64,000 nt of DNA, from assembly GCA_963749075.1 (NCBI GenBank), contig CAVVLJ010000017.1:800001-864000 (forward strand). The letters are read 5' to 3'. The first letter of the stretch is position 1, and each line of letters begins with the position of its first letter. The notes beneath the pieces were generated by a model. It made no database searches. It was given only the letters and a program-made list of their open reading frames with translations, and had not been told where the DNA came from. Positions 1 to 64,000 of this stretch are shown here, in pieces. Origin of the DNA: an uncultured Pseudomonadota bacterium. GTDB lineage: Bacteria > Pseudomonadota > Alphaproteobacteria > JACZXZ01. A program made the translations under genes and the position numbers.

Positions 1-3
1 CCG

Positions 4-849
4 GTGCGCGCGGCGGCGAGGTGCCGGCGGCACTACCGCGTCCTCCTCCTGCTGCCGGCGCTGGTCTTCCTCGCGCTGCTCTTCGCCTATCCGATGCTCG
101 ACATCGTGCTGCGCAGCTTCGCCGGCCCGGCGGGCGCCACGCTCGCCCACTACCGCCAGGTCATAGACCATCCCGCCTACCTCCGCGTCTTCGGCATCAC
201 CTTCGAGATCGCACTGAGCACGACCCTCGTGACGCTCGCGGTCGGCTACCCGCTCGCCTATGTGCTGGCGCGCGCGGGCCGTCTCGCGGCAGGGCTCATC
301 ATGGCCGCGGTGCTGCTCTCGCTCTTCACCAACGTGCTGGTGCGCACCTATGCGTGGATGCTCATCCTGGGGCCGAACGGGGTGCTGAGCCAGGCGCTCC
401 ACGCCGTGGGTCTCGGGCCGGTCAATCTCCTCTACAACCGCACCGGCGTGCTCATCGGCATGAGCTATGCGCTCCTCCCCTACATGGTGCTGACGCTCTA
501 TAGCGTCATGCGCGGCATCGACCGCAGCTATCTCAAGGCGGCGCTCAACCTCGGCGCCAGCGAGTGGCGGGCCTTCCGCTCGGTCTTCCTGCCCTTGAGC
601 CTGCCCGGCGTCGTCGGCGGGGCGCTCCTCGTCTTCGTGCTCGCCGTCGGCTATTTCATCACGCCGCGGCTCATGGGAGGTGCCGGCGACCAGATGATCG
701 CCATGGTGATCGAGCAGCAGGTCGAGCTCGGCTTCAACTGGAGCTTCGCCTCAGCACTCGCCCTCATCCTCCTCGTCCTCACCACGGCCGGCTTCGTGCT
801 CTACGACCGGCTCGTGGGGCTGCGCGGCCTCTTCGAGAGCAAGCTCTGA
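4..849 (+). CDS. ABC transporter permease (PotB-like, polyamine/opine family)
   Basis: Multiple TM segments, LLYNRTGV and EAA-like loop (KAALNLGASEWRAF); stop overlaps the next ATG (TGATG). Confidence 0.88.
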   Translation: MRAAARCRRHYRVLLLLPALVFLALLFAYPMLDIVLRSFAGPAGATLAHYRQVIDHPAYLRVFGITFEIALSTTLVTLAVGYPLAYVLARAGRLAAGLIMAAVLLSLFTNVLVRTYAWMLILGPNGVLSQALHAVGLGPVNLLYNRTGVLIGMSYALLPYMVLTLYSVMRGIDRSYLKAALNLGASEWRAFRSVFLPLSLPGVVGGALLVFVLAVGYFITPRLMGGAGDQMIAMVIEQQVELGFNWSFASALALILLVLTTAGFVLYDRLVGLRGLFESKL

Positions 850-1661
850 TGACGACCGCCGCCGCCGCCGCGCACGACCTCCTCCGCGCCGCGCGCGGTG
901 CTGCACTCTGGCTCGCGGCAGGGGCGGCGCTCTTCTTCCTCCTCATGCCGATCGCCCTCATCCTGCTGCTCTCCTTCAGCGCCTCGCGCTATCTGCAATT
1001 CCCGCCGCCGGCCTATTCCCTCGTGTGGTACCGGCAGTTCTTCGGCGACCCGCAATGGATGACGTCGCTCTGGCTGAGCCTCAGAGTGTCGGGCATGTGC
1101 ACGGCGCTCGCACTCCTTTTGGGCGTGCTGGCGTCGGTCGCCCTCGTGCGCGAGAAGTTCCCCGCCAAGGCGGCCGTCTATGCCGTCATCCTCGCACCCC
1201 TCATCGTGCCGGGCATCATCATCGCCATCGCCGTCTATTTCCTCTTCGCGCGCCTCCACATGATCGGCAGCCCCTTCGCCATGGCGCTCGGGCAGGCGGT
1301 GATCACGCTGCCGCTCGTGGTGGTGATCGTCTCGGCGACGCTGCAAGGCTTCGACGAGCGCCTCGAGCAGGCGGCCTTGGCACTCGGTGCCACGCCCGCG
1401 CGCGCCTTCCTCCAGGTGACGCTGCCGATCATCGCCCCGGGTATCGTCTCGGCAGCACTCTTCGCCTTCCTCGCCTCCTTCGACGAGCTCCTGATCCCGC
1501 TCTTCCTCGCCGATCCCACCACCATGACGCTGCCGGTGCGCATCTGGACCAACGTCATCATGACGATCGACCCCACGATCACCGCGGTGAGCTCGGTCCT
1601 GATCGCAGGCGCGGTCGCGGTGCTGGGCGCGTCAAGCCTGCTGCGGCGCGGGCACCCCTAG
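849..1661 (+). CDS. ABC transporter permease (PotC-like)
   Basis: ATG at 849 coupled to the upstream stop; EAA motif EQAALALGA, SFDE and TLPVRIW motifs. Confidence 0.88.
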   Translation: MTTAAAAAHDLLRAARGAALWLAAGAALFFLLMPIALILLLSFSASRYLQFPPPAYSLVWYRQFFGDPQWMTSLWLSLRVSGMCTALALLLGVLASVALVREKFPAKAAVYAVILAPLIVPGIIIAIAVYFLFARLHMIGSPFAMALGQAVITLPLVVVIVSATLQGFDERLEQAALALGATPARAFLQVTLPIIAPGIVSAALFAFLASFDELLIPLFLADPTTMTLPVRIWTNVIMTIDPTITAVSSVLIAGAVAVLGASSLLRRGHP

Positions 1662-1848
1662 CGCTCACCGTCTCCGAGCCGCAAATCACCGCGCCCCATC
1701 CTCCGCTTGAAGGGACTATCTTGGCGTCACGCGGTATATTTCCTCGCCCCGCTTGAGAGCGGATATACCGGCCTCGCGTAGCTCCAACCCGGTTAATGCC
1801 GCGAGCTTCCGCTGCCAATCCGGAAGCGGCCATTCTCTGCCGAACGTC
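1141..1848 (+). repeat. Imperfect direct repeat, copy 1 (3' part of potC-like gene plus downstream intergenic DNA)
   Basis: CCCTCGTGCGCGAGAAGTTCCCCGCCAAGG... recurs at 6225 onward. Confidence 0.9.
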
Positions 1849-1870
1849 GCAGAGGTGCCCAATGCAGCTC
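1805..1870. repeat. Paired short-hairpin element (TCCG...CGG type), degenerate
   Basis: GCTTCCG-CTGCCAATC-CGGAAGC inverted repeat followed by GTCGCAGAGGTGCC; paralogous to 6611-6685. Confidence 0.5.
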
Positions 1871-1989
1871 GCGGGCGACGCCTAGCGCGGACTCCGAACT
1901 TCGCAGGCATGCGCGGTCCGCGTCGCCGGCCTCCGATCTCTACGTTCACGGAACTGCCGCTTCCGCTTCTGGTGCTCGTGACCGAGCCG

Positions 1990-4704
1990 TCACACGACGA
2001 ACGCGCACTGCTCCTGGGGTGTGCGGGTATCCATGTTCCGCCCGCGGTTCAGGTGGTCATCGATCTCCGCGGCAGCGCCGATCATGCGGCCGTAAAGGAA
2101 CACGTTGAAGGCGGCCGTCTCCAGGTCCTTCTCGTCGAGCGCGCCCGAGCGATAGTCCTTCCACAGGATCGCGAGAAGCAGCGCGGCAATGACGGCATCG
2201 ACATTGACGCAGAAGACGTACCGCGAAGCGCCGGCGTCATAGAGCGCCTGCACGAGCTCGCGGTAGAAGGCGTGGAAGACATTGTAGTCCCCGCGCTTTT
2301 CCATGAACGCCGCAATGAAGCGCTCGCGCGGATCGTAGTTGACCGGCTTGCCCTTGAAGATCGGGTGATGGACCCCCGGCAGCGCGCGCGGCCCCTCGAA
2401 GCCGGATTCCTTGGATTGAGACTTCTCGTCTCTGTAGGCATCGGCGAACCTCATGGCCATCGCCTTGAGATCCAGGCCGTGCCCGCGGTCGCTTGGGTTC
2501 TCGAGGTCGATGCCCTTGAACTGCTCCAGGAGAAAGGCCATGCCCTCGAATCCGTTGCCCCCGTGGCTGTAGCCGCTGTGCGTGAGGAACCCGACCATCG
2601 CCTTGTTGATCTGTACCCGACCCGGCGTCTGCGGCCCGTCCGCCGCGACGGCCCCCTTGGCGCCCTGAGCCGTGATCGAACCCGGGCCGTTCGAGATCAG
2701 CAAGCCGATGAGGATTTGCAGCGGCAGCCCCTCCACCTCGGTCGGCCTCTTGCCGGTCAATGCGAGGAAGAGGAATTCCGCCATCGTCCACCGGCCGAAG
2801 CGCTCGTCGCGCGGGATGCCGCGAAGACTGCCATGCTGGTGATACTTGCCGGGGATCGAGGCGCCGATCATCACGCCGTAGAGTCGCAGATACCACGGGA
2901 GCGTCTCCGCGGTGAGCCGCGAGATGCGCTTGCGCATCAACGGTCCCCAGGCGATCGTCGTGGCGATGGCAGCCAGGATCGCGTCGCGCGAGAGCCGTCC
3001 ATCCAGCCGCTCCAGAAACTTGAGAAACAGCGATTTGCCGCCGCGCTCGCGGACGGCCTTGAGCATGGCCTCGGGACGCGGGTCGTCCGCCTCGGCGGCC
3101 GTGGCGAGGAACAGCGTGCGGGTCTTCTCGTCGACCGCGATCGCGCTGAAGTCCGCGCCCTCGTCATGAGAATCGAGCAGCCCGGAGTGCGCGAAGAGGT
3201 CGATGAGCCGCTTCGAGCAGGAGAGCGCGCGCTCGACGCGCTTCGGACCGACGAGCGCCGCTGCGGCCGCCATCACCGTGTTCGGCGAGTTTCCCGCCTC
3301 GCGCGCCGCGTCCGCCGCGGCCAGCGCCGCGTCGCCGACGAGGTTGATCTCCGCCGCGACCGCTATATCGAGCATGGCCCGATCGTTCTCCGAGGCGATC
3401 TCGTGCACCAGCGGCAGCGCGAAATTCGCTTCGAGCGGCAAGAGCGCGAGATCGAGCACGGAATGGCCATGGACGCTCGTCACCTGCGTTCGCGGATCCA
3501 TGACCGTGGCGCCGGACTTGTCCTTCATGGTCTGGCGCGGGACGACGGCGCCGATCTGCTCGCCGAGCGCCTTGATTTGGCCGTTGTACGGCGCCACGGC
3601 CTCGACCGTTTTGAGGACGAGCGCCTGCGGCAGTCTCAGGCCCTGGTCATTGGCGATCCACGGCTTGAGCAAAAGGCTGCCGCGCCGCGGGAAATCCGGC
3701 CTCACCCCGTTGAGCTCCATCACGGCGCTCAGCGCAAGCGGGATATGCGCGATGTTGGTCACGACCGCGCCTTTCGCGGAGACGACCGGCGTCTCGGGCG
3801 TGAACAGTTCAGCCACGCCGAACGCCTCCATGAACCAGCGCTCCTTGTCCTCGGCCCTGTCGCCGGAGCCCGCCATGGCACCGGCATGTCCCACGGCTCG
3901 CGTGAGCTTGGATTTCCACCGGCCGACGATGCAGGCGACGACCGGCTTATGGAAGTCGACGCCGCGCTCGTAATAGCCGCCGGGCTCGGCATAGAGAACG
4001 GCCGCCTTGCTGCGCGGGTCGTTCTTGAGCGCGTGGGCAAAGTCGCGCGCGGCATAGTGGATGTAGACGTCCTTGCCGGAGGAGACGAGCGTCGTGGTGC
4101 CCCAGCCCTCGGTTCCGAGATACTGGGCAATGGTGGTGGTGAAGCCGCCGGAGTTGGAGAAGATCGCGACCGAGCCTTTGAGCAGGACCTCCTCGGGATT
4201 GTCGCCGCCGAGCGCGCCGCCGAGCCGCACGCGGTTCCAGGAATCGGCCACGCCGAGGCAGTTGGCGCCGAAGATGTCGATGCCGTTGGCCTGGCCGAAC
4301 GCCCGGATCTCGCGGGCATCGTGCACCGAGATCTTCTCGGTGATCATGATGATCTTCTCGAGATCCGGATTCACCCGGATCAGTTCGGCAACGCCGTCGC
4401 GGACGCCCGGCGGCGGCAGGTAGACGACGCCGGTGTTGAAAGAGCGCCCGTCGTCCAGCCCTTCGCGGACGTTGTTGTAGACGGGAATGTCGCCGGCCGG
4501 CGTCGGCAGCACCTGCCCGCGCCGGCCAGGCGACGTCCCGAAGGCGACGTTGCCGCCGGAAAATGCGTGGCTGACCGGCGTCACCTGGCGGGACTCGCCG
4601 CCCAGGATATTGAGAACGCAAACGCGATCGTCGCGCGTGGCCACCTTGTCGAGCGCGTCGATGCCGAGATAGTAGGGGAAGCCCTCGATGCCTCTTTTGA
4701 ACAT
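1990..4704 (-). CDS. ATP-citrate lyase alpha-like protein (CoA-binding/SCS-alpha domains plus extended citryl-CoA-lyase-like C-terminus)
   Basis: GANCLG, SNSGG, phospho-His motif GHAGA; C-terminal HGGNG, PGVHHP and NVDA motifs of the citrate-synthase/CCL fold. Confidence 0.8.
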   Translation of the reverse strand: MFKRGIEGFPYYLGIDALDKVATRDDRVCVLNILGGESRQVTPVSHAFSGGNVAFGTSPGRRGQVLPTPAGDIPVYNNVREGLDDGRSFNTGVVYLPPPGVRDGVAELIRVNPDLEKIIMITEKISVHDAREIRAFGQANGIDIFGANCLGVADSWNRVRLGGALGGDNPEEVLLKGSVAIFSNSGGFTTTIAQYLGTEGWGTTTLVSSGKDVYIHYAARDFAHALKNDPRSKAAVLYAEPGGYYERGVDFHKPVVACIVGRWKSKLTRAVGHAGAMAGSGDRAEDKERWFMEAFGVAELFTPETPVVSAKGAVVTNIAHIPLALSAVMELNGVRPDFPRRGSLLLKPWIANDQGLRLPQALVLKTVEAVAPYNGQIKALGEQIGAVVPRQTMKDKSGATVMDPRTQVTSVHGHSVLDLALLPLEANFALPLVHEIASENDRAMLDIAVAAEINLVGDAALAAADAAREAGNSPNTVMAAAAALVGPKRVERALSCSKRLIDLFAHSGLLDSHDEGADFSAIAVDEKTRTLFLATAAEADDPRPEAMLKAVRERGGKSLFLKFLERLDGRLSRDAILAAIATTIAWGPLMRKRISRLTAETLPWYLRLYGVMIGASIPGKYHQHGSLRGIPRDERFGRWTMAEFLFLALTGKRPTEVEGLPLQILIGLLISNGPGSITAQGAKGAVAADGPQTPGRVQINKAMVGFLTHSGYSHGGNGFEGMAFLLEQFKGIDLENPSDRGHGLDLKAMAMRFADAYRDEKSQSKESGFEGPRALPGVHHPIFKGKPVNYDPRERFIAAFMEKRGDYNVFHAFYRELVQALYDAGASRYVFCVNVDAVIAALLLAILWKDYRSGALDEKDLETAAFNVFLYGRMIGAAAEIDDHLNRGRNMDTRTPQEQCAFVV

Positions 4705-4730
4705 GCGCCGGCCCTATCGCAAGCTAGCCA

Positions 4731-6011
4731 TCAAGCCGCACCCTTCAAACCGAGGTGAGCCGCAATCTCAGCCCGGCCGCCGCTCCTCATCCATTCGTCG
4801 ATCTTCTTGGCGTAGTTGACGACCTCCGAGATCGCGCTGTCGAAACCGAAGAAGCGGTAGGGAAGATTGAGGGAATCGCAGGTTTCCGAAAGCGCGCCCA
4901 TCCCGCGCACGAGGTTGGGTCCTCCGCGGCCAACCACGACGTAGAGCGGGGTCGCGCCATGGCTGCTGAAATGCTCGCGCAGGGCGTCGCCCATGGCGCG
5001 GAAGGTCTCGTAGATGTCGGTATTGTTCGACTTGCCGCCGATGATGAACAGCACGTTGGCCTGTTTGAGCCAGTGCTTGTAGCAGATGCGCGCGACCGCC
5101 TTCATCTTCTCGTACGGCGGATTGCCGCCGAAGTCCGACGAGATGATCGCCGCCTCGCCCAGAACCTCCGTCACCAACGAATTCGCGCCGCCGCCGAAGG
5201 TCGGTGCCAAGATCGTTCCTTTGTCGTTGATGACGAAGACGTCCGACTGTCCCTGGTGCGTACGCAGCTGGTTCACCTCATGCTCGAAGTCCGACGTGTC
5301 CGCCGTGAACAGGTGATCCGGAAGTCCCAGGCGCTGCCAGCGCGGATCGTCGCGATCGAAGCCGCACTTGAAATCGCAGGCGACCGGGGTCAGCCGTCCC
5401 TCGCGGCCCGGGCGCATGCGGATCGGATTGAGTTCCAGCGTGGTCATCCCGTAGTGATGCATCAGCTCCCACAGTTTCGGAAGGTGCTGGACCAGCGGCG
5501 AGATGATCTCCTTCGGCGCGCCGATATCGCTCAGCGCGTTGGCGACGACGAAGGCCTTCAAGCCGGTCAAGGCCTCGAAGGGCACTTGCGCGATCTCCTT
5601 CTTGTCGAGCTCCTCGATGTCGACGCCGCCCCGGTGCGTCAGCGTCATCGTCGGCGCGCGGAACTCCGTCGCATCGGTGATGGCGAAATAGACCTCATGC
5701 TCCGCCGGCACGCCGCTCTCGAAGGTGACGCCGTTGGACTTTGCAACGACATTCCCGTGCCGGTGCTCGGCGAAATACAGCCGCTCCTTCTCCTTGAGCG
5801 CCGTCTTGAGATCGGCCGCCTTGCCGATCAGGCCGGCTTTGCCCTTCTTGCCGATGCCGCCGCGGAACAGCGGCTTGATGAAAATGAGCTTGTGTCGATC
5901 GATCAGTCCCTGGATCTCGTCTTCACTGGCGCCCGGACCCAGGATCTCGGCCGCCGGAAACTCGACGTGTTCGAGCAGGCGGGCACCATAGAGCATTCCC
6001 GTGATCTGCAC
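4731..6011 (-). CDS. ATP-citrate lyase beta-like ATP-grasp subunit
   Basis: KP..GGIGKKGKAG, LELNP, FGGGA, GGNP and RGGPN motifs of SCS-beta/AclB; GTG start inferred. Confidence 0.8.
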   Translation of the reverse strand: MQITGMLYGARLLEHVEFPAAEILGPGASEDEIQGLIDRHKLIFIKPLFRGGIGKKGKAGLIGKAADLKTALKEKERLYFAEHRHGNVVAKSNGVTFESGVPAEHEVYFAITDATEFRAPTMTLTHRGGVDIEELDKKEIAQVPFEALTGLKAFVVANALSDIGAPKEIISPLVQHLPKLWELMHHYGMTTLELNPIRMRPGREGRLTPVACDFKCGFDRDDPRWQRLGLPDHLFTADTSDFEHEVNQLRTHQGQSDVFVINDKGTILAPTFGGGANSLVTEVLGEAAIISSDFGGNPPYEKMKAVARICYKHWLKQANVLFIIGGKSNNTDIYETFRAMGDALREHFSSHGATPLYVVVGRGGPNLVRGMGALSETCDSLNLPYRFFGFDSAISEVVNYAKKIDEWMRSGGRAEIAAHLGLKGAA

Positions 6012-6224
6012 CCCAGCCTCCAAGTCGTCGCTAGTCTGCCACGAAGCCGCGCGGCTCTAAGTTCAGGGGATCGTAAAGTCCCCGGTCTCAATTCAACGAG
6101 GATATCCGTCGGGATCGAGAGCCACAAGGCCCGCAAGCTCTCTTGTCGCCTTGAGATGCTCCATGATGATCTGGCAGTTACCCCCGGCCAGCGCGCGTGC
6201 ACCTCGACGCGCGCCCGGCGGCCT

Positions 6225-6660
6225 CCCTCGTGCGCGAGAAGTTCCCCGCCAAGGCGGCCGTCTATGCCGTCATCCTGGCACCTCTCATCGTGCCGGGCAT
6301 CATCATCGCCATCGCCGTCTATTTCCTCTTCGCGCGCCTCCACATGATCGGCAGCCCCTTCGCCATGGCGCTCGGGCAGGCGGTGATCGCGCTGCCGCTC
6401 GTGGTGGTGATCGTCTCGGCGACCCTCCAAGGCTTCGACGAGTGCCTCGAGCAGGCGGCCGTCGTGCCGGGTGCTGGGCGCGTCAAACCTGCTGCGGCGC
6501 GCGCGCCCCTCGTGCTCGCCGTCTCCGAGCCGCAAATCACCGCACCCCATCCACCGCCCGAGAGCGGATATACGCGGCCTCGCGTAGGTCCAACCCGGTT
6601 AATGCCGCGAGCTTCCGCTTCCGGTCCGGAAGCGGCCATTCTTTACGCATCGCCGAACGT
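6225..6660 (+). pseudogene. Degenerate duplicate of the potC-like 3' end and downstream DNA (direct repeat copy 2)
   Basis: Near-identical to 1141-1376, then jumps to ~1619; also lacks ~1708-1755, which lies between two CCGCTTGA microhomologies in copy 1. Confidence 0.85.
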
Positions 6661-6685
6661 CCCGGGCGTGCCAGTAGCAGACATC
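6611..6685. repeat. Paired short-hairpin element
   Basis: Perfect CCGCTTCCGG-T-CCGGAAGCGG inverted repeat (6615-6635), then GTCCCGGGCGTGCCAGTAGCAGAC. Confidence 0.55.
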
Positions 6686-6718
6686 GGGCCATTGGCCATG
6701 AGGGTTCGTCGTTCGGCG

Positions 6719-6780
6719 CTATCCAGTACCGAAATCATCGATGGCGATGCGCATCCCGGTTGCACGAATTAGGGGCACAT
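6719..6780 (-). pseudogene. EAL phosphodiesterase domain remnant
   Basis: Translates ...GMRIAIDDFGTG followed by TAG where Tyr of the EAL motif DDFGTGYS is expected. Confidence 0.6.
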
Positions 6781-6859
6781 CGCTGCGCTTTTCCATGAGT
6801 AAGAACTCGATCAATGGGTTTTGGTAATATCTCCCCAAAGGAGGGGGGAACTCAGGATC

Positions 6860-7632
6860 ATGGAGCGCCCACCGGAGCCGGCCGCCTTCCTTCGATCGGT
6901 CACATTCGATGTGCGGCGCGGCTTGTTTCTGGAAGCCATTGCCGCCAGCATCCGAATTCAGGGGCTGTGCATCCTCAAAAATGTCCTGACCCCGGATGGA
7001 CCGCTGAAAATTCACGACCGCTTTAACGGCTGGTACGAGAGCGCCAAGGATGACAATGGCGACGGCAAGAACGACCGGGTGCTTCAATCCGCCTTGACGC
7101 TGCCTAATATCCCCGGGCTCGCGGATACATTCATCTCATTTCTCGCCGCCAGCCGCTTCCCCGACATCGGCCGCCATTATTTCTCCTGCACGACGGGCAA
7201 CCTTGTCATTCCCGAAAACCATGTCCTGCTGCGCGTCCTCAGCGACTATACCCATTCGCTACTCGTCCGTCGTTCGACCCGGCGGCATAATTTCCATCTC
7301 GACTACCCGTTAATCCCCATAGTTTCCCGATGAATGTATGGATTCCGCTGACGAAAATCGACCAGGACTGCCGCGGGCTTTCTTTCCTGTTACCCTACAC
7401 CGAAAAGATTTACGATCTGCCGCTGGATATCGACGGCATCATGGCGGCCACTAATGGCTATGTCGTCACGCCGGAAGCAGAGGTCGGCGATATGTTCCTA
7501 TTTACCCATAAGACGCTGCATGGGGTGTTCTTCACACCGAAAAAGATAAGGCCGCGCCTCAGCATAGAGTTCCGCGTTGGCCCCTCCCATATGCTCCCCA
7601 AAGATTATAGCGACGTGCTCTACCGCCTTTAG
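6860..7632 (+). pseudogene. PhyH-like Fe(II)/2-oxoglutarate dioxygenase split by a frameshift near 7315-7330
   Basis: HLD (HxD) in the first frame; NVWIPL, GDMFLF..HKTLHG and RLSIEFR in the second; one extra C in the CCCC run would fuse them; lower GC than flanks. Confidence 0.65.
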
Positions 7633-7700
7633 CTTCACGCAGCTTTGGCTGCGATCCAGCCCGGGTTAGGAATGCGAGCACCACGAGCACGAGCAGCGAA

Positions 7701-7765
7701 GGGCCATGGAAGCTAAGATCAGCGACCACGTATGGACCTGCGAAGAAATTGCGGCGTTGGCAGAC
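7701..7765 (+). mobile_element. IS1-family transposase C-terminal remnant
   Basis: Translates AMEAKISDHVWTCEEIAALAD, resembling the PAMAAG.TDHVWS.EEI tail of IS1-family transposases. Confidence 0.45.
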
Positions 7766-7827
7766 GCTTCAAGGGGGAACGGATCAAAATGATACACTAC
7801 CGGCCGCAATGCCCGCGAGCGGTCGAT

Positions 7828-7900
7828 GGTCCGAGAAGGGTCAGGGACGGCCGAAGCGGAATGCCCGCGCTTGGTCCGATCAGCCCCCCGCAACGGACCT
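7828..7900 (+). repeat. Paired-hairpin repeat, uninterrupted twin of the group II intron target site
   Basis: GGTCCGAGAAGGGT^CAGGGACGGCCG...AATGCC...GGTCCG...CAACGGACCT aligns with the rejoined flanks of the intron. Confidence 0.7.
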
Positions 7901-8060
7901 TCTGTGGCGTGCGCGCCCCCCCGGCCCTCGGTCGAACGTCGCCGGAGCGACCCCCACTGGGCCGGCACCCCCTAAATCCCAACGGGTCCTCCGGGATGGC
8001 GTACGGATCGTATTCCGCGTACCCGATGAGCATCCCCTCGACATGGGTCCGCTTCGTGCC

Positions 8061-10109
8061 CTACTCGGCGGGCGTCCTCGCCACGCGGAAACCGATATGG
8101 TGGTTGCGGTTTCCGGAGTGGTTCCTATCGCGGAACGCCGCGCGCATGGGCCACGGATAGTAGAGCCAGGAACCGCCGCGCAGCCCGTGACGACCGCAGT
8201 CGCTCCCCGACACCAGCGTGACCGAGGCATCCTTGGGGGCGTTGGTGTAGTCGTCCGCCCAGCAATCCTCCACCCATTGCCACGCATCCCCAAGCATGTC
8301 GTAGAGCCCGAAGGGATTCGGCGCGAAGCTGCCGACCGGACTCGTGAACACATAGCCGTCGCTGCAGTCGGCGGTCGTAAGGTTGGGGAATTTCTGCTTG
8401 GTCGTCAGATTCATGCCATGCGCGTATTTGCACTGATCGGCCGTGCCGTCGCCCCACCACCGCGCCGTCGACGTACCGCCTCGCGCGGCATACTCCCACT
8501 CTGCCTCGGTCAACAGGCGATAGGCTTTGCCCGTCTTGCGCGCGAGCCATTGGACATAGGCCTTGGCGTCGTCCCAATTGACGCACACCACCGGATCGCG
8601 GTCGGTCTGCGCAAACCCCGGGTCGCGCCATGACTTCGTGCCGTTCCATTCGAACCTGCTGCCGGTCCATTCATAACATCCGGCGCCGGCCGAGTAGCCG
8701 CTCGCCTCGACGAAGCGCGCGAATTCGCTGCGCGTCACATGAAACTTGCCGACTGCCAGCGGCCGACCGACCCGCACCTCGTGCATCGGCCGTTCGCGTT
8801 TCGCAAACTCATCCGGCACGCGCTCGCGACCGGTCTCCGCCGGGCTCGACCCCATCGTGAACGTACCCGCCGGGATCACCACCATCTCCGGGCAGTCGGC
8901 GCAGTCGCGGAAGCTCTGCCCGACCGCCACAGGATAGCCGCCGGCACTCGCTGCCGGCGGTTGCACGGCCGCTGCGGGTGGTGCGACCAGCGCCTGTTGG
9001 CCAGGTGCTGGTGCCGCCGAGGGCTGGGGCGCCTCCGGGTTCGGTTGCAGGGCGGCCTTCTGGGCGCGCGTCAGCTTTTCGATCATGATCTTGGCGACGG
9101 CCGCGAAGGTGCCGTGCGGGAACTGGTCGAGATAGGCCTGTAGCAAGGCCGGGTCGCCGCTATCCTTGACGCTGGTCCAGAACAGGCTGTCGCGATCGCT
9201 GGGCGTACCGGCGTCGGATGGCGTCTTGATCGTCACGCTCGAGCCTGGCGGCACGAAGAAGAACTGGCCGTGGATAGGGCTGATGCCGAGCCAGGGCTGT
9301 TGCTCGCCCTTGGTCTTGGTATCGACTTCGCTCGCCACCCAACTGAAGACCCCAAGCACATCGAGGCCCGGCCGCTGCACCGCCTCGATGAAGGCGGCGG
9401 TGTAGGGGCTGTGGGCGCCGGCCGCTCCGTCGCCCGCCACCTTGCCGGGTGCAGTCGCATAGCTGATGATGGTCCCCGAGGGCCTGTCGCTGATTTCGGC
9501 AAGGCCCGTGCCCACCGCTCGCAAGCCACGGCCGCCGAAGGGATTGTTGCGACAGGCGTCGAGCACGATCATGCTCAGGCGGTTGCCGGCGTTTCTGATC
9601 TGCCCGAGCAGGAGGTCCACGTCGATCAGCTCGAGCGGCACGTCGCCAGTCTCCCTGGGATCACCGTCGATCGGGATGAGATAGTTGTGGCCTCCGACTT
9701 CGACGCCATGGCCGGAATAATAGAAAAGGCCGACCGCGCCGCTCTCCAAGCTGCGCCCGAAGTCGCGGATCGCCCGCTCCATGCCGCGCTTGTCGAGATC
9801 GAGCTGCGCGCGCCCGCCGACCAGCTCGAACCCGGCCTTGCGCAGGGCGGCGGCGACGCCCTCGGCATCACGCGTCGGATTGTCCAGCCGTGCTACCGCG
9901 CGATAGGCGCCGTTGCCTATCACGAGCGCCACGCGGCGTTCGGCATCCGTCGCCGCCGGGGCGGCCGCGGGAGACGGGGCAATGGCCGCGTCAAGACCGA
10001 GCGCGAGCCAAGCCGCCGCGAGGAAAAGGAAGGCCGCGCGCCTCAGGGAACCATTGCGCAGCGAGACAGCCATGGGGCTCTCCCCGCGAATTTGAGGAGA
10101 TTTTGCCAT
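8061..10109 (-). CDS. Secreted caspase-like (peptidase C14) plus FGE-sulfatase (SUMF1) domain protein
   Basis: ALVIGN, YYSGHG and LDACRNN catalytic dyad; C-terminal CADCPEMV, RLLTEAEWEYAARGG, NPFGLYDM, GFRVAR; N-terminal signal-like segment (start may be 10073). Confidence 0.9.
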   Translation of the reverse strand: MAKSPQIRGESPMAVSLRNGSLRRAAFLFLAAAWLALGLDAAIAPSPAAAPAATDAERRVALVIGNGAYRAVARLDNPTRDAEGVAAALRKAGFELVGGRAQLDLDKRGMERAIRDFGRSLESGAVGLFYYSGHGVEVGGHNYLIPIDGDPRETGDVPLELIDVDLLLGQIRNAGNRLSMIVLDACRNNPFGGRGLRAVGTGLAEISDRPSGTIISYATAPGKVAGDGAAGAHSPYTAAFIEAVQRPGLDVLGVFSWVASEVDTKTKGEQQPWLGISPIHGQFFFVPPGSSVTIKTPSDAGTPSDRDSLFWTSVKDSGDPALLQAYLDQFPHGTFAAVAKIMIEKLTRAQKAALQPNPEAPQPSAAPAPGQQALVAPPAAAVQPPAASAGGYPVAVGQSFRDCADCPEMVVIPAGTFTMGSSPAETGRERVPDEFAKRERPMHEVRVGRPLAVGKFHVTRSEFARFVEASGYSAGAGCYEWTGSRFEWNGTKSWRDPGFAQTDRDPVVCVNWDDAKAYVQWLARKTGKAYRLLTEAEWEYAARGGTSTARWWGDGTADQCKYAHGMNLTTKQKFPNLTTADCSDGYVFTSPVGSFAPNPFGLYDMLGDAWQWVEDCWADDYTNAPKDASVTLVSGSDCGRHGLRGGSWLYYPWPMRAAFRDRNHSGNRNHHIGFRVARTPAE

Positions 10110-10464
10110 AGCCGCTCGCCTGCCGCCATGCCGCGATCATGCGCCGTTATCGCAGGCTCCGGCCACTCGCAAGCCACAGGCAGGGGTCGTGCCCTCCGCA
10201 ATATCACGCCGCGGCGAGCCCACCCCCCCCCAAAAATGCATGCGGGTCCTCCTGGGTCGCGTGGCATCATATTCCGCGCGGCCGGTGAGCAGCTCCGCAA
10301 AGACGGGGTAGTCGTCAGCCTGGGCAGAGCCGTACGCACCAAGTCCGTGCCATGTTGAGCGTAGCAACTTGCGCTTTCGCCGCGGCCAATCGTCTCGACT
10401 CATGGCCCTATCTCCGCACCACCCTTAGGGAGTTAGGGGGAGAGCCCATCGGCAATTCGGCGCA

Positions 10465-11532
10465 CTATCCCCGCGCCCGCCTGCGGTATTCGAGGACGTT
10501 GCGATAGCCCGCCCGCGCCGCGACGCCGCCGCGCGGCACGCCCGCTTCGGTCGCGCCCCAGAGCGCCTCGTAGCCCGGCGGGAGCGCGCGGCTCCCCGGA
10601 ACCGCGAGCCACAGGCGGAGGAGAAGGCGCCGGCGCTCGGGCTCGGCATGGTCCTCGTAGGCGGTGCGCGAGTGGTAGATCACGTGGTTGTTGAGGAGCT
10701 GGATGTCGCCCGGCTCGAACGCCATGTCGAGTGCCAGCTCGTCGGCCAGGGCGGCAAGGAGATCGAGCGCCTCGCTCTGCGCCGCCGAGAGGCGAGGCAC
10801 CTCGGGGAAGCGCTGCGCCGATTCGATGTAGGAGCGCGAGTACTGGCTGGTGAAGCGGCCCGCGCGCGCGCCGAACACCGGGTTGACGTAATAGGGCAGC
10901 TCGCCCGGGTCCTCCTCGCCCTGCCGGCTGTGATGGAAGTCGCTCGAGAGGACCTCGAGAAGGTCGGGCCGCCGGCGCAGGATCTCGTTGCGGATGGCGA
11001 CCGAGCTCGCGATGCGGCTCAAGCCGCCCGCCTTGGCCTTGCGCGCGGCGAGGAGCGCCACCACGTCGCAGCGGTCGGTGTGGAAGCGGAGATGCTCGCG
11101 GCTGCGGTAGCCGCGCGAGGTGGGCTCCCCGAGCCGCACGCCCACGTCCTTCACCTCGCCCAAGAGCTCGCCCTCCTTGCTCTGGGAGAGGGCGGTGCCG
11201 AGGTGCGTGCCGATGCCCCAGAAGATGACGCGGAGCTCGTCGAGGGCATAGCGCTCGACGGGCAACCCGCGCAGCAGCACGAAGCCGCGCCCCTCCTCGA
11301 GCTCGGCCCTGATGCCGGCGAGCCTCGGGCCGAGCGCCGGCAGCGGGAAATCGGCGCGCGCGATCGCGAGGAGCGGCAGTGCGCGGGCGGCCGTGGCGCG
11401 CAAGGCGGCGTCGAGCTCGGCGATCTCAGACGGCGTGAAGCCGCGCAGCCAGTCCGTTCGCCCTGCGAGATCGCGGCCCTGCCAGGCGGAGGGGCCCGCG
11501 ACGGGTACCGCCACGGCAGCGTCCGGCGCCAC
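10465..11532 (-). CDS. TauD/TfdA family dioxygenase
   Basis: FHTDRCD (HxD), NNHVIYHSRT, RLLLRLW. Confidence 0.88.
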   Translation of the reverse strand: MAPDAAVAVPVAGPSAWQGRDLAGRTDWLRGFTPSEIAELDAALRATAARALPLLAIARADFPLPALGPRLAGIRAELEEGRGFVLLRGLPVERYALDELRVIFWGIGTHLGTALSQSKEGELLGEVKDVGVRLGEPTSRGYRSREHLRFHTDRCDVVALLAARKAKAGGLSRIASSVAIRNEILRRRPDLLEVLSSDFHHSRQGEEDPGELPYYVNPVFGARAGRFTSQYSRSYIESAQRFPEVPRLSAAQSEALDLLAALADELALDMAFEPGDIQLLNNHVIYHSRTAYEDHAEPERRRLLLRLWLAVPGSRALPPGYEALWGATEAGVPRGGVAARAGYRNVLEYRRRARG

Positions 11533-11533
11533 C

Positions 11534-11938
11534 TTACTTCCGTCCCGAGGTGCCGACCCAGCCGGTCCTCGAGATGTCGAAGATGATGCCGTCGGGGTCC
11601 TTGAACTTGCGCTCGAAGTTGCCGTGACGCTCGTTCCCGAGATCGAAGAAGAAGCTGCCGCCCGAGGCCTCGATCGCCTTGCCGGCCGCCTCGAGATCGT
11701 CGACCTGGAAGCCGAAGTGATGGGTGCCGACGAAGCTCTCGGCGTCCTCGAGCCCGGAGCCGCGCTCGCCCTTGTACTTGAGCAGCGCCAGGTTGATCTC
11801 GCCGTCGCTGAGATAGACGCCGGTCGCGAGATCGCCGTCGGCTTGGCCGACGCGCTTCATGCCGAACGCCCGCTCGTAAAAGGCCGCCGACTTTTCCGGG
11901 TCCTTGACGACGACCGCGATATGCCGAAGCCGAGCCAT
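11534..11938 (-). CDS. VOC/glyoxalase family protein
   Basis: MARLRHIAV, HHFGFQVDD, KDPDG; RBS GGAGG before the ATG at 11938. Confidence 0.85.
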   Translation of the reverse strand: MARLRHIAVVVKDPEKSAAFYERAFGMKRVGQADGDLATGVYLSDGEINLALLKYKGERGSGLEDAESFVGTHHFGFQVDDLEAAGKAIEASGGSFFFDLGNERHGNFERKFKDPDGIIFDISRTGWVGTSGRK

Positions 11939-12059
11939 AACGATGCCTCCTGCCGTGAGAGCCGGCCGCCGCCCCGGATGCCCCGAGGGCGGCGGCGCCG
12001 CTCGCGCGATCATAGAGGCCGGCGCGGGGCTTGGAAATACGCGAGGCGGGCAAGCCCGT

Positions 12060-12827
12060 GCCGGCGCGCGGTGCCGCCGGTGCGGGCTCTGCCAATGCCA
12101 GGCCGCGCCAGCCGCCCGGCCAGAGAATCGCGAAGGAGAGCGTCGCGGTCGCGATCCCCTCGCCCGTGACGGCGATGCTGAGGCGGTAGGTGCCAAGTGC
12201 CGCGAAGAGGCCGCGATAGCGCGGCGGCACCTCGGCGCGGAAGAGGGCGAGGGCGTTGGCAGCACCGTCGGCGATGAGAAGATTGAGGTAGTGCGGCACG
12301 CGGCCGGGGAGGTCGATCGCGTCCCTGCCCTCGTGCATCGACCACTCCAGCGCCAGGCTGTCGCCGTAGTCGAGCGCCTCGCCGCCCTCGCCGCCCTCGC
12401 GCGCCACGTCGACGAGATAGGCGCGGCATCCCTTGAGCGGGATGGCGGAGCGGTTCATCACCTGCACGCGCAGCAGCTTGGCCTCGCCGCCGCCGCCGGG
12501 CGCGTGGCGCGTCAGCATGAGGCAGCGCTCGCGCGGCTCGAAGCCGAAGGCGAGCTGCGGCGCCAGGCGGCGGTCGAGGGCCATGATCTCGCGATAGAAG
12601 GCTACGCCGATCAGGATGGCGATGGGGAGGAGCGCCCATACCGGCGAGAGGCTGTCGATCTCCTTGAGGAGGCGGTGGCCCTCGTAGGGCCGGATCGCGT
12701 CGATCGCGCGCAGGAGCTCGCGCTTGTGGAGGAGTGCCGCCGAGGCGAAGTAATAGCCCAGCGACCAGAAGCGGCCGCCGTTGTTCCACAGGATCGAGAC
12801 CACGCGCCGGAGATGCGCCCACACCAT
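12060..12827 (-). CDS. Hypothetical membrane-anchored protein; natural stop not visible, so the end is approximate
   Basis: First ~250 codons are protein-like with a TM helix; the ORF then reads on out of frame across the VOC gene. Confidence 0.5.
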
Positions 12828-12834
12828 GGCCGCA

Positions 12835-13749
12835 TCATAGCGGCCCTGCCCTCGCGGGGGCTCCCGCGGACGTGCCGGAGGGTCGCTTCCGCCGAGGGCC
12901 GCCCGCCGAGCGCAAGAGCGTCCCGCGCAGCAGGCTCGCCGCGAGCACGAGGAGGCAGCAGAGGAGAACCGCGAGGCCCGGCCGCACGCCGATCGCGAGC
13001 GAGAAGTTGGCCTCGAGCACCCGCGCCGGCGGGGCGCCGAACTTCAGCCAGAAATAGAGCGCCTCGCCGAGTGCCGTCAGCACGGCGGCCGCCGCGGCTA
13101 GCCCGGCAAGGACGAGCTGGCGCAGCGCCCACCGCGTCTCCTTTGCCGGAGCGAGAAGGCGGTAGCCCATGAGCCAGACATAGAGGCCGCCCATCACCAT
13201 GGGCTCGCTCACCTCCGCCTTGGACTGGATGAAATAATGCACGACCGCAAGGACGGCGATGCCGTAGACGAGGCGGTGGAGCTTCTGCCAGCGCTTGCCG
13301 CCGAGCCGCCGGGTCATGGCATCCGTCGAGGTCGCGGCGAGTGACGCGAGGCCGAGGAGGGCCACGAAGCCGATGGTGAGGTAGAAGCGCAGCACGATCT
13401 CGCTTGCCACCTTGAGGAGGTCGAAGTTCTCGTCCACCACGTAGAGCGTGAGATGGCTCACCCCGTAGGCGAAGGCCGCGACGCCGATCATGCGGCGCAC
13501 GATGACGAGCCGCGGCCAGTCGAGAATCTGGCGGAGCGGCGTTACGGAGAGCGAGATGAAGAGGAAGCGGATCATCCACAGGCCGACCTCGTGGATCGCC
13601 TCGTTGAGCGGCCGCGCCCCGAGGGTGCCGAGCGCCAGGGAGAGCGCCGTATTGAGGCCGGGCATGAAGAGGCAGACGAAGACGACGAGCTTGAGCGGCG
13701 AGAGTTGGCCGCTGCGGTCGAGCCAGGGAAGCTTGCGCGCGTTCTTCAT
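12835..13749 (-). CDS. msrQ: Ferric-reductase-like heme-binding membrane protein (MsrQ/YedZ family)
   Basis: TPLR, RRMIG, LAATS and WQKLHRLVY motifs with conserved His residues. Confidence 0.8.
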   Translation of the reverse strand: MKNARKLPWLDRSGQLSPLKLVVFVCLFMPGLNTALSLALGTLGARPLNEAIHEVGLWMIRFLFISLSVTPLRQILDWPRLVIVRRMIGVAAFAYGVSHLTLYVVDENFDLLKVASEIVLRFYLTIGFVALLGLASLAATSTDAMTRRLGGKRWQKLHRLVYGIAVLAVVHYFIQSKAEVSEPMVMGGLYVWLMGYRLLAPAKETRWALRQLVLAGLAAAAAVLTALGEALYFWLKFGAPPARVLEANFSLAIGVRPGLAVLLCCLLVLAASLLRGTLLRSAGGPRRKRPSGTSAGAPARAGPL

Positions 13750-13815
13750 GGCTCCCGTTCTAACGGTGCCCGCCGGGAAGGTCCATCACGACCCGATCAC
13801 AATCGGGCGAGGGAT

Positions 13816-13954
13816 CCCTCCTCTCCTCCTTCAGGAGGAGAGGAAGGGGCCCATCGCGAAGCGATGGGAAGGTGAGGAGGCTTCGGCGGCAACGACATGT
13901 CCAGCAGGATCACCTCCTCACCCCGACCCTCTCCTCCTAAAGGAGGAGAGGGAG
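13816..13954. repeat. REP/RIME-like palindromic element (two inverted units)
   Basis: CCTCTCCTCCT-TC-AGGAGGAGAGG and CCTCTCCTCCT-AA-AGGAGGAGAGG hairpins with CCCATCGC-GAA-GCGATGGG between them. Confidence 0.75.
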
Positions 13955-13971
13955 AACGGCGATGCTGCCGC

Positions 13972-14688
13972 TCACTCCGCCTTGCGGCCGTAGGAGATGA
14001 TGGAGAGGAAGAGGATCGGCAGCTTCACCAATTCCTCCGGCCCGTGCGGCGCGTCGGCGCTGAAGAAGAGGGAGTTGCCCGGGCGCAAAAGGTAGAGCTT
14101 GTCGGCGTGCCGGTAGGCGACCTCGCCCTCGAGCATGTAGAGGAACTCCATGCCGTCGTGCTGGAAGAGCGGAAAGACCTCCGACTCCTCGTTGAGCGTG
14201 ATGAGATAGGGCTCGACGACGACCGAGCTGTGATGGGCGACCGTGTGGCCGAGGAGCTTGTATTGATGGCCGGCGCGCGTGCCGCGCCGCTGGATCGTGA
14301 GCCCCTCGCCGGCGCGCACGTAGATGGCGTCGCGCTGCTCCTCGAACTTGCGGAAGAGGGCGGTCACCGGAACGTTGAGCGCGCGGGCCAGCGCGTGGAG
14401 CGTCGAGAGCGAGGGCGAGCTCATGCCGTTCTCGATCTTCGACAGCATGCCGGAGGAGAAATTCGCCAGCTTGGCGAGCTGGGTCACGGTCATGTCGAGC
14501 TTTCTGCGGTACTCCTTGACCTGCGCGCCGATGGAGACCTCGAGATTGTTCTCCCTGGCGCCGGCGTGGGCGTCCTGGCCGGCCGTAGCGGGCGGGCGCA
14601 GCGCGCGCGGGGTGCGCTTAGGCTGCGGTGCGGCCTCGTGGCGCCGCTGGCGCGGCGCGCTTCGTCTTTTGCTCGGCGTTGCGCTCAA
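13972..14688 (-). CDS. XRE-family HTH plus cupin transcriptional regulator
   Basis: HTH (MTVTQLAK..SSGMLSKIENG..SPSL) and cupin (HDGMEF, APHGP); TTG start inferred after AAAGAGGA. Confidence 0.88.
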   Translation of the reverse strand: MSATPSKRRSAPRQRRHEAAPQPKRTPRALRPPATAGQDAHAGARENNLEVSIGAQVKEYRRKLDMTVTQLAKLANFSSGMLSKIENGMSSPSLSTLHALARALNVPVTALFRKFEEQRDAIYVRAGEGLTIQRRGTRAGHQYKLLGHTVAHHSSVVVEPYLITLNEESEVFPLFQHDGMEFLYMLEGEVAYRHADKLYLLRPGNSLFFSADAPHGPEELVKLPILFLSIISYGRKAE

Positions 14689-14717
14689 GATGTCCTCTTT
14701 GCCGCCTCGGAGCACGC

Positions 14718-16025
14718 TCAGCAATCGAGCGTGCGCTCGCGCTCCCAGGCGCTGATGTGCGAGGCGTAGCTCTGCCATTCCATGTGCTTCAGCTTGGCGT
14801 AGCTGTCAACGAAACTCTTGCCCAGGCCCTGGACCACCACCTCGCTCTTCTCGAAGAGGCGGATGGCGTCGAGCAGGTTGAGCGGCAGCTTGCGCACGCC
14901 GCGCACCCGCTCGCCCTCGGTATACATGTTGACGTCGAGGCGCTTGCCGGGATCGCGCTTGTTGACGATGCCGTCGAGCCCGGCCATGAGCACGCCCGCC
15001 TGCAGGAGATAGGGGTTGGCGGAGCCATCCATGAGGCGGAGCTCGAAGCGGTCGACATCTGGGATGCGCACCATGTGGGTGCGGTTGTTCCCCGAATAGG
15101 TGATGGCGTTGGGCGCCCAGGTGGCGCCCGAGAGGGTGACGGGCGCGTTGATGCGCTTGTAGCTGTTGACGGTCGGGTTGAAGAGGGCGGCGAGGGCGTC
15201 GGCGGAATGGAGGACGCCGCCGAGGAAGCGGTAGGCGAGTGCCGAGAGGCCGAGCTCGCCCTTGGGATCGTGGAAGAGGTTCTTCTTCCCCTTGGCGTCC
15301 CACAGGGAGACGTGGCAGTGGCAGCCGCTGCCGGTCAAGGTCGGGAAGGGCTTCGGCATGAAGGTGGCGCGGAGGCCGTGCTTCTCGGCGATGGCCTTCA
15401 CCATGTATTTGAAGAAGGCATGGCGGTCGGCGGTGACCAGGCAGTCGTCGTAGCGCCAGTTCATCTCGAACTGGCCGTTGGCGTCCTCATGGTCGTTCTG
15501 GTAGGCGCCCCAGCCGAGCTCGAGCATGGCGTCGCAGATCTCGCGGATCACCTCGTAGCGCCGCATGAGCGCCGACTGGTCGTAGCAGGGCTTTACTTGC
15601 ACATCACGCTCGTCGGAGATGCCGCCGCCGTCGGCGGCCAGGAGGAAATACTCGCACTCGACGCCGGTCTTCATGCGGTAGCCGAGCTTCTCGGCGACGG
15701 CGATCTGGCGCTTGAGCGCCGCCCGCGGCGAGGCCTCGACCTCCTTCCCCGCCATGCGCAGATCGGCGGCGAGCCAGGCCACCTCGGGCTTCCACGGCAG
15801 GACCATGAGGCTCGCGGGATCGGGCACCGCGAACATGTCCGGGTTGGCCGGCGTCATGTCGAGCCAGGTGGCGAAGCCGGCGAAGCCGGCGCCGTTCTTC
15901 TGCATCTCCGCGATCGCCGCCGCGGGCACCAGCTTGGCGCGCAAGACCCCGAAGAGATCGACGTAGCTGATGAGGAAATACTTGATCTTCTTCGCTCTCG
16001 CGACGTCCTCCAGGTTCTCCGACAT
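14718..16025 (-). CDS. glnT: Type III glutamine synthetase-like protein, probable gamma-glutamylmethylamide synthetase (GmaS)
   Basis: GAGFAGFA, CYDQ, DHEDANGQFE, TFMPKP and ATWAP motifs; adjacent to glxBCD. Confidence 0.88.
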   Translation of the reverse strand: MSENLEDVARAKKIKYFLISYVDLFGVLRAKLVPAAAIAEMQKNGAGFAGFATWLDMTPANPDMFAVPDPASLMVLPWKPEVAWLAADLRMAGKEVEASPRAALKRQIAVAEKLGYRMKTGVECEYFLLAADGGGISDERDVQVKPCYDQSALMRRYEVIREICDAMLELGWGAYQNDHEDANGQFEMNWRYDDCLVTADRHAFFKYMVKAIAEKHGLRATFMPKPFPTLTGSGCHCHVSLWDAKGKKNLFHDPKGELGLSALAYRFLGGVLHSADALAALFNPTVNSYKRINAPVTLSGATWAPNAITYSGNNRTHMVRIPDVDRFELRLMDGSANPYLLQAGVLMAGLDGIVNKRDPGKRLDVNMYTEGERVRGVRKLPLNLLDAIRLFEKSEVVVQGLGKSFVDSYAKLKHMEWQSYASHISAWERERTLDC

Positions 16026-16092
16026 GTGCCCTCCTCGTTTCCCTGGCCTCGCCAGGGCGGCGCCAGTATCTCGACTCGTGGGCGCTTGATGC

Positions 16093-16193
16093 ACCCCCCG
16101 CCCTGCCCTCCCCCTCAAGGGGGGAGGGAAATCGTGAGCGGCGCTGCTAACTTCCCCCTCCCCCTTGAAGGGGGAGGGTCGGGGTGGGGGTGA
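16093..16193. repeat. REP/RIME-like palindromic element (two inverted units)
   Basis: CCCTCCCCCTCAAGGGGGGAGGG and CCCTCCCCCTTGAAGGGGGAGGG; same architecture as 13816-13954. Confidence 0.75.
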
Positions 16194-16217
16194 CGCTCTA
16201 ATTTGCGAGAGTTGCCC

Positions 16218-17555
16218 CTAGCTCCGCCCCGGTATCCAGTCCGTGCCGGCGAGCGGCACGCCGGCCATGGCGGCCGCCTCGATGGTCAGCGCCACGAGGT
16301 CCTGCGGCTCGAGGTTGTGCAGGTGGGATTTGCCGCAGGCGCGCGCGAGCGTCTGGGCCTCGAGCACCATCGTCGTGAGATAATTGTAAAGCCGCCGCGC
16401 CGCAAGCGCCGGATCGAGCCGCGACTCGAGGGCGGCATCCTGGGTGGCGATGCCCACGGGGCAGCGCCCGGTCTGGCAGTGATGGCAGTATCCCGCCGCC
16501 GTCCCGAGCGCCGCATAGTCCTCGGCGAAGAGTGGCGCGTTGCAGTTGAGGGCGATGAGGGCGGCGGAGCCGATGGAGACCGCGTCGGCGCCGAGCGCCA
16601 GCGCCTTCGCCACGTCGGCCCCGCTGCGGATGCCGCCCGAGACGATGAGCTGCACCGTCCTCTGCATGTCGAGCTCCCGGAGCGCCTCGGCCGCCTGGCG
16701 CACCGCCGGGAGGGTCGGGATGCCGACATGCTCGATGAAGACGTCCTGGGTCGCCCCGGTGCCGCCCTGCATGCCGTCGACCACGACCACGTCGGCGCCG
16801 GCCTTGACGGCGAGCGCCACGTCGTACTTCACGCGGGTGGCGCCCACCTTGACGTAGATCGGCTTCTCCCAATCGGTGATCTCGCGCAGCTCCTGGATCT
16901 TGACCTCGAGATCGTCGGGACCGGTCCAGTCGGGATGCCGCGAGGCGCTGCGCTGATCGATGCCGACCGGAAGCGTGCGCATGGCGGCGACGCGCTCGGT
17001 GACCTTGAGGCCGAGCAGCATGCCCCCGCCGCCCGGCTTCGCCCCCTGCCCCACCACCACCTCGATGGCGTCCGAGCGCCTGAGGTCGTCCGGGTTGAGG
17101 CCGTAGCGCGACGGCAGCACCTGGTAGACGAGCGTCTTGGAGGCCGCGCGCTCCTCCTCGGACATGCCGCCGTCGCCGGTCGTGGTGCTGGTGCCGATCT
17201 CGCTCGCGGCGCGCCCGAGCGCCTTCTTGGCGTTGGCGCTCAAGGAGCCGAAGCTCATGCCGGCGATGGTGACGGGTATCTTGAGCGCGATCGGCTTCTT
17301 CGCGAAGCGGGTGCCGAGCGTCACGTCGGTCGCGCACTTCTCCCGGTAGCCCTCGAGCGGATAGCGCGAGATCGAGGCGCCGAGGAAGAGCAGGTCGTCG
17401 AAGCTCGGCAGCCGCCGCTTGGCGCCCATGCCGCGGATCTCGTAGAGGCCCTCGCGCGCCGCGCGCTGGATCTCGGCGATCACCGCGGGCGGGAAGGTGG
17501 CATGCTCCCTGAGGCCGGCTGGTGCTGCTTGGCCCTCCTCAATACTGCGCGGCAT
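16218..17555 (-). CDS. glxD: FMN-binding glutamate synthase family protein (N-methylglutamate synthase subunit C)
   Basis: GMSFGSLS, GQGAKPGGGG, Fe-S motif CHHCQTGRCPVG; exact start uncertain. Confidence 0.88.
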   Translation of the reverse strand: MPRSIEEGQAAPAGLREHATFPPAVIAEIQRAAREGLYEIRGMGAKRRLPSFDDLLFLGASISRYPLEGYREKCATDVTLGTRFAKKPIALKIPVTIAGMSFGSLSANAKKALGRAASEIGTSTTTGDGGMSEEERAASKTLVYQVLPSRYGLNPDDLRRSDAIEVVVGQGAKPGGGGMLLGLKVTERVAAMRTLPVGIDQRSASRHPDWTGPDDLEVKIQELREITDWEKPIYVKVGATRVKYDVALAVKAGADVVVVDGMQGGTGATQDVFIEHVGIPTLPAVRQAAEALRELDMQRTVQLIVSGGIRSGADVAKALALGADAVSIGSAALIALNCNAPLFAEDYAALGTAAGYCHHCQTGRCPVGIATQDAALESRLDPALAARRLYNYLTTMVLEAQTLARACGKSHLHNLEPQDLVALTIEAAAMAGVPLAGTDWIPGRS

Positions 17556-18222
17556 GATCGACCTTGAAATTGTAGAGCTGGCGCGCCGAGCCGTAGCGGC
17601 GGAACTCGCCCGCATCGGCGGCGATGCTCGCGCGCGCGAGGAGAGCCGCGAGCGTCGCCGCGTGCGCCTCGGTCATCGGCTTCTCGACGCAGTCCGAGCC
17701 GAGGCTGGCGACGCTGCCGCGCACGAAGAGCACCGCCTCATAGATCGAATCGCCGAGATGCGGCCCCGCATCGCCGCACACGACGAGATGCCCCGCCTGG
17801 GCCATGAAGGCGCTCATATGGCCGACCGAGCCGCCCACCACGATGTCGACGCCTTTCATCGAAATGCCGCAGCGCGAGCTGGCGTCGCCCTCGATGACGA
17901 CGAGCCCGCCGTGCCCCGAGGCCGCCGCCGCCTGGGAGGCGTTGCCCTTCACGCGCACCGAGCCCGACATGATGTTCTCGGCAAGGCCCGGGCCGGCATG
18001 GCCGTTGACGACGAGCTCGGCCTCCTTGTTCATCCCGGCGCAGTAATAGCCGACCGGCCCGTCGATCTCGACCGCGATCGGCACCTGCAAGCCGACTGCG
18101 ACGGCATGCGCACCCTTGGGGTTGCGGATGCGCCAGGCGCGCTCGTTGGTCTGCGGCGGCAGGCGGTGCAGCCGCTCGTTCAAGCCGCGCACGCCCACCG
18201 CCTCGAGGTCCACCTCAATCAC
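17539..18222 (-). CDS. glxC: GXGXG-domain protein (N-methylglutamate synthase subunit B)
   Basis: GYYCAGMN, RCGISMKG and ends LYNFKVDHAAQY; GTG start after GGAGG. Confidence 0.88.
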   Translation of the reverse strand: MIEVDLEAVGVRGLNERLHRLPPQTNERAWRIRNPKGAHAVAVGLQVPIAVEIDGPVGYYCAGMNKEAELVVNGHAGPGLAENIMSGSVRVKGNASQAAAASGHGGLVVIEGDASSRCGISMKGVDIVVGGSVGHMSAFMAQAGHLVVCGDAGPHLGDSIYEAVLFVRGSVASLGSDCVEKPMTEAHAATLAALLARASIAADAGEFRRYGSARQLYNFKVDHAAQY

Positions 18223-18226
18223 GCGC

Positions 18227-19126
18227 TTAACCCCTCCGCCAGCTATAGACGGTCGCCGGCGCCGGCTCCCAGACGACCGCGTCCTCGGCCCCCGGCAAGT
18301 GCGCGATGGCGCGGTATTCCGAGGCCATCGCCACCCAATCGCCGGTCTCGGCGAGCACCGCCGGCTTGCAGGCGATGGCGTCGCGCACCACGGCAAAGCC
18401 GTCCTTGGTGGCGACCGCGAAGGTATAGAAGCCGTCGAGGTCGGAAAGGCCGGCGTTGAGCGCCTCTTCGAGGCTGTCGCCCTCGCCGAGGCGATGGCTG
18501 AGATAGCCGGCCGCCACCTCGCTGTCGTTGTCGGTCTGGAATTCGACGCCGCGCCGCGCGAGCCGCTGGCGCAGGCCGTTGTGGTTGGAGAGCGAGCCGT
18601 TATGCACGAGGCAGAGGTCGTGCCCGGTCGAGAAGGGATGGGAATGCTCGGTGGTGACGGCGCTCTCCGTCGCCATGCGCGTATGGCCGAGGGCGTGGGA
18701 GCCCGCGAGCTCCGCGAGCCGGAAGCGGCGCACCACGTCGGCCGGCAGCCCCGCTTCCTTGTAGAGCTCGATGGTTTCGCCGAGACCCATCACGCGCACC
18801 TCGGGCCGGCTCAGGGCGAGCCACTGCCGCACGATGCCGAGCGAGGTGGCGGCCACGAGGACGAAGTGACTGGCCCGCGCCTCGCCGCTGACCGCCACGC
18901 CGAGGTCCGCGGCCATGGCGTCGACGAGGCCCTGCCAGTCATAGCCGGGCGAGCCATGGTAGAGCGTCATCTTGAGCGACCCCTCGGGTGCGGGATTGCG
19001 GTAGACGGCGAAGCCGGCACTGTCCGGCCCGCGGTCGCCCAAGGCCGTCAGCATGACCGCCAGGTGGCGGCCCAACGAGCTTTCCAGCGCTGGAGTCTTG
19101 AGGAAGAGTCCGACGATCCCGCACAC
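18227..19126 (-). CDS. glxB: Class II glutamine amidotransferase (N-methylglutamate synthase subunit A)
   Basis: N-terminal (M)CGIVG nucleophile, RGPDSAG, GHTRMATES, HNGSLSN. Confidence 0.9.
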   Translation of the reverse strand: MCGIVGLFLKTPALESSLGRHLAVMLTALGDRGPDSAGFAVYRNPAPEGSLKMTLYHGSPGYDWQGLVDAMAADLGVAVSGEARASHFVLVAATSLGIVRQWLALSRPEVRVMGLGETIELYKEAGLPADVVRRFRLAELAGSHALGHTRMATESAVTTEHSHPFSTGHDLCLVHNGSLSNHNGLRQRLARRGVEFQTDNDSEVAAGYLSHRLGEGDSLEEALNAGLSDLDGFYTFAVATKDGFAVVRDAIACKPAVLAETGDWVAMASEYRAIAHLPGAEDAVVWEPAPATVYSWRRG

Positions 19127-19244
19127 GGCAGCTTGCCTCCGATCCGGAAAACCGAGCGGGAGGATAGGCGATCGGCGCAGCGCCTGCAACATTTGATGAA
19201 AAAATCTTCACTCCCAAGAAACGAAGCGAAGCGGGCGCCCCGGC

Positions 19245-20348
19245 TCAACCGGCGCCGAGAAGGCCGTCCCCGGCGTCGCACGCGGCCTCGCAGATGCGGT
19301 GCGCGAACATGAGGCTGCGCGTGCCGACGAGGCGGTTCATGGCGATCACCATGCCGAGGCCCTCGCGGGGATAGATGCGCGTCTCGGAGGTGAAGCCGGG
19401 GCCGCCGCCCTCGTGGTTGAGGAAGCGGCGGCCGGAGGCCTCGCCCAGCTTCCAGCCGAGGCCCACGCCCAGGCGCGCCGCCACCCCTGCGCGGCCGCGG
19501 GCGACGAGGCTCTGCATGAGGGCGGTCGAGGCGGCACTCAGGATGCCGCCGCCGCCTTGGAGCTGCGCGCGCACGAAGGGAAGGAAGCCCGTGACCGAGC
19601 CGACGAGCCCGCCGATGGCGGCCGTGTCCACGTCGTAAGCCCGGAGTGCGACGAGCCCGCCGCTCTGCGCGCCGAAGAGCCGCCGTGCGGTGGCAGGAAA
19701 GCGCCAGCGGAGGAAGAGCCGCCCCGGCTCGAAAACGCCCATGTAGCCGGTGGCTGCGAGCCCTTGCGGCACCGCCGCGGCGGCGAAGCCCACCGCCATG
19801 CCCAAGGGCTCGAGGATGCGCTCTTCCACGTAAGAGGCGAAGGGCCGTGCGGCGGTCCGGCTCACCACCTCGCCGAGAAGTGCATAATTGACGTTGCGAT
19901 ACTCGACCCTTCGGCCGGGCGGCCTTCTCGCGGCGATGCGGTAGCGCGCGAGCGCCTCCGCGGTGCCGGGCTGCGGGTCGCCTGCGAAATGGACGGCGAG
20001 GAATCCGCCGAGCGTGTCCTCCAAGCCCGAGCTGTGGCTGAGAAGATGCTTGAGCGTGATGCCGGCGAGGGTGCGGAACTCCGCGAGATGCGTCGTGACC
20101 GGATCGTCGAGCTTGAGCTTGCCCGCCTCGGCGAGCTGCAGCACGGCGGCCGCGGTCACGAGCTTGGTCGCGGAGAACAGGTGATAGACGGTCTCGGGCG
20201 TAGCCGGCTTGCCGCTCGCGAGGTCGGCGCAGCCGAAGGCCGCGGACCAGCTCCGCCCGTCTCTTCCCACGACCGCGAGCGAGCAGCCGGGAATGCCGAG
20301 CGCCGAAAGTTCGGAGCGCACCAGCGCGGCAATGGATTGACGCGACAT
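19245..20348 (-). CDS. Serine hydrolase, beta-lactamase class C-like family
   Basis: SATK (SxxK), LLSHSSG, YRN (YxN), HEG. Confidence 0.88.
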   Translation of the reverse strand: MSRQSIAALVRSELSALGIPGCSLAVVGRDGRSWSAAFGCADLASGKPATPETVYHLFSATKLVTAAAVLQLAEAGKLKLDDPVTTHLAEFRTLAGITLKHLLSHSSGLEDTLGGFLAVHFAGDPQPGTAEALARYRIAARRPPGRRVEYRNVNYALLGEVVSRTAARPFASYVEERILEPLGMAVGFAAAAVPQGLAATGYMGVFEPGRLFLRWRFPATARRLFGAQSGGLVALRAYDVDTAAIGGLVGSVTGFLPFVRAQLQGGGGILSAASTALMQSLVARGRAGVAARLGVGLGWKLGEASGRRFLNHEGGGPGFTSETRIYPREGLGMVIAMNRLVGTRSLMFAHRICEAACDAGDGLLGAG

Positions 20349-20402
20349 GGGCTCGATCAGCGTATCTCTGTCATGCGCGTCCAGGAGGCCTAACCGCCGG
20401 CG

Positions 20403-20735
20403 CTATGAGCCCTTCTTCGGAAAGATGGCTTGCGTGATGGTAAAAATCACGGCGCCGAGTTGGACAGTGGTGGCGCCGGGAAGCGACATCACGACTTTGG
20501 CGTCGATGATACGGTCGCCCGGATTTATTTTCCCGGACCAGAGCAGCGCGCAGTCCTGCCAGAACGCAAAGCCCAATCCGACCATCACGAAGGCGTTGGC
20601 GCCAATGAAGAGAAACATGACGTGGCGCGCGAATTTCTGGCGTATTTCTAAATCGCCCAAGGCGATTTTGTCCGGAACACTGACGAACGCCTTTTCCTCG
20701 GACGACAGGGTCCGAGGGGCTGTACCATCATCCAT
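20403..20735 (-). CDS. Small hypothetical membrane protein (about two TM helices)
   Basis: 110 aa with hydrophobic segments VMFLFIGANAFVMVGLGFAFW and VQLGAVIFTITQAIF; lower GC. Confidence 0.65.
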   Translation of the reverse strand: MDDGTAPRTLSSEEKAFVSVPDKIALGDLEIRQKFARHVMFLFIGANAFVMVGLGFAFWQDCALLWSGKINPGDRIIDAKVVMSLPGATTVQLGAVIFTITQAIFPKKGS

Positions 20736-20755
20736 TTCCAGGGCCGCCGTCCTGG

Positions 20756-20971
20756 TCAGCCGGTCAGAGAAATCTTGGTCGGCGTTTTGTCCTGGTCGAG
20801 AATCGTGACCGTCTGATCCTCGGTATTTCGGGCGCGCGCGGCGATCCGAGCAAGAGCCACCGCCTTACGGATGACGGCGGTGCTTGTGGTTACGCCGAAG
20901 ATCTCCTTGAGCTCGTCGATCGCCTTTGCAGTGCCGTCGTCAAGCTGGAAACTCGTCTGCGGCATGGCCAT
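20756..20971 (-). CDS. Ribbon-helix-helix (CopG-like) DNA-binding protein
   Basis: TSFQL strand, DDGTAKAIDELKEIFG helix, TTSTAVIRKAVAL helix; strong RBS AGGAGG. Confidence 0.7.
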   Translation of the reverse strand: MAMPQTSFQLDDGTAKAIDELKEIFGVTTSTAVIRKAVALARIAARARNTEDQTVTILDQDKTPTKISLTG

Positions 20972-20981
20972 ACCTCCTCTA

Positions 20982-21026
20982 TACGATTATCGTAAGCGAT
21001 ATATACGGAAATCGTATTTTTGTCAA
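20982..21026 (-). promoter_or_regulatory. Sigma70 promoter with two TACG-N5-CGTA operators
   Basis: TTGACA-17nt-TATATC on the minus strand; palindromes at 20982-20994 and 21004-21016. Confidence 0.65.
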
Positions 21027-21040
21027 TGGACTTTTTGATT

Positions 21041-21506
21041 TCACCGTCTCGCCGCCCTCAGCGCTTCCTCCCGAACGACTGCTTGCGGCACCCCGCGGAA
21101 GAGGGACATGTGCGTGTGCTGCGCCAGCCATGGCGTGGCGATGGCGGAGCGCCGGAAGGCGACGGTGGCGCGGCCCGGCCGCTCGTAGGGCACGCCCTCG
21201 CGGCTGTAGCCGGTCGAGTTCGAAGCAGGCCAGGCCCGTAGCCGAGAGGCGGTCCGCGGCGACGAGCGCCTTGATCTCCGCGAGGCGCCAGCGGAAATCG
21301 GCGATGACGGGCCACACCTTCTGCCACTGCAGGCGCTCGACCGCCTCGCGCCCCGCCACGAAATCGCTGAAGGTGCCAAAGGCCACCATGTCCTCGGCGA
21401 AAAGGTGCCGCGCACCTGCGAAGTCGACCGCTTGCACGCGCTGGGCCAACTCGGCGAACCATGCGCACACCCGCTCGAGATCGCCGTCCGCCGCTGCGTC
21501 ACTCAT
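21041..21506 (-). CDS. SnoaL/NTF2-like protein, frameshifted at ~21219
   Basis: N-half (VDFAGARHLF..QWQKVWP) and C-half (STGY..RPGRAT..HTHMSL) are in different frames; removing one base at GAGTTC joins them. Confidence 0.7.
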
Positions 21507-22992
21507 CGGCCCCTCCGCTCTTCCCGCTCGATTTGCTGCACGGCCGGGCCGCGTCCGGCGGAGCCGGAGCGGGCGGCCGCGGCGGCGCCATCACCTGGTG
21601 GCCGCTCACCTCCGCACCCGCATCCGCCGCGAGACGCCGGAAGAAGAGCAGCGAGAGGAGCGAGAGCAAGCCGGCGACGGCGAAGGAGACCTGCGTGTCG
21701 ATGGCCGCAAGCTCGCCCGGGGGTGCTGCGCGCCAGGCCACCATGCCGTTGAGCAGCACGGCGCCGAGCGCGATGCCCATGCCGTTCGAGAGCTGCTGCA
21801 TCATGCTGGAGATGCTGGCGGCACCGCTCAGCTTGGGCGGCAGGATGTCGGCGAAGGTGAGCGTGTTGAGGCCGGTATATTGCAGCGAGCGGAAGAATCC
21901 GCCGGCGAGCAGCAGGACGAAGATCACCCAGCTCGGCGTGGTGCGGGTGAAGAGGGCGCAGACGAGGAGCGAGGCCGCGGAGATGACGGCATTGCCGATG
22001 AGGACGTTGCGGAAGCCGAAGGAGCGCAGGATCGGCTGCGTCGTCATCTTCATGACGAAGGAGCCGAGAGAGCTCGCGAAGGTCAAGAGGCCCGAGGCGA
22101 AGGCGCTCATGCCGAAGCCGACCTGCAGCATGAGCGGCAGCAGGAACGGCAGCGCCCCTGCGCACATGCGGAAGATCGAGCCGCCGGCGACGGTCACGGC
22201 AAAGGTCGGTATCTCGAGCAGCGAGAGGTCGATGAGCGGATGGGGGTGGCGCTTGGAATGGCGGACGCCGAGCACGCCGGCAGCCCCGCCGACGCCGAGC
22301 AGCAGCCAGAGAAGCCAGGCGTTGCGGCCGGGATGGCCGACGAGATCGAAGTCGTACATGAGGCAGGTGAGCGACGTGCCGGTGAGCACGAAGCCGATCC
22401 AGTCGAAGGGCCAGGTCTCGTCCTCGCGGTAGTTCTCGATGAGCAGGCTCACGAGGACGATGCCGAGAATGCCGATGGGCACGTTGAGGAAGAAGATCCA
22501 GCGCCACGAGACGTAGGTCGTGATGAAGCCGCCGACCGGCGGGCCGAGCACCGGCCCGATCAGCGCCGGCACGGTGAGATAGGCCATGGCGCGCACGAGC
22601 TCCGTCTTCTCGACGCTGCGGATCATGACGAGCCGGCCAACCGGCACCATCATGGCGCCGCCGATGCCTTGGAAGATGCGCGCGGCGGCGAACTCGAGGA
22701 CGCCGTTCGAGAGGCCGCAGAGGATCGAGCCCGCGAGGAAGACGGCGATCGCCAGTCGGAAGACGGTGCGCGCGCCGAAGCGGTCGGCCACCCAACCGCT
22801 CACCGGAATGAACACCGCGAGGCTCAGCATATAGGCGGTGATGCCGAGGCTGAGGGCGATGGGGCTGGCATCGAACGACACCGCCATGGCGGGGAGTGCG
22901 GTGGTGATCACCGTGCCGTCGAGGTTCTCCATGAAAAGCGCGCAGGCCACGATGAGCGGGACGACCATTGACCTCGATCGGCGGGGAACCAT
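21499..22992 (-). CDS. DHA2-family MFS efflux transporter
   Basis: FMENLDGTV, GWVADRFGAR, GPVLGPPVGG, WRWIF. Confidence 0.92.
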   Translation of the reverse strand: MVPRRSRSMVVPLIVACALFMENLDGTVITTALPAMAVSFDASPIALSLGITAYMLSLAVFIPVSGWVADRFGARTVFRLAIAVFLAGSILCGLSNGVLEFAAARIFQGIGGAMMVPVGRLVMIRSVEKTELVRAMAYLTVPALIGPVLGPPVGGFITTYVSWRWIFFLNVPIGILGIVLVSLLIENYREDETWPFDWIGFVLTGTSLTCLMYDFDLVGHPGRNAWLLWLLLGVGGAAGVLGVRHSKRHPHPLIDLSLLEIPTFAVTVAGGSIFRMCAGALPFLLPLMLQVGFGMSAFASGLLTFASSLGSFVMKMTTQPILRSFGFRNVLIGNAVISAASLLVCALFTRTTPSWVIFVLLLAGGFFRSLQYTGLNTLTFADILPPKLSGAASISSMMQQLSNGMGIALGAVLLNGMVAWRAAPPGELAAIDTQVSFAVAGLLSLLSLLFFRRLAADAGAEVSGHQVMAPPRPPAPAPPDAARPCSKSSGKSGGADE

Positions 22993-23162
22993 GCGGGGGC
23001 GCTCGAACTTTCGGCACTGGCCGGACGACGGGGCTTAGAGCTTAGGATGCGGCCGCGGCCAGGGCTAGCCCGCGCTTGCCGAGCGGCCGGCCCGCCTTCC
23101 CGACCCGCGAGGAGCTGTGCTAGGCTCGCCGCCGGCCCGCTCAAGGAGACGCGAAGAGCGCC

Positions 23163-24062
23163 ATGTCTCTATCGATGAATGAACCACGCTCGGCCGCTGC
23201 CGCCGCTGCCGCCATCGAGGTGGTCCCCACCGGTGCCGCACTCGGCGCCGAGGTCCGCGGGGTCGATCTGCGCCATCTCGACGCCGCCGCCTTTGCCGCC
23301 ATCCAAGCCGCCTGGCTCGATCATCTGGTGCTGCTCTTCCGCGGCCAGGCGCTCGGCGACGAGGCGCTCATCGCCTTCAGCCGGCGCTGGGGCGCCCTCG
23401 ACTGGGCGCCGGTGCAGGAGACCGGCCGGCGCTTCGTGGAAGGCCATCCCGAGCTCTACGTCGTCTCCAACGTGGTCGAGAACGGCGTCCCCATCGGCAG
23501 CCTCGGCGCCGGCGAGGCGGTGTGGCACACCGACATGTCCTATCTCGAGGACCCGCCCAAGGCGAGCATGCTCTACGCCCTCGAGATTCCGGAGAAGGGC
23601 GGCGACACCGGCTTCTGCAACATGTACACGGCCTATGACGCGCTGCCGCCGACGCTCAAGGAGCGCGTCGCGAAGCTGAGCCTCAAGCACGACGGCACCT
23701 ACAACAGCGGCGGCTACCTGCGCCAGGGCACAGAAGCGGTCGACGATCCGCGCCGCTCGCCGGGTGCGGTCCATCCCCTCGTCTGCACGCACCCCGAGAC
23801 GGGCCGCCGCATGCTCTATCTCGGCCGCCGCCGCAACGGCTATGTGAGCGGCCTCGAGCTCGCCCAATCGGAGGCGCTCCTCGACGAGCTCTGGGGCTAT
23901 GCCACGCGCGCGGAGTTCGCCTGGTACAACCGCTGGCGCGCGGGCGACCTCGTGCTGTGGGACAACCGCTGCACCATGCACCGGCGCGATCCCTTCGACG
24001 CCGCGGCGCGCCGCATCATGCATCGCACCCAGATCAAGGGCGAGACGCGGCCGCACGCGTAG
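23163..24062 (+). CDS. TauD/TfdA family dioxygenase
   Basis: WHTDMSY, GGDTGF, WDNRCTMHRR. Confidence 0.92.
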   Translation: MSLSMNEPRSAAAAAAAIEVVPTGAALGAEVRGVDLRHLDAAAFAAIQAAWLDHLVLLFRGQALGDEALIAFSRRWGALDWAPVQETGRRFVEGHPELYVVSNVVENGVPIGSLGAGEAVWHTDMSYLEDPPKASMLYALEIPEKGGDTGFCNMYTAYDALPPTLKERVAKLSLKHDGTYNSGGYLRQGTEAVDDPRRSPGAVHPLVCTHPETGRRMLYLGRRRNGYVSGLELAQSEALLDELWGYATRAEFAWYNRWRAGDLVLWDNRCTMHRRDPFDAAARRIMHRTQIKGETRPHA

Positions 24063-24089
24063 GCTTCGCGGGGAGCCGGGCGCTCCGCC

Positions 24090-25556
24090 TCAGAAATAAC
24101 CGGAGAAGCCGGTCGCCGCCGGCTGGCCGCTCGGCAGCTGCGAGCCCTCCCAGCCGCCGCCGAGCGCCTGGATCAGGGCAACGCTCGCCGTGAGCCGGCT
24201 CTCGAGCACGTTGAGCGCCGTCTCCTCGTCGCCGAGCGCCGTCGCCTGGGCGGTGACGACGCTGGTGTAGTCGATCGTGCCGGCCTTGTACTGGTTGAGG
24301 ATGAGCTGCGCCGCCTCCTCGGCCTCCTTGACCGCGGCGTCCTGCACCTTGGCCTGCTCTTCGAGGATGCGCAGCGCCGCGAGCTCGTCCTCGACCTGCT
24401 GGAAGGCGGTCAGCACCGTCTCCCGGTAATCGGCCACGCTCTCGTCGTAGCTCGCGCGCGCCGCTTGAACCTGGGCGCTGCGGGCGCCTGCGTCGAAGAC
24501 CGTCAACGCGAGCTGGGGCCCGAGCGACCACACGTTGCTCGCGGTCTGGAAGAGGGTTCCGAGCTGGTTGCTCGCCAAGCCGGTCGAGGCGGCGAGCGTC
24601 AAGTCCGGGTAATAGGCGGCGATCGCCACGCCGATCTGGGCGTTCGCAGCGGCGACCTTGCGCTCGGCGGCGGCGATGTCGGGACGGCGCTCGAGGAGGG
24701 TCGAGGGCACGCCGACCGGGATCGCCGGCACGTCCACGGCAAGGCGCACGGGCGCCATGTTGAACTCCGCCGGCGGCTTGCCGATGAGGACCGCGATGGC
24801 ATGCTCGAGCTGCGCGCGCTGCACGCCCACGTTGATCGCCTGGGCGCGCGTGTTGTCGAGCTGGGTCTCGGCCTGGGCCACGTCCGAGCGCGCGGCGTTG
24901 CCGACCGCGTATTTGTTGCGCGTGATCTCGAGCGACTTGGCGTAGCCCTCGGCCGTGGCGTCGAGGAGCCGCTTGAGCTCGTCCTCGACGCGCAGCTGGA
25001 AATAGGCGGTGGCAAGCGCCCCCTGGGCCGAGAGGCGGGCATTGGCGAGGTCGGCGCCGCTCGCCTGGGCGGTCGCCACGTTGCTCTCGACCGTGCGGCG
25101 GATCTTGCCCCAGACGTCGATATCCCAGCTCGCACCGAGCGAGAGGTCGTATTGGCTCACCGGCTTGGCGCCGCGGCTCAGCGTGCTGCTCGCCTTGGAG
25201 CGCGTGGCCGAGCCGTCGAGCGTCACGGTCGGGAAGAATGCGGCCTGGGCCTGGCGGACGGCGGCGACGGCCGCGCGGTAGGCCGCCTCCGCGGCGAAGA
25301 CATTCTGGTTCGAGACCTCGACCCGCTGCTCCAGCTCGTCGAGCACCGCGTCCTTGTAGACCGACCACCAGGCGCCGCGGTCCGACGCGTCCTGGGGCGC
25401 TCCCGGCTTCCAGCCGGCGATCTCCTTATAGGCCGCCGGCGTTGCGACCGGCGGCCGCACATAGTCGGGCCCGACCGTACAGGCCGCGAGTCCGGCGAGA
25501 GCCGCGAGCGCTGCGAGCGTGCGTTGATGCCGGTACGCCATTCGCCTTTCCCTCAT
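24090..25556 (-). CDS. RND outer-membrane factor lipoprotein (NodT family)
   Basis: Lipobox LAAC-TVGPDY, LLERRPDI, ALGGGW. Confidence 0.93.
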   Translation of the reverse strand: MRERRMAYRHQRTLAALAALAGLAACTVGPDYVRPPVATPAAYKEIAGWKPGAPQDASDRGAWWSVYKDAVLDELEQRVEVSNQNVFAAEAAYRAAVAAVRQAQAAFFPTVTLDGSATRSKASSTLSRGAKPVSQYDLSLGASWDIDVWGKIRRTVESNVATAQASGADLANARLSAQGALATAYFQLRVEDELKRLLDATAEGYAKSLEITRNKYAVGNAARSDVAQAETQLDNTRAQAINVGVQRAQLEHAIAVLIGKPPAEFNMAPVRLAVDVPAIPVGVPSTLLERRPDIAAAERKVAAANAQIGVAIAAYYPDLTLAASTGLASNQLGTLFQTASNVWSLGPQLALTVFDAGARSAQVQAARASYDESVADYRETVLTAFQQVEDELAALRILEEQAKVQDAAVKEAEEAAQLILNQYKAGTIDYTSVVTAQATALGDEETALNVLESRLTASVALIQALGGGWEGSQLPSGQPAATGFSGYF

Positions 25557-25572
25557 GCGCGCGCTCTTCTCC

Positions 25573-28500
25573 CTATTCCCCGGGCGCCGGCTGCGGGCCC
25601 CTCTTGAAGTAGCGCGGACGCCAGCGTTGCCATAGCTCGTGGCCCCAGAGCCGGAAACGGTCGAGGTAGAGATAGACCACCGGCGTCGTGTAGAGCGTGA
25701 GGACCTGGCTCAGCAGCAGGCCGCCGACGATGGAGATGCCGAGCGGCTGGCGCAGCTCCGAGCCCTCGCCCAAGCCGAGCGCCAAGGGAAGTGCGCCCAG
25801 GAGTGCTGCCATGGTGGTCATCATGATCGGACGGAAGCGCAGGAGGCAGGCCTGATAGATGGCCTCGCGCGCGTCGAGCTTCAGCGTGCGCTCGGCGTCG
25901 AGCGCGAAGTCGATCATCATGATCGCGTTCTTCTTGACGATGCCGATCAGGAGGATGACGCCGATGAGGGAGATGATGCTGAACTCGGTGCCGGTGACGA
26001 GGAGCGCCAGCACCGCACCGACCCCGGCCGAGGGCAGCGTCGAGAGGATGGTGATGGGATGGACGTAGCTCTCGTAGAGGATGCCGAGCACGATATAGAC
26101 GGCCGCGATCGCCGCCACGATCAGGATCGGCTCGTTGGCGATGGACTGCTGGAACACCTGCGCCGTCCCCTGGAAGCTGCCGTGGATGGTGCTCGGCATG
26201 CCGATCTCGTTCATCGCCCGGTTGACGGCGGCGACCGCATCGCTGAGCGCCTTGCCGGGCGCCAGATTGAACGAGATCGTGCTGGCCACGAACAGCCCCT
26301 GGTGGTTCACCGCGAGCGGCGTCTTTCCCGGCTCGTAGTGGCTGAAGGCGGCGAGCGGCACCATGGCCTCCGAGGCCGTGCTGACGGGCGCTCCGGTCGA
26401 GGCGCTGCTTTTGCCCGAGGCGGCGAGCTGGTTCATGGCCAGGTTGCGCGCCGCGTCCATGGCGACGCTCGCGGCGTTCGAAGCCTGGCTTGAGGCGCTC
26501 GCGGCCGTGCTCCGCGTCACGGTTCCGGCGACCGCGTTGGTCGACTGCACGCCGCCCACGGAGCCTCCCGACGTGCTCACGTAGATCTCCTTCAGCGCCT
26601 GCGGGTCCTGCCAGAAATTCGGCGCCAGCTCCATGACGACGTGGTACTGGTTCAAGGGATTGTAGATGGTCGATACCTGGCGCTGGCCGAAGGCGTCGTA
26701 GAGCGTGTTGTCGATCTGGCTCGCCGTGACGCCGAGGCGCGCGGCGGTGGGACGGTCGATCACCAGATCCGTCTCCAGGCCGTTCTGCTGCTGATCGGAG
26801 TTCACGTCGGTCAGGACCGGCTCGTGCTGCAGCGCGTCGGTCAGCTTGGGCGCCCAGGTGTAGAGGTCCTGGAGGCTGTCGGCCTGGAGCGTGAACTGGT
26901 ACTGGGCGTTGCTCTGCCGGCCGCCGACGCGGATGTCCTGCACCGCCTGGAGGAAGAGCACCGCACCGGGGACCTGGCTGAGCTCGCGGCGCAGCCGCCC
27001 GACCACCTGATCCGCCGAGAGCCGCCGCTCGGACAACGGCTTCAGCGACACGAAGACGAAGCCCGAATTCGTCTGGCCGCCGCCCGTGAAGCCGACCACG
27101 CTCTGGACGGCGGTGTCCTTCTTCACGATGGAAATGAACTGCGTGAGCTTCTGGCGCATCAGCTGGAAGGAGATGCTCTGGTCGGCCTGCAGGCCGCCGA
27201 TGAGCCGGCCGGTGTCCTGCTGCGGGAAGAAGCCCTTGGGGATGATGGCGAAGAGCAGGAAGTTCAGGCCGACGACCGCGAGCAGCACCAGCATGGTGAG
27301 GCGCGGGTGATTGAGCGCCGGACCGAGCGTGCGCTCGTAGGCGCGCAGCACGGCGTCGAACACGCGCTCGCTCGCCCGGCTCAGCCAGCCCGGCTCGCGC
27401 CTCGTGCGCCTGGTCGGCAGGCGCGCGCACATCATCGGCGTCGTGGTCAGCGACACCACGAGCGACACCAGGATGGCGATCGACAGCGTCATGGCGAACT
27501 CGCGGAAGAGCCGCCCGATGATGCCGCCCATGAGGAGGATGGGAATGAACACCGCCACCAGCGACAGGCTCATCGACAGCACGGTGAAGCCGACCTCGCG
27601 GGCGCCCCTCAGCGCCGCCTCGAACCTCGGCACGCCCGCCTCGACGTGGCGGGTCACGTTCTCGAGCACGACGATGGCGTCGTCCACCACGAAGCCGGTC
27701 GCCACGGTGAGCGCCATCAGCGAGAGATTGTCGAGGCTGTAGCCGAGCATGTACATGATGCCGAAGGTGCCGATGAGCGATACCGGCACGGCGACGCTCG
27801 GCACCAGCGTCGTGCGCCAGTCGCGCAGGAAGAAGTAGACGACCAGGATGACCAGCGAGATCGCGATGAGGAGCGTGCGCTCGACGTCGTGGAGCGAGGC
27901 GCGGATGGTGGTCGAGCGGTCCAGCGCCACCGTTATGTCGATGTCGCTGGCGATCGACGCCTGGAGTTGCGGCACGAGCCCCAGCACCCGGTCCACGGCA
28001 TCGATGATGTTGGCGCCCGGCTCGCGGTAGAGGATCACCAGCACCGCCGGCCGGCCGTTCGCGATGCCGGCGTTCCGCAGGTTCTCGACGGAGTCGCTCA
28101 CGTCGCCCAGGTCCGAGAGGCGCACCGCGGCGCCGTTGCGGTAGGCGACCACGAGCGAGCTGTAGTCCTCGGCCTTGCGCGCCTGATCGTTGGCGTAGAT
28201 CTGGTAGTGCTCGATGCCCTCCTCCACCGCCCCTTTCGGGCTGTGGGCGTTGGCCGAGGAGAGTGCTGCGCGCACGTCCTCGAGCCCGATGCCGTATTTG
28301 AAGAGCGGGCCGGGATTGAGCTCGACGCGGACCGCCGGGAGGGAGCTTCCGCCGATGGTCACCTGTCCGATGCCCTCGACCTGCGACAGCCTCTGGGCGA
28401 GCACGGTCGAGGCGGCGTCGTAGAGCTGGCCCTGGGTCTGCGTGCTCGAGGTCAGCGCCAGGATGAGGATCGGCGCGTCGGCCGGATTGACCTTGCGATA

Positions 28501-28884
28501 TGTCGGGTTGCTCCGGAGGCTCGAGGGCAGGTCCGCGTGCGCCGCGTTGATGGCGGCCTGGACGTCGCGCGCGGCGCCGTTGATGTCCCGGTCGAGACCG
28601 AACTGCAGCGTGATGCGCGTCGATCCCACGGTGCTCGAAGACGTCATCTCGGTCACGTCGGCGATCTGGCCGAGATGGCGCTCGAGCGGCGTCGCCACGC
28701 TGGTCGACACCACCTCCGGGCTGGCGCCCGGCAGCACGGCCTGCACCGAGATGGTGGGAAAGTCGACCTGCGGCAGCGGGGCTACGGGAAGCTGGAAGAA
28801 GGCGACGCCGCCGGCCAGCGCAACGCCGATGGTCAAGAGGGTCGTGGCGACCGGCCGGCGGATGAAGGGCTCGGAGACGTTCAT
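25573..28884 (-). CDS. mdtC: RND efflux permease, MdtC-like
   Basis: [34 protein letters not shown]; ATG overlaps the upstream stop. Confidence 0.92.
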
Positions 28885-31800
28885 GGCGCCGGGGTCTCCC
28901 CGTGCTCCTCGCCGGCCGCACCCGAGATGCCGCGGCCGAGGCGCTGCGCCAGACGGTCGAAGGCCAGATAGATGACCGGCGTCGTGTAGAGGGTCAGGAG
29001 CTGGCTCACGATCAGGCCGCCGACGATGCTGACGCCGAGCGGATGGCGCAGCTCGGAGCCGGTGCCGGTGCCGACCATGAGCGGGAGCGCGCCTAAGAGG
29101 GCCGCCATCGTCGTCATGAGGATGGGGCGCAGCCGCAAGAGGCACGCCTGGTGGATGGCCTCGCGCGGCGGCTTGCCCTCGTTGCGCTCGGCATCGAGCG
29201 CGAAGTCGATCATCATGATGGCGTTCTTCTTGACGATGCCGATCAGGAGCACGATGCCGATGATGCCGATGATGCCGAGGTCGCTGCCGGCCACGATGAG
29301 GGCGAGGAGCGCTCCGACGCCGGCCGAGGGCAGCGTCGAGAGGATGGTGATGGGATGGATGAAGCTCTCGTAGAGCACGCCCAGCACGATGTAGACCGTC
29401 ACCACGGCGGCAAGGATGAGGAAGAGCTCGTTGTTGAGCGCGGCCTGAAAGGCGAGCATCTCGCCCTGGAAGCTGGTGAAGACGCTGGCCGGCATGCCGA
29501 TCTCCCGCTCCGCCGCCTTGATCTCGGTGACCGCGTTGCCGAGCGAGGCGCCGGGGGCGAGGTTGAACGAGACGGTGGAGGCGGGGAATTGGCCGAGGTG
29601 ATTGATCTGCAGCGGCGCCGTCTCCTCGCGTACCTGTGCGATCGCGGAGAGCGGCACCTGACCGCCGACCGCGGTCGAGGACGGCAGATAGATGGCGCCG
29701 AGATTGACGAGCGAGCCCTGGAACCTCGGTTCAGCCTCCAGGATCACGCGATACTGGTTCGACTGGGTGTAGATCGTGGAGATGATGCGCTGTCCGAAGG
29801 CGTCGTAGAGGGCGTTGTCGACGGTCGCCGGCGTGATGCCGAAGCGCGCGGCGCTGTCGCGGTCGATGTTGACGTAGGCGGTCAGCCCCTGGTTCTGCGC
29901 GTCGCTCGCCACGTCCGCGAGATCGGGGAGCTGGCTGATGCGCGCGACCAGCTTCTGCGACCAGCTCGCGAGCTCGTCGGGGTTGGCATCCTCCAGCACG
30001 AAGCGGTACTGGGTGCGGCTCACGGTGGCGTCGATGGTCAGGTCCTGCACCGGCTGCATGTAGAGCGAGATGCCGGCGACGCCTGCGATCTCCCGCTGCA
30101 GGCGGCGGATCACGGCACTCACGTCGGAGCTGCGCTCGTCGTGCGGCTTGAGATTGATGAGGAAGCGGCCGCTGTTGAGCGTCGTGTTGGTGCCGTCGAC
30201 GCCGATGAAGGAGGACAGGCTCTCCACGTCGCGGTCCTTGAGGACGGCCGCGGCCAGGGCCTCCTGGCGCTCGGCCATCGCCGCATAGGACATCGATTGC
30301 GGCGCCTCGGAGATGCCCTGGATGAGGCCGGTGTCCTGGACGGGAAAGAACCCCTTGGGGATGACGATGTAGAGGACCGTGGTGAGGACCAGGGTGCCGA
30401 CCGCGACCGCGAGCGTGAGCGGCTGGTGGTCGAGCACCCAGCCGAGCGTGCGGTCGTACTGCCGCACCAGCGCCTCGAACCATTCCCGGTTCTTGCGCTC
30501 GAAGAGCGACTCCTGCGCGGCCGTGCGGTGGCGCACGAGCTTGGCGCACATCATCGGCACGAGCGTCAGGGACACCACGGCGGAGATGAGGATGGTGACC
30601 GCGAGCGTCAGCGCGAACTCGCGGAAGAGGCGGCCCACCACGTCGCCCATGAAGAGGAGCGGGATCAGGACCGCGATCAGCGATATGGTCAGCGAGACGA
30701 TGGTGAAGCCGATCTGCTGGGAGCCCTTGAGCGCCGCCTGGAGCGGCGTGTCGCCCTCCTCGACGTAGCGCGCGATGTTCTCGATCATCACGATGGCGTC
30801 GTCGACGACGAAGCCGGTCGCGATGGTGAGCGCCATGAGCGAGAGATTGTTGAGGCTGAAGCCCAGGAGATACATGGCGCCGAAGGTGCCGACGAGGGAC
30901 AGCGGCACCGAGAGGCTGGGCATGACGGTGGCCGGAATGTTGCGCAGGAAGAGGAAGATCACCAGCACCACGAGGACGACCGCGAGCACCAGCTCGAACT
31001 CCACGTCGGCGACCGAGGCGCGGATGGTGATGGTGCGGTCGGTGAGCACGGCCACGTCGATCGCCGCGGGGAGCGAGCCCTGGAGCTGCGGCAGGAGGGC
31101 CTTGATGGCGTCCACCACCTCGATCACGTTGGCGCCCGGCTGGCGCTGCACGTTGAGGATCACCGCCGGCACGGTGTTCATCCAGGCCGCGAGCTTGGTG
31201 TTCTCGGCGCTCGACTTCACGTCGCCCACGTCGCTCAGGCGCACCGGCGCGCCGTTCTTGTAGGCGACCACCAGATCGCGGTAGTCGTCGGCGCTCTGCA
31301 GCTGGTCGTTGGCGTTGATCGTGTAGGCGCGCGTCGGTCCGTCGAAATTGCCCTTGGGCGTATTGACGTTGGCGTTGCTGATGGTGGTGCGCAGGTCGTC
31401 GATGTTGAGACCGTAGGCCGCCATCTTGCGCGGATCGAACTGCACGCGCAGCGCCGGGCGCTGGCCGCCGTTGATGCTGACCAGCCCGACCCCGGGCATC
31501 TGCGAGATCTTCTGTGCCAAGCGCGTGTTGGCCAGGTCCTCGACCTGGGGCAGCGGCAGCGTCTTCGAGGTGAGCGCCAGCGTGAGGATCGGCGCGTCGG
31601 CCGGATTGACCTTGGCATAGATGGGCGGCGCCGGCAGGTCCGACGGCAACAGGTTGCCGGCCGCGTTGATCGCCGCCTGCACCTCCTGCTCGGCCACGTC
31701 GAGGCTGAGGTCCAGGCTGAACTGCAGCGTGATCACCGAGGCGCCGGCCGAGCTGCTCGAGGTCATCTGATTGAGCCCCGGCATCTGCCCGAACTGGACC

Positions 31801-32003
31801 TCGAGCGGTGCGGTCACCGAGGAGGTGATCACGTCCGGGCTGGCGCCCGGATAGAAGGTCTGCACCTGGATGGTCGGATAGTCGACCTCGGGCAGCGCCG
31901 AGAGCGGCAGGAACTGGTAGGCGACGATGCCGACGAGGAGGATCGCCACCATGAAGAGCGAGGTGCCGACGGGCCTCAGAATGAAGGGCCGCGACGGGTT
32001 CAT
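28881..32003 (-). CDS. mdtB: RND efflux permease, MdtB-like
   Basis: [35 protein letters not shown]. Confidence 0.93.
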
Positions 32004-32040
32004 CCAGGCCCGCCCCGGCGGGCCGCACCGCCCTCCCGGC

Positions 32041-33444
32041 TCATGGGGCGTTCGTGTGCTTGTGCCGCCGGCCCGGCTGCTGCTGGTCGCCGCCCGCCGG
32101 CGTCGCGGGAGCCTTTGCAGCACCCGCCGCCGCCGCGGGCGGCGTTGCCGCACTTCCTGCGGGCGCCGGCGCCGCCGCACTCCCCACGGGCGCCTGCGTT
32201 GCCGTGCCCGCTGCGGCCGCCGGTGCGGCGGCCTTGGCACCGCTCTCCTGGCGCAGCGAGACCTTGGCGCCGTCGCGCAGCTTGTCGGCGCCGTCCACCA
32301 CCACGCGGTCGCCGGGCGAGATGCCCGAGCTCACGGCGACGCGCTCGCCCTGGGTGGGGCCCAGCTTGATGGGCTTCACCGCGACCGTATCGTCGGCATT
32401 GATCATATAGACGAAGGTGCCGGGCGCGCCGCGCTGCACTGCCGCACTCGGGATGACGGTGGTGTCGTGCAGCGTGTCGACCAGCAACTGGATATTGACG
32501 AACTGGTTGGGATAGAGGTTCTCGGGGTCGTTGGCGAAATCGGCGCGCATCTTGAGCGTGCCGGTCGTGGTATCGATCTGGTTGTCGACGTTGGAGAGCA
32601 CGCCGGTCGCGAGCTTGACCGTCTGGCTGCGGTCATAGGCGACCGCCTGCAGCTTGGCGCCCGAGCGCAGCCGCTTGAGGATGGCCGGAAGATTGTCCTC
32701 GGGCACGGTGAAGATCACCGAGATCGGCTGCATCTCGGTGATCACCACGATGCCGTTCGCGTCGCTCAGCTGCACGTAGTTGCCCTGATCCACCTGGCGC
32801 AGGCCGACGCGGCCGGTGACCGGCGCCGTGATGTGGCAATAGACGATGTTGAGCTTGGCGGTATCGATCTGCGCCTGATCGGTCTTGACCGCGCCCTCGA
32901 GCTGGCCCACCAGCGCCGACTGGGTGTCCAGCGTCTGCTTGGCGATCGAGTCCTGCTTCACCAGCGTGCGGTAGCGCGCGAGGTCGAGATTGGCGTCGGT
33001 CAACTGGGCCTGGTCCTTGACGAGCTGGCCCTGCGCCTGCGCGAGCGCCAGCTCATAGGGCCGCGAGTCGATCTCCGCCAAAGGGTCGCCCTTATTGACG
33101 AGCTGGCCCTCCTGGAAGTCGAGGTGCATGAGCTGGCCGTTGATCTGCGTCTTCACCGTCACGGTGGCGAGCGGCGTCACGGTGCCGAGCTCATTGAGCA
33201 GCACGTCGATGTCGCCCTTGACGGCGGCCGCCTCGACGACCGGCATCGGGCCGTTCATGGCGAAACGCCCGCGGGGAGCCTGCGCCGCCGGGCGCGTATG
33301 GATCCACCAGCCGACCCCGATCGCCACGGCGAGGACGGCGGCGAGCCCGAGGAAGAGGCGCAGGCGCGAGCGGGGCCGGGGCGCCGGCGGGCGCAGCTTC
33401 GGCTTGCCTTTCTCGGTTTCCGGCGGCGCGATCACATCGTTCAT
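32041..33444 (-). CDS. mdtA: RND periplasmic adaptor, MdtA-like
   Basis: TM anchor, lipoyl/hairpin motifs ([19 protein letters not shown]) and Ala/Pro-rich tail. Confidence 0.92.
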
Positions 33445-33719
33445 CTGAGACCGTCAAAAAGCGGGCACCCCACGGTGCGGACGGGGGGGTGCGCAAGCAT
33501 CCGGCCGACTTCCCGGAAAGAAGCCGGCGATGCCCGCTTCTATATATGCCGAACGAGGAGATTCCCTGTCTACCAATGCTCCCCCGAGGCCGGGACCGGT
33601 GCCGCGATTGTCCGCTATTATTGCTTTTTGACAAAGGCCATTTGCAGCCGCGGCGATCCCCGGCCGGGGGCGCCGGAGGCGGGCTCGACAGCCGCCCGGG
33701 GCTGCGGCATGGTGCCGGC

Positions 33720-35237
33720 ATGGCACGGACCCCGAAGAGGCGCCCTCGGACGCGGCGCGACTCGGCGGCACTCCTCGACAACCTCGCACTCGACGAGGCC
33801 GCGGGCGGCGGCCGCGCGCGCCAGGTCTACCGCTCGATCCGGGCGCTCATCCTCTCGCGCGCGCTCAGGCCCGGCAGCAAGCTGCCCTCCACGCGCTCGC
33901 TCGCCCGCCACCTCAAGCTCGCGCGGACGACCGTGATCGCCGCCTTCGAGCTCCTTGCCGCGGAGGGCTATATCGAGGGCGCCCACGGCTCCGGCACCTT
34001 CGTGCCCGAGGCGCTCGAGCGCGAGCTCCTGGCGCGGCCCCAGCGCCGCGCGCTTGCCAAGGCGCCGAGCCGGCCGCAGCTCTCGGCGCGCGGCCAGTTC
34101 CTCCGCCGCCTGGCGCCACGCGCGGCCGCCTCCGAGCTCAGGATCTTCGCGCCGGGCATCCCGGCGCTCGACGCCTTCCCCTTCGAGGAGTGGCGGCGCC
34201 TCCTCGCGCGCGTGAGCCGGCGCGAGGGCCGCACGCTCTTCCATGCCGCCGACCCGCGCGGCTGGCCACAGCTGCGCCGGGCGATCGCCGCCTATCTCGG
34301 CCCGGCGCGCGGCGTGCTGTGCGAGCCCGATCAGGTGATCATCCTCTCGAGCGCGCGCCAGGCGGTCGATCTCGCGGCGCGCCTGCTCGCCGATCCGGGC
34401 GACACGGTGTGGGCCGAGGAGCCGGGCTATCCCGAATCGCGCGCCGCACTCGAGGCCGCGGGCCTGACGCTGGCACTGGTCCCGGTCGACGCCGAGGGCC
34501 TCTCGACCGAGGCGGGCCGCAGGCGGGCACCCCATGCCAGGCTCGCCTCGGTGACGCCGTCGCACCACTATCCGCTCGGCACCACCATGAGCCTCTCGCG
34601 CCGGCTCGACCTCCTCGAGTGGGCGCGGGAGAGCGGCGCCGTCGTCATCGAGGACGATTTCAACGGCGAGTTCCGCTACGGCGGGCGGCCGCTCACGGCA
34701 CTCTACGGCCTCGACGGCGGCGAGCGCGTCATCTATGCCGGCACCTTCAGCCGGGCACTCTTCCCGGCGCTGCGCCTGGCCTACATGGTGTCGCCGGCGC
34801 CGCTCACCGACGCCTTCGTGGCGGCGCGCGGCCAGCTCGACGGCTACGCCGTCGCCGTGACGCAAGCCGCCGTGGCCGAGTTCATGGAGGCGGGCTCCTT
34901 TGCCGCCCACATCCGGCGCATGCGCGCACTCTACAAGGAGCGCCAGGAGACGCTTCTGGCGCTCGCCCGGCGCCATCTCGCGGGCGCCCTCGAGCTGGAG
35001 GCGGCCGACGCCGGGCTCCATCTCGTGGGGCGCCTGCCGCCGGGCGTCTCCGACGAGCGCGTGGCGGCGGCACTCGCCGGCACGCGCGTCGCCCCGGGCC
35101 TCCTCTCGCGCTTCTACGGCGGCGGCAAGGGTGCGCGCTCCGGCCTCCTCCTCAACTACGCCCCCTGGGACGCGCCCGAGCTCCACGAGGGCGTGCTGGC
35201 GCTCGCGAGTGCCATCGCGGCGGCGAGGGGGCGCTGA
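33720..35237 (+). CDS. MocR/GabR-type GntR regulator with PLP aminotransferase domain
   Basis: LPSTRSLA..ARTTV wHTH; TPSHHYPLG, IEDDF, GTFSR. Confidence 0.92.
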   Translation: MARTPKRRPRTRRDSAALLDNLALDEAAGGGRARQVYRSIRALILSRALRPGSKLPSTRSLARHLKLARTTVIAAFELLAAEGYIEGAHGSGTFVPEALERELLARPQRRALAKAPSRPQLSARGQFLRRLAPRAAASELRIFAPGIPALDAFPFEEWRRLLARVSRREGRTLFHAADPRGWPQLRRAIAAYLGPARGVLCEPDQVIILSSARQAVDLAARLLADPGDTVWAEEPGYPESRAALEAAGLTLALVPVDAEGLSTEAGRRRAPHARLASVTPSHHYPLGTTMSLSRRLDLLEWARESGAVVIEDDFNGEFRYGGRPLTALYGLDGGERVIYAGTFSRALFPALRLAYMVSPAPLTDAFVAARGQLDGYAVAVTQAAVAEFMEAGSFAAHIRRMRALYKERQETLLALARRHLAGALELEAADAGLHLVGRLPPGVSDERVAAALAGTRVAPGLLSRFYGGGKGARSGLLLNYAPWDAPELHEGVLALASAIAAARGR

Positions 35238-35325
35238 GCAAGGGAGACGAGATCGCCGGCGGATTGTGGTAAGACGTGCGCCGCTGCGGAAGAGCGGCGG
35301 GCGGCGAGGAGAGAGGGAGGACGCC

Positions 35326-35574
35326 ATGCTGCAACTACGGCCGAGCTGCGAATGCTGCGACCGCGAGCTGCCGCCCGCATCGGCGGAGGCGATGATCTGC
35401 TCGTTCGAATGCACCTTCTGCCGGGCCTGCGCCGAAGGCGTGCTCGGCGGGCGCTGCCCCAACTGCGGCGGCGAGCTGGTGCGCCGCCCCATCCGGCCGG
35501 CGGAGAAGCTCGCCAAGTATCCGGCGTCTCGGGAGCGCAAGGTCAAGCCGCAAGGCTGCCCGGCCGCGGCGTGA
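35326..35574 (+). CDS. DUF1272 family Cys-rich protein
   Basis: MLQLRPSCECC..ICSFECTFC..CPNCGGELVRRP; RBS GGAGG. Confidence 0.88.
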   Translation: MLQLRPSCECCDRELPPASAEAMICSFECTFCRACAEGVLGGRCPNCGGELVRRPIRPAEKLAKYPASRERKVKPQGCPAAA

Positions 35575-35579
35575 GCGCC

Positions 35580-36332
35580 ATGAACGCCATCGTTCTCGCG
35601 GGCAAGAGGGCCGTGGTCACGGGTGCCGCGCGCGGCATCGGCTACGCCATCGCCGAGCGCCTCATCGCCTCGGGCGCCGCGGTTGCCGTGTGGGACCTCG
35701 ACGAGCGCGCCGCGCACGCCGCGGCAGGACGGCTCGCGAGCCGCGGCGAGGCCCACGCCGAAGCGCTCGACGTGACCGACGAGGCGGCGATCGCGCGGGC
35801 GCTCGCGGCCACGGAGAAGCGCTTCGGCGCCGTCGACATCCTGGTCAACAACGCCGGCATCGCCGGCTCCAACGCCAAGACTTGGGACTACGACCCGGCC
35901 GAGTGGCGGCGCATCGTCGAGATCGACCTCGTCGGCGTCTATCTCTGCTGCCGCGCCGTGCTGCCCGCCATGCTGGCGCGGGGCTACGGCCGCATCGTCA
36001 ACATCGCCTCCGTCGCCGGCAAGGAGGGCAATCCGAACGCGTCTGCCTACAGCGCCGCCAAGGCCGGCGTCATCGCGCTCACCAAGTCGCTCGGCAAGGA
36101 GCTCGCGCAGAGCGGCGTCATCGTCAATTGCGTGACGCCCGCGGCCGTCGAGACCGACATCTTCGCCCAGATGTCCAAGGCGCACATCGACTTCATGCTC
36201 TCCAAGATCCCCATGGGCCGCTTCGGCAAGGTCGAGGAGGTGGCGGCACTCGTCGCCTGGCTCGCCTCTGCCGACTGCTCGTTCTCGACGGGCGCCACCT
36301 TCGACATCTCGGGCGGGCGCGCCACCTACTGA
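35580..36332 (+). CDS. SDR family oxidoreductase
   Basis: TGAARGIG, NNAG, YSAAK, SGGRATY. Confidence 0.92.
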   Translation: MNAIVLAGKRAVVTGAARGIGYAIAERLIASGAAVAVWDLDERAAHAAAGRLASRGEAHAEALDVTDEAAIARALAATEKRFGAVDILVNNAGIAGSNAKTWDYDPAEWRRIVEIDLVGVYLCCRAVLPAMLARGYGRIVNIASVAGKEGNPNASAYSAAKAGVIALTKSLGKELAQSGVIVNCVTPAAVETDIFAQMSKAHIDFMLSKIPMGRFGKVEEVAALVAWLASADCSFSTGATFDISGGRATY

Positions 36333-37867
36333 GCGCCCGCGCGCGCCCCGTGCGACCGCGCGAGCGGCAGGATCGCGAGCGAGAGCACGAAGATGAGGCC
36401 CAGCACGAGCCACGCCTCGTTGAAGGAGAGCACGAGCGCCTCGGGCTTGATGTAGGGTGCGAGGTACGCCTTGGCCACCGCGGCGGGCATCGCCCTGGGC
36501 GAGACGAGCGGCGGCAGGTGGAGGAGACGCGCGGTCGCGGCATCGCCGGCCTTGAGCCGGGCGAGGAGTGCCGCGGCATGAACCGCCGGCCGCTGCTCGA
36601 GGATCGTGTCGACGAGTGCGATGCCGATGGCGCCGCCGAGATTGCGCATGAGGTTGAAGAGGGCGCTCGCGTTGGCGATGGCGTCGCCCACGCGGCCCTC
36701 GAGCGCCATGGTGGCCGTCGGCAGGATGCACAGCATGAGGCCGGCGCCGCGCAGCGCCTGCTGCCAGCAGAGGCCGAAGAAGTCCGTCTCGTCGGTCATG
36801 AAGCCGTTGCCGATCAGCCCGGCGGCGAAGAGCGCGTAGCCGAGCGCCGTCACGAGGCGCGCGTCGTAGCGCTTCTCGGCGGCGGCGGCGATGGGCGCCA
36901 CCACCAGCTGTGCGGCGCCGGTCACGATCATGATCTCGCCGATCTCGAGCGGCGTGTGGCCCCGCACGTAGCCGAGGAAGAGCGGCAGCAGGTAGATCGA
37001 GCCGTAGAGGCCGATGCCGAGCACGAAACTGTAGGCGCAGCCGACGGTAAAGACGCGATCCGCAAAGGCGCGGAGATCGACGAGAGGCTCGCTGCGGCGG
37101 AGGCACTGCCGCACGGCGGCGAAGCCGCTCACGGCGAGGATGGCGAGGAGCGTTGCGACATAGAGCCCGTGCCATTCCCGCTTCGGCCCCTCCTTGAGCA
37201 CGATCTCGAGGCTGGCGAGGAACACCGCGGCAAACGCCACGCCGGCGTAATCGAGCCGCGCGAGAAGACGCCACTCGGGCCGCCCCACGCGCACCAGCGC
37301 GCCGACCGCGAGCACGACCACGAGGCCGGGGGGAAGGTTGACGAGGAAGAGCCAGTGCCAGGAATAGGTCTCCGTGATGTAGCCGCCCACGGCCGGGCCG
37401 AGCGTCGGCGCCACCATGGCGAAGACGCCGGCGATGGTGGTGGCCAGCACATGGTCGCGCTGCGGAAACATCACGAAGACCGCGGTGAAGACCGTCGGGA
37501 TGACGGCGCCGCCGCAGAAGCCCTGGATCACGCGGAAGAAGACGAGCGACGCAAAGCCCCCGCTTGCGGCGCAGCCGACGCTCGCCACGAGGAACCCCCC
37601 GATCGAGGCGGCAAAGAGCCCGCCCAGCGTGAAGACCCGCGTGAGCCGCGCGGTCAGCGGGATGGCGACGATCTCGGCGATGAGATAGGCGGTCTGCACC
37701 CAGCTCAGGTTGTCGGGCGCGATGCCGAGCGCCTTCTGGATCTCGGGCAGCGAGCTCGCCACGATCTGGATGTCGAGAATCGCCATGAACATGCCGAGGC
37801 ACATGGCGAGAAAGCCAAACCATGCCGCGGACCGGGCGTGAGCTGCGATTTCCACACTCTCCGTCAT
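36326..37867 (-). CDS. DHA2-family MFS efflux transporter (EmrB-like)
   Basis: MAILDIQIV, WVQTAY, PTLGPAVGG, RNLGG. Confidence 0.92.
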   Translation of the reverse strand: MTESVEIAAHARSAAWFGFLAMCLGMFMAILDIQIVASSLPEIQKALGIAPDNLSWVQTAYLIAEIVAIPLTARLTRVFTLGGLFAASIGGFLVASVGCAASGGFASLVFFRVIQGFCGGAVIPTVFTAVFVMFPQRDHVLATTIAGVFAMVAPTLGPAVGGYITETYSWHWLFLVNLPPGLVVVLAVGALVRVGRPEWRLLARLDYAGVAFAAVFLASLEIVLKEGPKREWHGLYVATLLAILAVSGFAAVRQCLRRSEPLVDLRAFADRVFTVGCAYSFVLGIGLYGSIYLLPLFLGYVRGHTPLEIGEIMIVTGAAQLVVAPIAAAAEKRYDARLVTALGYALFAAGLIGNGFMTDETDFFGLCWQQALRGAGLMLCILPTATMALEGRVGDAIANASALFNLMRNLGGAIGIALVDTILEQRPAVHAAALLARLKAGDAATARLLHLPPLVSPRAMPAAVAKAYLAPYIKPEALVLSFNEAWLVLGLIFVLSLAILPLARSHGARAGAQ

Positions 37868-37898
37868 GGGCGCGCCGGCGCTCCCGATCGTTCGGCCA

Positions 37899-38738
<840 letters not shown>

Positions 38739-38780
38739 CTATACTCTCTGCTGCCCAAGAGCCACCCCGAGGATATTGCC

Positions 38781-40322
38781 ATGGCCGTGAGCCCGGCGCT
38801 GACCATCCGCCTCAACCCCGCCGACAACGTAGTGATCGCGCGCGCCGACATTCTCCCCGGCACCGCGATCCCGGGCGAGGGGGTGGCAACGCGCGGGCAC
38901 ATCCCCTCGGGCCACAAGCTCGCCGTGCGCGCCATCGCCGAGGGCGAGGCGATCCTGCGCTACGGCCAGATCATCGGCTTCGCCACGGCGGCCATCGCGG
39001 CCGGCGAGCATGTGCATACCCATAACTGCGGCATGCAGGACTTCGCGCGCGACTATGCCTATGGCGTGAACGCCAGGCCGACCGAGGGCGCCAACGACGT
39101 GGCGAGCTTCGCCGGCATCCGGCGCGCCGACGGCCGCGTGGCCACGCGCAACTACCTCGGCATTCTCACCTCGGTCAATTGCTCGGCGGGCACCGCCAAG
39201 CTCATCGCCGAGGCCTTCCGCACCAATCCCTTCACCGGCGAGGGCCTGCTCGCCCAATACCCGAACGTCGACGGCGTCGTGGCGCTCACTCACAAGACCG
39301 GCTGCGGCATGGCCGGCGAGGGCGAGGGCATGGACGTGCTGCGCCGCACCATCGCGGGCTACGCGCGCCACCCGAACTTCTTCGCCGTGCTCATGGTGGG
39401 CCTCGGCTGCGAGGCGAACCAGCTCGGCGGCATCTTGCGCGCCGAGGGCCTGGCCGAGGGCGAGCTCCTGCAGACCATGACCATCCAAGAGACGGGCGGC
39501 GTCGCCAAGACCGTGCGCGAGGGTGTCGAGCGCATCAAGGCGCTGCTCCCCGAGGCGCAGAGGGCGCGGCGCGAGACGCTGCCGGCGAGCCACATCACGG
39601 TCGGCCTCCAGTGCGGCGGCTCGGACGGCTATTCGGGCATCTCGGCCAACCCGGCCCTCGGTGCGGCCTCCGATCTCCTGGTGCGCCACGGCGGCACGGT
39701 CATCCTCTCGGAGACGCCGGAGACCTACGGCGCCGAGCATCTCTTGACGCGCCGTGCCAAGAGCCGCGCGGTCGGCGAGAAGCTCGTCGCGCTCATGAAG
39801 TGGTGGGAGGAATATACCGCCAGAAACGGCGGCGAGATGAACCACAACCCCTCCCCCGGCAACAAGGCGGGCGGCATCACCACCATCCTCGAGAAGTCGC
39901 TGGGTGCCGCGGCCAAGGCGGGCACCACGAACCTCGTCGAGGTCTACCGCTATGCCGAGCCGGTCGAGGCCAAGGGCTTCGTCTTCATGGACACCCCCGG
40001 CTACGATCCGGTATCGGCGACCGGCCAGGTCGCGGGCGGCGCCAACCTGGTCTGCTTCACCACCGGCCGCGGCTCGGTCTACGGCTGCAAGCCGGCACCC
40101 TCGCTCAAGCTCGCCACCAACACGCCGCTCTACGAGCGCATGCGCGACGACATGGACATCAACTGCGGCACCATCGTCGACGGCAGCGAGACGGTCGCCG
40201 AGTGCGGCAAGCGCATCTTCGAACTCATGCTCAAGACCGCGTCGGGAGAGAAGACCAAGAGCGAGGCGATGGGCCTCGGCGACGACGAGTTCGCCCCCTG
40301 GCAGCTGGGCGCCGTGATGTAG
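38781..40322 (+). CDS. UxaA/GarD family sugar-acid dehydratase
   Basis: N-terminal SAF domain (GHKLA..YGQIIG), CGGSDG, NPSPGNKAGG, FTTGRGS. Confidence 0.92.
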   Translation: MAVSPALTIRLNPADNVVIARADILPGTAIPGEGVATRGHIPSGHKLAVRAIAEGEAILRYGQIIGFATAAIAAGEHVHTHNCGMQDFARDYAYGVNARPTEGANDVASFAGIRRADGRVATRNYLGILTSVNCSAGTAKLIAEAFRTNPFTGEGLLAQYPNVDGVVALTHKTGCGMAGEGEGMDVLRRTIAGYARHPNFFAVLMVGLGCEANQLGGILRAEGLAEGELLQTMTIQETGGVAKTVREGVERIKALLPEAQRARRETLPASHITVGLQCGGSDGYSGISANPALGAASDLLVRHGGTVILSETPETYGAEHLLTRRAKSRAVGEKLVALMKWWEEYTARNGGEMNHNPSPGNKAGGITTILEKSLGAAAKAGTTNLVEVYRYAEPVEAKGFVFMDTPGYDPVSATGQVAGGANLVCFTTGRGSVYGCKPAPSLKLATNTPLYERMRDDMDINCGTIVDGSETVAECGKRIFELMLKTASGEKTKSEAMGLGDDEFAPWQLGAVM

Positions 40323-40365
40323 CGAGGCGCTGCGGCCGCCGCGCCAGCGCGAGAAGAAATCCCGC

Positions 40366-41668
40366 TCAGCCGAGCTCCGCCTCGATCCAGCGCGCTTCGG
40401 CGAGGAGCTCCTGGTCGCGCTGGAAGCGGCCGACGAGCTGTACGCCGACCGGCAGGCCGCGCTCGCCTCGTCCCGCGGGGAGCGAGAGGCAGGGTACGTG
40501 GAGCAGCGTCCATTGCCGGTTGAAGACGGGATCGCCGGTGGCCAGGCCCAAGGGCGCCTCGCCGGGAGCGCTCGGGGTGAGGAGCGCTGCCACCTTGGCG
40601 AAGACGCCGTCGAAGGCGGCGCGCGCGGTGGCGGCGTGGTGGAGGGCCGCCTCGTAGTGCCGCTCGGGAATGGCCTGGGCCTCCTCGAGGAGCTCGACGA
40701 GCTTGACGCTCAGCTTCTCCCGGTGGCCGCGCAATTCGCCGCCGTAGGAGAGCCGCGCCTCGAAGGCGAGGATCGTCTGCTGCACCTCGTTGAGCTCGCG
40801 GCAGGCCTCGGGCAGCTCGAGCTCGACGACCTCGATGCCGGCAGCGCGCAGCACGCCGGCAACGCGCTCGAGCGCTGCACGAGTTCGCAGGCTCGGCCTT
40901 CTCCCAATATTCGGTGCGGCAGAGGCCGATGCGCCTCGGGCGCTCGGAGACGAGCTCGGGGAGCGCGGTGTCCTCGCCCGCGAGCACGCGCCACAGGAGC
41001 TCGGTATCCGCAATTCCGCGCGCGAAGGTGCCGAGCGTATCGAGGGAGGGCGAGAAGGGCTTGACGCCGGCGATGTCGATGGCGCCGTGGCTCGGCTTGA
41101 AGCCCACCACGCCGCAAAAGGACGCGGGTCGCAGCACCGAGCCCGCGGTCTGGCTGCCGAGCGCCGCCGGCACCATGAAATCGCCGACCGCCGCCGCCGA
41201 GCCGCTCGAGGAGCCGCCGGGCGTATGGGCCGCATTGTGCGGGTTGCGCGTCTTGCCGGGCGTGAAGAAGGCGAACTCGGTGGTCACCGTCTTGCCGAGG
41301 ATGACCGCACCCGCCCGGCGCAGCTTGGCGACCGTGGCGGCGTCGGCCGCCGGACGGTTGCCGGCGTAGATGGGCGAGCCGTGCTCGGTCGGCGCATCGC
41401 GCGTGTCGAAGATGTCCTTGATGCCGACCGGCACGCCGTGGAGCGGGCCGCGCGGCTCTCTGCGGTCGCAGGCCCGCGCCGCGGCGAGCGCTGCCGCCGG
41501 GTCGAGGTGCTGCCAGGCCGCCACCACGGGCTCGCGCGCCGCAATGCGCTGAAGGCACGCGTCGACGAGCGCCTCGGAGGAGAGCGCGCCCTCCCTGATG
41601 CGCCGCGCCGCCTCGGCCGCCCCCAGCTCGTTGAGCCGCTCGCCGGTTCCGCTCTCAGCCCACGTCAT
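40366..41668 (-). CDS. Amidase signature family enzyme, frameshifted at ~40884
   Basis: GIKD, GGSSSGSA, GSQTAGS..RPASFCG; C-terminus (LPVGVQLVG) in another frame; removing one base at GAGTTC restores EPATRAALE. Confidence 0.85.
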
Positions 41669-41820
41669 GCTCCGCTCTCCCAGCTCCGCTCGGGCCGGCA
41701 CTCTCCTCTATAATGCCGCTGCCGTCGAGCCCTGCGGCACGCTGGCGGCACTTGCGCCCGACGAGCCACCTGTGATTGTCTTGCCGGGCGGCTCGCATTC
41801 GGGCCACGAGGTAGAGCGAC

Positions 41821-42621
41821 ATGAGCGATCGTCCCGCCGCCTCCATGGCACGCCCCCTCGGCGGAGCGCGCAAGACCCGCGGGCTCAAGGCGCTGCTGGC
41901 GACGACGGGAGCGGCGCTCGGCGCGCTTGCCGTGCTTGCCGCCCTCGCCTCCGCCTTCGGCACGCGTCTCGGTCTCTGGCAGTTCCGCCAAGGCTTCCAG
42001 ATACTCACCTTCGCCGGCTATGGCGGCACGGTTGCGGCTGCGGTCTCGCTCCTCGCCCTCGTCTGGCGGCGCGAGCGCCGTGCGCGCAGCGGCCTCCTCT
42101 CGGCACTTCTCGGCCTCGTGCTCGGCTTCGCCAGCTTCGCCTATCCCGTCTATCTCCGCCATGTCGCAGAGAGCGTGCCGCGCATCCACGACATCACCAC
42201 CGACTTGGTACACCCGCCGGCCTTCGTGGCGGTGCTGCCGCTGCGCGCCGGTGCGGAGAACCCGCCCACCTACGGCGGGGCCGAGGTCGCGAAGGAGCAG
42301 CAGGAGGGCTATCCCAACATCAAGCCGCTGCATTTCGCGGCACCGCCAGCTGCGGTCTTCGCGGCGGCGCTGGCGACGGTCAAGGATTTCGGCTGGGAGG
42401 TGGTAGCGTCGGTGCCGGCCGCGGGCCGCATCGAGGCGACCGACACCACCTTCTGGTACCACTTCAAGGACGACGTGGTGATCCGCATCGCCGCCGACGG
42501 AGGGGACACGCGGGTCGACATGCGCTCGGAGTCGCGCGTGGGGCGCAGCGATTTCGGCGTGAATGCCCGGCGCGTGACGCGCTACCTCGCGGCGCTCGAG
42601 CGCCGCATGGCGCGCGGCTAG
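41821..42621 (+). CDS. DUF1499 domain membrane protein
   Basis: Three TM segments, PRIHDITTD, FKDDVVIR, RSESRVGRSDFGVNA. Confidence 0.88.
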   Translation: MSDRPAASMARPLGGARKTRGLKALLATTGAALGALAVLAALASAFGTRLGLWQFRQGFQILTFAGYGGTVAAAVSLLALVWRRERRARSGLLSALLGLVLGFASFAYPVYLRHVAESVPRIHDITTDLVHPPAFVAVLPLRAGAENPPTYGGAEVAKEQQEGYPNIKPLHFAAPPAAVFAAALATVKDFGWEVVASVPAAGRIEATDTTFWYHFKDDVVIRIAADGGDTRVDMRSESRVGRSDFGVNARRVTRYLAALERRMARG

Positions 42622-42638
42622 AGCGCGCTCCGCGGAAC

Positions 42639-44192
42639 TTACTCCGGCGGAGGCCGCGTGCTGAGCGCCGCCGTCGTGCGCAGCGGCAGCTCCTTGAGGA
42701 AGAAGGAGGCGACGAAGCCCAGCACGGTGATCGCTGCGGCCATGAGGAACAGCACACTGAACGAGCGCTCGAGCCCTCTTAAGAGGAGCGACCTGACCGC
42801 CGGCGTCAGCGCCCCCATCCCGCCCGTGGCGCCGTGCAGCAGATCGAGGGCCGGATGCGGGCCGAGCGCCTCGTGGCCGGGGATGGCGGCGACGCGCGCG
42901 TCGAGCTGGGCGAGCAGCACCGAGCCGAGCATGGCGACGCCGAAGGCGCCGCCGAGCGAGCGGAAGAAATTGACGGCGCCGGTGGCCGTACCGAGGTCGC
43001 GCAAGTCGACCGCGTTCTGCACCGAGACGATGGAGACCGGCATCACCATGCCGATGCCGAGCCCGAGAAGCACCATCCAGGCGCCCGCCGCAAGCTGCGC
43101 CGTCTCGGCGGTCATCAACGAGAGCAGCACCAGGGCGGTGCTGGCCAAGGCGAGGCCGAGGCAGGGAAAGATCTTGTAGCGGCCGGTATGGCTCACGATC
43201 CGCCCCGAGGCATAGGCGCCGACGACGATGGCGCCGGTCAGCGGGATGAGCAGCACGCCCGAGCCCGAGGCGGAGACGCCGTCGACCAGCTGGAGGTAGA
43301 GCGGCATGAAGATGATGGCGCCGAACATCGCCATCGTGGTGAGGAAGGCGACCAGGCCGGAGACGGAGAACACCGGGTTCTTGAAGAGGCGGAGCGGCAG
43401 GATCGGCTCGCGCGCGAGACGCTCGCGGAAGCCAAAGACGACGAAGAGGACGAGGCCCAGGAGCAAGAGCCCGACGATCGGCGCCGAGAGCCAGGGCAGC
43501 TCGACGCCGCCCCAGGTGGTGACGAGCAAGAGCGCCGTGACGGCGGCGATGAGGAGAGCGGCGCCGGCGTAGTCGATCTCGCGCTGGGTGCGGTGCACCG
43601 TGAGCTTGCCGAGGGCCTTCCCGGAGATGAGGATGGCCGCGACGCCGATCGGCAGGTTGATCCAGAACACCCAGCGCCAGCTCAGATGCTCGGCGAAGAA
43701 GCCGCCCAAAACCGGCCCGCCGACGCTCGTCGCCGCGAAGACGGCGCTGAAATAGCCCTGATAGCGACCGCGGTCGCGGGGTGCGATGACGTCCGCGATG
43801 GTGGCGTGCGCCATGGCGATGAGGCCGCCGCCGCCGAGGCCCTGCAGCGCGCGGAAGAGGATGAGCTGGGTCATGGTGCCGGCGAGCGCGCAGAGCACCG
43901 AGGCCACGAGAAAGAAGACAAGCGCCGCCTGCAGCATGACCTTGCGGCCATAGAGATCGGATAGCTTGCCGTAGATCGGCGTGGTCGCCGTGGAGGTGAG
44001 GAGGTAGGCCGAGACCACCCAGGACATGTGCTCGATGCCATGGAGCTCGCGCGCCATCGTGGGCAGCGCCGTCGCGACGATCGTCTGATCGAGGCCCGCC
44101 AGCAGCATGCCGAGCATGATGCCGGAAAGGATGACCATGACGTTGTGGTGGCTGAAGCTGACCGGAATGGCCTCCGCGGGACGGGCCTCCAT
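42639..44192 (-). CDS. MDR/DHA2-family MFS transporter
   Basis: LDQTIVATALP, GKLSDLYGRK, WRWVFWINLP. Confidence 0.92.
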   Translation of the reverse strand: MEARPAEAIPVSFSHHNVMVILSGIMLGMLLAGLDQTIVATALPTMARELHGIEHMSWVVSAYLLTSTATTPIYGKLSDLYGRKVMLQAALVFFLVASVLCALAGTMTQLILFRALQGLGGGGLIAMAHATIADVIAPRDRGRYQGYFSAVFAATSVGGPVLGGFFAEHLSWRWVFWINLPIGVAAILISGKALGKLTVHRTQREIDYAGAALLIAAVTALLLVTTWGGVELPWLSAPIVGLLLLGLVLFVVFGFRERLAREPILPLRLFKNPVFSVSGLVAFLTTMAMFGAIIFMPLYLQLVDGVSASGSGVLLIPLTGAIVVGAYASGRIVSHTGRYKIFPCLGLALASTALVLLSLMTAETAQLAAGAWMVLLGLGIGMVMPVSIVSVQNAVDLRDLGTATGAVNFFRSLGGAFGVAMLGSVLLAQLDARVAAIPGHEALGPHPALDLLHGATGGMGALTPAVRSLLLRGLERSFSVLFLMAAAITVLGFVASFFLKELPLRTTAALSTRPPPE

Positions 44193-44510
44193 GATGCGGC
44201 GGTTCCTTTCCTCTCCGTTTGCAAGGGTGCGCGCTCAGCACCAGTTACGCATTTCGCCGCGACCGTCAATCGGAGGCGCTGCGCACGGCGCCTTTTGCCG
44301 CGGCTCGTGCGGCGGGCGGCGGAGCAGCGCAGACTCCGCCGATGAAAGCCATGCGGTTATTGCAATCCATTGCCGAGGCGCGCGCCCCCGATTGCCGCAT
44401 CGCCGGACGCGCGGGCGCACTTTCAGGGCCGCGCCGCGGGGCGAGCAAGCATTCGGGAAGGGCTCGCGAACAAAAAATGGTCAAAAAGATATCCCCAACT
44501 ATATAAAGTA

Positions 44511-44540
44511 TTGACAAATCCGCACACCACAACATATGCT
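44511..44540 (+). promoter_or_regulatory. Sigma70 promoter
   Basis: TTGACA-18nt-TATGCT preceded by an AT-rich UP-like tract. Confidence 0.65.
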
Positions 44541-44648
44541 ACAACCGCTCGCACGTCGTGTGCGCCCGCGTGACGTTGCCCGGCGAGTTCGCTCCTTGCT
44601 CTCGTCCAGCCCGTCCCGCGGCGGGTGTGTCTTGCAAAGGGGAACCAC

Positions 44649-44720
44649 ATGGCAGTCAAGAAGAAGGTCGTGAAGAAGGCCAAGCCGGCCAAGAAGGCAA
44701 AGCGCAAGACGAAGAAGTAG
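44649..44720 (+). CDS. 23-aa Lys-rich small protein MAVKKKVVKKAKPAKKAKRKTKK
   Basis: RBS AAAGGGG; all Lys codons are AAG, matching host codon bias; own promoter and downstream hairpins. Confidence 0.65.
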   Translation: MAVKKKVVKKAKPAKKAKRKTKK

Positions 44721-44787
44721 CGCTTGTCGGCGCGGGCCTGCATGCCCCAGCGAGACGCGGGGCGTGCAGGCCCGATGTCCAGTTCGC

Positions 44788-44817
44788 TCCCGGCCACGCC
44801 CTCGCGGCCGGGATTTT
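44788..44817 (+). terminator. Rho-independent terminator-like hairpin
   Basis: TCCCGGCC...GGCCGGGA followed by TTTT; a second hairpin lies at 44734-44773. Confidence 0.5.
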
Positions 44818-44880
44818 CATTTGCAGTGCAGCACAGCCGTCGTCCGCCGGCTCGAGGTCGCGCCGAGCCGCGAAGCGCGC

Positions 44881-46017
44881 TCAGTCGTCGGCCGCCGCCT
44901 CGATGCGCGGAGGGCGGATGAGCCGCGCGCCGGGCCACAGCTTGGCTTGCACGCGCGCATATTGCGGCGGATAGGCGAGCTCGGCGCCGAGCGCCTCGGC
45001 GGCATGCCACACCCAGCGCGGATCGTCGAGCAGTGCCCGCGCCAGCGCCACCATGTCAGCCTGTCCCGAGGCGACGATCGCTTCCGCATGGTGCGGCTCG
45101 ACGATGAGGCCGGCCGTGCGGGTGGTGATGTTGCTCCCGCTCCGCACCCGTGCCGCGAGCGGAACCTGGTAGCCGGGCACCAGGTTCTTCGGCGCCGCCC
45201 CGGGTACCACGCCGCCGCTCGAGACGCAGACGTAGTCGAGGCCGAGCGTCTTGAGCCGGCTGGCGAAGACCACCGCATCCTCGACCGTCGCCCCGCCCTC
45301 GAGCCAGTCGCTGCCGCTGATGCGCGCGCCGAGCACGCGCGCCGCCGGCCACGTCTCGCGCAGGGCGGCGGCGATCTCGAGCGGCAGGCGCATGCGGCCC
45401 TCGAGATCGCCGCCATAGGCGTCCTCGCGCCGGTTGGCGAGCGGGGAGAAGAATTCCTGGAGGAGATAGCCGTGCGCCGCGTGAAGCTCCACGACATCGA
45501 CGCCGAGCCTGAGCGCGCGCCGCGCCGCCGTCACGAAGGCGTCCTTGAGACGCCCGATGCCGGCCGCGTCGAGCGCCTTGGGCGTGTGCCAGCCGGCATC
45601 GAAGGGCAGCGCCGAGGGGGCGAGCGTCGGCCAGGCCCCCGCCTCCGAGGCGAGCGCGCGGCCGCCCTGCCACGGACGCTCTGCCGAGCCCTTGCGCCCG
45701 GCGTGGCCGAGCTGGATGCCGACCGGCACGCGGCTGCCGATGTTGCGCACGAGCTCGAGCACGCGCTTGAGTGCCGCCTCGTTGGCGTCGGAATAGAGGC
45801 CGAGACAGCCATGCGTGATGCGGCCGTGGCGCTCGACCGCCGTCGCCTCGATCATCAAGAGGCCGGCGCCGGCGAGCGAGAGACTGCCGAGGTGCTGGAG
45901 GTGCCAGTCGGTGGCGCTGCCGTCCTCGGCGCTGTATTGGCACATGGGCGCCACCACGACGCGGTTGGCGAGCGTGAGCGGGCCAAGCGGGAGCGGCGCG
46001 AAGAGCGGGCTGGTCAT
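44881..46017 (-). CDS. NADH:flavin oxidoreductase (Old Yellow Enzyme, YqjM-like)
   Basis: APMCQYS, QLGHAGRK, HAAHGYLL, DAYGG. Confidence 0.92.
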   Translation of the reverse strand: MTSPLFAPLPLGPLTLANRVVVAPMCQYSAEDGSATDWHLQHLGSLSLAGAGLLMIEATAVERHGRITHGCLGLYSDANEAALKRVLELVRNIGSRVPVGIQLGHAGRKGSAERPWQGGRALASEAGAWPTLAPSALPFDAGWHTPKALDAAGIGRLKDAFVTAARRALRLGVDVVELHAAHGYLLQEFFSPLANRREDAYGGDLEGRMRLPLEIAAALRETWPAARVLGARISGSDWLEGGATVEDAVVFASRLKTLGLDYVCVSSGGVVPGAAPKNLVPGYQVPLAARVRSGSNITTRTAGLIVEPHHAEAIVASGQADMVALARALLDDPRWVWHAAEALGAELAYPPQYARVQAKLWPGARLIRPPRIEAAADD

Positions 46018-46109
46018 CGGCGGAAACCCTCGTTCATGGCGGCGCGCATTTGGCTCCCGCGGCGGCGTCCCTGGCAAGGGACACCCCTGCATGGCGGCCA
46101 TGCCCGAGC

Positions 46110-46868
46110 CTAACGCAGGCAGCCGAAATAGCCCTCGAGCTTGTCGATGCGGCCGGCGATGGCCGCGGCGCGCTCGGCGATATAGGGCGTCGGGCGCTCG
46201 GGCGACCAGCGCCGCGGGTTGGGCAGCACCGCCGCCATGAGCGCCGCCTCGTGGAGCGTGAGCCGCTGAGCGCTCTTGTGGAAGTATGCCTCGGACGCCG
46301 CCTCGGCGCCGTAGATGCCGTCCCCCCACTCGATGACGTTGAGATAGACCGCCATGATGCGCCGCTTGGGCCATAGGGCGTCGATGAGGTAGGCGAGCCC
46401 CACCTCGATGCCCTTGCGGAAGATGCCGCCGCCCGGCCAGAGGAAGAGGTTGCGCGCGGTCTGCATGGTGATCGTGCTGGCGCCGCGCAGGCGTCCCTCG
46501 GATTCGTACTCGGTCATCGCGTCCGAGACCGCATTCCAGTCGACGCCATGATGCAGGCAGAAGCGGTTGTCCTCGGAGGCGATGACGGCGAGCTGCAGCT
46601 CGCGCGAGATGGCCGCGAGCGGCACCGCATGGCGGTCGATCCTGCCGGCCTCCGGCAGGCGCAGCAGCATGAGTGGCGTCGCCGGCGGATCGACCCAGCG
46701 ATAGAGCAGGCTGAGGGCCAGGACGAGCAGCAGGAGGGCCGCGGCGGCACGCAGCACGAAGCGCATCAGGTGCCGCACGAAACGGCGCAAGTGCCTCCTC
46801 CGCGGCCGTGGCGCGGGCTCGCTCAGGATCGGCCTCAGGGACCCGCGGTCGGGCTCGTCCATCGACAT
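46110..46868 (-). CDS. mtgA: Monofunctional peptidoglycan transglycosylase
   Basis: SEDNRF..HHGVD, RGASTITMQTARNLFL, RKGIE, YLNVIEWG. Confidence 0.92.
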   Translation of the reverse strand: MSMDEPDRGSLRPILSEPAPRPRRRHLRRFVRHLMRFVLRAAAALLLLVLALSLLYRWVDPPATPLMLLRLPEAGRIDRHAVPLAAISRELQLAVIASEDNRFCLHHGVDWNAVSDAMTEYESEGRLRGASTITMQTARNLFLWPGGGIFRKGIEVGLAYLIDALWPKRRIMAVYLNVIEWGDGIYGAEAASEAYFHKSAQRLTLHEAALMAAVLPNPRRWSPERPTPYIAERAAAIAGRIDKLEGYFGCLR

Positions 46869-46892
46869 GCGATGCGCGCGCGGAGCCCGGCG

Positions 46893-47774
46893 CTATTTGA
46901 GGCCGAGCACGCCGCTCGTCAGAGAGCGCGGATCGCGCGGGCCCCAGCGCCCGTTCTCGACGGCATGGAAGAACCCGGTGAGCGCTGCGTTGAAGGCGTC
47001 GGGCTCCTCGAGGTTGATGGTGTGGCCCGACTTGGGCATGACGGCGAGGCCCGAGGAGGCGATCGCGCGCTTCATGAGGAGCGCCGGCTCGAGGCACGGC
47101 TCGTCCTCGTCGCCCGTCACGATGAGCGTCGGCACCTCGAGCGCCTTCATGCTCGGCACCAGGTCCCAGAGCGACGGGCGCATCATCTGCACCCCGCGCA
47201 TGGTATTGGCCGAGCCCTTGGCGGAATGCTCGGCAAGCTGCCCGGCGAACTCGCGCCAGCCGCGCGGGTCCTTGTTCTGGTACTGCACGCGCGCGGCCCC
47301 CACCGCATATTTCTCGGCGAACGGCTTGCTGCCTTGCTCCTCGAGCATCTTGGCGGTCGCCTCGCATTCGCGGAGGAAGATCTTGCGCCTTCCTGCCTCG
47401 GCGCCGTAGCCGCAGCCCGCCACCACGAGCGAGCGGGCCGTTGCCGCGTGGCGGAAGCCGAAGTGCAGAGTGGCGAAACCGCCCATGGAGAGCCCGACGA
47501 CGTGGGCCTTGGCGATGCCGAGGTGCTCGAGCACGGCTGCGATGTCGTCGCTGGCGCGCGCCTGGGAATAGCTCGCCGCCGCCTCCGGCACGTCGGAGGG
47601 TGGGTAGCCGCGCGCGTTGAAGGCGATTCCGCGATAGAAGCGCGAGAAGTAGCGCATCTGGGGCTCCCAGCTGCGATGGTCGCCGGCGAACTCGTGCACG
47701 AAGATCACCGGCAGGCCGCTGCCCGCCTCCTCGTAATAGAGCCTGACCTTGTCGTCGGTCACTGCGTGAGGCAT
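46893..47774 (-). CDS. Alpha/beta hydrolase
   Basis: HEFAGD, GLSMGG nucleophile elbow, GDED, GHTINLEEP. Confidence 0.9.
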   Translation of the reverse strand: MPHAVTDDKVRLYYEEAGSGLPVIFVHEFAGDHRSWEPQMRYFSRFYRGIAFNARGYPPSDVPEAAASYSQARASDDIAAVLEHLGIAKAHVVGLSMGGFATLHFGFRHAATARSLVVAGCGYGAEAGRRKIFLRECEATAKMLEEQGSKPFAEKYAVGAARVQYQNKDPRGWREFAGQLAEHSAKGSANTMRGVQMMRPSLWDLVPSMKALEVPTLIVTGDEDEPCLEPALLMKRAIASSGLAVMPKSGHTINLEEPDAFNAALTGFFHAVENGRWGPRDPRSLTSGVLGLK

Positions 47775-47896
47775 GCGCTTTCCTCCCTCGATCCGGCGCT
47801 CTCCTTCATCGCGCGAGGCCGCGGGCGGGAGCGGCACGGCACCAGCCCGGGCAACTCTCGCCCGCGGCGCCGCGCGAGGCAAGGGGGCAGCGCCGC

Positions 47897-49339
47897 TCAA
47901 TCCCCGTCGGGGGCGGGCGTCATCTTGGTCATGCGCGGGGCGGCGGGCGGGCGGCCGGCCATCTCGGCGCCGGCGTCGGCGGGGAGCGGAAGGAAGACGA
48001 GGCCCGCGAGCGCCGCGATGCAGCCGACCGCGAAGAAGGCCGGCCAGAAATCGCCGCTCACGAGGTGATCGCCGCCGCGCGCCGCGATGGTGATTTGCAG
48101 GATGAGGGCGCCCGTGCCGACGCCGATGCTGGCCGAGAGCTGCTGCGCCATGCTGGTGAAGCTCGTCGCCTTGCTCATGCGCGCACTCGGCACCTCGGCA
48201 TAGGCAATGGCGTTCATGCTGGTGAACTGGAGCGAGCGGAAGAAGCCGCCGGCCAGCAGCACCGCGAGGATGAGCCAGGACGGAGTGGAGGCACGGAAGA
48301 GCCCGCAGGCGGCGAGCAAGCCGCCGCCGATGAGCGCGTTTCCGATGAGTATCCGGCGGAAGCCGAAGCGGCGCAGGATGGGGCCCGCCGTGATCTTCAT
48401 GGTGAGCGCACCGGCGGCGGAGGCGAAGGTGAGCATGCCGGAGTGGAAGGGATCGAGGCCGAAGCCCTCCTGGAGCATGAGCGGCAGGAGGAAGGGCGTG
48501 GCGCCGATGCCGATGCGGAAGAGGAAGGAGCCGGCGACGCTCGCGCGGAAGGTGGGGATGCGCAGCAGCGCCAGATCGATGATGGGATGAAAGATGCGGC
48601 GCGCGTGGCGGACGTAGAGGAGCAGCGCCGCGGCGCCCACGCCCAGGAGGAGGATCACGAGATAGCCCGGCAGGATGCTGCGTCCCGCCGCCTCGAAGCC
48701 GAAGACGACGCCCGTCAGGCCGAGCGCCGTCAGGAAGAAGCCGGGAATGTCGAGCGGCGCCACCCCTTCCTCGCGCGTATCGGCGATGAAGAGCGTCGCC
48801 AGCAGGATGCCGAGCGCGCCCATGGGCACGTTGATCCAGAAGATCCAGCGCCAGGAGATATAGGTCGTGATGAAGCCGCCGAGCGGCGGCCCGAGGACGG
48901 GACCCACGAGCGCCGGCACCGTGAGATAGGCGAGTGCCCGCACCAGCTCGGACTTGTGCACCGAGCGCAGCAGCACCAGCCGGCCGACCGGCACCATCAT
49001 CGCACCCCCCATGCCCTGGAAGATGCGCGCCAGCACGAAGCCGGCAAGCGAGTTCGAGAAGCCGCAGAGGATCGAGCCGGCCGTGAAGATGCCGATCGCG
49101 GCGCGAAACACCGTGCGCGCGCCGAAGCGGTCCGCCACCCAGCCGCTCGCCGGGATGAAGACGGCGAGGCTGAAGAGATAGGAGGTGATGGCGAGATTGA
49201 GCTGCAGCGGATTCTCGCCGAGCGAGCGCGCGATGGCCGGCAGCGCCGTCGCCAGCACGGTCGAGTCCATATTCTCCATGAAGAGCGCGCACGCCACGAT
49301 GAGCGGGATCAGCATCTGGCGCGGCAGCGGGGGAACCAT
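47897..49339 (-). CDS. DHA2-family MFS transporter (close paralogue of 21499-22992)
   Basis: PLIVACALFMEN, GWVADRFGAR, GGFFRSLQ shared with the paralogue. Confidence 0.92.
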   Translation of the reverse strand: MVPPLPRQMLIPLIVACALFMENMDSTVLATALPAIARSLGENPLQLNLAITSYLFSLAVFIPASGWVADRFGARTVFRAAIGIFTAGSILCGFSNSLAGFVLARIFQGMGGAMMVPVGRLVLLRSVHKSELVRALAYLTVPALVGPVLGPPLGGFITTYISWRWIFWINVPMGALGILLATLFIADTREEGVAPLDIPGFFLTALGLTGVVFGFEAAGRSILPGYLVILLLGVGAAALLLYVRHARRIFHPIIDLALLRIPTFRASVAGSFLFRIGIGATPFLLPLMLQEGFGLDPFHSGMLTFASAAGALTMKITAGPILRRFGFRRILIGNALIGGGLLAACGLFRASTPSWLILAVLLAGGFFRSLQFTSMNAIAYAEVPSARMSKATSFTSMAQQLSASIGVGTGALILQITIAARGGDHLVSGDFWPAFFAVGCIAALAGLVFLPLPADAGAEMAGRPPAAPRMTKMTPAPDGD

Positions 49340-49494
49340 CGGCGCTCGAATCTCGACAGGGTTCGCAGGCCAGCATAGGTGGCCCGCGCACCGCGAGATA
49401 TACGAATTTCTCGCACGTGCCATGCGGCGGCAAGGCGCTGCGGGCCGCCGCTCGGCGCTCCACGCCCTCCTGCTCGGGCCGGCGGCTAATTAGG

Positions 49495-49540
49495 AATGCG
49501 TCGCATTTTCATTGCGAACGACTACGAATTGCGATATTTG
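49495..49540. promoter_or_regulatory. Possible Fur-type iron box upstream of the porin
   Basis: AATGCG-T-CGCATT palindrome and ATTGCGAACGACTACGAAT, resembling the box at 51160. Confidence 0.4.
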
Positions 49541-49596
49541 ATTGAGGCGCCGCGAGCGGAAGCCCGCCGGGGGACGAGACCAGGGGACGAGATCAG

Positions 49597-51099
49597 GTGG
49601 AGGTCGAACCGATGTCGAAGCGCCAATTGCCGCCAAACCGCGCGTCGAGCCGTTTCAAGCTCTGGCTCATCGGGCTGGCATTCTCGGCGGGCGGTGCGCT
49701 TGCCGCCCTGCCGGCTGTACCTGCGCTCGCACAGACCGCGGCGAGCACCCAGTCCGCGAGCGATGGGGACGGCAAGGATTTCTGGGCCGGATTTTGGCAC
49801 CGCCAGACCATGCTGGGCGACATTTTCGGGTTGCGCCCGTGGCTCGGCACCTACGGCATCACCTTCAATCTCCAGGAGGTCAGCGAAATCCTCGCCAATG
49901 CCACGGGCGGCACCAGGCAGGGCTATGCCTACGAAGGGCTGACCACCATGACCCTGCAGCTCGACACCGACAAGGCCTTCGACTGGGACGGCGGCACCTT
50001 CAACGTCAGCGCGCTCCAGATCCACGGCCGCAACCTGAGCGCCGAGCGGCTCTTGACGCTGCAGACCGCGAGCGGCATCGAGGCGAGCCGCGCCACGCGG
50101 CTGTGGGAGCTGTGGTACCAGCAGGCGTTTCTCGACGGCGCCTACGACGTGAAGCTCGGCCAGCAGAGCATCGACCAGGAATTCATCAGCAGCCAGTATT
50201 CGGCGCTCTACGTCAACACCATGATGGGCTGGCCCATGCTGCCCTCGGCCGACCTCTACGCTGGCGGCCCGGCCTATCCACTCTCCTCGCCCGGCGTGCG
50301 CTTGCGCGCCAAACCGAGCGACGCCTTCACGGTGCTGGCCGGCGTCTTCGACGACAATCCGCCCGGCGGGCCCTTCGCCGCCGACCCGCAGCTGCGCGGC
50401 GCCGAGGCCTCGGGCACGCGCTTCAACCTCAGCACCGGCGCGCTCTTCCTCGCCGAGCTGCAGTATTCGCTCAATCAGCCCTCGCTCGGAGAGATGGATA
50501 CCGGCACCAAGGGCGAGCTCGGCATGCCCGGCACCTACAAGCTCGGCTTCTGGTATGACACCGCGAGCTTCCCCGACCAGCGCTTCGACAATACCGGCCT
50601 CTCGCTCGCCGACCCGGCCAGCACCGGCATCCCCGCGATACACAGAGGCAACTACAGCATCTACGGCGTGGTGGATCAGATGATCTGGCGGCCGGCGCCG
50701 GATAGTCCGCGCTCGCTCGGCGCCTTCGCCCGCCTCATGGGAGCCCCCTCCGACCGCAACCTGGTCGCGTTCAGCGTGAATGCCGGCCTCAATCTGAAGG
50801 ATCCTCTGCCCGAGCGCGAGAACGACACCTTCGGCGTCGGCTTCGGCCTGGCCAAGGTGAGCAGCCGCGCCGCAGGGCTCGACCGCGACACCGGCTTTTT
50901 CGGCGGCGCGCCCTACCCGGTGCGCAGCAGCGAGAAATTCATCGAGGCCACCTACCAGTACCAGATGACGCCTTGGTGGCAGCTGCAGCCCGACGTCCAG
51001 TACATGTTCAATCCGGGCGGCGGCATCCAGAACCCCGATACCGGCGCGCGCATCCGCAACGAGCTCGTCTTCGGCGTGCGCACGACGATTACGTTCTGA
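49597..51099 (+). CDS. OprB family porin
   Basis: Signal peptide, RLWELWYQQ, KLGQQSIDQEF, LQPDVQY and C-terminal Phe; start may be 49612. Confidence 0.9.
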   Translation: MEVEPMSKRQLPPNRASSRFKLWLIGLAFSAGGALAALPAVPALAQTAASTQSASDGDGKDFWAGFWHRQTMLGDIFGLRPWLGTYGITFNLQEVSEILANATGGTRQGYAYEGLTTMTLQLDTDKAFDWDGGTFNVSALQIHGRNLSAERLLTLQTASGIEASRATRLWELWYQQAFLDGAYDVKLGQQSIDQEFISSQYSALYVNTMMGWPMLPSADLYAGGPAYPLSSPGVRLRAKPSDAFTVLAGVFDDNPPGGPFAADPQLRGAEASGTRFNLSTGALFLAELQYSLNQPSLGEMDTGTKGELGMPGTYKLGFWYDTASFPDQRFDNTGLSLADPASTGIPAIHRGNYSIYGVVDQMIWRPAPDSPRSLGAFARLMGAPSDRNLVAFSVNAGLNLKDPLPERENDTFGVGFGLAKVSSRAAGLDRDTGFFGGAPYPVRSSEKFIEATYQYQMTPWWQLQPDVQYMFNPGGGIQNPDTGARIRNELVFGVRTTITF

Positions 51100-51159
51100 G
51101 GCGGCGGGCGAAAGGCCGCGAGTTGCGCCAACTTGACTCGCGCGGCGGCGGGTCATATG

Positions 51160-51178
51160 ATTGCAAATCATTCGCATT
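51160..51178. promoter_or_regulatory. Fur-type iron-responsive operator
   Basis: 19-bp near-palindrome ATTGCAAATCATTCGCATT directly upstream of an iron-uptake operon. Confidence 0.6.
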
Positions 51179-51226
51179 GTCAGCGCCGCGCCGCCGGTCG
51201 CACGGGAGAGAGGAGGGTCGGACCAC

Positions 51227-52387
51227 ATGGCACGCATTTGGACAAGCATCCGAGGATGCAAGACAGGCAAGCGCCGCGGCGCGCGGAGCCTGCTGCTTGC
51301 GGCGGCGTCGCTTCTCGTCATCGGCGCGGCCGCGGCCGATTCCCAAGGCCTGCTCGAGACGCTGCACCGCCACAGCACGCTCACCTCGACCGTCCCGGAC
51401 AACGGCGACCTCAACCCCTACGCCATCGTGGTGGCGCCGGTCTCCGCGGGCGTCATCCAGAAGGGCGATATCCTCGTCGACAACTTCAACGATTCGACCA
51501 ACCTGCAGGGGCTCGGCACCACCATCGTCGACTTCAACCCGGCGACCAAGAAGATGTCGCTCTTCGCGCAGATCCCGAGGAAGCTCGCGGGCTGCCCGGG
51601 CGGCGTTGGCCTCACCGCGGCGATGATCATGCTCAAGGCGGGCTGGGTGATCGTGGGCAGCACGCCGAGCGACGACGGCACGACCAAGACCAAGGGCGCC
51701 GGCTGCCTCATCGTGCTCGACGCCAACGGCAAGGTCGCCGGCACCATCGCGGGCGCCAACATCAACGACCCGTGGGGCAACATGGCGGCGATCGACAACG
51801 GCGACCGCGCCACGCTCTTCGTCAGCAACGCCGGCTTCGGCGTGGGCTCCCCCGAGGGCGAGCCGCCGGTCATCAACAAGGCGACCGTGCTGCGCATCGA
51901 GCTCGCCATCGCGCAAGGCAAGCCTCCCGCCGTCGCGAGCCAGACCGTGATCGCCGACGGCTTCGGCCAGCAGGCCGATAGGAGCGTCTTCCTCATCGGC
52001 CCGACCGGCGTCGCCCTCTCCACCGACAACAAGACGCTCTACGTCTCCGATGCGCTCGGCAACCGCATCGTCGCGATCGACGAGCCGGTCACGCGCACGA
52101 CGAGCGCCGGCACCGGCCGCGAGATCACCAAGGACGGCCTGCTGCGCCGGCCCTTGGCGCTCGCCGTGACCCCAGGCGGCCATCTCCTCGTGACCAACGC
52201 GCTCAACGGCCAGGCCGTGGAGGTTGACCCCGCCACGGGCAAGCAGCTTTATGCGCGCTGGATCGACGCGGACAAGGCGCAGACGCCGCCCGGCAACGGC
52301 GACCTCTTCGGCATCGCCATGACGCCGGCGGGCGACGGGTTCTACTACGTGGAGGACGACGTGAACACGCTCGTGCTTGCGAAGTGA
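51227..52387 (+). CDS. Secreted beta-propeller-like protein (NHL/TIGR03118-like)
   Basis: Signal peptide; repeated blade motifs NPYAIV, DPWG, GPTGVA, RPLALA; RBS GAGGAGG. Confidence 0.65.
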   Translation: MARIWTSIRGCKTGKRRGARSLLLAAASLLVIGAAAADSQGLLETLHRHSTLTSTVPDNGDLNPYAIVVAPVSAGVIQKGDILVDNFNDSTNLQGLGTTIVDFNPATKKMSLFAQIPRKLAGCPGGVGLTAAMIMLKAGWVIVGSTPSDDGTTKTKGAGCLIVLDANGKVAGTIAGANINDPWGNMAAIDNGDRATLFVSNAGFGVGSPEGEPPVINKATVLRIELAIAQGKPPAVASQTVIADGFGQQADRSVFLIGPTGVALSTDNKTLYVSDALGNRIVAIDEPVTRTTSAGTGREITKDGLLRRPLALAVTPGGHLLVTNALNGQAVEVDPATGKQLYARWIDADKAQTPPGNGDLFGIAMTPAGDGFYYVEDDVNTLVLAK

Positions 52388-53709
52388 GTGCTGCCGGCAA
52401 ACACACGCGCCGCGGTTTTTTTGCCGCGGCGGGCGGGCTCGTGGCCACCGCCGGCCTCGGCCTCGCCGCGCGCGCGGCAACGGAAGCGCCGGCGGAGGCG
52501 AAGGGTGCGCCCTCCCCTCCTCCCTCCCCTCCTCCTTCCCCGGGCGCTGCGGCGAGCGGGAGCATGGCCGAGCCCTTCTGGGGCGAGCATCAGGGCGGCA
52601 TCGTGACGCCGGCCCAGAGCCACACCTATTTCGCCACACTCGATCTGGCGACCGCGAAGCGCGACGAGCTGGTGGAGACGCTGCGCGGCTGGACGCTCGC
52701 CGCCGCCGCCATGACCCGCGGCGAGACGGCGCGGCCCATGGGCTCGGACCTCGCGGTCGCCGGCGGCGACTCGGGCGACGCGCTCGGCATGACGCCGGCG
52801 CGGCTCACGCTGACCTTCGGCTTCGGCGCCGGGCTCTTCGTCAAGGACGGCAAGGACCGCTATGGCCTGGCGGCCAAGCGGCCCGAGGGGCTCGTCGACT
52901 TGCCCAAGTTCAACGGCGACCAGCTGGTGGCCAACCGGACGGGCGGCGACCTTTCCATCCAGGCCTGCGCCGACGATCCGCAAATAGCCTTCCACGCCGT
53001 GCGCCAGCTCGTGCGGCTGGCTTATGGTGCGGCCGAGATGCGCTGGGCGCAGAGCGGCTTCGTCGCCAACCCCGAGAGCAAGGGAACGCCGCGCAACCTC
53101 ATGGGATTCAAGGACGGGACCAACAATCCGCCCATTGCCGACGCGAATTCGATGGCGAAGGCGGTGTGGGTCGGCGAGGAGGGGGCGGAGTGGATGCGCG
53201 GCGGCAGCTACATGGTCGTGCGCCGCATCCGCATCGCCTTGGAGCACTGGGACCGCACGCCGGTCGATTTCCAGGAGGAGACCGTCGGCCGGCACAAGTA
53301 TTCCGGCGCGCCGATCGGCAAGGAGAAGGAGTTCGACGCGGCCGACCTGGATGCCGCCGACAAGGACGGCAATCCCGTCATCGCCGAGCACGCCCATCTG
53401 CGCCTGGCCGCGGCCGCGAGCAACGGCGGCTCGCAGATCCTCCGGCGCGGCTATTCCTACAACGACGGGGTCAACTTCACGGCCGAGCGCTGGCCGCCCT
53501 GGCGCCAGGGAATGGAGTATGACGCGGGCCTTCTCTTCGTCTGCTACCAGCGCGATCCGCGCACCGGCTTCATCAAGATCTTCGAGAACATGTCGAAGCT
53601 CGACATGCTCAACCAGTTCACGACCCACACCGGTGGCGGCCTCTTCGCCTGCCCCGGCGGGATGGTCGAGGGCGAATTCATCGGCCAGCGTCTCTTCGAG
53701 GCGGCATGA
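52384..53709 (+). CDS. efeB: Tat-exported DyP-type peroxidase (EfeB-like)
   Basis: TRRGFF Tat motif, HQGGI, GFKDGT (GxxDG), AHLRLA, ILRRGYSY. Confidence 0.88.
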   Translation: MSAAGKHTRRGFFAAAGGLVATAGLGLAARAATEAPAEAKGAPSPPPSPPPSPGAAASGSMAEPFWGEHQGGIVTPAQSHTYFATLDLATAKRDELVETLRGWTLAAAAMTRGETARPMGSDLAVAGGDSGDALGMTPARLTLTFGFGAGLFVKDGKDRYGLAAKRPEGLVDLPKFNGDQLVANRTGGDLSIQACADDPQIAFHAVRQLVRLAYGAAEMRWAQSGFVANPESKGTPRNLMGFKDGTNNPPIADANSMAKAVWVGEEGAEWMRGGSYMVVRRIRIALEHWDRTPVDFQEETVGRHKYSGAPIGKEKEFDAADLDAADKDGNPVIAEHAHLRLAAAASNGGSQILRRGYSYNDGVNFTAERWPPWRQGMEYDAGLLFVCYQRDPRTGFIKIFENMSKLDMLNQFTTHTGGGLFACPGGMVEGEFIGQRLFEAA

Positions 53710-53765
53710 CCGGAGAGGACCGCGGCGCCGCCGCGCGTCACGGCCACCAGCAAGGAGGATACGGA

Positions 53766-54137
53766 ATGAACGCCATGTCTCGCCGCCGATGCGGCGCCCT
53801 CGCCGCCGCCTTCATGCTCGCCGCCGGCGCCGGTGCTGCGCTCGGCGCCTGGTCGCCTGCGCGCGCCGACGAGGCGACGGTGATCGCGGTGACCATCGAG
53901 GGCCATCGCTTCACGCCGGCGGAGATCCACGTGCCGGCGGGCAAGCCTGCCATTCTCGAGATCGAGAACAAGGACCCGAGCGCCGAGGAGTTCGATTCGC
54001 ACGCGCTCAAGGTCGAGAAGGTGATCGCCGGCGGCACCAAGGCAAGCGTGCACCTGCGGCCGCTCGACCCGGGACGCTATCCTTTCATGGGAGAGTACCA
54101 TGAGAGTACCGCCAAGGGCGTCGTGATCGCCGAGTAG
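53766..54137 (+). CDS. Cupredoxin-domain protein (FtrB/EfeO N-domain-like)
   Basis: FTPAEI, EEFDS..LKVEKVI, GEYH. Confidence 0.88.
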   Translation: MNAMSRRRCGALAAAFMLAAGAGAALGAWSPARADEATVIAVTIEGHRFTPAEIHVPAGKPAILEIENKDPSAEEFDSHALKVEKVIAGGTKASVHLRPLDPGRYPFMGEYHESTAKGVVIAE

Positions 54138-54145
54138 CGCGCCCC

Positions 54146-54979
54146 ATGCTCGCAGCCCTCGTCATCGTCTTCCGCGAGGTCATCGAGGCCGGCCTCATTG
54201 TCGGCGTCGTGCTCGCCGCGACCGCGGGCGTACCCGGGCGTGGCGCGCGGGTCGCCTTCGGCATCGCGGCCGGCGTTGCGGGCGCCTGTCTCGTGGCGCT
54301 CTTCGCCGGCGAGATCGCCGCACTTTTCGCGGGATCCGGCCAAGAGCTCTTCAACGCCGGCGTCCTCGCTCTCGCCGTCGGCATGCTCGCCTGGCACAAC
54401 GTCTGGATGTCGAGCCACGGCCGTGCGATGGCGCGCGAGATGCGCAGCATGGGGAAGGACATCGCCGCCGGACGGCGGCCCTTGCTGGCGCTCTCGGTGG
54501 TGGTGGGTATCGCTGTCCTGCGCGAGGGCTCCGAGATCGTGCTCTTCCTTTACGGCATCGCCGCGTCGGGCGGCACCTCGGCCATGGAGATGACGCTCGG
54601 CGGGGCGCTCGGCGTGCTCGCCGGTGCCGGGGTCTCGGCGCTCATGTATTTCGGGCTGCTCGCCATACCGGCGCGCTTCCTCTTCACGGCGACCTCCGGC
54701 CTCATCACGCTCCTCGCCGCGGGACTTGCCTCCCAGGCCGCCGCCTTCATCCAGCAGGCGGGCTACGCCGAAGTGATGTCGTCGACCGTATGGAACAGCG
54801 CCTGGCTCCTCTCGGAGGATAGCTTGATCGGCCGCCTGCTGCACACGCTCATCGGCTATTCGGACTCGCCGAGCGGCCTGCAGCTCGTGGTCTATCTCGC
54901 AACCATCGCGGTCATCCTCGTCCTGATGCGCCTCGTCCACTCCCGTCCAGCGCCCGCCCGCGAGCCGGCCGCGAGCTGA
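54146..54979 (+). CDS. FTR1 family iron permease
   Basis: Two RExxE motifs (REVIE, REGSE) and about seven TM helices. Confidence 0.92.
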   Translation: MLAALVIVFREVIEAGLIVGVVLAATAGVPGRGARVAFGIAAGVAGACLVALFAGEIAALFAGSGQELFNAGVLALAVGMLAWHNVWMSSHGRAMAREMRSMGKDIAAGRRPLLALSVVVGIAVLREGSEIVLFLYGIAASGGTSAMEMTLGGALGVLAGAGVSALMYFGLLAIPARFLFTATSGLITLLAAGLASQAAAFIQQAGYAEVMSSTVWNSAWLLSEDSLIGRLLHTLIGYSDSPSGLQLVVYLATIAVILVLMRLVHSRPAPAREPAAS

Positions 54980-55053
54980 GCGCGCCGCTCGCCGAAGGGC
55001 GTCACCCTCGCGCCCGTTTGCTCGCGCAGCTGGCACGAGTAGCTGCGGCTACC

Positions 55054-55096
55054 AGTGATTGCGATCACTTGCCAATCGGCGCCCTGCCGATAGAAT
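55054..55096 (+). promoter_or_regulatory. CRP-family box plus sigma70 promoter (class II geometry)
   Basis: AGTGA-TTGCGA-TCACT (55054-55069) overlapping TTGCCA-16nt-TAGAAT; box centre is -41.5 if +1 is 55103. Confidence 0.6.
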
Positions 55097-55121
55097 CGCG
55101 GCGCAACAATGGGAGGCTGCC

Positions 55122-58100
55122 ATGCGTTGCCTTTGGCGCCCGGCTTCGCGACGTGGACGCTCCTCTTGGCTCACAGCCGGCGCCCTGGCACTCGTAGCAC
55201 TCTCTTGCGCGACGTGGGGCGCGAGCTCCTGCTACGCTGCGCGCAAGAATTTCGGAGGCTCGCAGAACTCCGGAACCTACGTCGAGCCGACGGCGCCCGC
55301 CCCAGCCGAGAGCGGCGAGCCGGCGGCAGCCGTAGCACCTCAGATTTCCCTCGAGCAAGCGCGCAAGATCACCTCGTCGCTCGGCGGTGAAGGCCCTCAG
55401 CTGCCGCCGCGCACCGTCTCCGACATCACCGCCGTGCTCGACCGCGAGAAGCCGGACCCGGCCAAGGTGGCGGCCGCCCGCGCCATAGCTGAGAAGGAGC
55501 CGCCAGCGGGTCTCGACGCGGCCGCCCTCGCGCGCTTCTATGCCGATCGCGGCAATGCCGCCGGGGAACTGGGACGCGCCGCCCAGGAGCTCGCCGATTT
55601 GCGCAAGGCCGTCGAGCTCTTCGAGCCGATCAGGAGCACAAAGATAGACGATTACGCGCAAACCCTGAAGGGCCTGGCGCAGACCGAGGAGCGCGTTGGC
55701 CATCTGCGGGAGAGCATCAGGCTGCACGAGAAGCTGGCCGAGTTCTCGGCCAACACGCGCGGCATCGTCGGCGGCGCCATCATCGAGTATTACAGCCTGG
55801 TCTTCGGCAATATCCAGATCGGCGACGTGACCGCGGCCGGATCCTGGCTCTCCAAGCTGCAGGCGCTCTTGACCGGCACGCCTTGGAGGGGCCGTGGGCT
55901 GACGCGCCTCAACACCTTCCGCTCGCGTTACGACGGCGCCACGGCGGCCTATCTCAACGCCCAAGGCAAATACGCCGAGGCCGAGGGCTATTTCCGCCGG
56001 GCGCTCGTCGAAAACACCACCGCGACCGAGGAGTTCGAAACATTGGGACGTGGTCCTGGCGCCGGGCGTGATGGAGACGGCCGGCGATTTCATCTTGGGC
56101 AACCTCGCCCTCAACCTGGCGCACCAAGGCCGTCTGATCGATGCGGAAATCGCCGCCCGCCGCGCACTGCTCGACCAGCTTCACATGCGCGGGCGCTACG
56201 CCAACGAGACGGCGAAAATGCTTACCACGCTGGCCTACGTGATCGCCGCACAAGGGCGCAACGCCGACGCGGAGAAGCTCGACCGCGTGGCGATCGACAC
56301 CTACCTCGCTCTCGGCCACGCACCCGACTCGCTGCCGCTCAACAGCAGCCGGCGCAATCTCGCCGCCGCCCTCGTTGCTGAAGGGCACTGGGCCGACGCG
56401 CTTGCCCAATACGACCTCATCCGCCGGGGTGCCGCCAACGACCCGGCGCAGCTTGGCAGCCTGCTCGGCCACAATCTCGACTTCGCCGTGGCCGCCCTTC
56501 ATGGCGGCCGCGGCCAGGCTGCACTGGAGGTCTCCCAGCGGGCGCTCGAGGGACGCACCCGCTTGTTCGGCGCGAAGCATTACGACACCGCCGAGGCGCG
56601 CGGCTTCCATGCCATGGCCCTCGCCGCGACGGGGAGCAAGGCGGCGGCACTTGCGGAATACGCGGCGGCCGTGCCGAGCCTCCTCCAGGCCTCGCGGCAG
56701 TCGAGCGATGACGAGAACGAGGGCACCGACCAGGACTTCCGGCTGCAGCAGATTCTCGAGGGCTATCTCGAGCTCCTCGCCGAGCCGGGGAGCGCGAGCG
56801 GCGCGGTCGCGGAGGCCTTCCGCATCGCCGATGCCGCCCGCGGCCGCACGGTGCAGAAGGCGCTCGCGGCCTCGGCCGCGCGCGCGGCGGTGGGCGATCC
56901 GGCGCTCGCCGACCTCGTGCGGCGCGAGCAGGATGCCAAGCAGCGCATCGCCGGGTCCAACGCCCTCATCTCGAACATCCTCCTCATGGCCTCCGACCAG
57001 CAGGACGCCCAGGCGGTCGAGGCCTTGCGCAAGGAGATCGACGAGCTGCGCGCCGCGCGGGCGACGATCCGCGCCGAGATCGAGAAGCGCTTTCCCGACT
57101 ACATCAATCTCATCGACCCCAAGCCGGCGACCGTCGCGGAGGCGCAGACGGCGCTCGAGCCGGGCGAGGCGCTCATCGCGACCTACGTGGGCGAGGAGCG
57201 CAGCTATGTCTGGGCGGTGCCGAAAGCAGGGCCGGTCGCCTTTGCCGCGGTGCCGCTTAAGCGCACGGAGGTCGAGGCCATGGTGGCACGCCTGCGCAAG
57301 GCGCTCGATCCCAACGCGTCGACGCTCGGCGGCATCCCGCCATTCGACGTGGCACTCGCCTACAAGCTCTATTCGCTCTTCTTGAAGCCGGTCGAGGCCG
57401 GCTGGAAGGGCGCCAAGCGGCTCCTCGTGGTGTCCCACGGCGCCCTCGCCCAGCTCCCCTTGGGCCTCCTCGTCACCTCGCCCGCGAGCCTCGAGCGCGA
57501 GAAGCCCGACGAGCCGATGTTCGCCTCCTACCGCAAGGTGCCCTGGCTGATCCGCGAGGTGGCGGTGGCGGAGCTGCCCTCGGTCGCCTCGCTCGCGGCC
57601 CTGCGCGCGGCCCGCGCGGGCAGGGAGGCGGCTAAGCCCTTCGTCGGCTTCGGCGATCCCTGGTTCAGCGCGAAAGAGGCCGCCGAGGCGCGCGCCGAGG
57701 CCAAGCCGCAGGTGGCCGCCCTCGAGAGCCGCGGCGCCCAGGCCGCACTCGCCACGCGCGGCGTGCCGATCCACCTGCGCAGCGTGCCGAGGACCGAGGC
57801 CGCCAACCAGGCCGAGCTCGCCATGCTGCCGCGGCTGCCGGAGACGGCGGAGGAGGTGCGCGAGGTGGCGGTGGCGCTCAAGGCGGATCCGCAGGCGGAC
57901 GTCTTCCTCGGCGCGCGCGCCAGCGAGAAGACCGTGAAGACGATGCGGCTCGACGACCGCCGCGTCGTCATGTTCGCCACCCACGGCCTGGTGCCGGGCG
58001 AGCTCGACGGCCTCTCGGAGCCGGCATTGGCGCTTTCGGCGCCGCAGCTCGCCGGCGGCGGCGGCGACGGCCTCCTCAAGATGAGCGACATCTTGGGCCT

Positions 58101-58467
58101 CAAGCTCAACGCCGACTGGGTGGTGCTCTCGGCCTGCAACACGGCGGCCGGCAACGGGGTCGGCGCCGAGGCGGTGTCGGGGCTCGGGCTCGCCTTCTTC
58201 TATGCCGGCACCCGGGCGCTTCTCGTGACCAACTGGCCGGTCGAGACGACCTCGGCCCGGGCGCTCACCACGACGCTCTTCCGCCGCGAGGCCGAGAGCC
58301 CGGGCCTGCCGCGCGCGGAGGCGCTGCGCGAGGCGATGCTGGCGCTGATCGACGGGCCCGGCCTCGTGGACCCGGCGCAGAAGCGGAGCCTCTTCAGCTA
58401 TGCCCACCCGATCTTCTGGGCACCCTACTCGCTCGTCGGCGAGGGCGGCGGCGCTCTCACCCATTGA
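55122..58467 (+). CDS. Exported TPR-CHAT (caspase HetF-associated) protease, frameshifted at ~56034
   Basis: Signal-like N-terminus, TPR-like helices, FATHG and LSACNT dyad, HPIFWAPY; removing one T at GAGTTC (56031-56036) fuses the two ORFs. Confidence 0.85.
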
Positions 58468-58534
58468 GGGGGGACGGCCCCGGGCCGCCGGCTGCGGGCT
58501 TGTCGGGACGATCCGTAGCGTGGATGATCGTGTC

Positions 58535-59218
58535 ATGAAAAACCGCCTTTGGCTTCTCACGGCCGCCCTCTTCGGCTTGGCACCGGTGATACTCCCCGCC
58601 CGGGCGGCGGAGCCGGTGGCGCTCGTCGAGAACGTCACCGGGACGGCGGCGGGCGTCGACTTCATGGAATATCTCTCCCCCGGAAAGGTGATCCGCCTCG
58701 GCGTCAAGGACGAGCTAGTGGTGGATTACTTCCATTCCTGCGTGCGCGAGACGATCACCGGCGGCACCGTCACGGTGGGCGCCGAGAGGAGCAATGTCGC
58801 GGGCGGCGCCGTGCATCGCGAGCGGGTCGAATGCGACGGCGGCCGCATGAACCTCTCCGCGCACCAGGCCGCCAACAGCGGCGTGGTGGTGTTCCGCGGT
58901 CCGCCCAAGCCGGCAGCGGGCGGCGAGGAGGCGGCGGTCGAGCGCACGCTTTACGGCCTCTCCCCGCTCGTCGATCTTCGCGGCGGCGGCGATCTGGTGA
59001 TCGAGCGGCTCGACCAGCCGGCCGACCGGCTGGTGCTCGACCTCAAGGCGGCCCAGCTCGAGCGCGGCACGTTCTACGACTTCGCCAGGCACGGCATCAG
59101 CCTGGCGGCGGGCGGCATCTATCGCGCGACCGCCCATGGCCGCAGCGTCGTCTTCAAGATCGATCCCGCAGCACGGCCGGGCGAGGCGGCTCTTGCCGGA
59201 CGGCTCCTCCAGCTCTGA
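58535..59218 (+). CDS. Secreted hypothetical beta-rich protein
   Basis: Signal peptide ending ARA-AE; two Cys; host-like codon usage; co-oriented in the operon. Confidence 0.75.
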   Translation: MKNRLWLLTAALFGLAPVILPARAAEPVALVENVTGTAAGVDFMEYLSPGKVIRLGVKDELVVDYFHSCVRETITGGTVTVGAERSNVAGGAVHRERVECDGGRMNLSAHQAANSGVVVFRGPPKPAAGGEEAAVERTLYGLSPLVDLRGGGDLVIERLDQPADRLVLDLKAAQLERGTFYDFARHGISLAAGGIYRATAHGRSVVFKIDPAARPGEAALAGRLLQL

Positions 59219-59240
59219 GCAGGGCACCGTCAGGAGCGCA

Positions 59241-61373
59241 TTGCGCCGGCGCGACTGGCTTGTGGCGATCGCGGCGGCGGCCATGGTCAGCATCGCCCTC
59301 AACCTCGGTTTCGGGAACCGGCTCTCCGGCACCTCGATCGATCTCCTCTTCTGGCTGCGCTATCGCCTCTTCGGCGCCCTCCACGAGCGCGATGCCTCGC
59401 CGGCCGTGATCGTGGCGATCGACGAGGAGACCTATCGTACGCCGCCCTTCGTCGACATCCCCAACGCCCTCTGGACGCAGGAGATCGCCAAGGTGCTCGA
59501 CGCCCTCGTCGCGGCGGACGCCAAAGTGGTCGGCTTCGACGCCATCTTCCCCGCCTCGATCGAGCGCTTCGTCCCCGGCTTCGACCGCCCCTTCCTCGTC
59601 TCATTGCGCAAGGCGGCGCGGTTGGACAAGGTGGTGCTGGGCGAGGCGCAGCACCAGCGCTATCCCATCCATCCCTTTCCCGCGCAGAGCTTCGCCGTCG
59701 AGAACGAGCGCAACATCCGCTCCGTCAATCTCTTCAGCGACGACGACGGCATCATCCGCCGCATTCCCTTGACGCTCGAGCGCGAGAACGCGGGCGGCGG
59801 CAGCCGCAACGAGCCCTCGATGGCGCTCGAGCTCGCCGCGCGCGCCGAGGGCGTCGAGCCCAAGGCCGGATCGCACGGCGTGCTCTCGCTCGGCGGCTAC
59901 GCCGTTCCGGGCTCGAGGCGCGACGCCATGCTGGTGAACTTCGACGGCGGCGACGACATCCCGAGCTATTCGCTCGCCGATCTCCAGGCCTGCGCCGCCC
60001 AAGGGAACGCCGCCTATTTCCGCGAGCATTTCGCGGGCAAGGTCGTGCTCATCGGCGCCGTGCTCGACGTCGAGGACCGCAAGCTCACCTCCAAGCGCCT
60101 CATCACCGCGCCCGACGCGCCGAGCACGGGCGTGCGCTGCGCGCATCAGCCGATGAGCGGGCTCTTCCGCGGCGATCTCGTGCGCGACACCATCCCCGGC
60201 GTCTATATCCTGGCGACCGCGGTCGACAATCTCCTCCGCCGCGACGCCCTCGGCGAATTCTCGCCGCTCGCCGAGACCGGTTTCGTGGCGCTCCTTGCGC
60301 TTGCCATAGCCCTCGCCACCATGCGGCTCAGGCCGCCCGCGGCCGGCGGCGCGCTCGTCCTCGGCACGGCGCTCTGGGCCGGCGTCGCCCTCCTCGCCTT
60401 CCGCGAGGATCTCGTGCTCCCGCTGCTGGCACCGCCGCTCGCCGCTGGCATCACCGCGGCCCTGCTGCTCGGCTACCGCTTCGCCGTGACCGACCGCGAG
60501 AAGCGCGTGCTCAAGAGCAGCTTCGGGCTCTATCTGGCACCGGCGCTCGTCGAGCGCATGATCGAGTCGGACCGCCTGCCCGAGCTCGGCGGCGAGTTGC
60601 GCAATGTGACGGTGCTGTTCTCCGACATCGCGGGCTTCACCGGCATCTCGGAGCGGCACACGCCCCACGAGCTCGTGGCGCTGATGAACGAGTATCTCAC
60701 CATGATGACCGACATCATCGAGGCCGAGGGCGGCTTCGTCGACAAATACGTGGGCGACGCCATCACCGCGGTGTTCGGTGCACCCCTCGACGATCCGGCG
60801 CACGCCCTGCACGCGGTGCGCGCGGCACTCGGCTGCCGCGACCGCCTCGACGAGCTCGAGCGCTTGGGCGGCGCCTTCCAGGGCGAGCGTATGCGCGCGC
60901 GCATCGGGGTCAGCACCGGCGATGCCCTCGTCGGCAACATCGGCTCGCGCCGGCGCTTCAATTACACGGCGATGGGCGACATCGTGAACCTGGCCGCACG
61001 GCTCGAGGGCGCCAACAAGATCTACGGCACCGCCGTGCTCGCCGCCGAATCGACGCGCCGGGCCGCAGGCGACGCCATCGACTGGCGCGAAATCGACCGC
61101 GTGCGCGTCATGGGTCGCGGCGAGGCCGTCTCGATCTTCGAGCCGCTGGCGATTGCCGGCGCCACCAGCCCCGAGACGTCCAGGCTCAGCGCCGCCTTCG
61201 CGGCCGCACTCGCCGAATACCGCGCCGGGCGCTTCGAGGCGGCGGCGCAGCGCTTTCAGGCGCTCGCCGCGGCGGATGCACCCGCCCGCCTCTTCGCCGC
61301 GCGCGCCAAGGCCTGGCTCGGCCTCGCCCCGCCCCAGCCGTGGGACGCGGTGACGACGCTCGAGACCAAGTGA
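59241..61373 (+). CDS. CHASE2-domain class III adenylate/guanylate cyclase
   Basis: IVAIDEET, DDDGIIRR, three TM helices, FSDIAGFT, DKYVGDAI, VNLAARLEG; TTG start after AGGAG inferred. Confidence 0.92.
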   Translation: MRRRDWLVAIAAAAMVSIALNLGFGNRLSGTSIDLLFWLRYRLFGALHERDASPAVIVAIDEETYRTPPFVDIPNALWTQEIAKVLDALVAADAKVVGFDAIFPASIERFVPGFDRPFLVSLRKAARLDKVVLGEAQHQRYPIHPFPAQSFAVENERNIRSVNLFSDDDGIIRRIPLTLERENAGGGSRNEPSMALELAARAEGVEPKAGSHGVLSLGGYAVPGSRRDAMLVNFDGGDDIPSYSLADLQACAAQGNAAYFREHFAGKVVLIGAVLDVEDRKLTSKRLITAPDAPSTGVRCAHQPMSGLFRGDLVRDTIPGVYILATAVDNLLRRDALGEFSPLAETGFVALLALAIALATMRLRPPAAGGALVLGTALWAGVALLAFREDLVLPLLAPPLAAGITAALLLGYRFAVTDREKRVLKSSFGLYLAPALVERMIESDRLPELGGELRNVTVLFSDIAGFTGISERHTPHELVALMNEYLTMMTDIIEAEGGFVDKYVGDAITAVFGAPLDDPAHALHAVRAALGCRDRLDELERLGGAFQGERMRARIGVSTGDALVGNIGSRRRFNYTAMGDIVNLAARLEGANKIYGTAVLAAESTRRAAGDAIDWREIDRVRVMGRGEAVSIFEPLAIAGATSPETSRLSAAFAAALAEYRAGRFEAAAQRFQALAAADAPARLFAARAKAWLGLAPPQPWDAVTTLETK

Positions 61374-61469
61374 GCGAGTGATTCATATCAAACGCCTGCT
61401 ACCCTGAGCGTAGGTCCGTTGAGGGTGGAGAGCGGACCTGATGCGATGGCATTTCAAGGGCCGTTCGTG

Positions 61470-63452
61470 GTAGAGTCGAGGTGTGGCGCGGTGGCTGTAG
61501 GCCGAACATATCTGTTCCCGCCCCTTTCGTCTGGCGGTGCCTCACTGGTTCGACCTTGGCTCCGTTTCCACACCCCGCTCATCGAACCGGACGTGCGGAT
61601 CTCCCGCATCCGGCTCTCGGACAAGACCTCACGCTTTCACCCACGCCACGTCGTGTCCCAGCCGGGTCAGGCGTACGAGCCCGAAGTGCCCGTAGAGGTG
61701 CGGGAGTGGATAGCTCCCGCCCTTGCGCCGCCTGACTTTGTGCTTGGAACGCAACCACCGGCGCAACCGCACAGCCGTGTAGTTGTCGAGCGCCCGGTAC
61801 GCCTTGTTGACGGTGCCTACCTGGAAGTAGTTCGCCCATCCGCGCAACGTGCGGTTCAACTTGCCCACCAGCTCCGTGGTCTCTTGCCAAGTCCCCGATC
61901 GGGCGGTCAGCACGTGGACCTTCTCCACCACGCGCTTGATGCTCTTCTTCGATGGCCGGTGACCCAGGCGTGCCTGGCCGGTCCTCGCTGAATACATCCG
62001 CCCGAACGTGTATCCCAGGAAGTCGAGCTCCCCTTCCGGTACCTTGCAGATTCGTGTCTTCTCCTCGTTGACCGTGAGTTTCAGCCGACTCATGATCTCG
62101 CGCAGTCGTTGCAAGGCCTCCTCGGCTTTGCCCTTCCTGCACAGGATCACGAGATCGTCGGCGTAGGTCACGATGCGCGTGCCGAGACTTCGCTCGAGCC
62201 CGAGCTTCTTCCACCCCAGCACGAACCGGCGCATGTAGAGATTTGCCAGCAATGGTGAGATGGGTGAGCCCTGCGGGATGCCGCGCCGGGTGTCCCGGGC
62301 TTCGGTCGTGCGTGTCTTCCGTCCTCGATCGTCGGTTTCTTCCACGGGGCATTCCAGCCACATCTTGAGCAGATGCAGCACGCGCCGATCGACGATGCGG
62401 CGCGCTACCGACTTCAACAGCTCGGCATGGGGGATGCTCCCGAAGTAGTCCGCGAGATCGGCGTCAACGACTTCCGGATGGCCACGGAACAGCAGCTCTC
62501 CCACCTCGCCTACCGCCTGTTGGGCGTTTCGCCCGGGACGGTAGGCGTATTGCTCCGGTGGAAGGCCGGCTTCGAAGATCGGTTCCAGCACCAGCATCGC
62601 TGCTGTCATGCAGACCCGATCCCGCAAGGTCGAGATGCCCAGCGGCCTGAGCTTGCCGTTGGCCTTCGGGATGAACACTCTTCTGATGGGGTCCGGCCGG
62701 TAAGTCTCCTGCCTGAGTGCAAGCACCAGTTCGCCGAGCCACCGTTGCACCCCGTATGCCTCGATGTCCGCGAAGTCCTGTCCATCCCCTCCCGGAGCGC
62801 CCTTGTTGGAGCGGCACTGGGCATAGGCGTGAGCCAGGATGTCCTCACGGCTGATCTTGTCGTACAGGGCGTAAAAGCGATAGCCGGCTTCTGCCTTCGC
62901 TTTCGCGTGCAACGCCATCTGCAGTTTCTGAACACTCTTCGGAGTTGATAGGTTGCCCAATCTCCAGGTCCCTCACCGCGTATTGCGTCTGTCTTGAACT
63001 GAGGCCCCTTCCCTCCACCGGCGTTACCCGGCTTCAGCGGTACTACGAACCTCTCCGCCACCCCACGGCGCCCGGCCTGTCCCTCGCGGGCGTCCGGTTG
63101 GTCATCCCTGACCACGCCTTGGAGCTTCCCGTGTTGCGTACGCTTTCCTTGTGTACATGCTGCCGCCACTACCCCGGTGCAGCGCCTGGCCGTAGGTTTC
63201 GCTCATTCACCCAGGCGTATCAGCCTTCCCCGAAAGGGTCGTCGGGTTGGCCTGCACATCGTCCTTTTCGAGGCTTGCTCGGCGTTTACTCGCGTTGCGG
63301 CCTGCACACTCGCGCGGTCACCAATTCGTGACCCGCTATCCGAAGGCTTCAGCCATTTCGTTGCCTCCATGACTGCTCCGATTGCTTCCGGCTGGAGCGC
63401 TTGCCGGGTGGGACTTGCACCCACTGGAAAGCGCCGCCTTGTCACGGCGCAC
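61470..63452 (-). mobile_element. Complete group II intron
   Basis: 5' GTGCG at 63452; domain V GAGAGCCGGATGCGGGAGATCCGCACGTCCGGTTCG (~61583-61618); domain VI ending CTCGACTCTAC at 61470. Confidence 0.9.
61629..62960 (-). CDS. ltrA: Group II intron reverse transcriptase/maturase (no endonuclease domain)
   Basis: [33 protein letters not shown], domain X GWANYF. Confidence 0.93.
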
Positions 63453-63742
63453 ACCCTAAGCGGACTCCCCGACCGTCGACATCAGGTTCTTTTAGATGCT
63501 TAGATGGGGGACACGCAGCCGTTTCAATTCGCTCTTCCGGCTGGCCGCGTAGAGCGACAGCTCCAGGAGTTCGAATCGTCCCCGGCGCGTCAAATTCGGA
63601 ATAGCTGCCGCATCCAGGGCTTACCTCAGCCTGCGCGGGATGAAACTGGGCACCCTGCGGGCGCAAGACGCCTATGGTCGTTTAAGCTCGAAAGTGGTTA
63701 GGTAAGGCGTACACTGTCTGCGAGCTCTCGAGGAGGCAAGCC

Positions 63743-64000
63743 GTGGTCGGTGAGCGGGTGGAGCGACGCCTTACAGCCATTCTCGCGGCCGATGTCGCCG
63801 GCTATAGCCGGTTGATGGGCGCCGACGAGGAGGGCACGCTTGCCCAGTTGAAGGCGCATCGGCGCGGCCTCGTCGATCCCAAGATCAGCGAACATCGTGG
63901 GCGGATCGTGAAGACCACCGGCGACGGCATGCTGATCGAGTTTCCCTCCGTCGTCGATGCGGTGCGCTGCGCCGTCGAGGTCCAGGAAGGTATGGCCATC
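63743..64000 (+). CDS. Adenylate/guanylate cyclase domain protein, N-terminal part (runs off the window)
   Basis: GTG after AGGAGG; ERRLTAILAADVAGYSRLMGADEEGT..KTTGDG. Confidence 0.88.
   Translation, partial: MVGERVERRLTAILAADVAGYSRLMGADEEGTLAQLKAHRRGLVDPKISEHRGRIVKTTGDGMLIEFPSVVDAVRCAVEVQEGMAI

Follow-up and report, generated by a model that had tools for sequence, protein, structure and literature searches.

The question raised by this locus is whether a group II intron on the minus strand of the window (the whole stretch of 64 000 nt analysed here) homes into a repeated element, and whether a second, intron-free sequence approximately 53 kb away is an empty member of the same family. The first-pass annotation had proposed both, describing the repeat as a dispersed pair of hairpins and likening the intron to those that insert at structured sites such as attC sites and terminators.

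The intron occupies positions 61470–63452 on the minus strand (1983 nt), beginning with GTGCG at 63452 and ending with CTAC at 61470, and four further copies in the genome have the same ends. Two Rfam models matched it on the minus strand, RF02003 for domains D1–D4 with 106.7 bits (cut-off 49) and RF00029 for domains D5–D6 with 44.6 bits (cut-off 40), so that ribozyme domains D1–D6, including the catalytic domain 5, are represented. A reverse transcriptase/maturase is encoded in domain 4, and EBS–IBS pairing to the flanking exons is evident from covariation among 61 homologues. The ORF of this intron-encoded protein (IEP), located at 61629–62960 on the minus strand, has a TTG start with an in-frame ATG 13 codons after it, is open across 443 aa and contains YADD in translation. 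Pfam analysis of the IEP revealed RVT_1 (1e-32) and GIIM (2.7e-16) and no other family, an endonuclease domain being absent. These Rfam matches and protein domains bore out the presence of a group II intron. In the RF00029 alignment, domain 5 (61584–61618, minus strand) has a distal stem of 4 bp and a loop of 5 nt (GAGAU), the loop length being a trait of classes E and F, and is followed by a long domain 6 on the same strand that extends to 61470. Without its ORF the ribozyme measures ∼650 nt and shows IIB-like traits. It is probably a mobile bacterial group II intron, IIB-like and of class E/F type, the class assignment resting on two structural traits and not on a tree.

The genome holds five copies of the intron, two of full length and three ORF-less (∼724 nt), which are 93.6–100% identical and differ in their flanks, although each of them sits after GGGT and before C; splicing and mobility are predicted on the indirect evidence of these copies in different surroundings. 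As the 5′ part of the intron, used as a query, met the intron in just 3 of 60 other genomes, homologues were gathered via the IEP. This search found 537 relatives, 80 loci with IEP identities of 86–94% were retained, and the lineage is widespread in soil alphaproteobacteria. Pairings were counted in 61 homologues from the 80 loci, namely those whose boundaries were clean and whose 5′ exon was available over 20 nt or more; out of 89 loci, 66 had both boundaries (GTGCG...AC), and removal of short flanks and of a tandem intron (L049) gave the sample sizes of 61, 58, 57 or 54.

EBS1 (63234–63239, minus strand; intron nt 214–219, ACCCTT) is part of a loop, 10 nt long, that is closed by a CCCG/CGGG hairpin stem. 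Its pairs with exon positions −1, −2, −3 and −4 are Watson–Crick in 55, 58, 59 and 55 of the 61 homologues, with three to four pair types per position, and pairing is consistent only at nt 214–217, the outer positions being paired less often (nt 218 with −5 in 10/61, nt 219 with −6 in 27/61). Of the pairing of EBS1 with TAGGGT or AAGGGT that the first-pass annotation proposed to test, the GGGT part is the one seen consistently among the homologues. EBS2 (63260–63264, minus strand; intron nt 189–193, GGACG) pairs with exon positions −10, −11, −12 and −13 in 45, 58, 44 and 51 of the 61 homologues, and at nt 191 the pair is swapped, A191 facing T at −12 in 35 introns and T191 facing A at −12 in nine of the 11 introns that have T191. 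The G at intron nt 284 (63169, minus strand) is EBS3, which is paired with exon position +1 in 60 of 61 homologues (G-C in 52, C-G in eight). Covariation thus shows three short pairings, EBS2/GTCC, EBS1/GGGT and EBS3/C, through which the intron RNA would recognize DNA. Combined, they give GTCC-N5-GGGT^C, the sequence that is conserved as the left module in the element considered below. The target consensus from 58 sites is AATGTCCGCTTTGGGT|C, and its conserved yet unpaired positions A−16, A−15, G−9 and C−8 agree with the element consensus. A predicted target code is in this way obtained, base by base, from natural covariation.

At the occupied site, the 5′ exon part of the element (63453–63469, minus strand) carries the IBS2 core at 63462–63465 and the IBS1 core at 63453–63456, and the 3′ exon part (61412–61469, minus strand) carries IBS3, the C at 61469, and the right-end motif CGGAC at +52. 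This element aligns to the family HMM at model positions 7–76, the cut following model position 19. An empty allele of the locus, in which 61469 would be joined to 63453, did not turn up among metagenome contigs, but these do not extend across the stretch and so carry no weight in either direction; nor do contigs from RNA libraries demonstrate transcription. The empty twin, which belongs to the family and is free of the intron, lies at 7825–7906 on the plus strand and contributed to the seed of the sequence model R1, which matches it at 7826–7906 with E=2.1e-15; its predicted insertion point is 7841/7842. After removal of the intron in silico, global alignment of the 72-nt site with the 73-nt twin (7828–7900) gave 53 identities and a score of 28, which corresponds to z=8.8 relative to 2000 dinucleotide shuffles (maximum 6) and was reached by none of 20 000 random genomic windows (maximum 12). 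The GGGT^CA junction at both sites, the 31-nt spacing between this junction and the second GGTCCG and the identical last 10-mer, found nowhere else in the 5.49-Mb genome, were all as had been reported, and the similarity at 7828 exceeded that of the shuffled and random controls. In a genome-wide local search the twin was the best non-self match, yet with E=3.1. Searches of the genome by blastn-short with either sequence returned chance words of 13–18 nt only and did not connect the two sites, so that nhmmer and profiles were required. Using a profile of 36 intron-free members, the spliced site scored 16.5 bits over its full length, whereas 26 motif-only controls reached at most 10.6 bits. The twin retains every base-paired position (GTCC at −13 to −10, GGGT at −4 to −1 and C at +1) and is one of two sites in the genome matching the ACCCTT of the window copy at 6/6. 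Neither a known RNA family, even at E≤1, nor a promoter-like site or terminator was found in the twin. It looks like a ready landing site for the intron, and the proposal that 7828–7900 is an unoccupied target is, as far as sequence can tell, sustained.

Both sites could be shown by sequence comparison to be members of a real, low-copy, lineage-specific intergenic element of ∼80 nt. Its left module has the consensus AATGTCCGCTTTGGGT^CA, which contains the 9-nt target code, and TGTCC occurs in it as three direct repeats, with a further copy in inverted orientation at the right end. A genome scan for the repeat, which had been advised with a covariance model, was carried out with the sequence model R1 and gave 15 intron-free matches at E≤0.01 in the source genome, 2–13 matches per genome in all five other genomes of the genus, and matches in nine of 10 genomes of the family; 33 additional copies were aligned. 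A conserved small ORF starting from an internal ATG was considered and dropped, since two copies have ATT instead and the frames and lengths vary. An IS5-type insertion between two copies in a low-GC island (the C21 island) was likewise rejected as a parent of the family as its ends are unrelated.

Evidence that the intron lineage uses this family as a landing site comes from other genomes. The right-end motif CGGAC was present at +50 to +54 in nine of 54 sites, as compared with 0.4 expected (Poisson p=5e-10). On the model, insertions were placed after positions 19, 53 and 64, in each case with a TGTCC repeat 13 nt away, and each of the three registers has a matching EBS1 variant; long alignments were obtained for four loci in register 19 (L023, L025, L032 and L033), two in register 53 (L063 and L072) and one in register 64 (L016). 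Use of the family as a landing site is supported by these sequence comparisons. Four of the five intron copies in the present genome lie outside recognizable elements: the spliced flanks of L008 and L009 gave no match, L007 matched in the motif region only (9.7 bits) and L005 has no 5′ flank. Among 53 spliced targets in other genomes, eight scored at least 11 bits, above all controls, and 19 gave no match to a model that was built from a single genus and could overlook diverged elements in other taxa. An HMM of the right half of the element gave weak, scattered matches to the loci (best E 0.01) and was not used for classification. The claim that the intron targets the repeat family is thus upheld by the right-end motif and qualified by the local copies. 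Insertion of homologous introns into unrelated sequences had been named as evidence against it, and this is in part what was found, since four of five copies here and many elsewhere lie in sequences with just the short motif in common. Many insertions may be ectopic.

We favour, at a probability of roughly three in four, the explanation that an endonuclease-less IIB-like intron reads a 9-nt code which is the left module of the ∼80-nt element, the copy at the intron being occupied and that at 7825–7906 empty. EBS2 would read positions −13 to −10 (GTCC), EBS1 positions −4 to −1 (GGGT) and EBS3 position +1 (C). Subfamilies would have altered EBS1 in such a way that the landing point of each is precisely 13 nt downstream from one of the three direct repeats. 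Insertion presumably relies on reverse splicing into DNA, with priming at replication forks as is the case for other introns that lack an endonuclease; sites with the short code alone would also serve as targets, and the ORF-less copies would be mobilized in trans. The element itself looks, by its appearance, like a protein-binding repeat array at the edges of variable, lower-GC DNA.

It is unlikely that the overlap of code and element is fortuitous, in which case the intron would read ∼9 nt that the element happens to include, with no specialization, and the twin would be no better than ∼27 other sites. The minimal motif is indeed not enriched, occurring at 28 empty genome sites versus 23 for a reversed control, and only four of the 28 lie within elements; the stricter pattern ATGTCCGC-N3-6-GGGTC is rare, with 1–4 occurrences per genome in five Bradyrhizobium-like genomes. 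The local copies outside elements and the 19 of 53 targets without a family match point in the same direction. However, elements make up ∼0.03% of the genome but contain four of the 28 motif sites and one of the five introns, and the tracking of the element consensus by unpaired target positions, the excess of the right-end motif and the three TGTCC-linked registers with their EBS1 variants all argue against mere coincidence. Guidance by structure, with a folded DNA hairpin being read instead of sequence, as by class C introns at terminators and attC sites, is highly improbable. Some insertion points do lie in palindromes, for example those of the C4 and C2 copies, and an 8-nt arm at −14 to −7 with a complement of at least 6/8 within +2 to +26 was found in 28% of 54 sites as compared with 11% of controls (p=6e-4). 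In contrast, RNAalifold detected no consensus pairs across the element alignment, the two hairpins named by the first-pass annotation pair in 61% of cells, a value that 269 of 500 shuffles reached, and DNA folding z-scores for 12 element copies were near 0 (−1.3 to +1.6). As candidate terminal inverted repeats of the kind found in MITEs, GTCCG with CGGAC together with GGG with CCC were paired in 72% of cells versus 68% in shuffles, of which 38/500 reached the observed value; slid positions gave no more than 57%. The repeat is dispersed as described, at low copy number, and the conserved paired hairpin was not recovered. Since EBS2 and the target covary, the ribozyme is ∼650 nt in size with IIB-like traits and insertion occurs inside the element and not behind a stem-loop, the proposed analogy to structure-guided IIC/attC targeting had to be abandoned.

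The element might also be a recombination or mobilization site that bounds small gene cassettes and is exploited by the intron as attC sites are by IIC-attC introns, a reading that we hold to be quite unlikely. It would accommodate the same-strand clusters of elements spaced 0.7–2 kb apart, as in the source genome (C21, at 512812, 514287, 514967 and 516236) and in a related one (G003, C28 and C14). It would also fit the tendency of GC content to be lower upstream of the element, shown by 13 of the 17 local copies and by 24 of the 29 from relatives (Wilcoxon p=1.8e-4), and a low-GC island carrying a single gene between two copies, which is the only unit so demonstrated. Two elements are placed exactly at the end of synteny with 10 related genomes, in which R1 found no copy at the orthologous loci; no locus was found in which both flanks are conserved but the element is missing, synteny stopping at the element in 10/10 genomes at both loci tried. 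Against such a site, the best match to the integron integrase model TIGR02249 had 78 bits versus a cut-off of 265 in a genome that is 96% complete, and no recombinase was present among the 10 ORFs scanned at the C21 island, which speaks against a classical integron. The Y1 transposase (PF01797) had no match in the source genome, and a REP/RAYT reading of the element was rejected as well. An attC site consists of conserved R″/R′ end motifs and a stable imperfect hairpin; R″/R′ ends were not seen on reading the family alignments A1 and A2, pairing is weak, and the copies diverge too much for recent exchange. It is similarly doubtful, though conceivable, that the element is the boundary or recombination site of an integrase-less system of small mobile cassettes in this family of alphaproteobacteria, its three direct and one inverted ATGTCCG repeats binding some recombinase or transposase; the intron lineage, its subfamilies each retuned to one repeat, would then correspond to the IIC-attC introns while being IIB-like and guided by sequence, and it could have a part in forming cassettes.

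Under the favoured explanation, that of a sequence-guided intron reading the left module, the retroelement would persist by landing in a harmless multicopy intergenic element, with EBS1 diversifying to reach three positions. The repeat family uncovered here marks the edges of variable DNA of lower GC content; neither the target of this lineage nor the element is described in the portions of the literature searched, and a matching repeat could still be listed in PMC3733652 or PMC1525189 (supplements or figures). Should the element prove to serve recombination or transposition, the pair of intron and element would extend the terminator/attC theme past class C introns. For annotation, the twin and the remaining copies may be marked as likely sites of homing.

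With REP and REPIN sequences, CGTC repeats and MITEs the element has in common that it is a short intergenic repeat with inverted ends and a landing pad for mobile elements. CGTC repeats are common in alphaproteobacteria according to PMC3733652, and of the nine copies of group II introns tabulated for Pseudomonas putida KT2440 in PMC1525189, two are given as associated with REP. The element differs from REP and REPIN in its low copy number (2–15 per genome, with 15 matches in the source genome), in pairing no better than shuffles and in the absence of a RAYT gene. Reading of the copies revealed neither a conserved GTAG tag nor a conserved CGTC tag, and the three direct 7-nt repeats are foreign to REP.

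Class C introns, as reviewed in PMC4424553, lack EBS2 and insert behind a stem-loop. The present intron resembles them and the IIC-attC introns in the lack of an endonuclease domain, in a short EBS1 pairing and in insertion at repeated intergenic motifs of inverted-repeat character, but differs in that EBS2 (nt 189–192) covaries with positions −10 to −13 and insertion takes place inside the element, where there is no conserved hairpin; the twin has no terminator and the genome no integron integrase above cut-off. A 5-nt domain 5 loop is the criterion of classes IIE and IIF and a long domain 6 a tendency of IIF (Nagy et al., 2013; PMC3753933), and the intron shares with these classes the 5-nt loop, the small ribozyme of ∼650 nt, the use of both EBS1 and EBS2 and the long domain 6. 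A further parallel is provided by RmInt1 of Sinorhizobium meliloti and its relatives, endonuclease-less IIB-like introns that home into the multicopy ISRm2011-2 (PMC4181065; PMC4615759). In both cases an endonuclease domain is missing from the IEP, pairing by EBS1, EBS2 and EBS3 reads the target, homing is into repeated sequence that is non-essential, and target specificity diverges among related introns. The target of RmInt1 is a transposase gene, whereas here it is a non-coding element of ∼80 nt; the present intron also differs in having just 4 bp of conserved EBS1 pairing and a 5-nt domain 5 loop, and the two are likened by features and not by sequence. The present intron is a solid case of a known kind.

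On the minus strand of the window, two Rfam models located the group II intron: D1-D4 scored 106.7 bits at 63290-63426, and D5-D6 scored 44.6 bits at 61470-61618. The intron starts with GTGCG at 63452 and ends with CTAC at 61470, a length of 1983 nt, and is antisense to each of the two plus-strand genes flanking it. Its intron-encoded protein (IEP; ORF at 61629-62960, minus strand, 443 aa) lacks an endonuclease domain, as RVT_1 and GIIM were the sole domains found. Alignment to the Rfam model gave a domain 5 loop of 5 nt and a long domain 6; according to Nagy et al. (2013, PMC3753933), the former is a IIE/IIF trait and the latter an IIF tendency, and on these two structural traits we would class the intron as IIB-like, E/F type.

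In silico removal of the intron left a spliced site of 72 nt, which in the first-pass annotation had been likened to an intron-free twin at 7828-7900 on the plus strand (73 nt; element member at 7825-7906), and the details of this similarity were found to be correct. Global alignment gave 53 identities and a score of 28, compared with a mean of −7.9 and a maximum of 6 in 2000 dinucleotide shuffles (z=8.8) and a best score of 12 among 20000 random genomic windows. The twin was also the top non-self match of the spliced site in a genome-wide local search, but with E=3.1, so that the pairwise evidence alone is borderline at genome scale. Using the twin as query led to further weak relatives, and iterated profiles built without the spliced site recovered about ten copies and matched the spliced site over its full length with E about 0.07. 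In an HMM of 36 intron-free members the spliced site scored 16.5 bits over model positions 7-76, whereas 26 genomic control sites carrying the short motif only reached at most 10.6 bits; the occupied site thus belongs to the family. The intron was confirmed to lie inside a repeat with an empty twin. Two of the controls, at C17:270632 and C4:165079 of the source genome (10.6 and 9.3 bits), may be degenerate element copies, and the latter falls inside an element cluster on C4.

The repeat, an intergenic low-copy element of about 80 nt, was indeed dispersed. A sequence-only covariance model built on an alignment of nine intron-free copies gave 15 matches in the source genome at E≤0.01, matches in all five other genomes of the genus (2-13 each, best 2e-12) and in nine of ten genomes of the family, and a few weak ones outside it; 33 more copies from relatives align well. 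The element consensus starts with AATGTCCGCTTTGGGTCA, carries another two direct repeats of ATGTCCG in its middle, spaced 11 nt from each other, and ends on the right with CGGAC. A sub-family whose conservation continues past the right end, as a downstream tail of about 40 nt, was seen at 8237-8310 and 6288-6362 (minus strand) of L111, a stretch of contig C21, and at L131 and L132 in two relatives' genomes (G003 and G002). The description of the element as a paired hairpin did not hold: RNAalifold found no consensus pair, the two named hairpins paired no better than shuffled sequences (61% of cells, a value reached by 269 of 500 shuffles), and DNA folding z-scores ranged from −1.3 to +1.6 over 12 copies. 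Long-range pairing of the element ends did slightly better, at 72% versus 68% in shuffles (38/500 reached it) and no more than 57% when slid. What defines the family is its sequence blocks, not a conserved fold.

Target recognition was deduced from 80 loci kept of 537 relatives found (IEP identity 86-94%; Bradyrhizobium species and many alphaproteobacterial MAGs), with boundaries set by blastn; the alignment comprised 61 introns, each having clean ends and a 5' exon of 20 nt or more. Intron nt 214-217 form Watson-Crick pairs with exon positions −1 to −4 in 55, 58, 59 and 55 of the 61 introns, with three to four pair types each, and nt 189-192 with −10 to −13 in 45, 58, 44 and 51; at nt 191, A191-T occurs in 35 introns and T191-A in nine of the 11 with T191. 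Nt 284 pairs with +1 in 60/61 (G-C 52, C-G 8). Pairing of nt 218 with −5 (10/61) and of nt 219 with −6 (27/61) is not conserved. From these counts, the RNA reads GTCC-N5-GGGT^C. The target consensus of 58 sites is AATGTCCGCTTTGGGT, followed after the insertion point by C; A-16, A-15, G-9 and C-8 are conserved in it without a pairing partner and agree with the element consensus, which may reflect either protein contacts or only site ancestry.

Five intron copies were detected in the source genome by blastn, including that of the window. The second (C22:5-1987, at the start of its contig) is 99.6% identical to the window copy, and the others, at C21:567806-568529, C2:107651-108375 and C4:504791-505515, are ORF-less derivatives of about 724 nt (identity 93.6-98.8%) in new sites, with intron nt 561-1812 deleted and both ends kept. 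All five are preceded by GGGT and followed by C, with GTCCG, GACCG, GGCCG or GTCGG at −13 to −9; the rest of the flanks is unlike the repeat in the four other copies. Several similar ORF-skipping joints were observed in soil metagenome contigs. Two ORF-less copies are placed in perfect short palindromes (C4:504760-504800 and C2:107625-107651), the insertion point being spanned by a 9-bp inverted repeat at the former and forming the end of a 7-bp stem at the latter. Among the related loci, the 5' end of another copy directly abuts one intron's end in L049, and distances of 2617-3220 nt between intron ends in L053, L061 and L065 suggest nested insertions.

Homologous introns partly occupy the same element. 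CGGAC lies at +50 to +54 in nine of 54 sites from other genomes (0.4 expected, p=5e-10), fitting the window's own distance of +52, and GACAT has its maximum in the same bin. With the family HMM, 8/53 spliced targets from other genomes scored at least 11 bits, above all controls, and 19/53 gave no match. In the alignments, insertions fell into three registers, located after model positions 19 (long alignments: L023, L025, L033, L032), 53 (L063, L072) and 64 (L016), each 13 nt downstream of the G in a direct TGTCC repeat and each with introns whose EBS1, an exon-pairing RNA segment, fits the local sequence; shorter alignments are ambiguous as to register because the three modules have one common core. 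A 5'-arm complement within +2 to +26 was modestly enriched (28% versus 11%, p=6e-4; sites not all independent). Empty GTCC-N5-GGGT^C sites number 28 in the genome, versus 23 for the reversed pattern, and four of the 28 fall in elements. The window copy's ACCCTT is matched 6/6 by the twin and one other site, which counts for little because homologues do not preserve the −5 and −6 pairings. The twin is a credible empty target site; judged by the core code it has a few dozen equals, of which only a handful are inside elements. The proposal that the intron targets a repeat family that may itself be a recombination site was supported in part.

As to the nature of the element, copies are intergenic and in several genomes form same-strand clusters with 0.7-2 kb spacing. 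GC content was lower upstream than downstream in 13/17 local copies and in 24/29 copies of relatives (mean 0.608 versus 0.650, Wilcoxon p=1.8e-4). Four same-strand copies occur in a low-GC island (51-63% versus about 70%) at C21:512800-517600 (L111 4800-9600), where two of the copies enclose a type II dehydroquinase gene; an IS4/5-type transposase fragment (DUF4096) is also present there, and a 5'-truncated gene fragment begins just after one copy. Two local copies lie exactly at the end of synteny with 10 related genomes, the element being absent from the orthologous loci in these, and the twin lies inside some 4 kb of sequence that lacks synteny within the genus. A short way upstream of the twin are two neighbouring low-GC ORFs (170 and 100 aa; 6821-7632, plus strand), which may have arisen from a single gene through a frameshift. 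A separate dispersed repeat of about 245 nt is present at 6216-6460, 1132-1376 (96% identical) and 1619-1859 (71%), with several copies of 66-82% identity in every genome of the genus.

We provisionally read the element as a protein-binding repeat array bordering variable DNA, which would be either MITE-like or a site of recombination. A classical integron was rejected, no integron integrase scoring above the cut-off, as was a REP, the Y1 transposase being absent; attC-type end motifs were not seen on reading the family alignments, and the twin matched no Rfam family. The boldest reading, in which the element marks cassette boundaries and an intron lineage outside class IIC exploits it, appears improbable.

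A review (PMC4424553) lists three target specificities of bacterial introns, namely homing sites, terminators and attC sites. In the literature searched, neither the target of this lineage nor the element itself was found described. Here, homing is guided by sequence, and the site lies in a multicopy non-coding element. Closest to this case in logic is RmInt1 in ISRm2011-2 (PMC4181065); also close is Pseudomonas putida KT2440, in which, according to a table in PMC1525189, two of nine intron copies are REP-associated.
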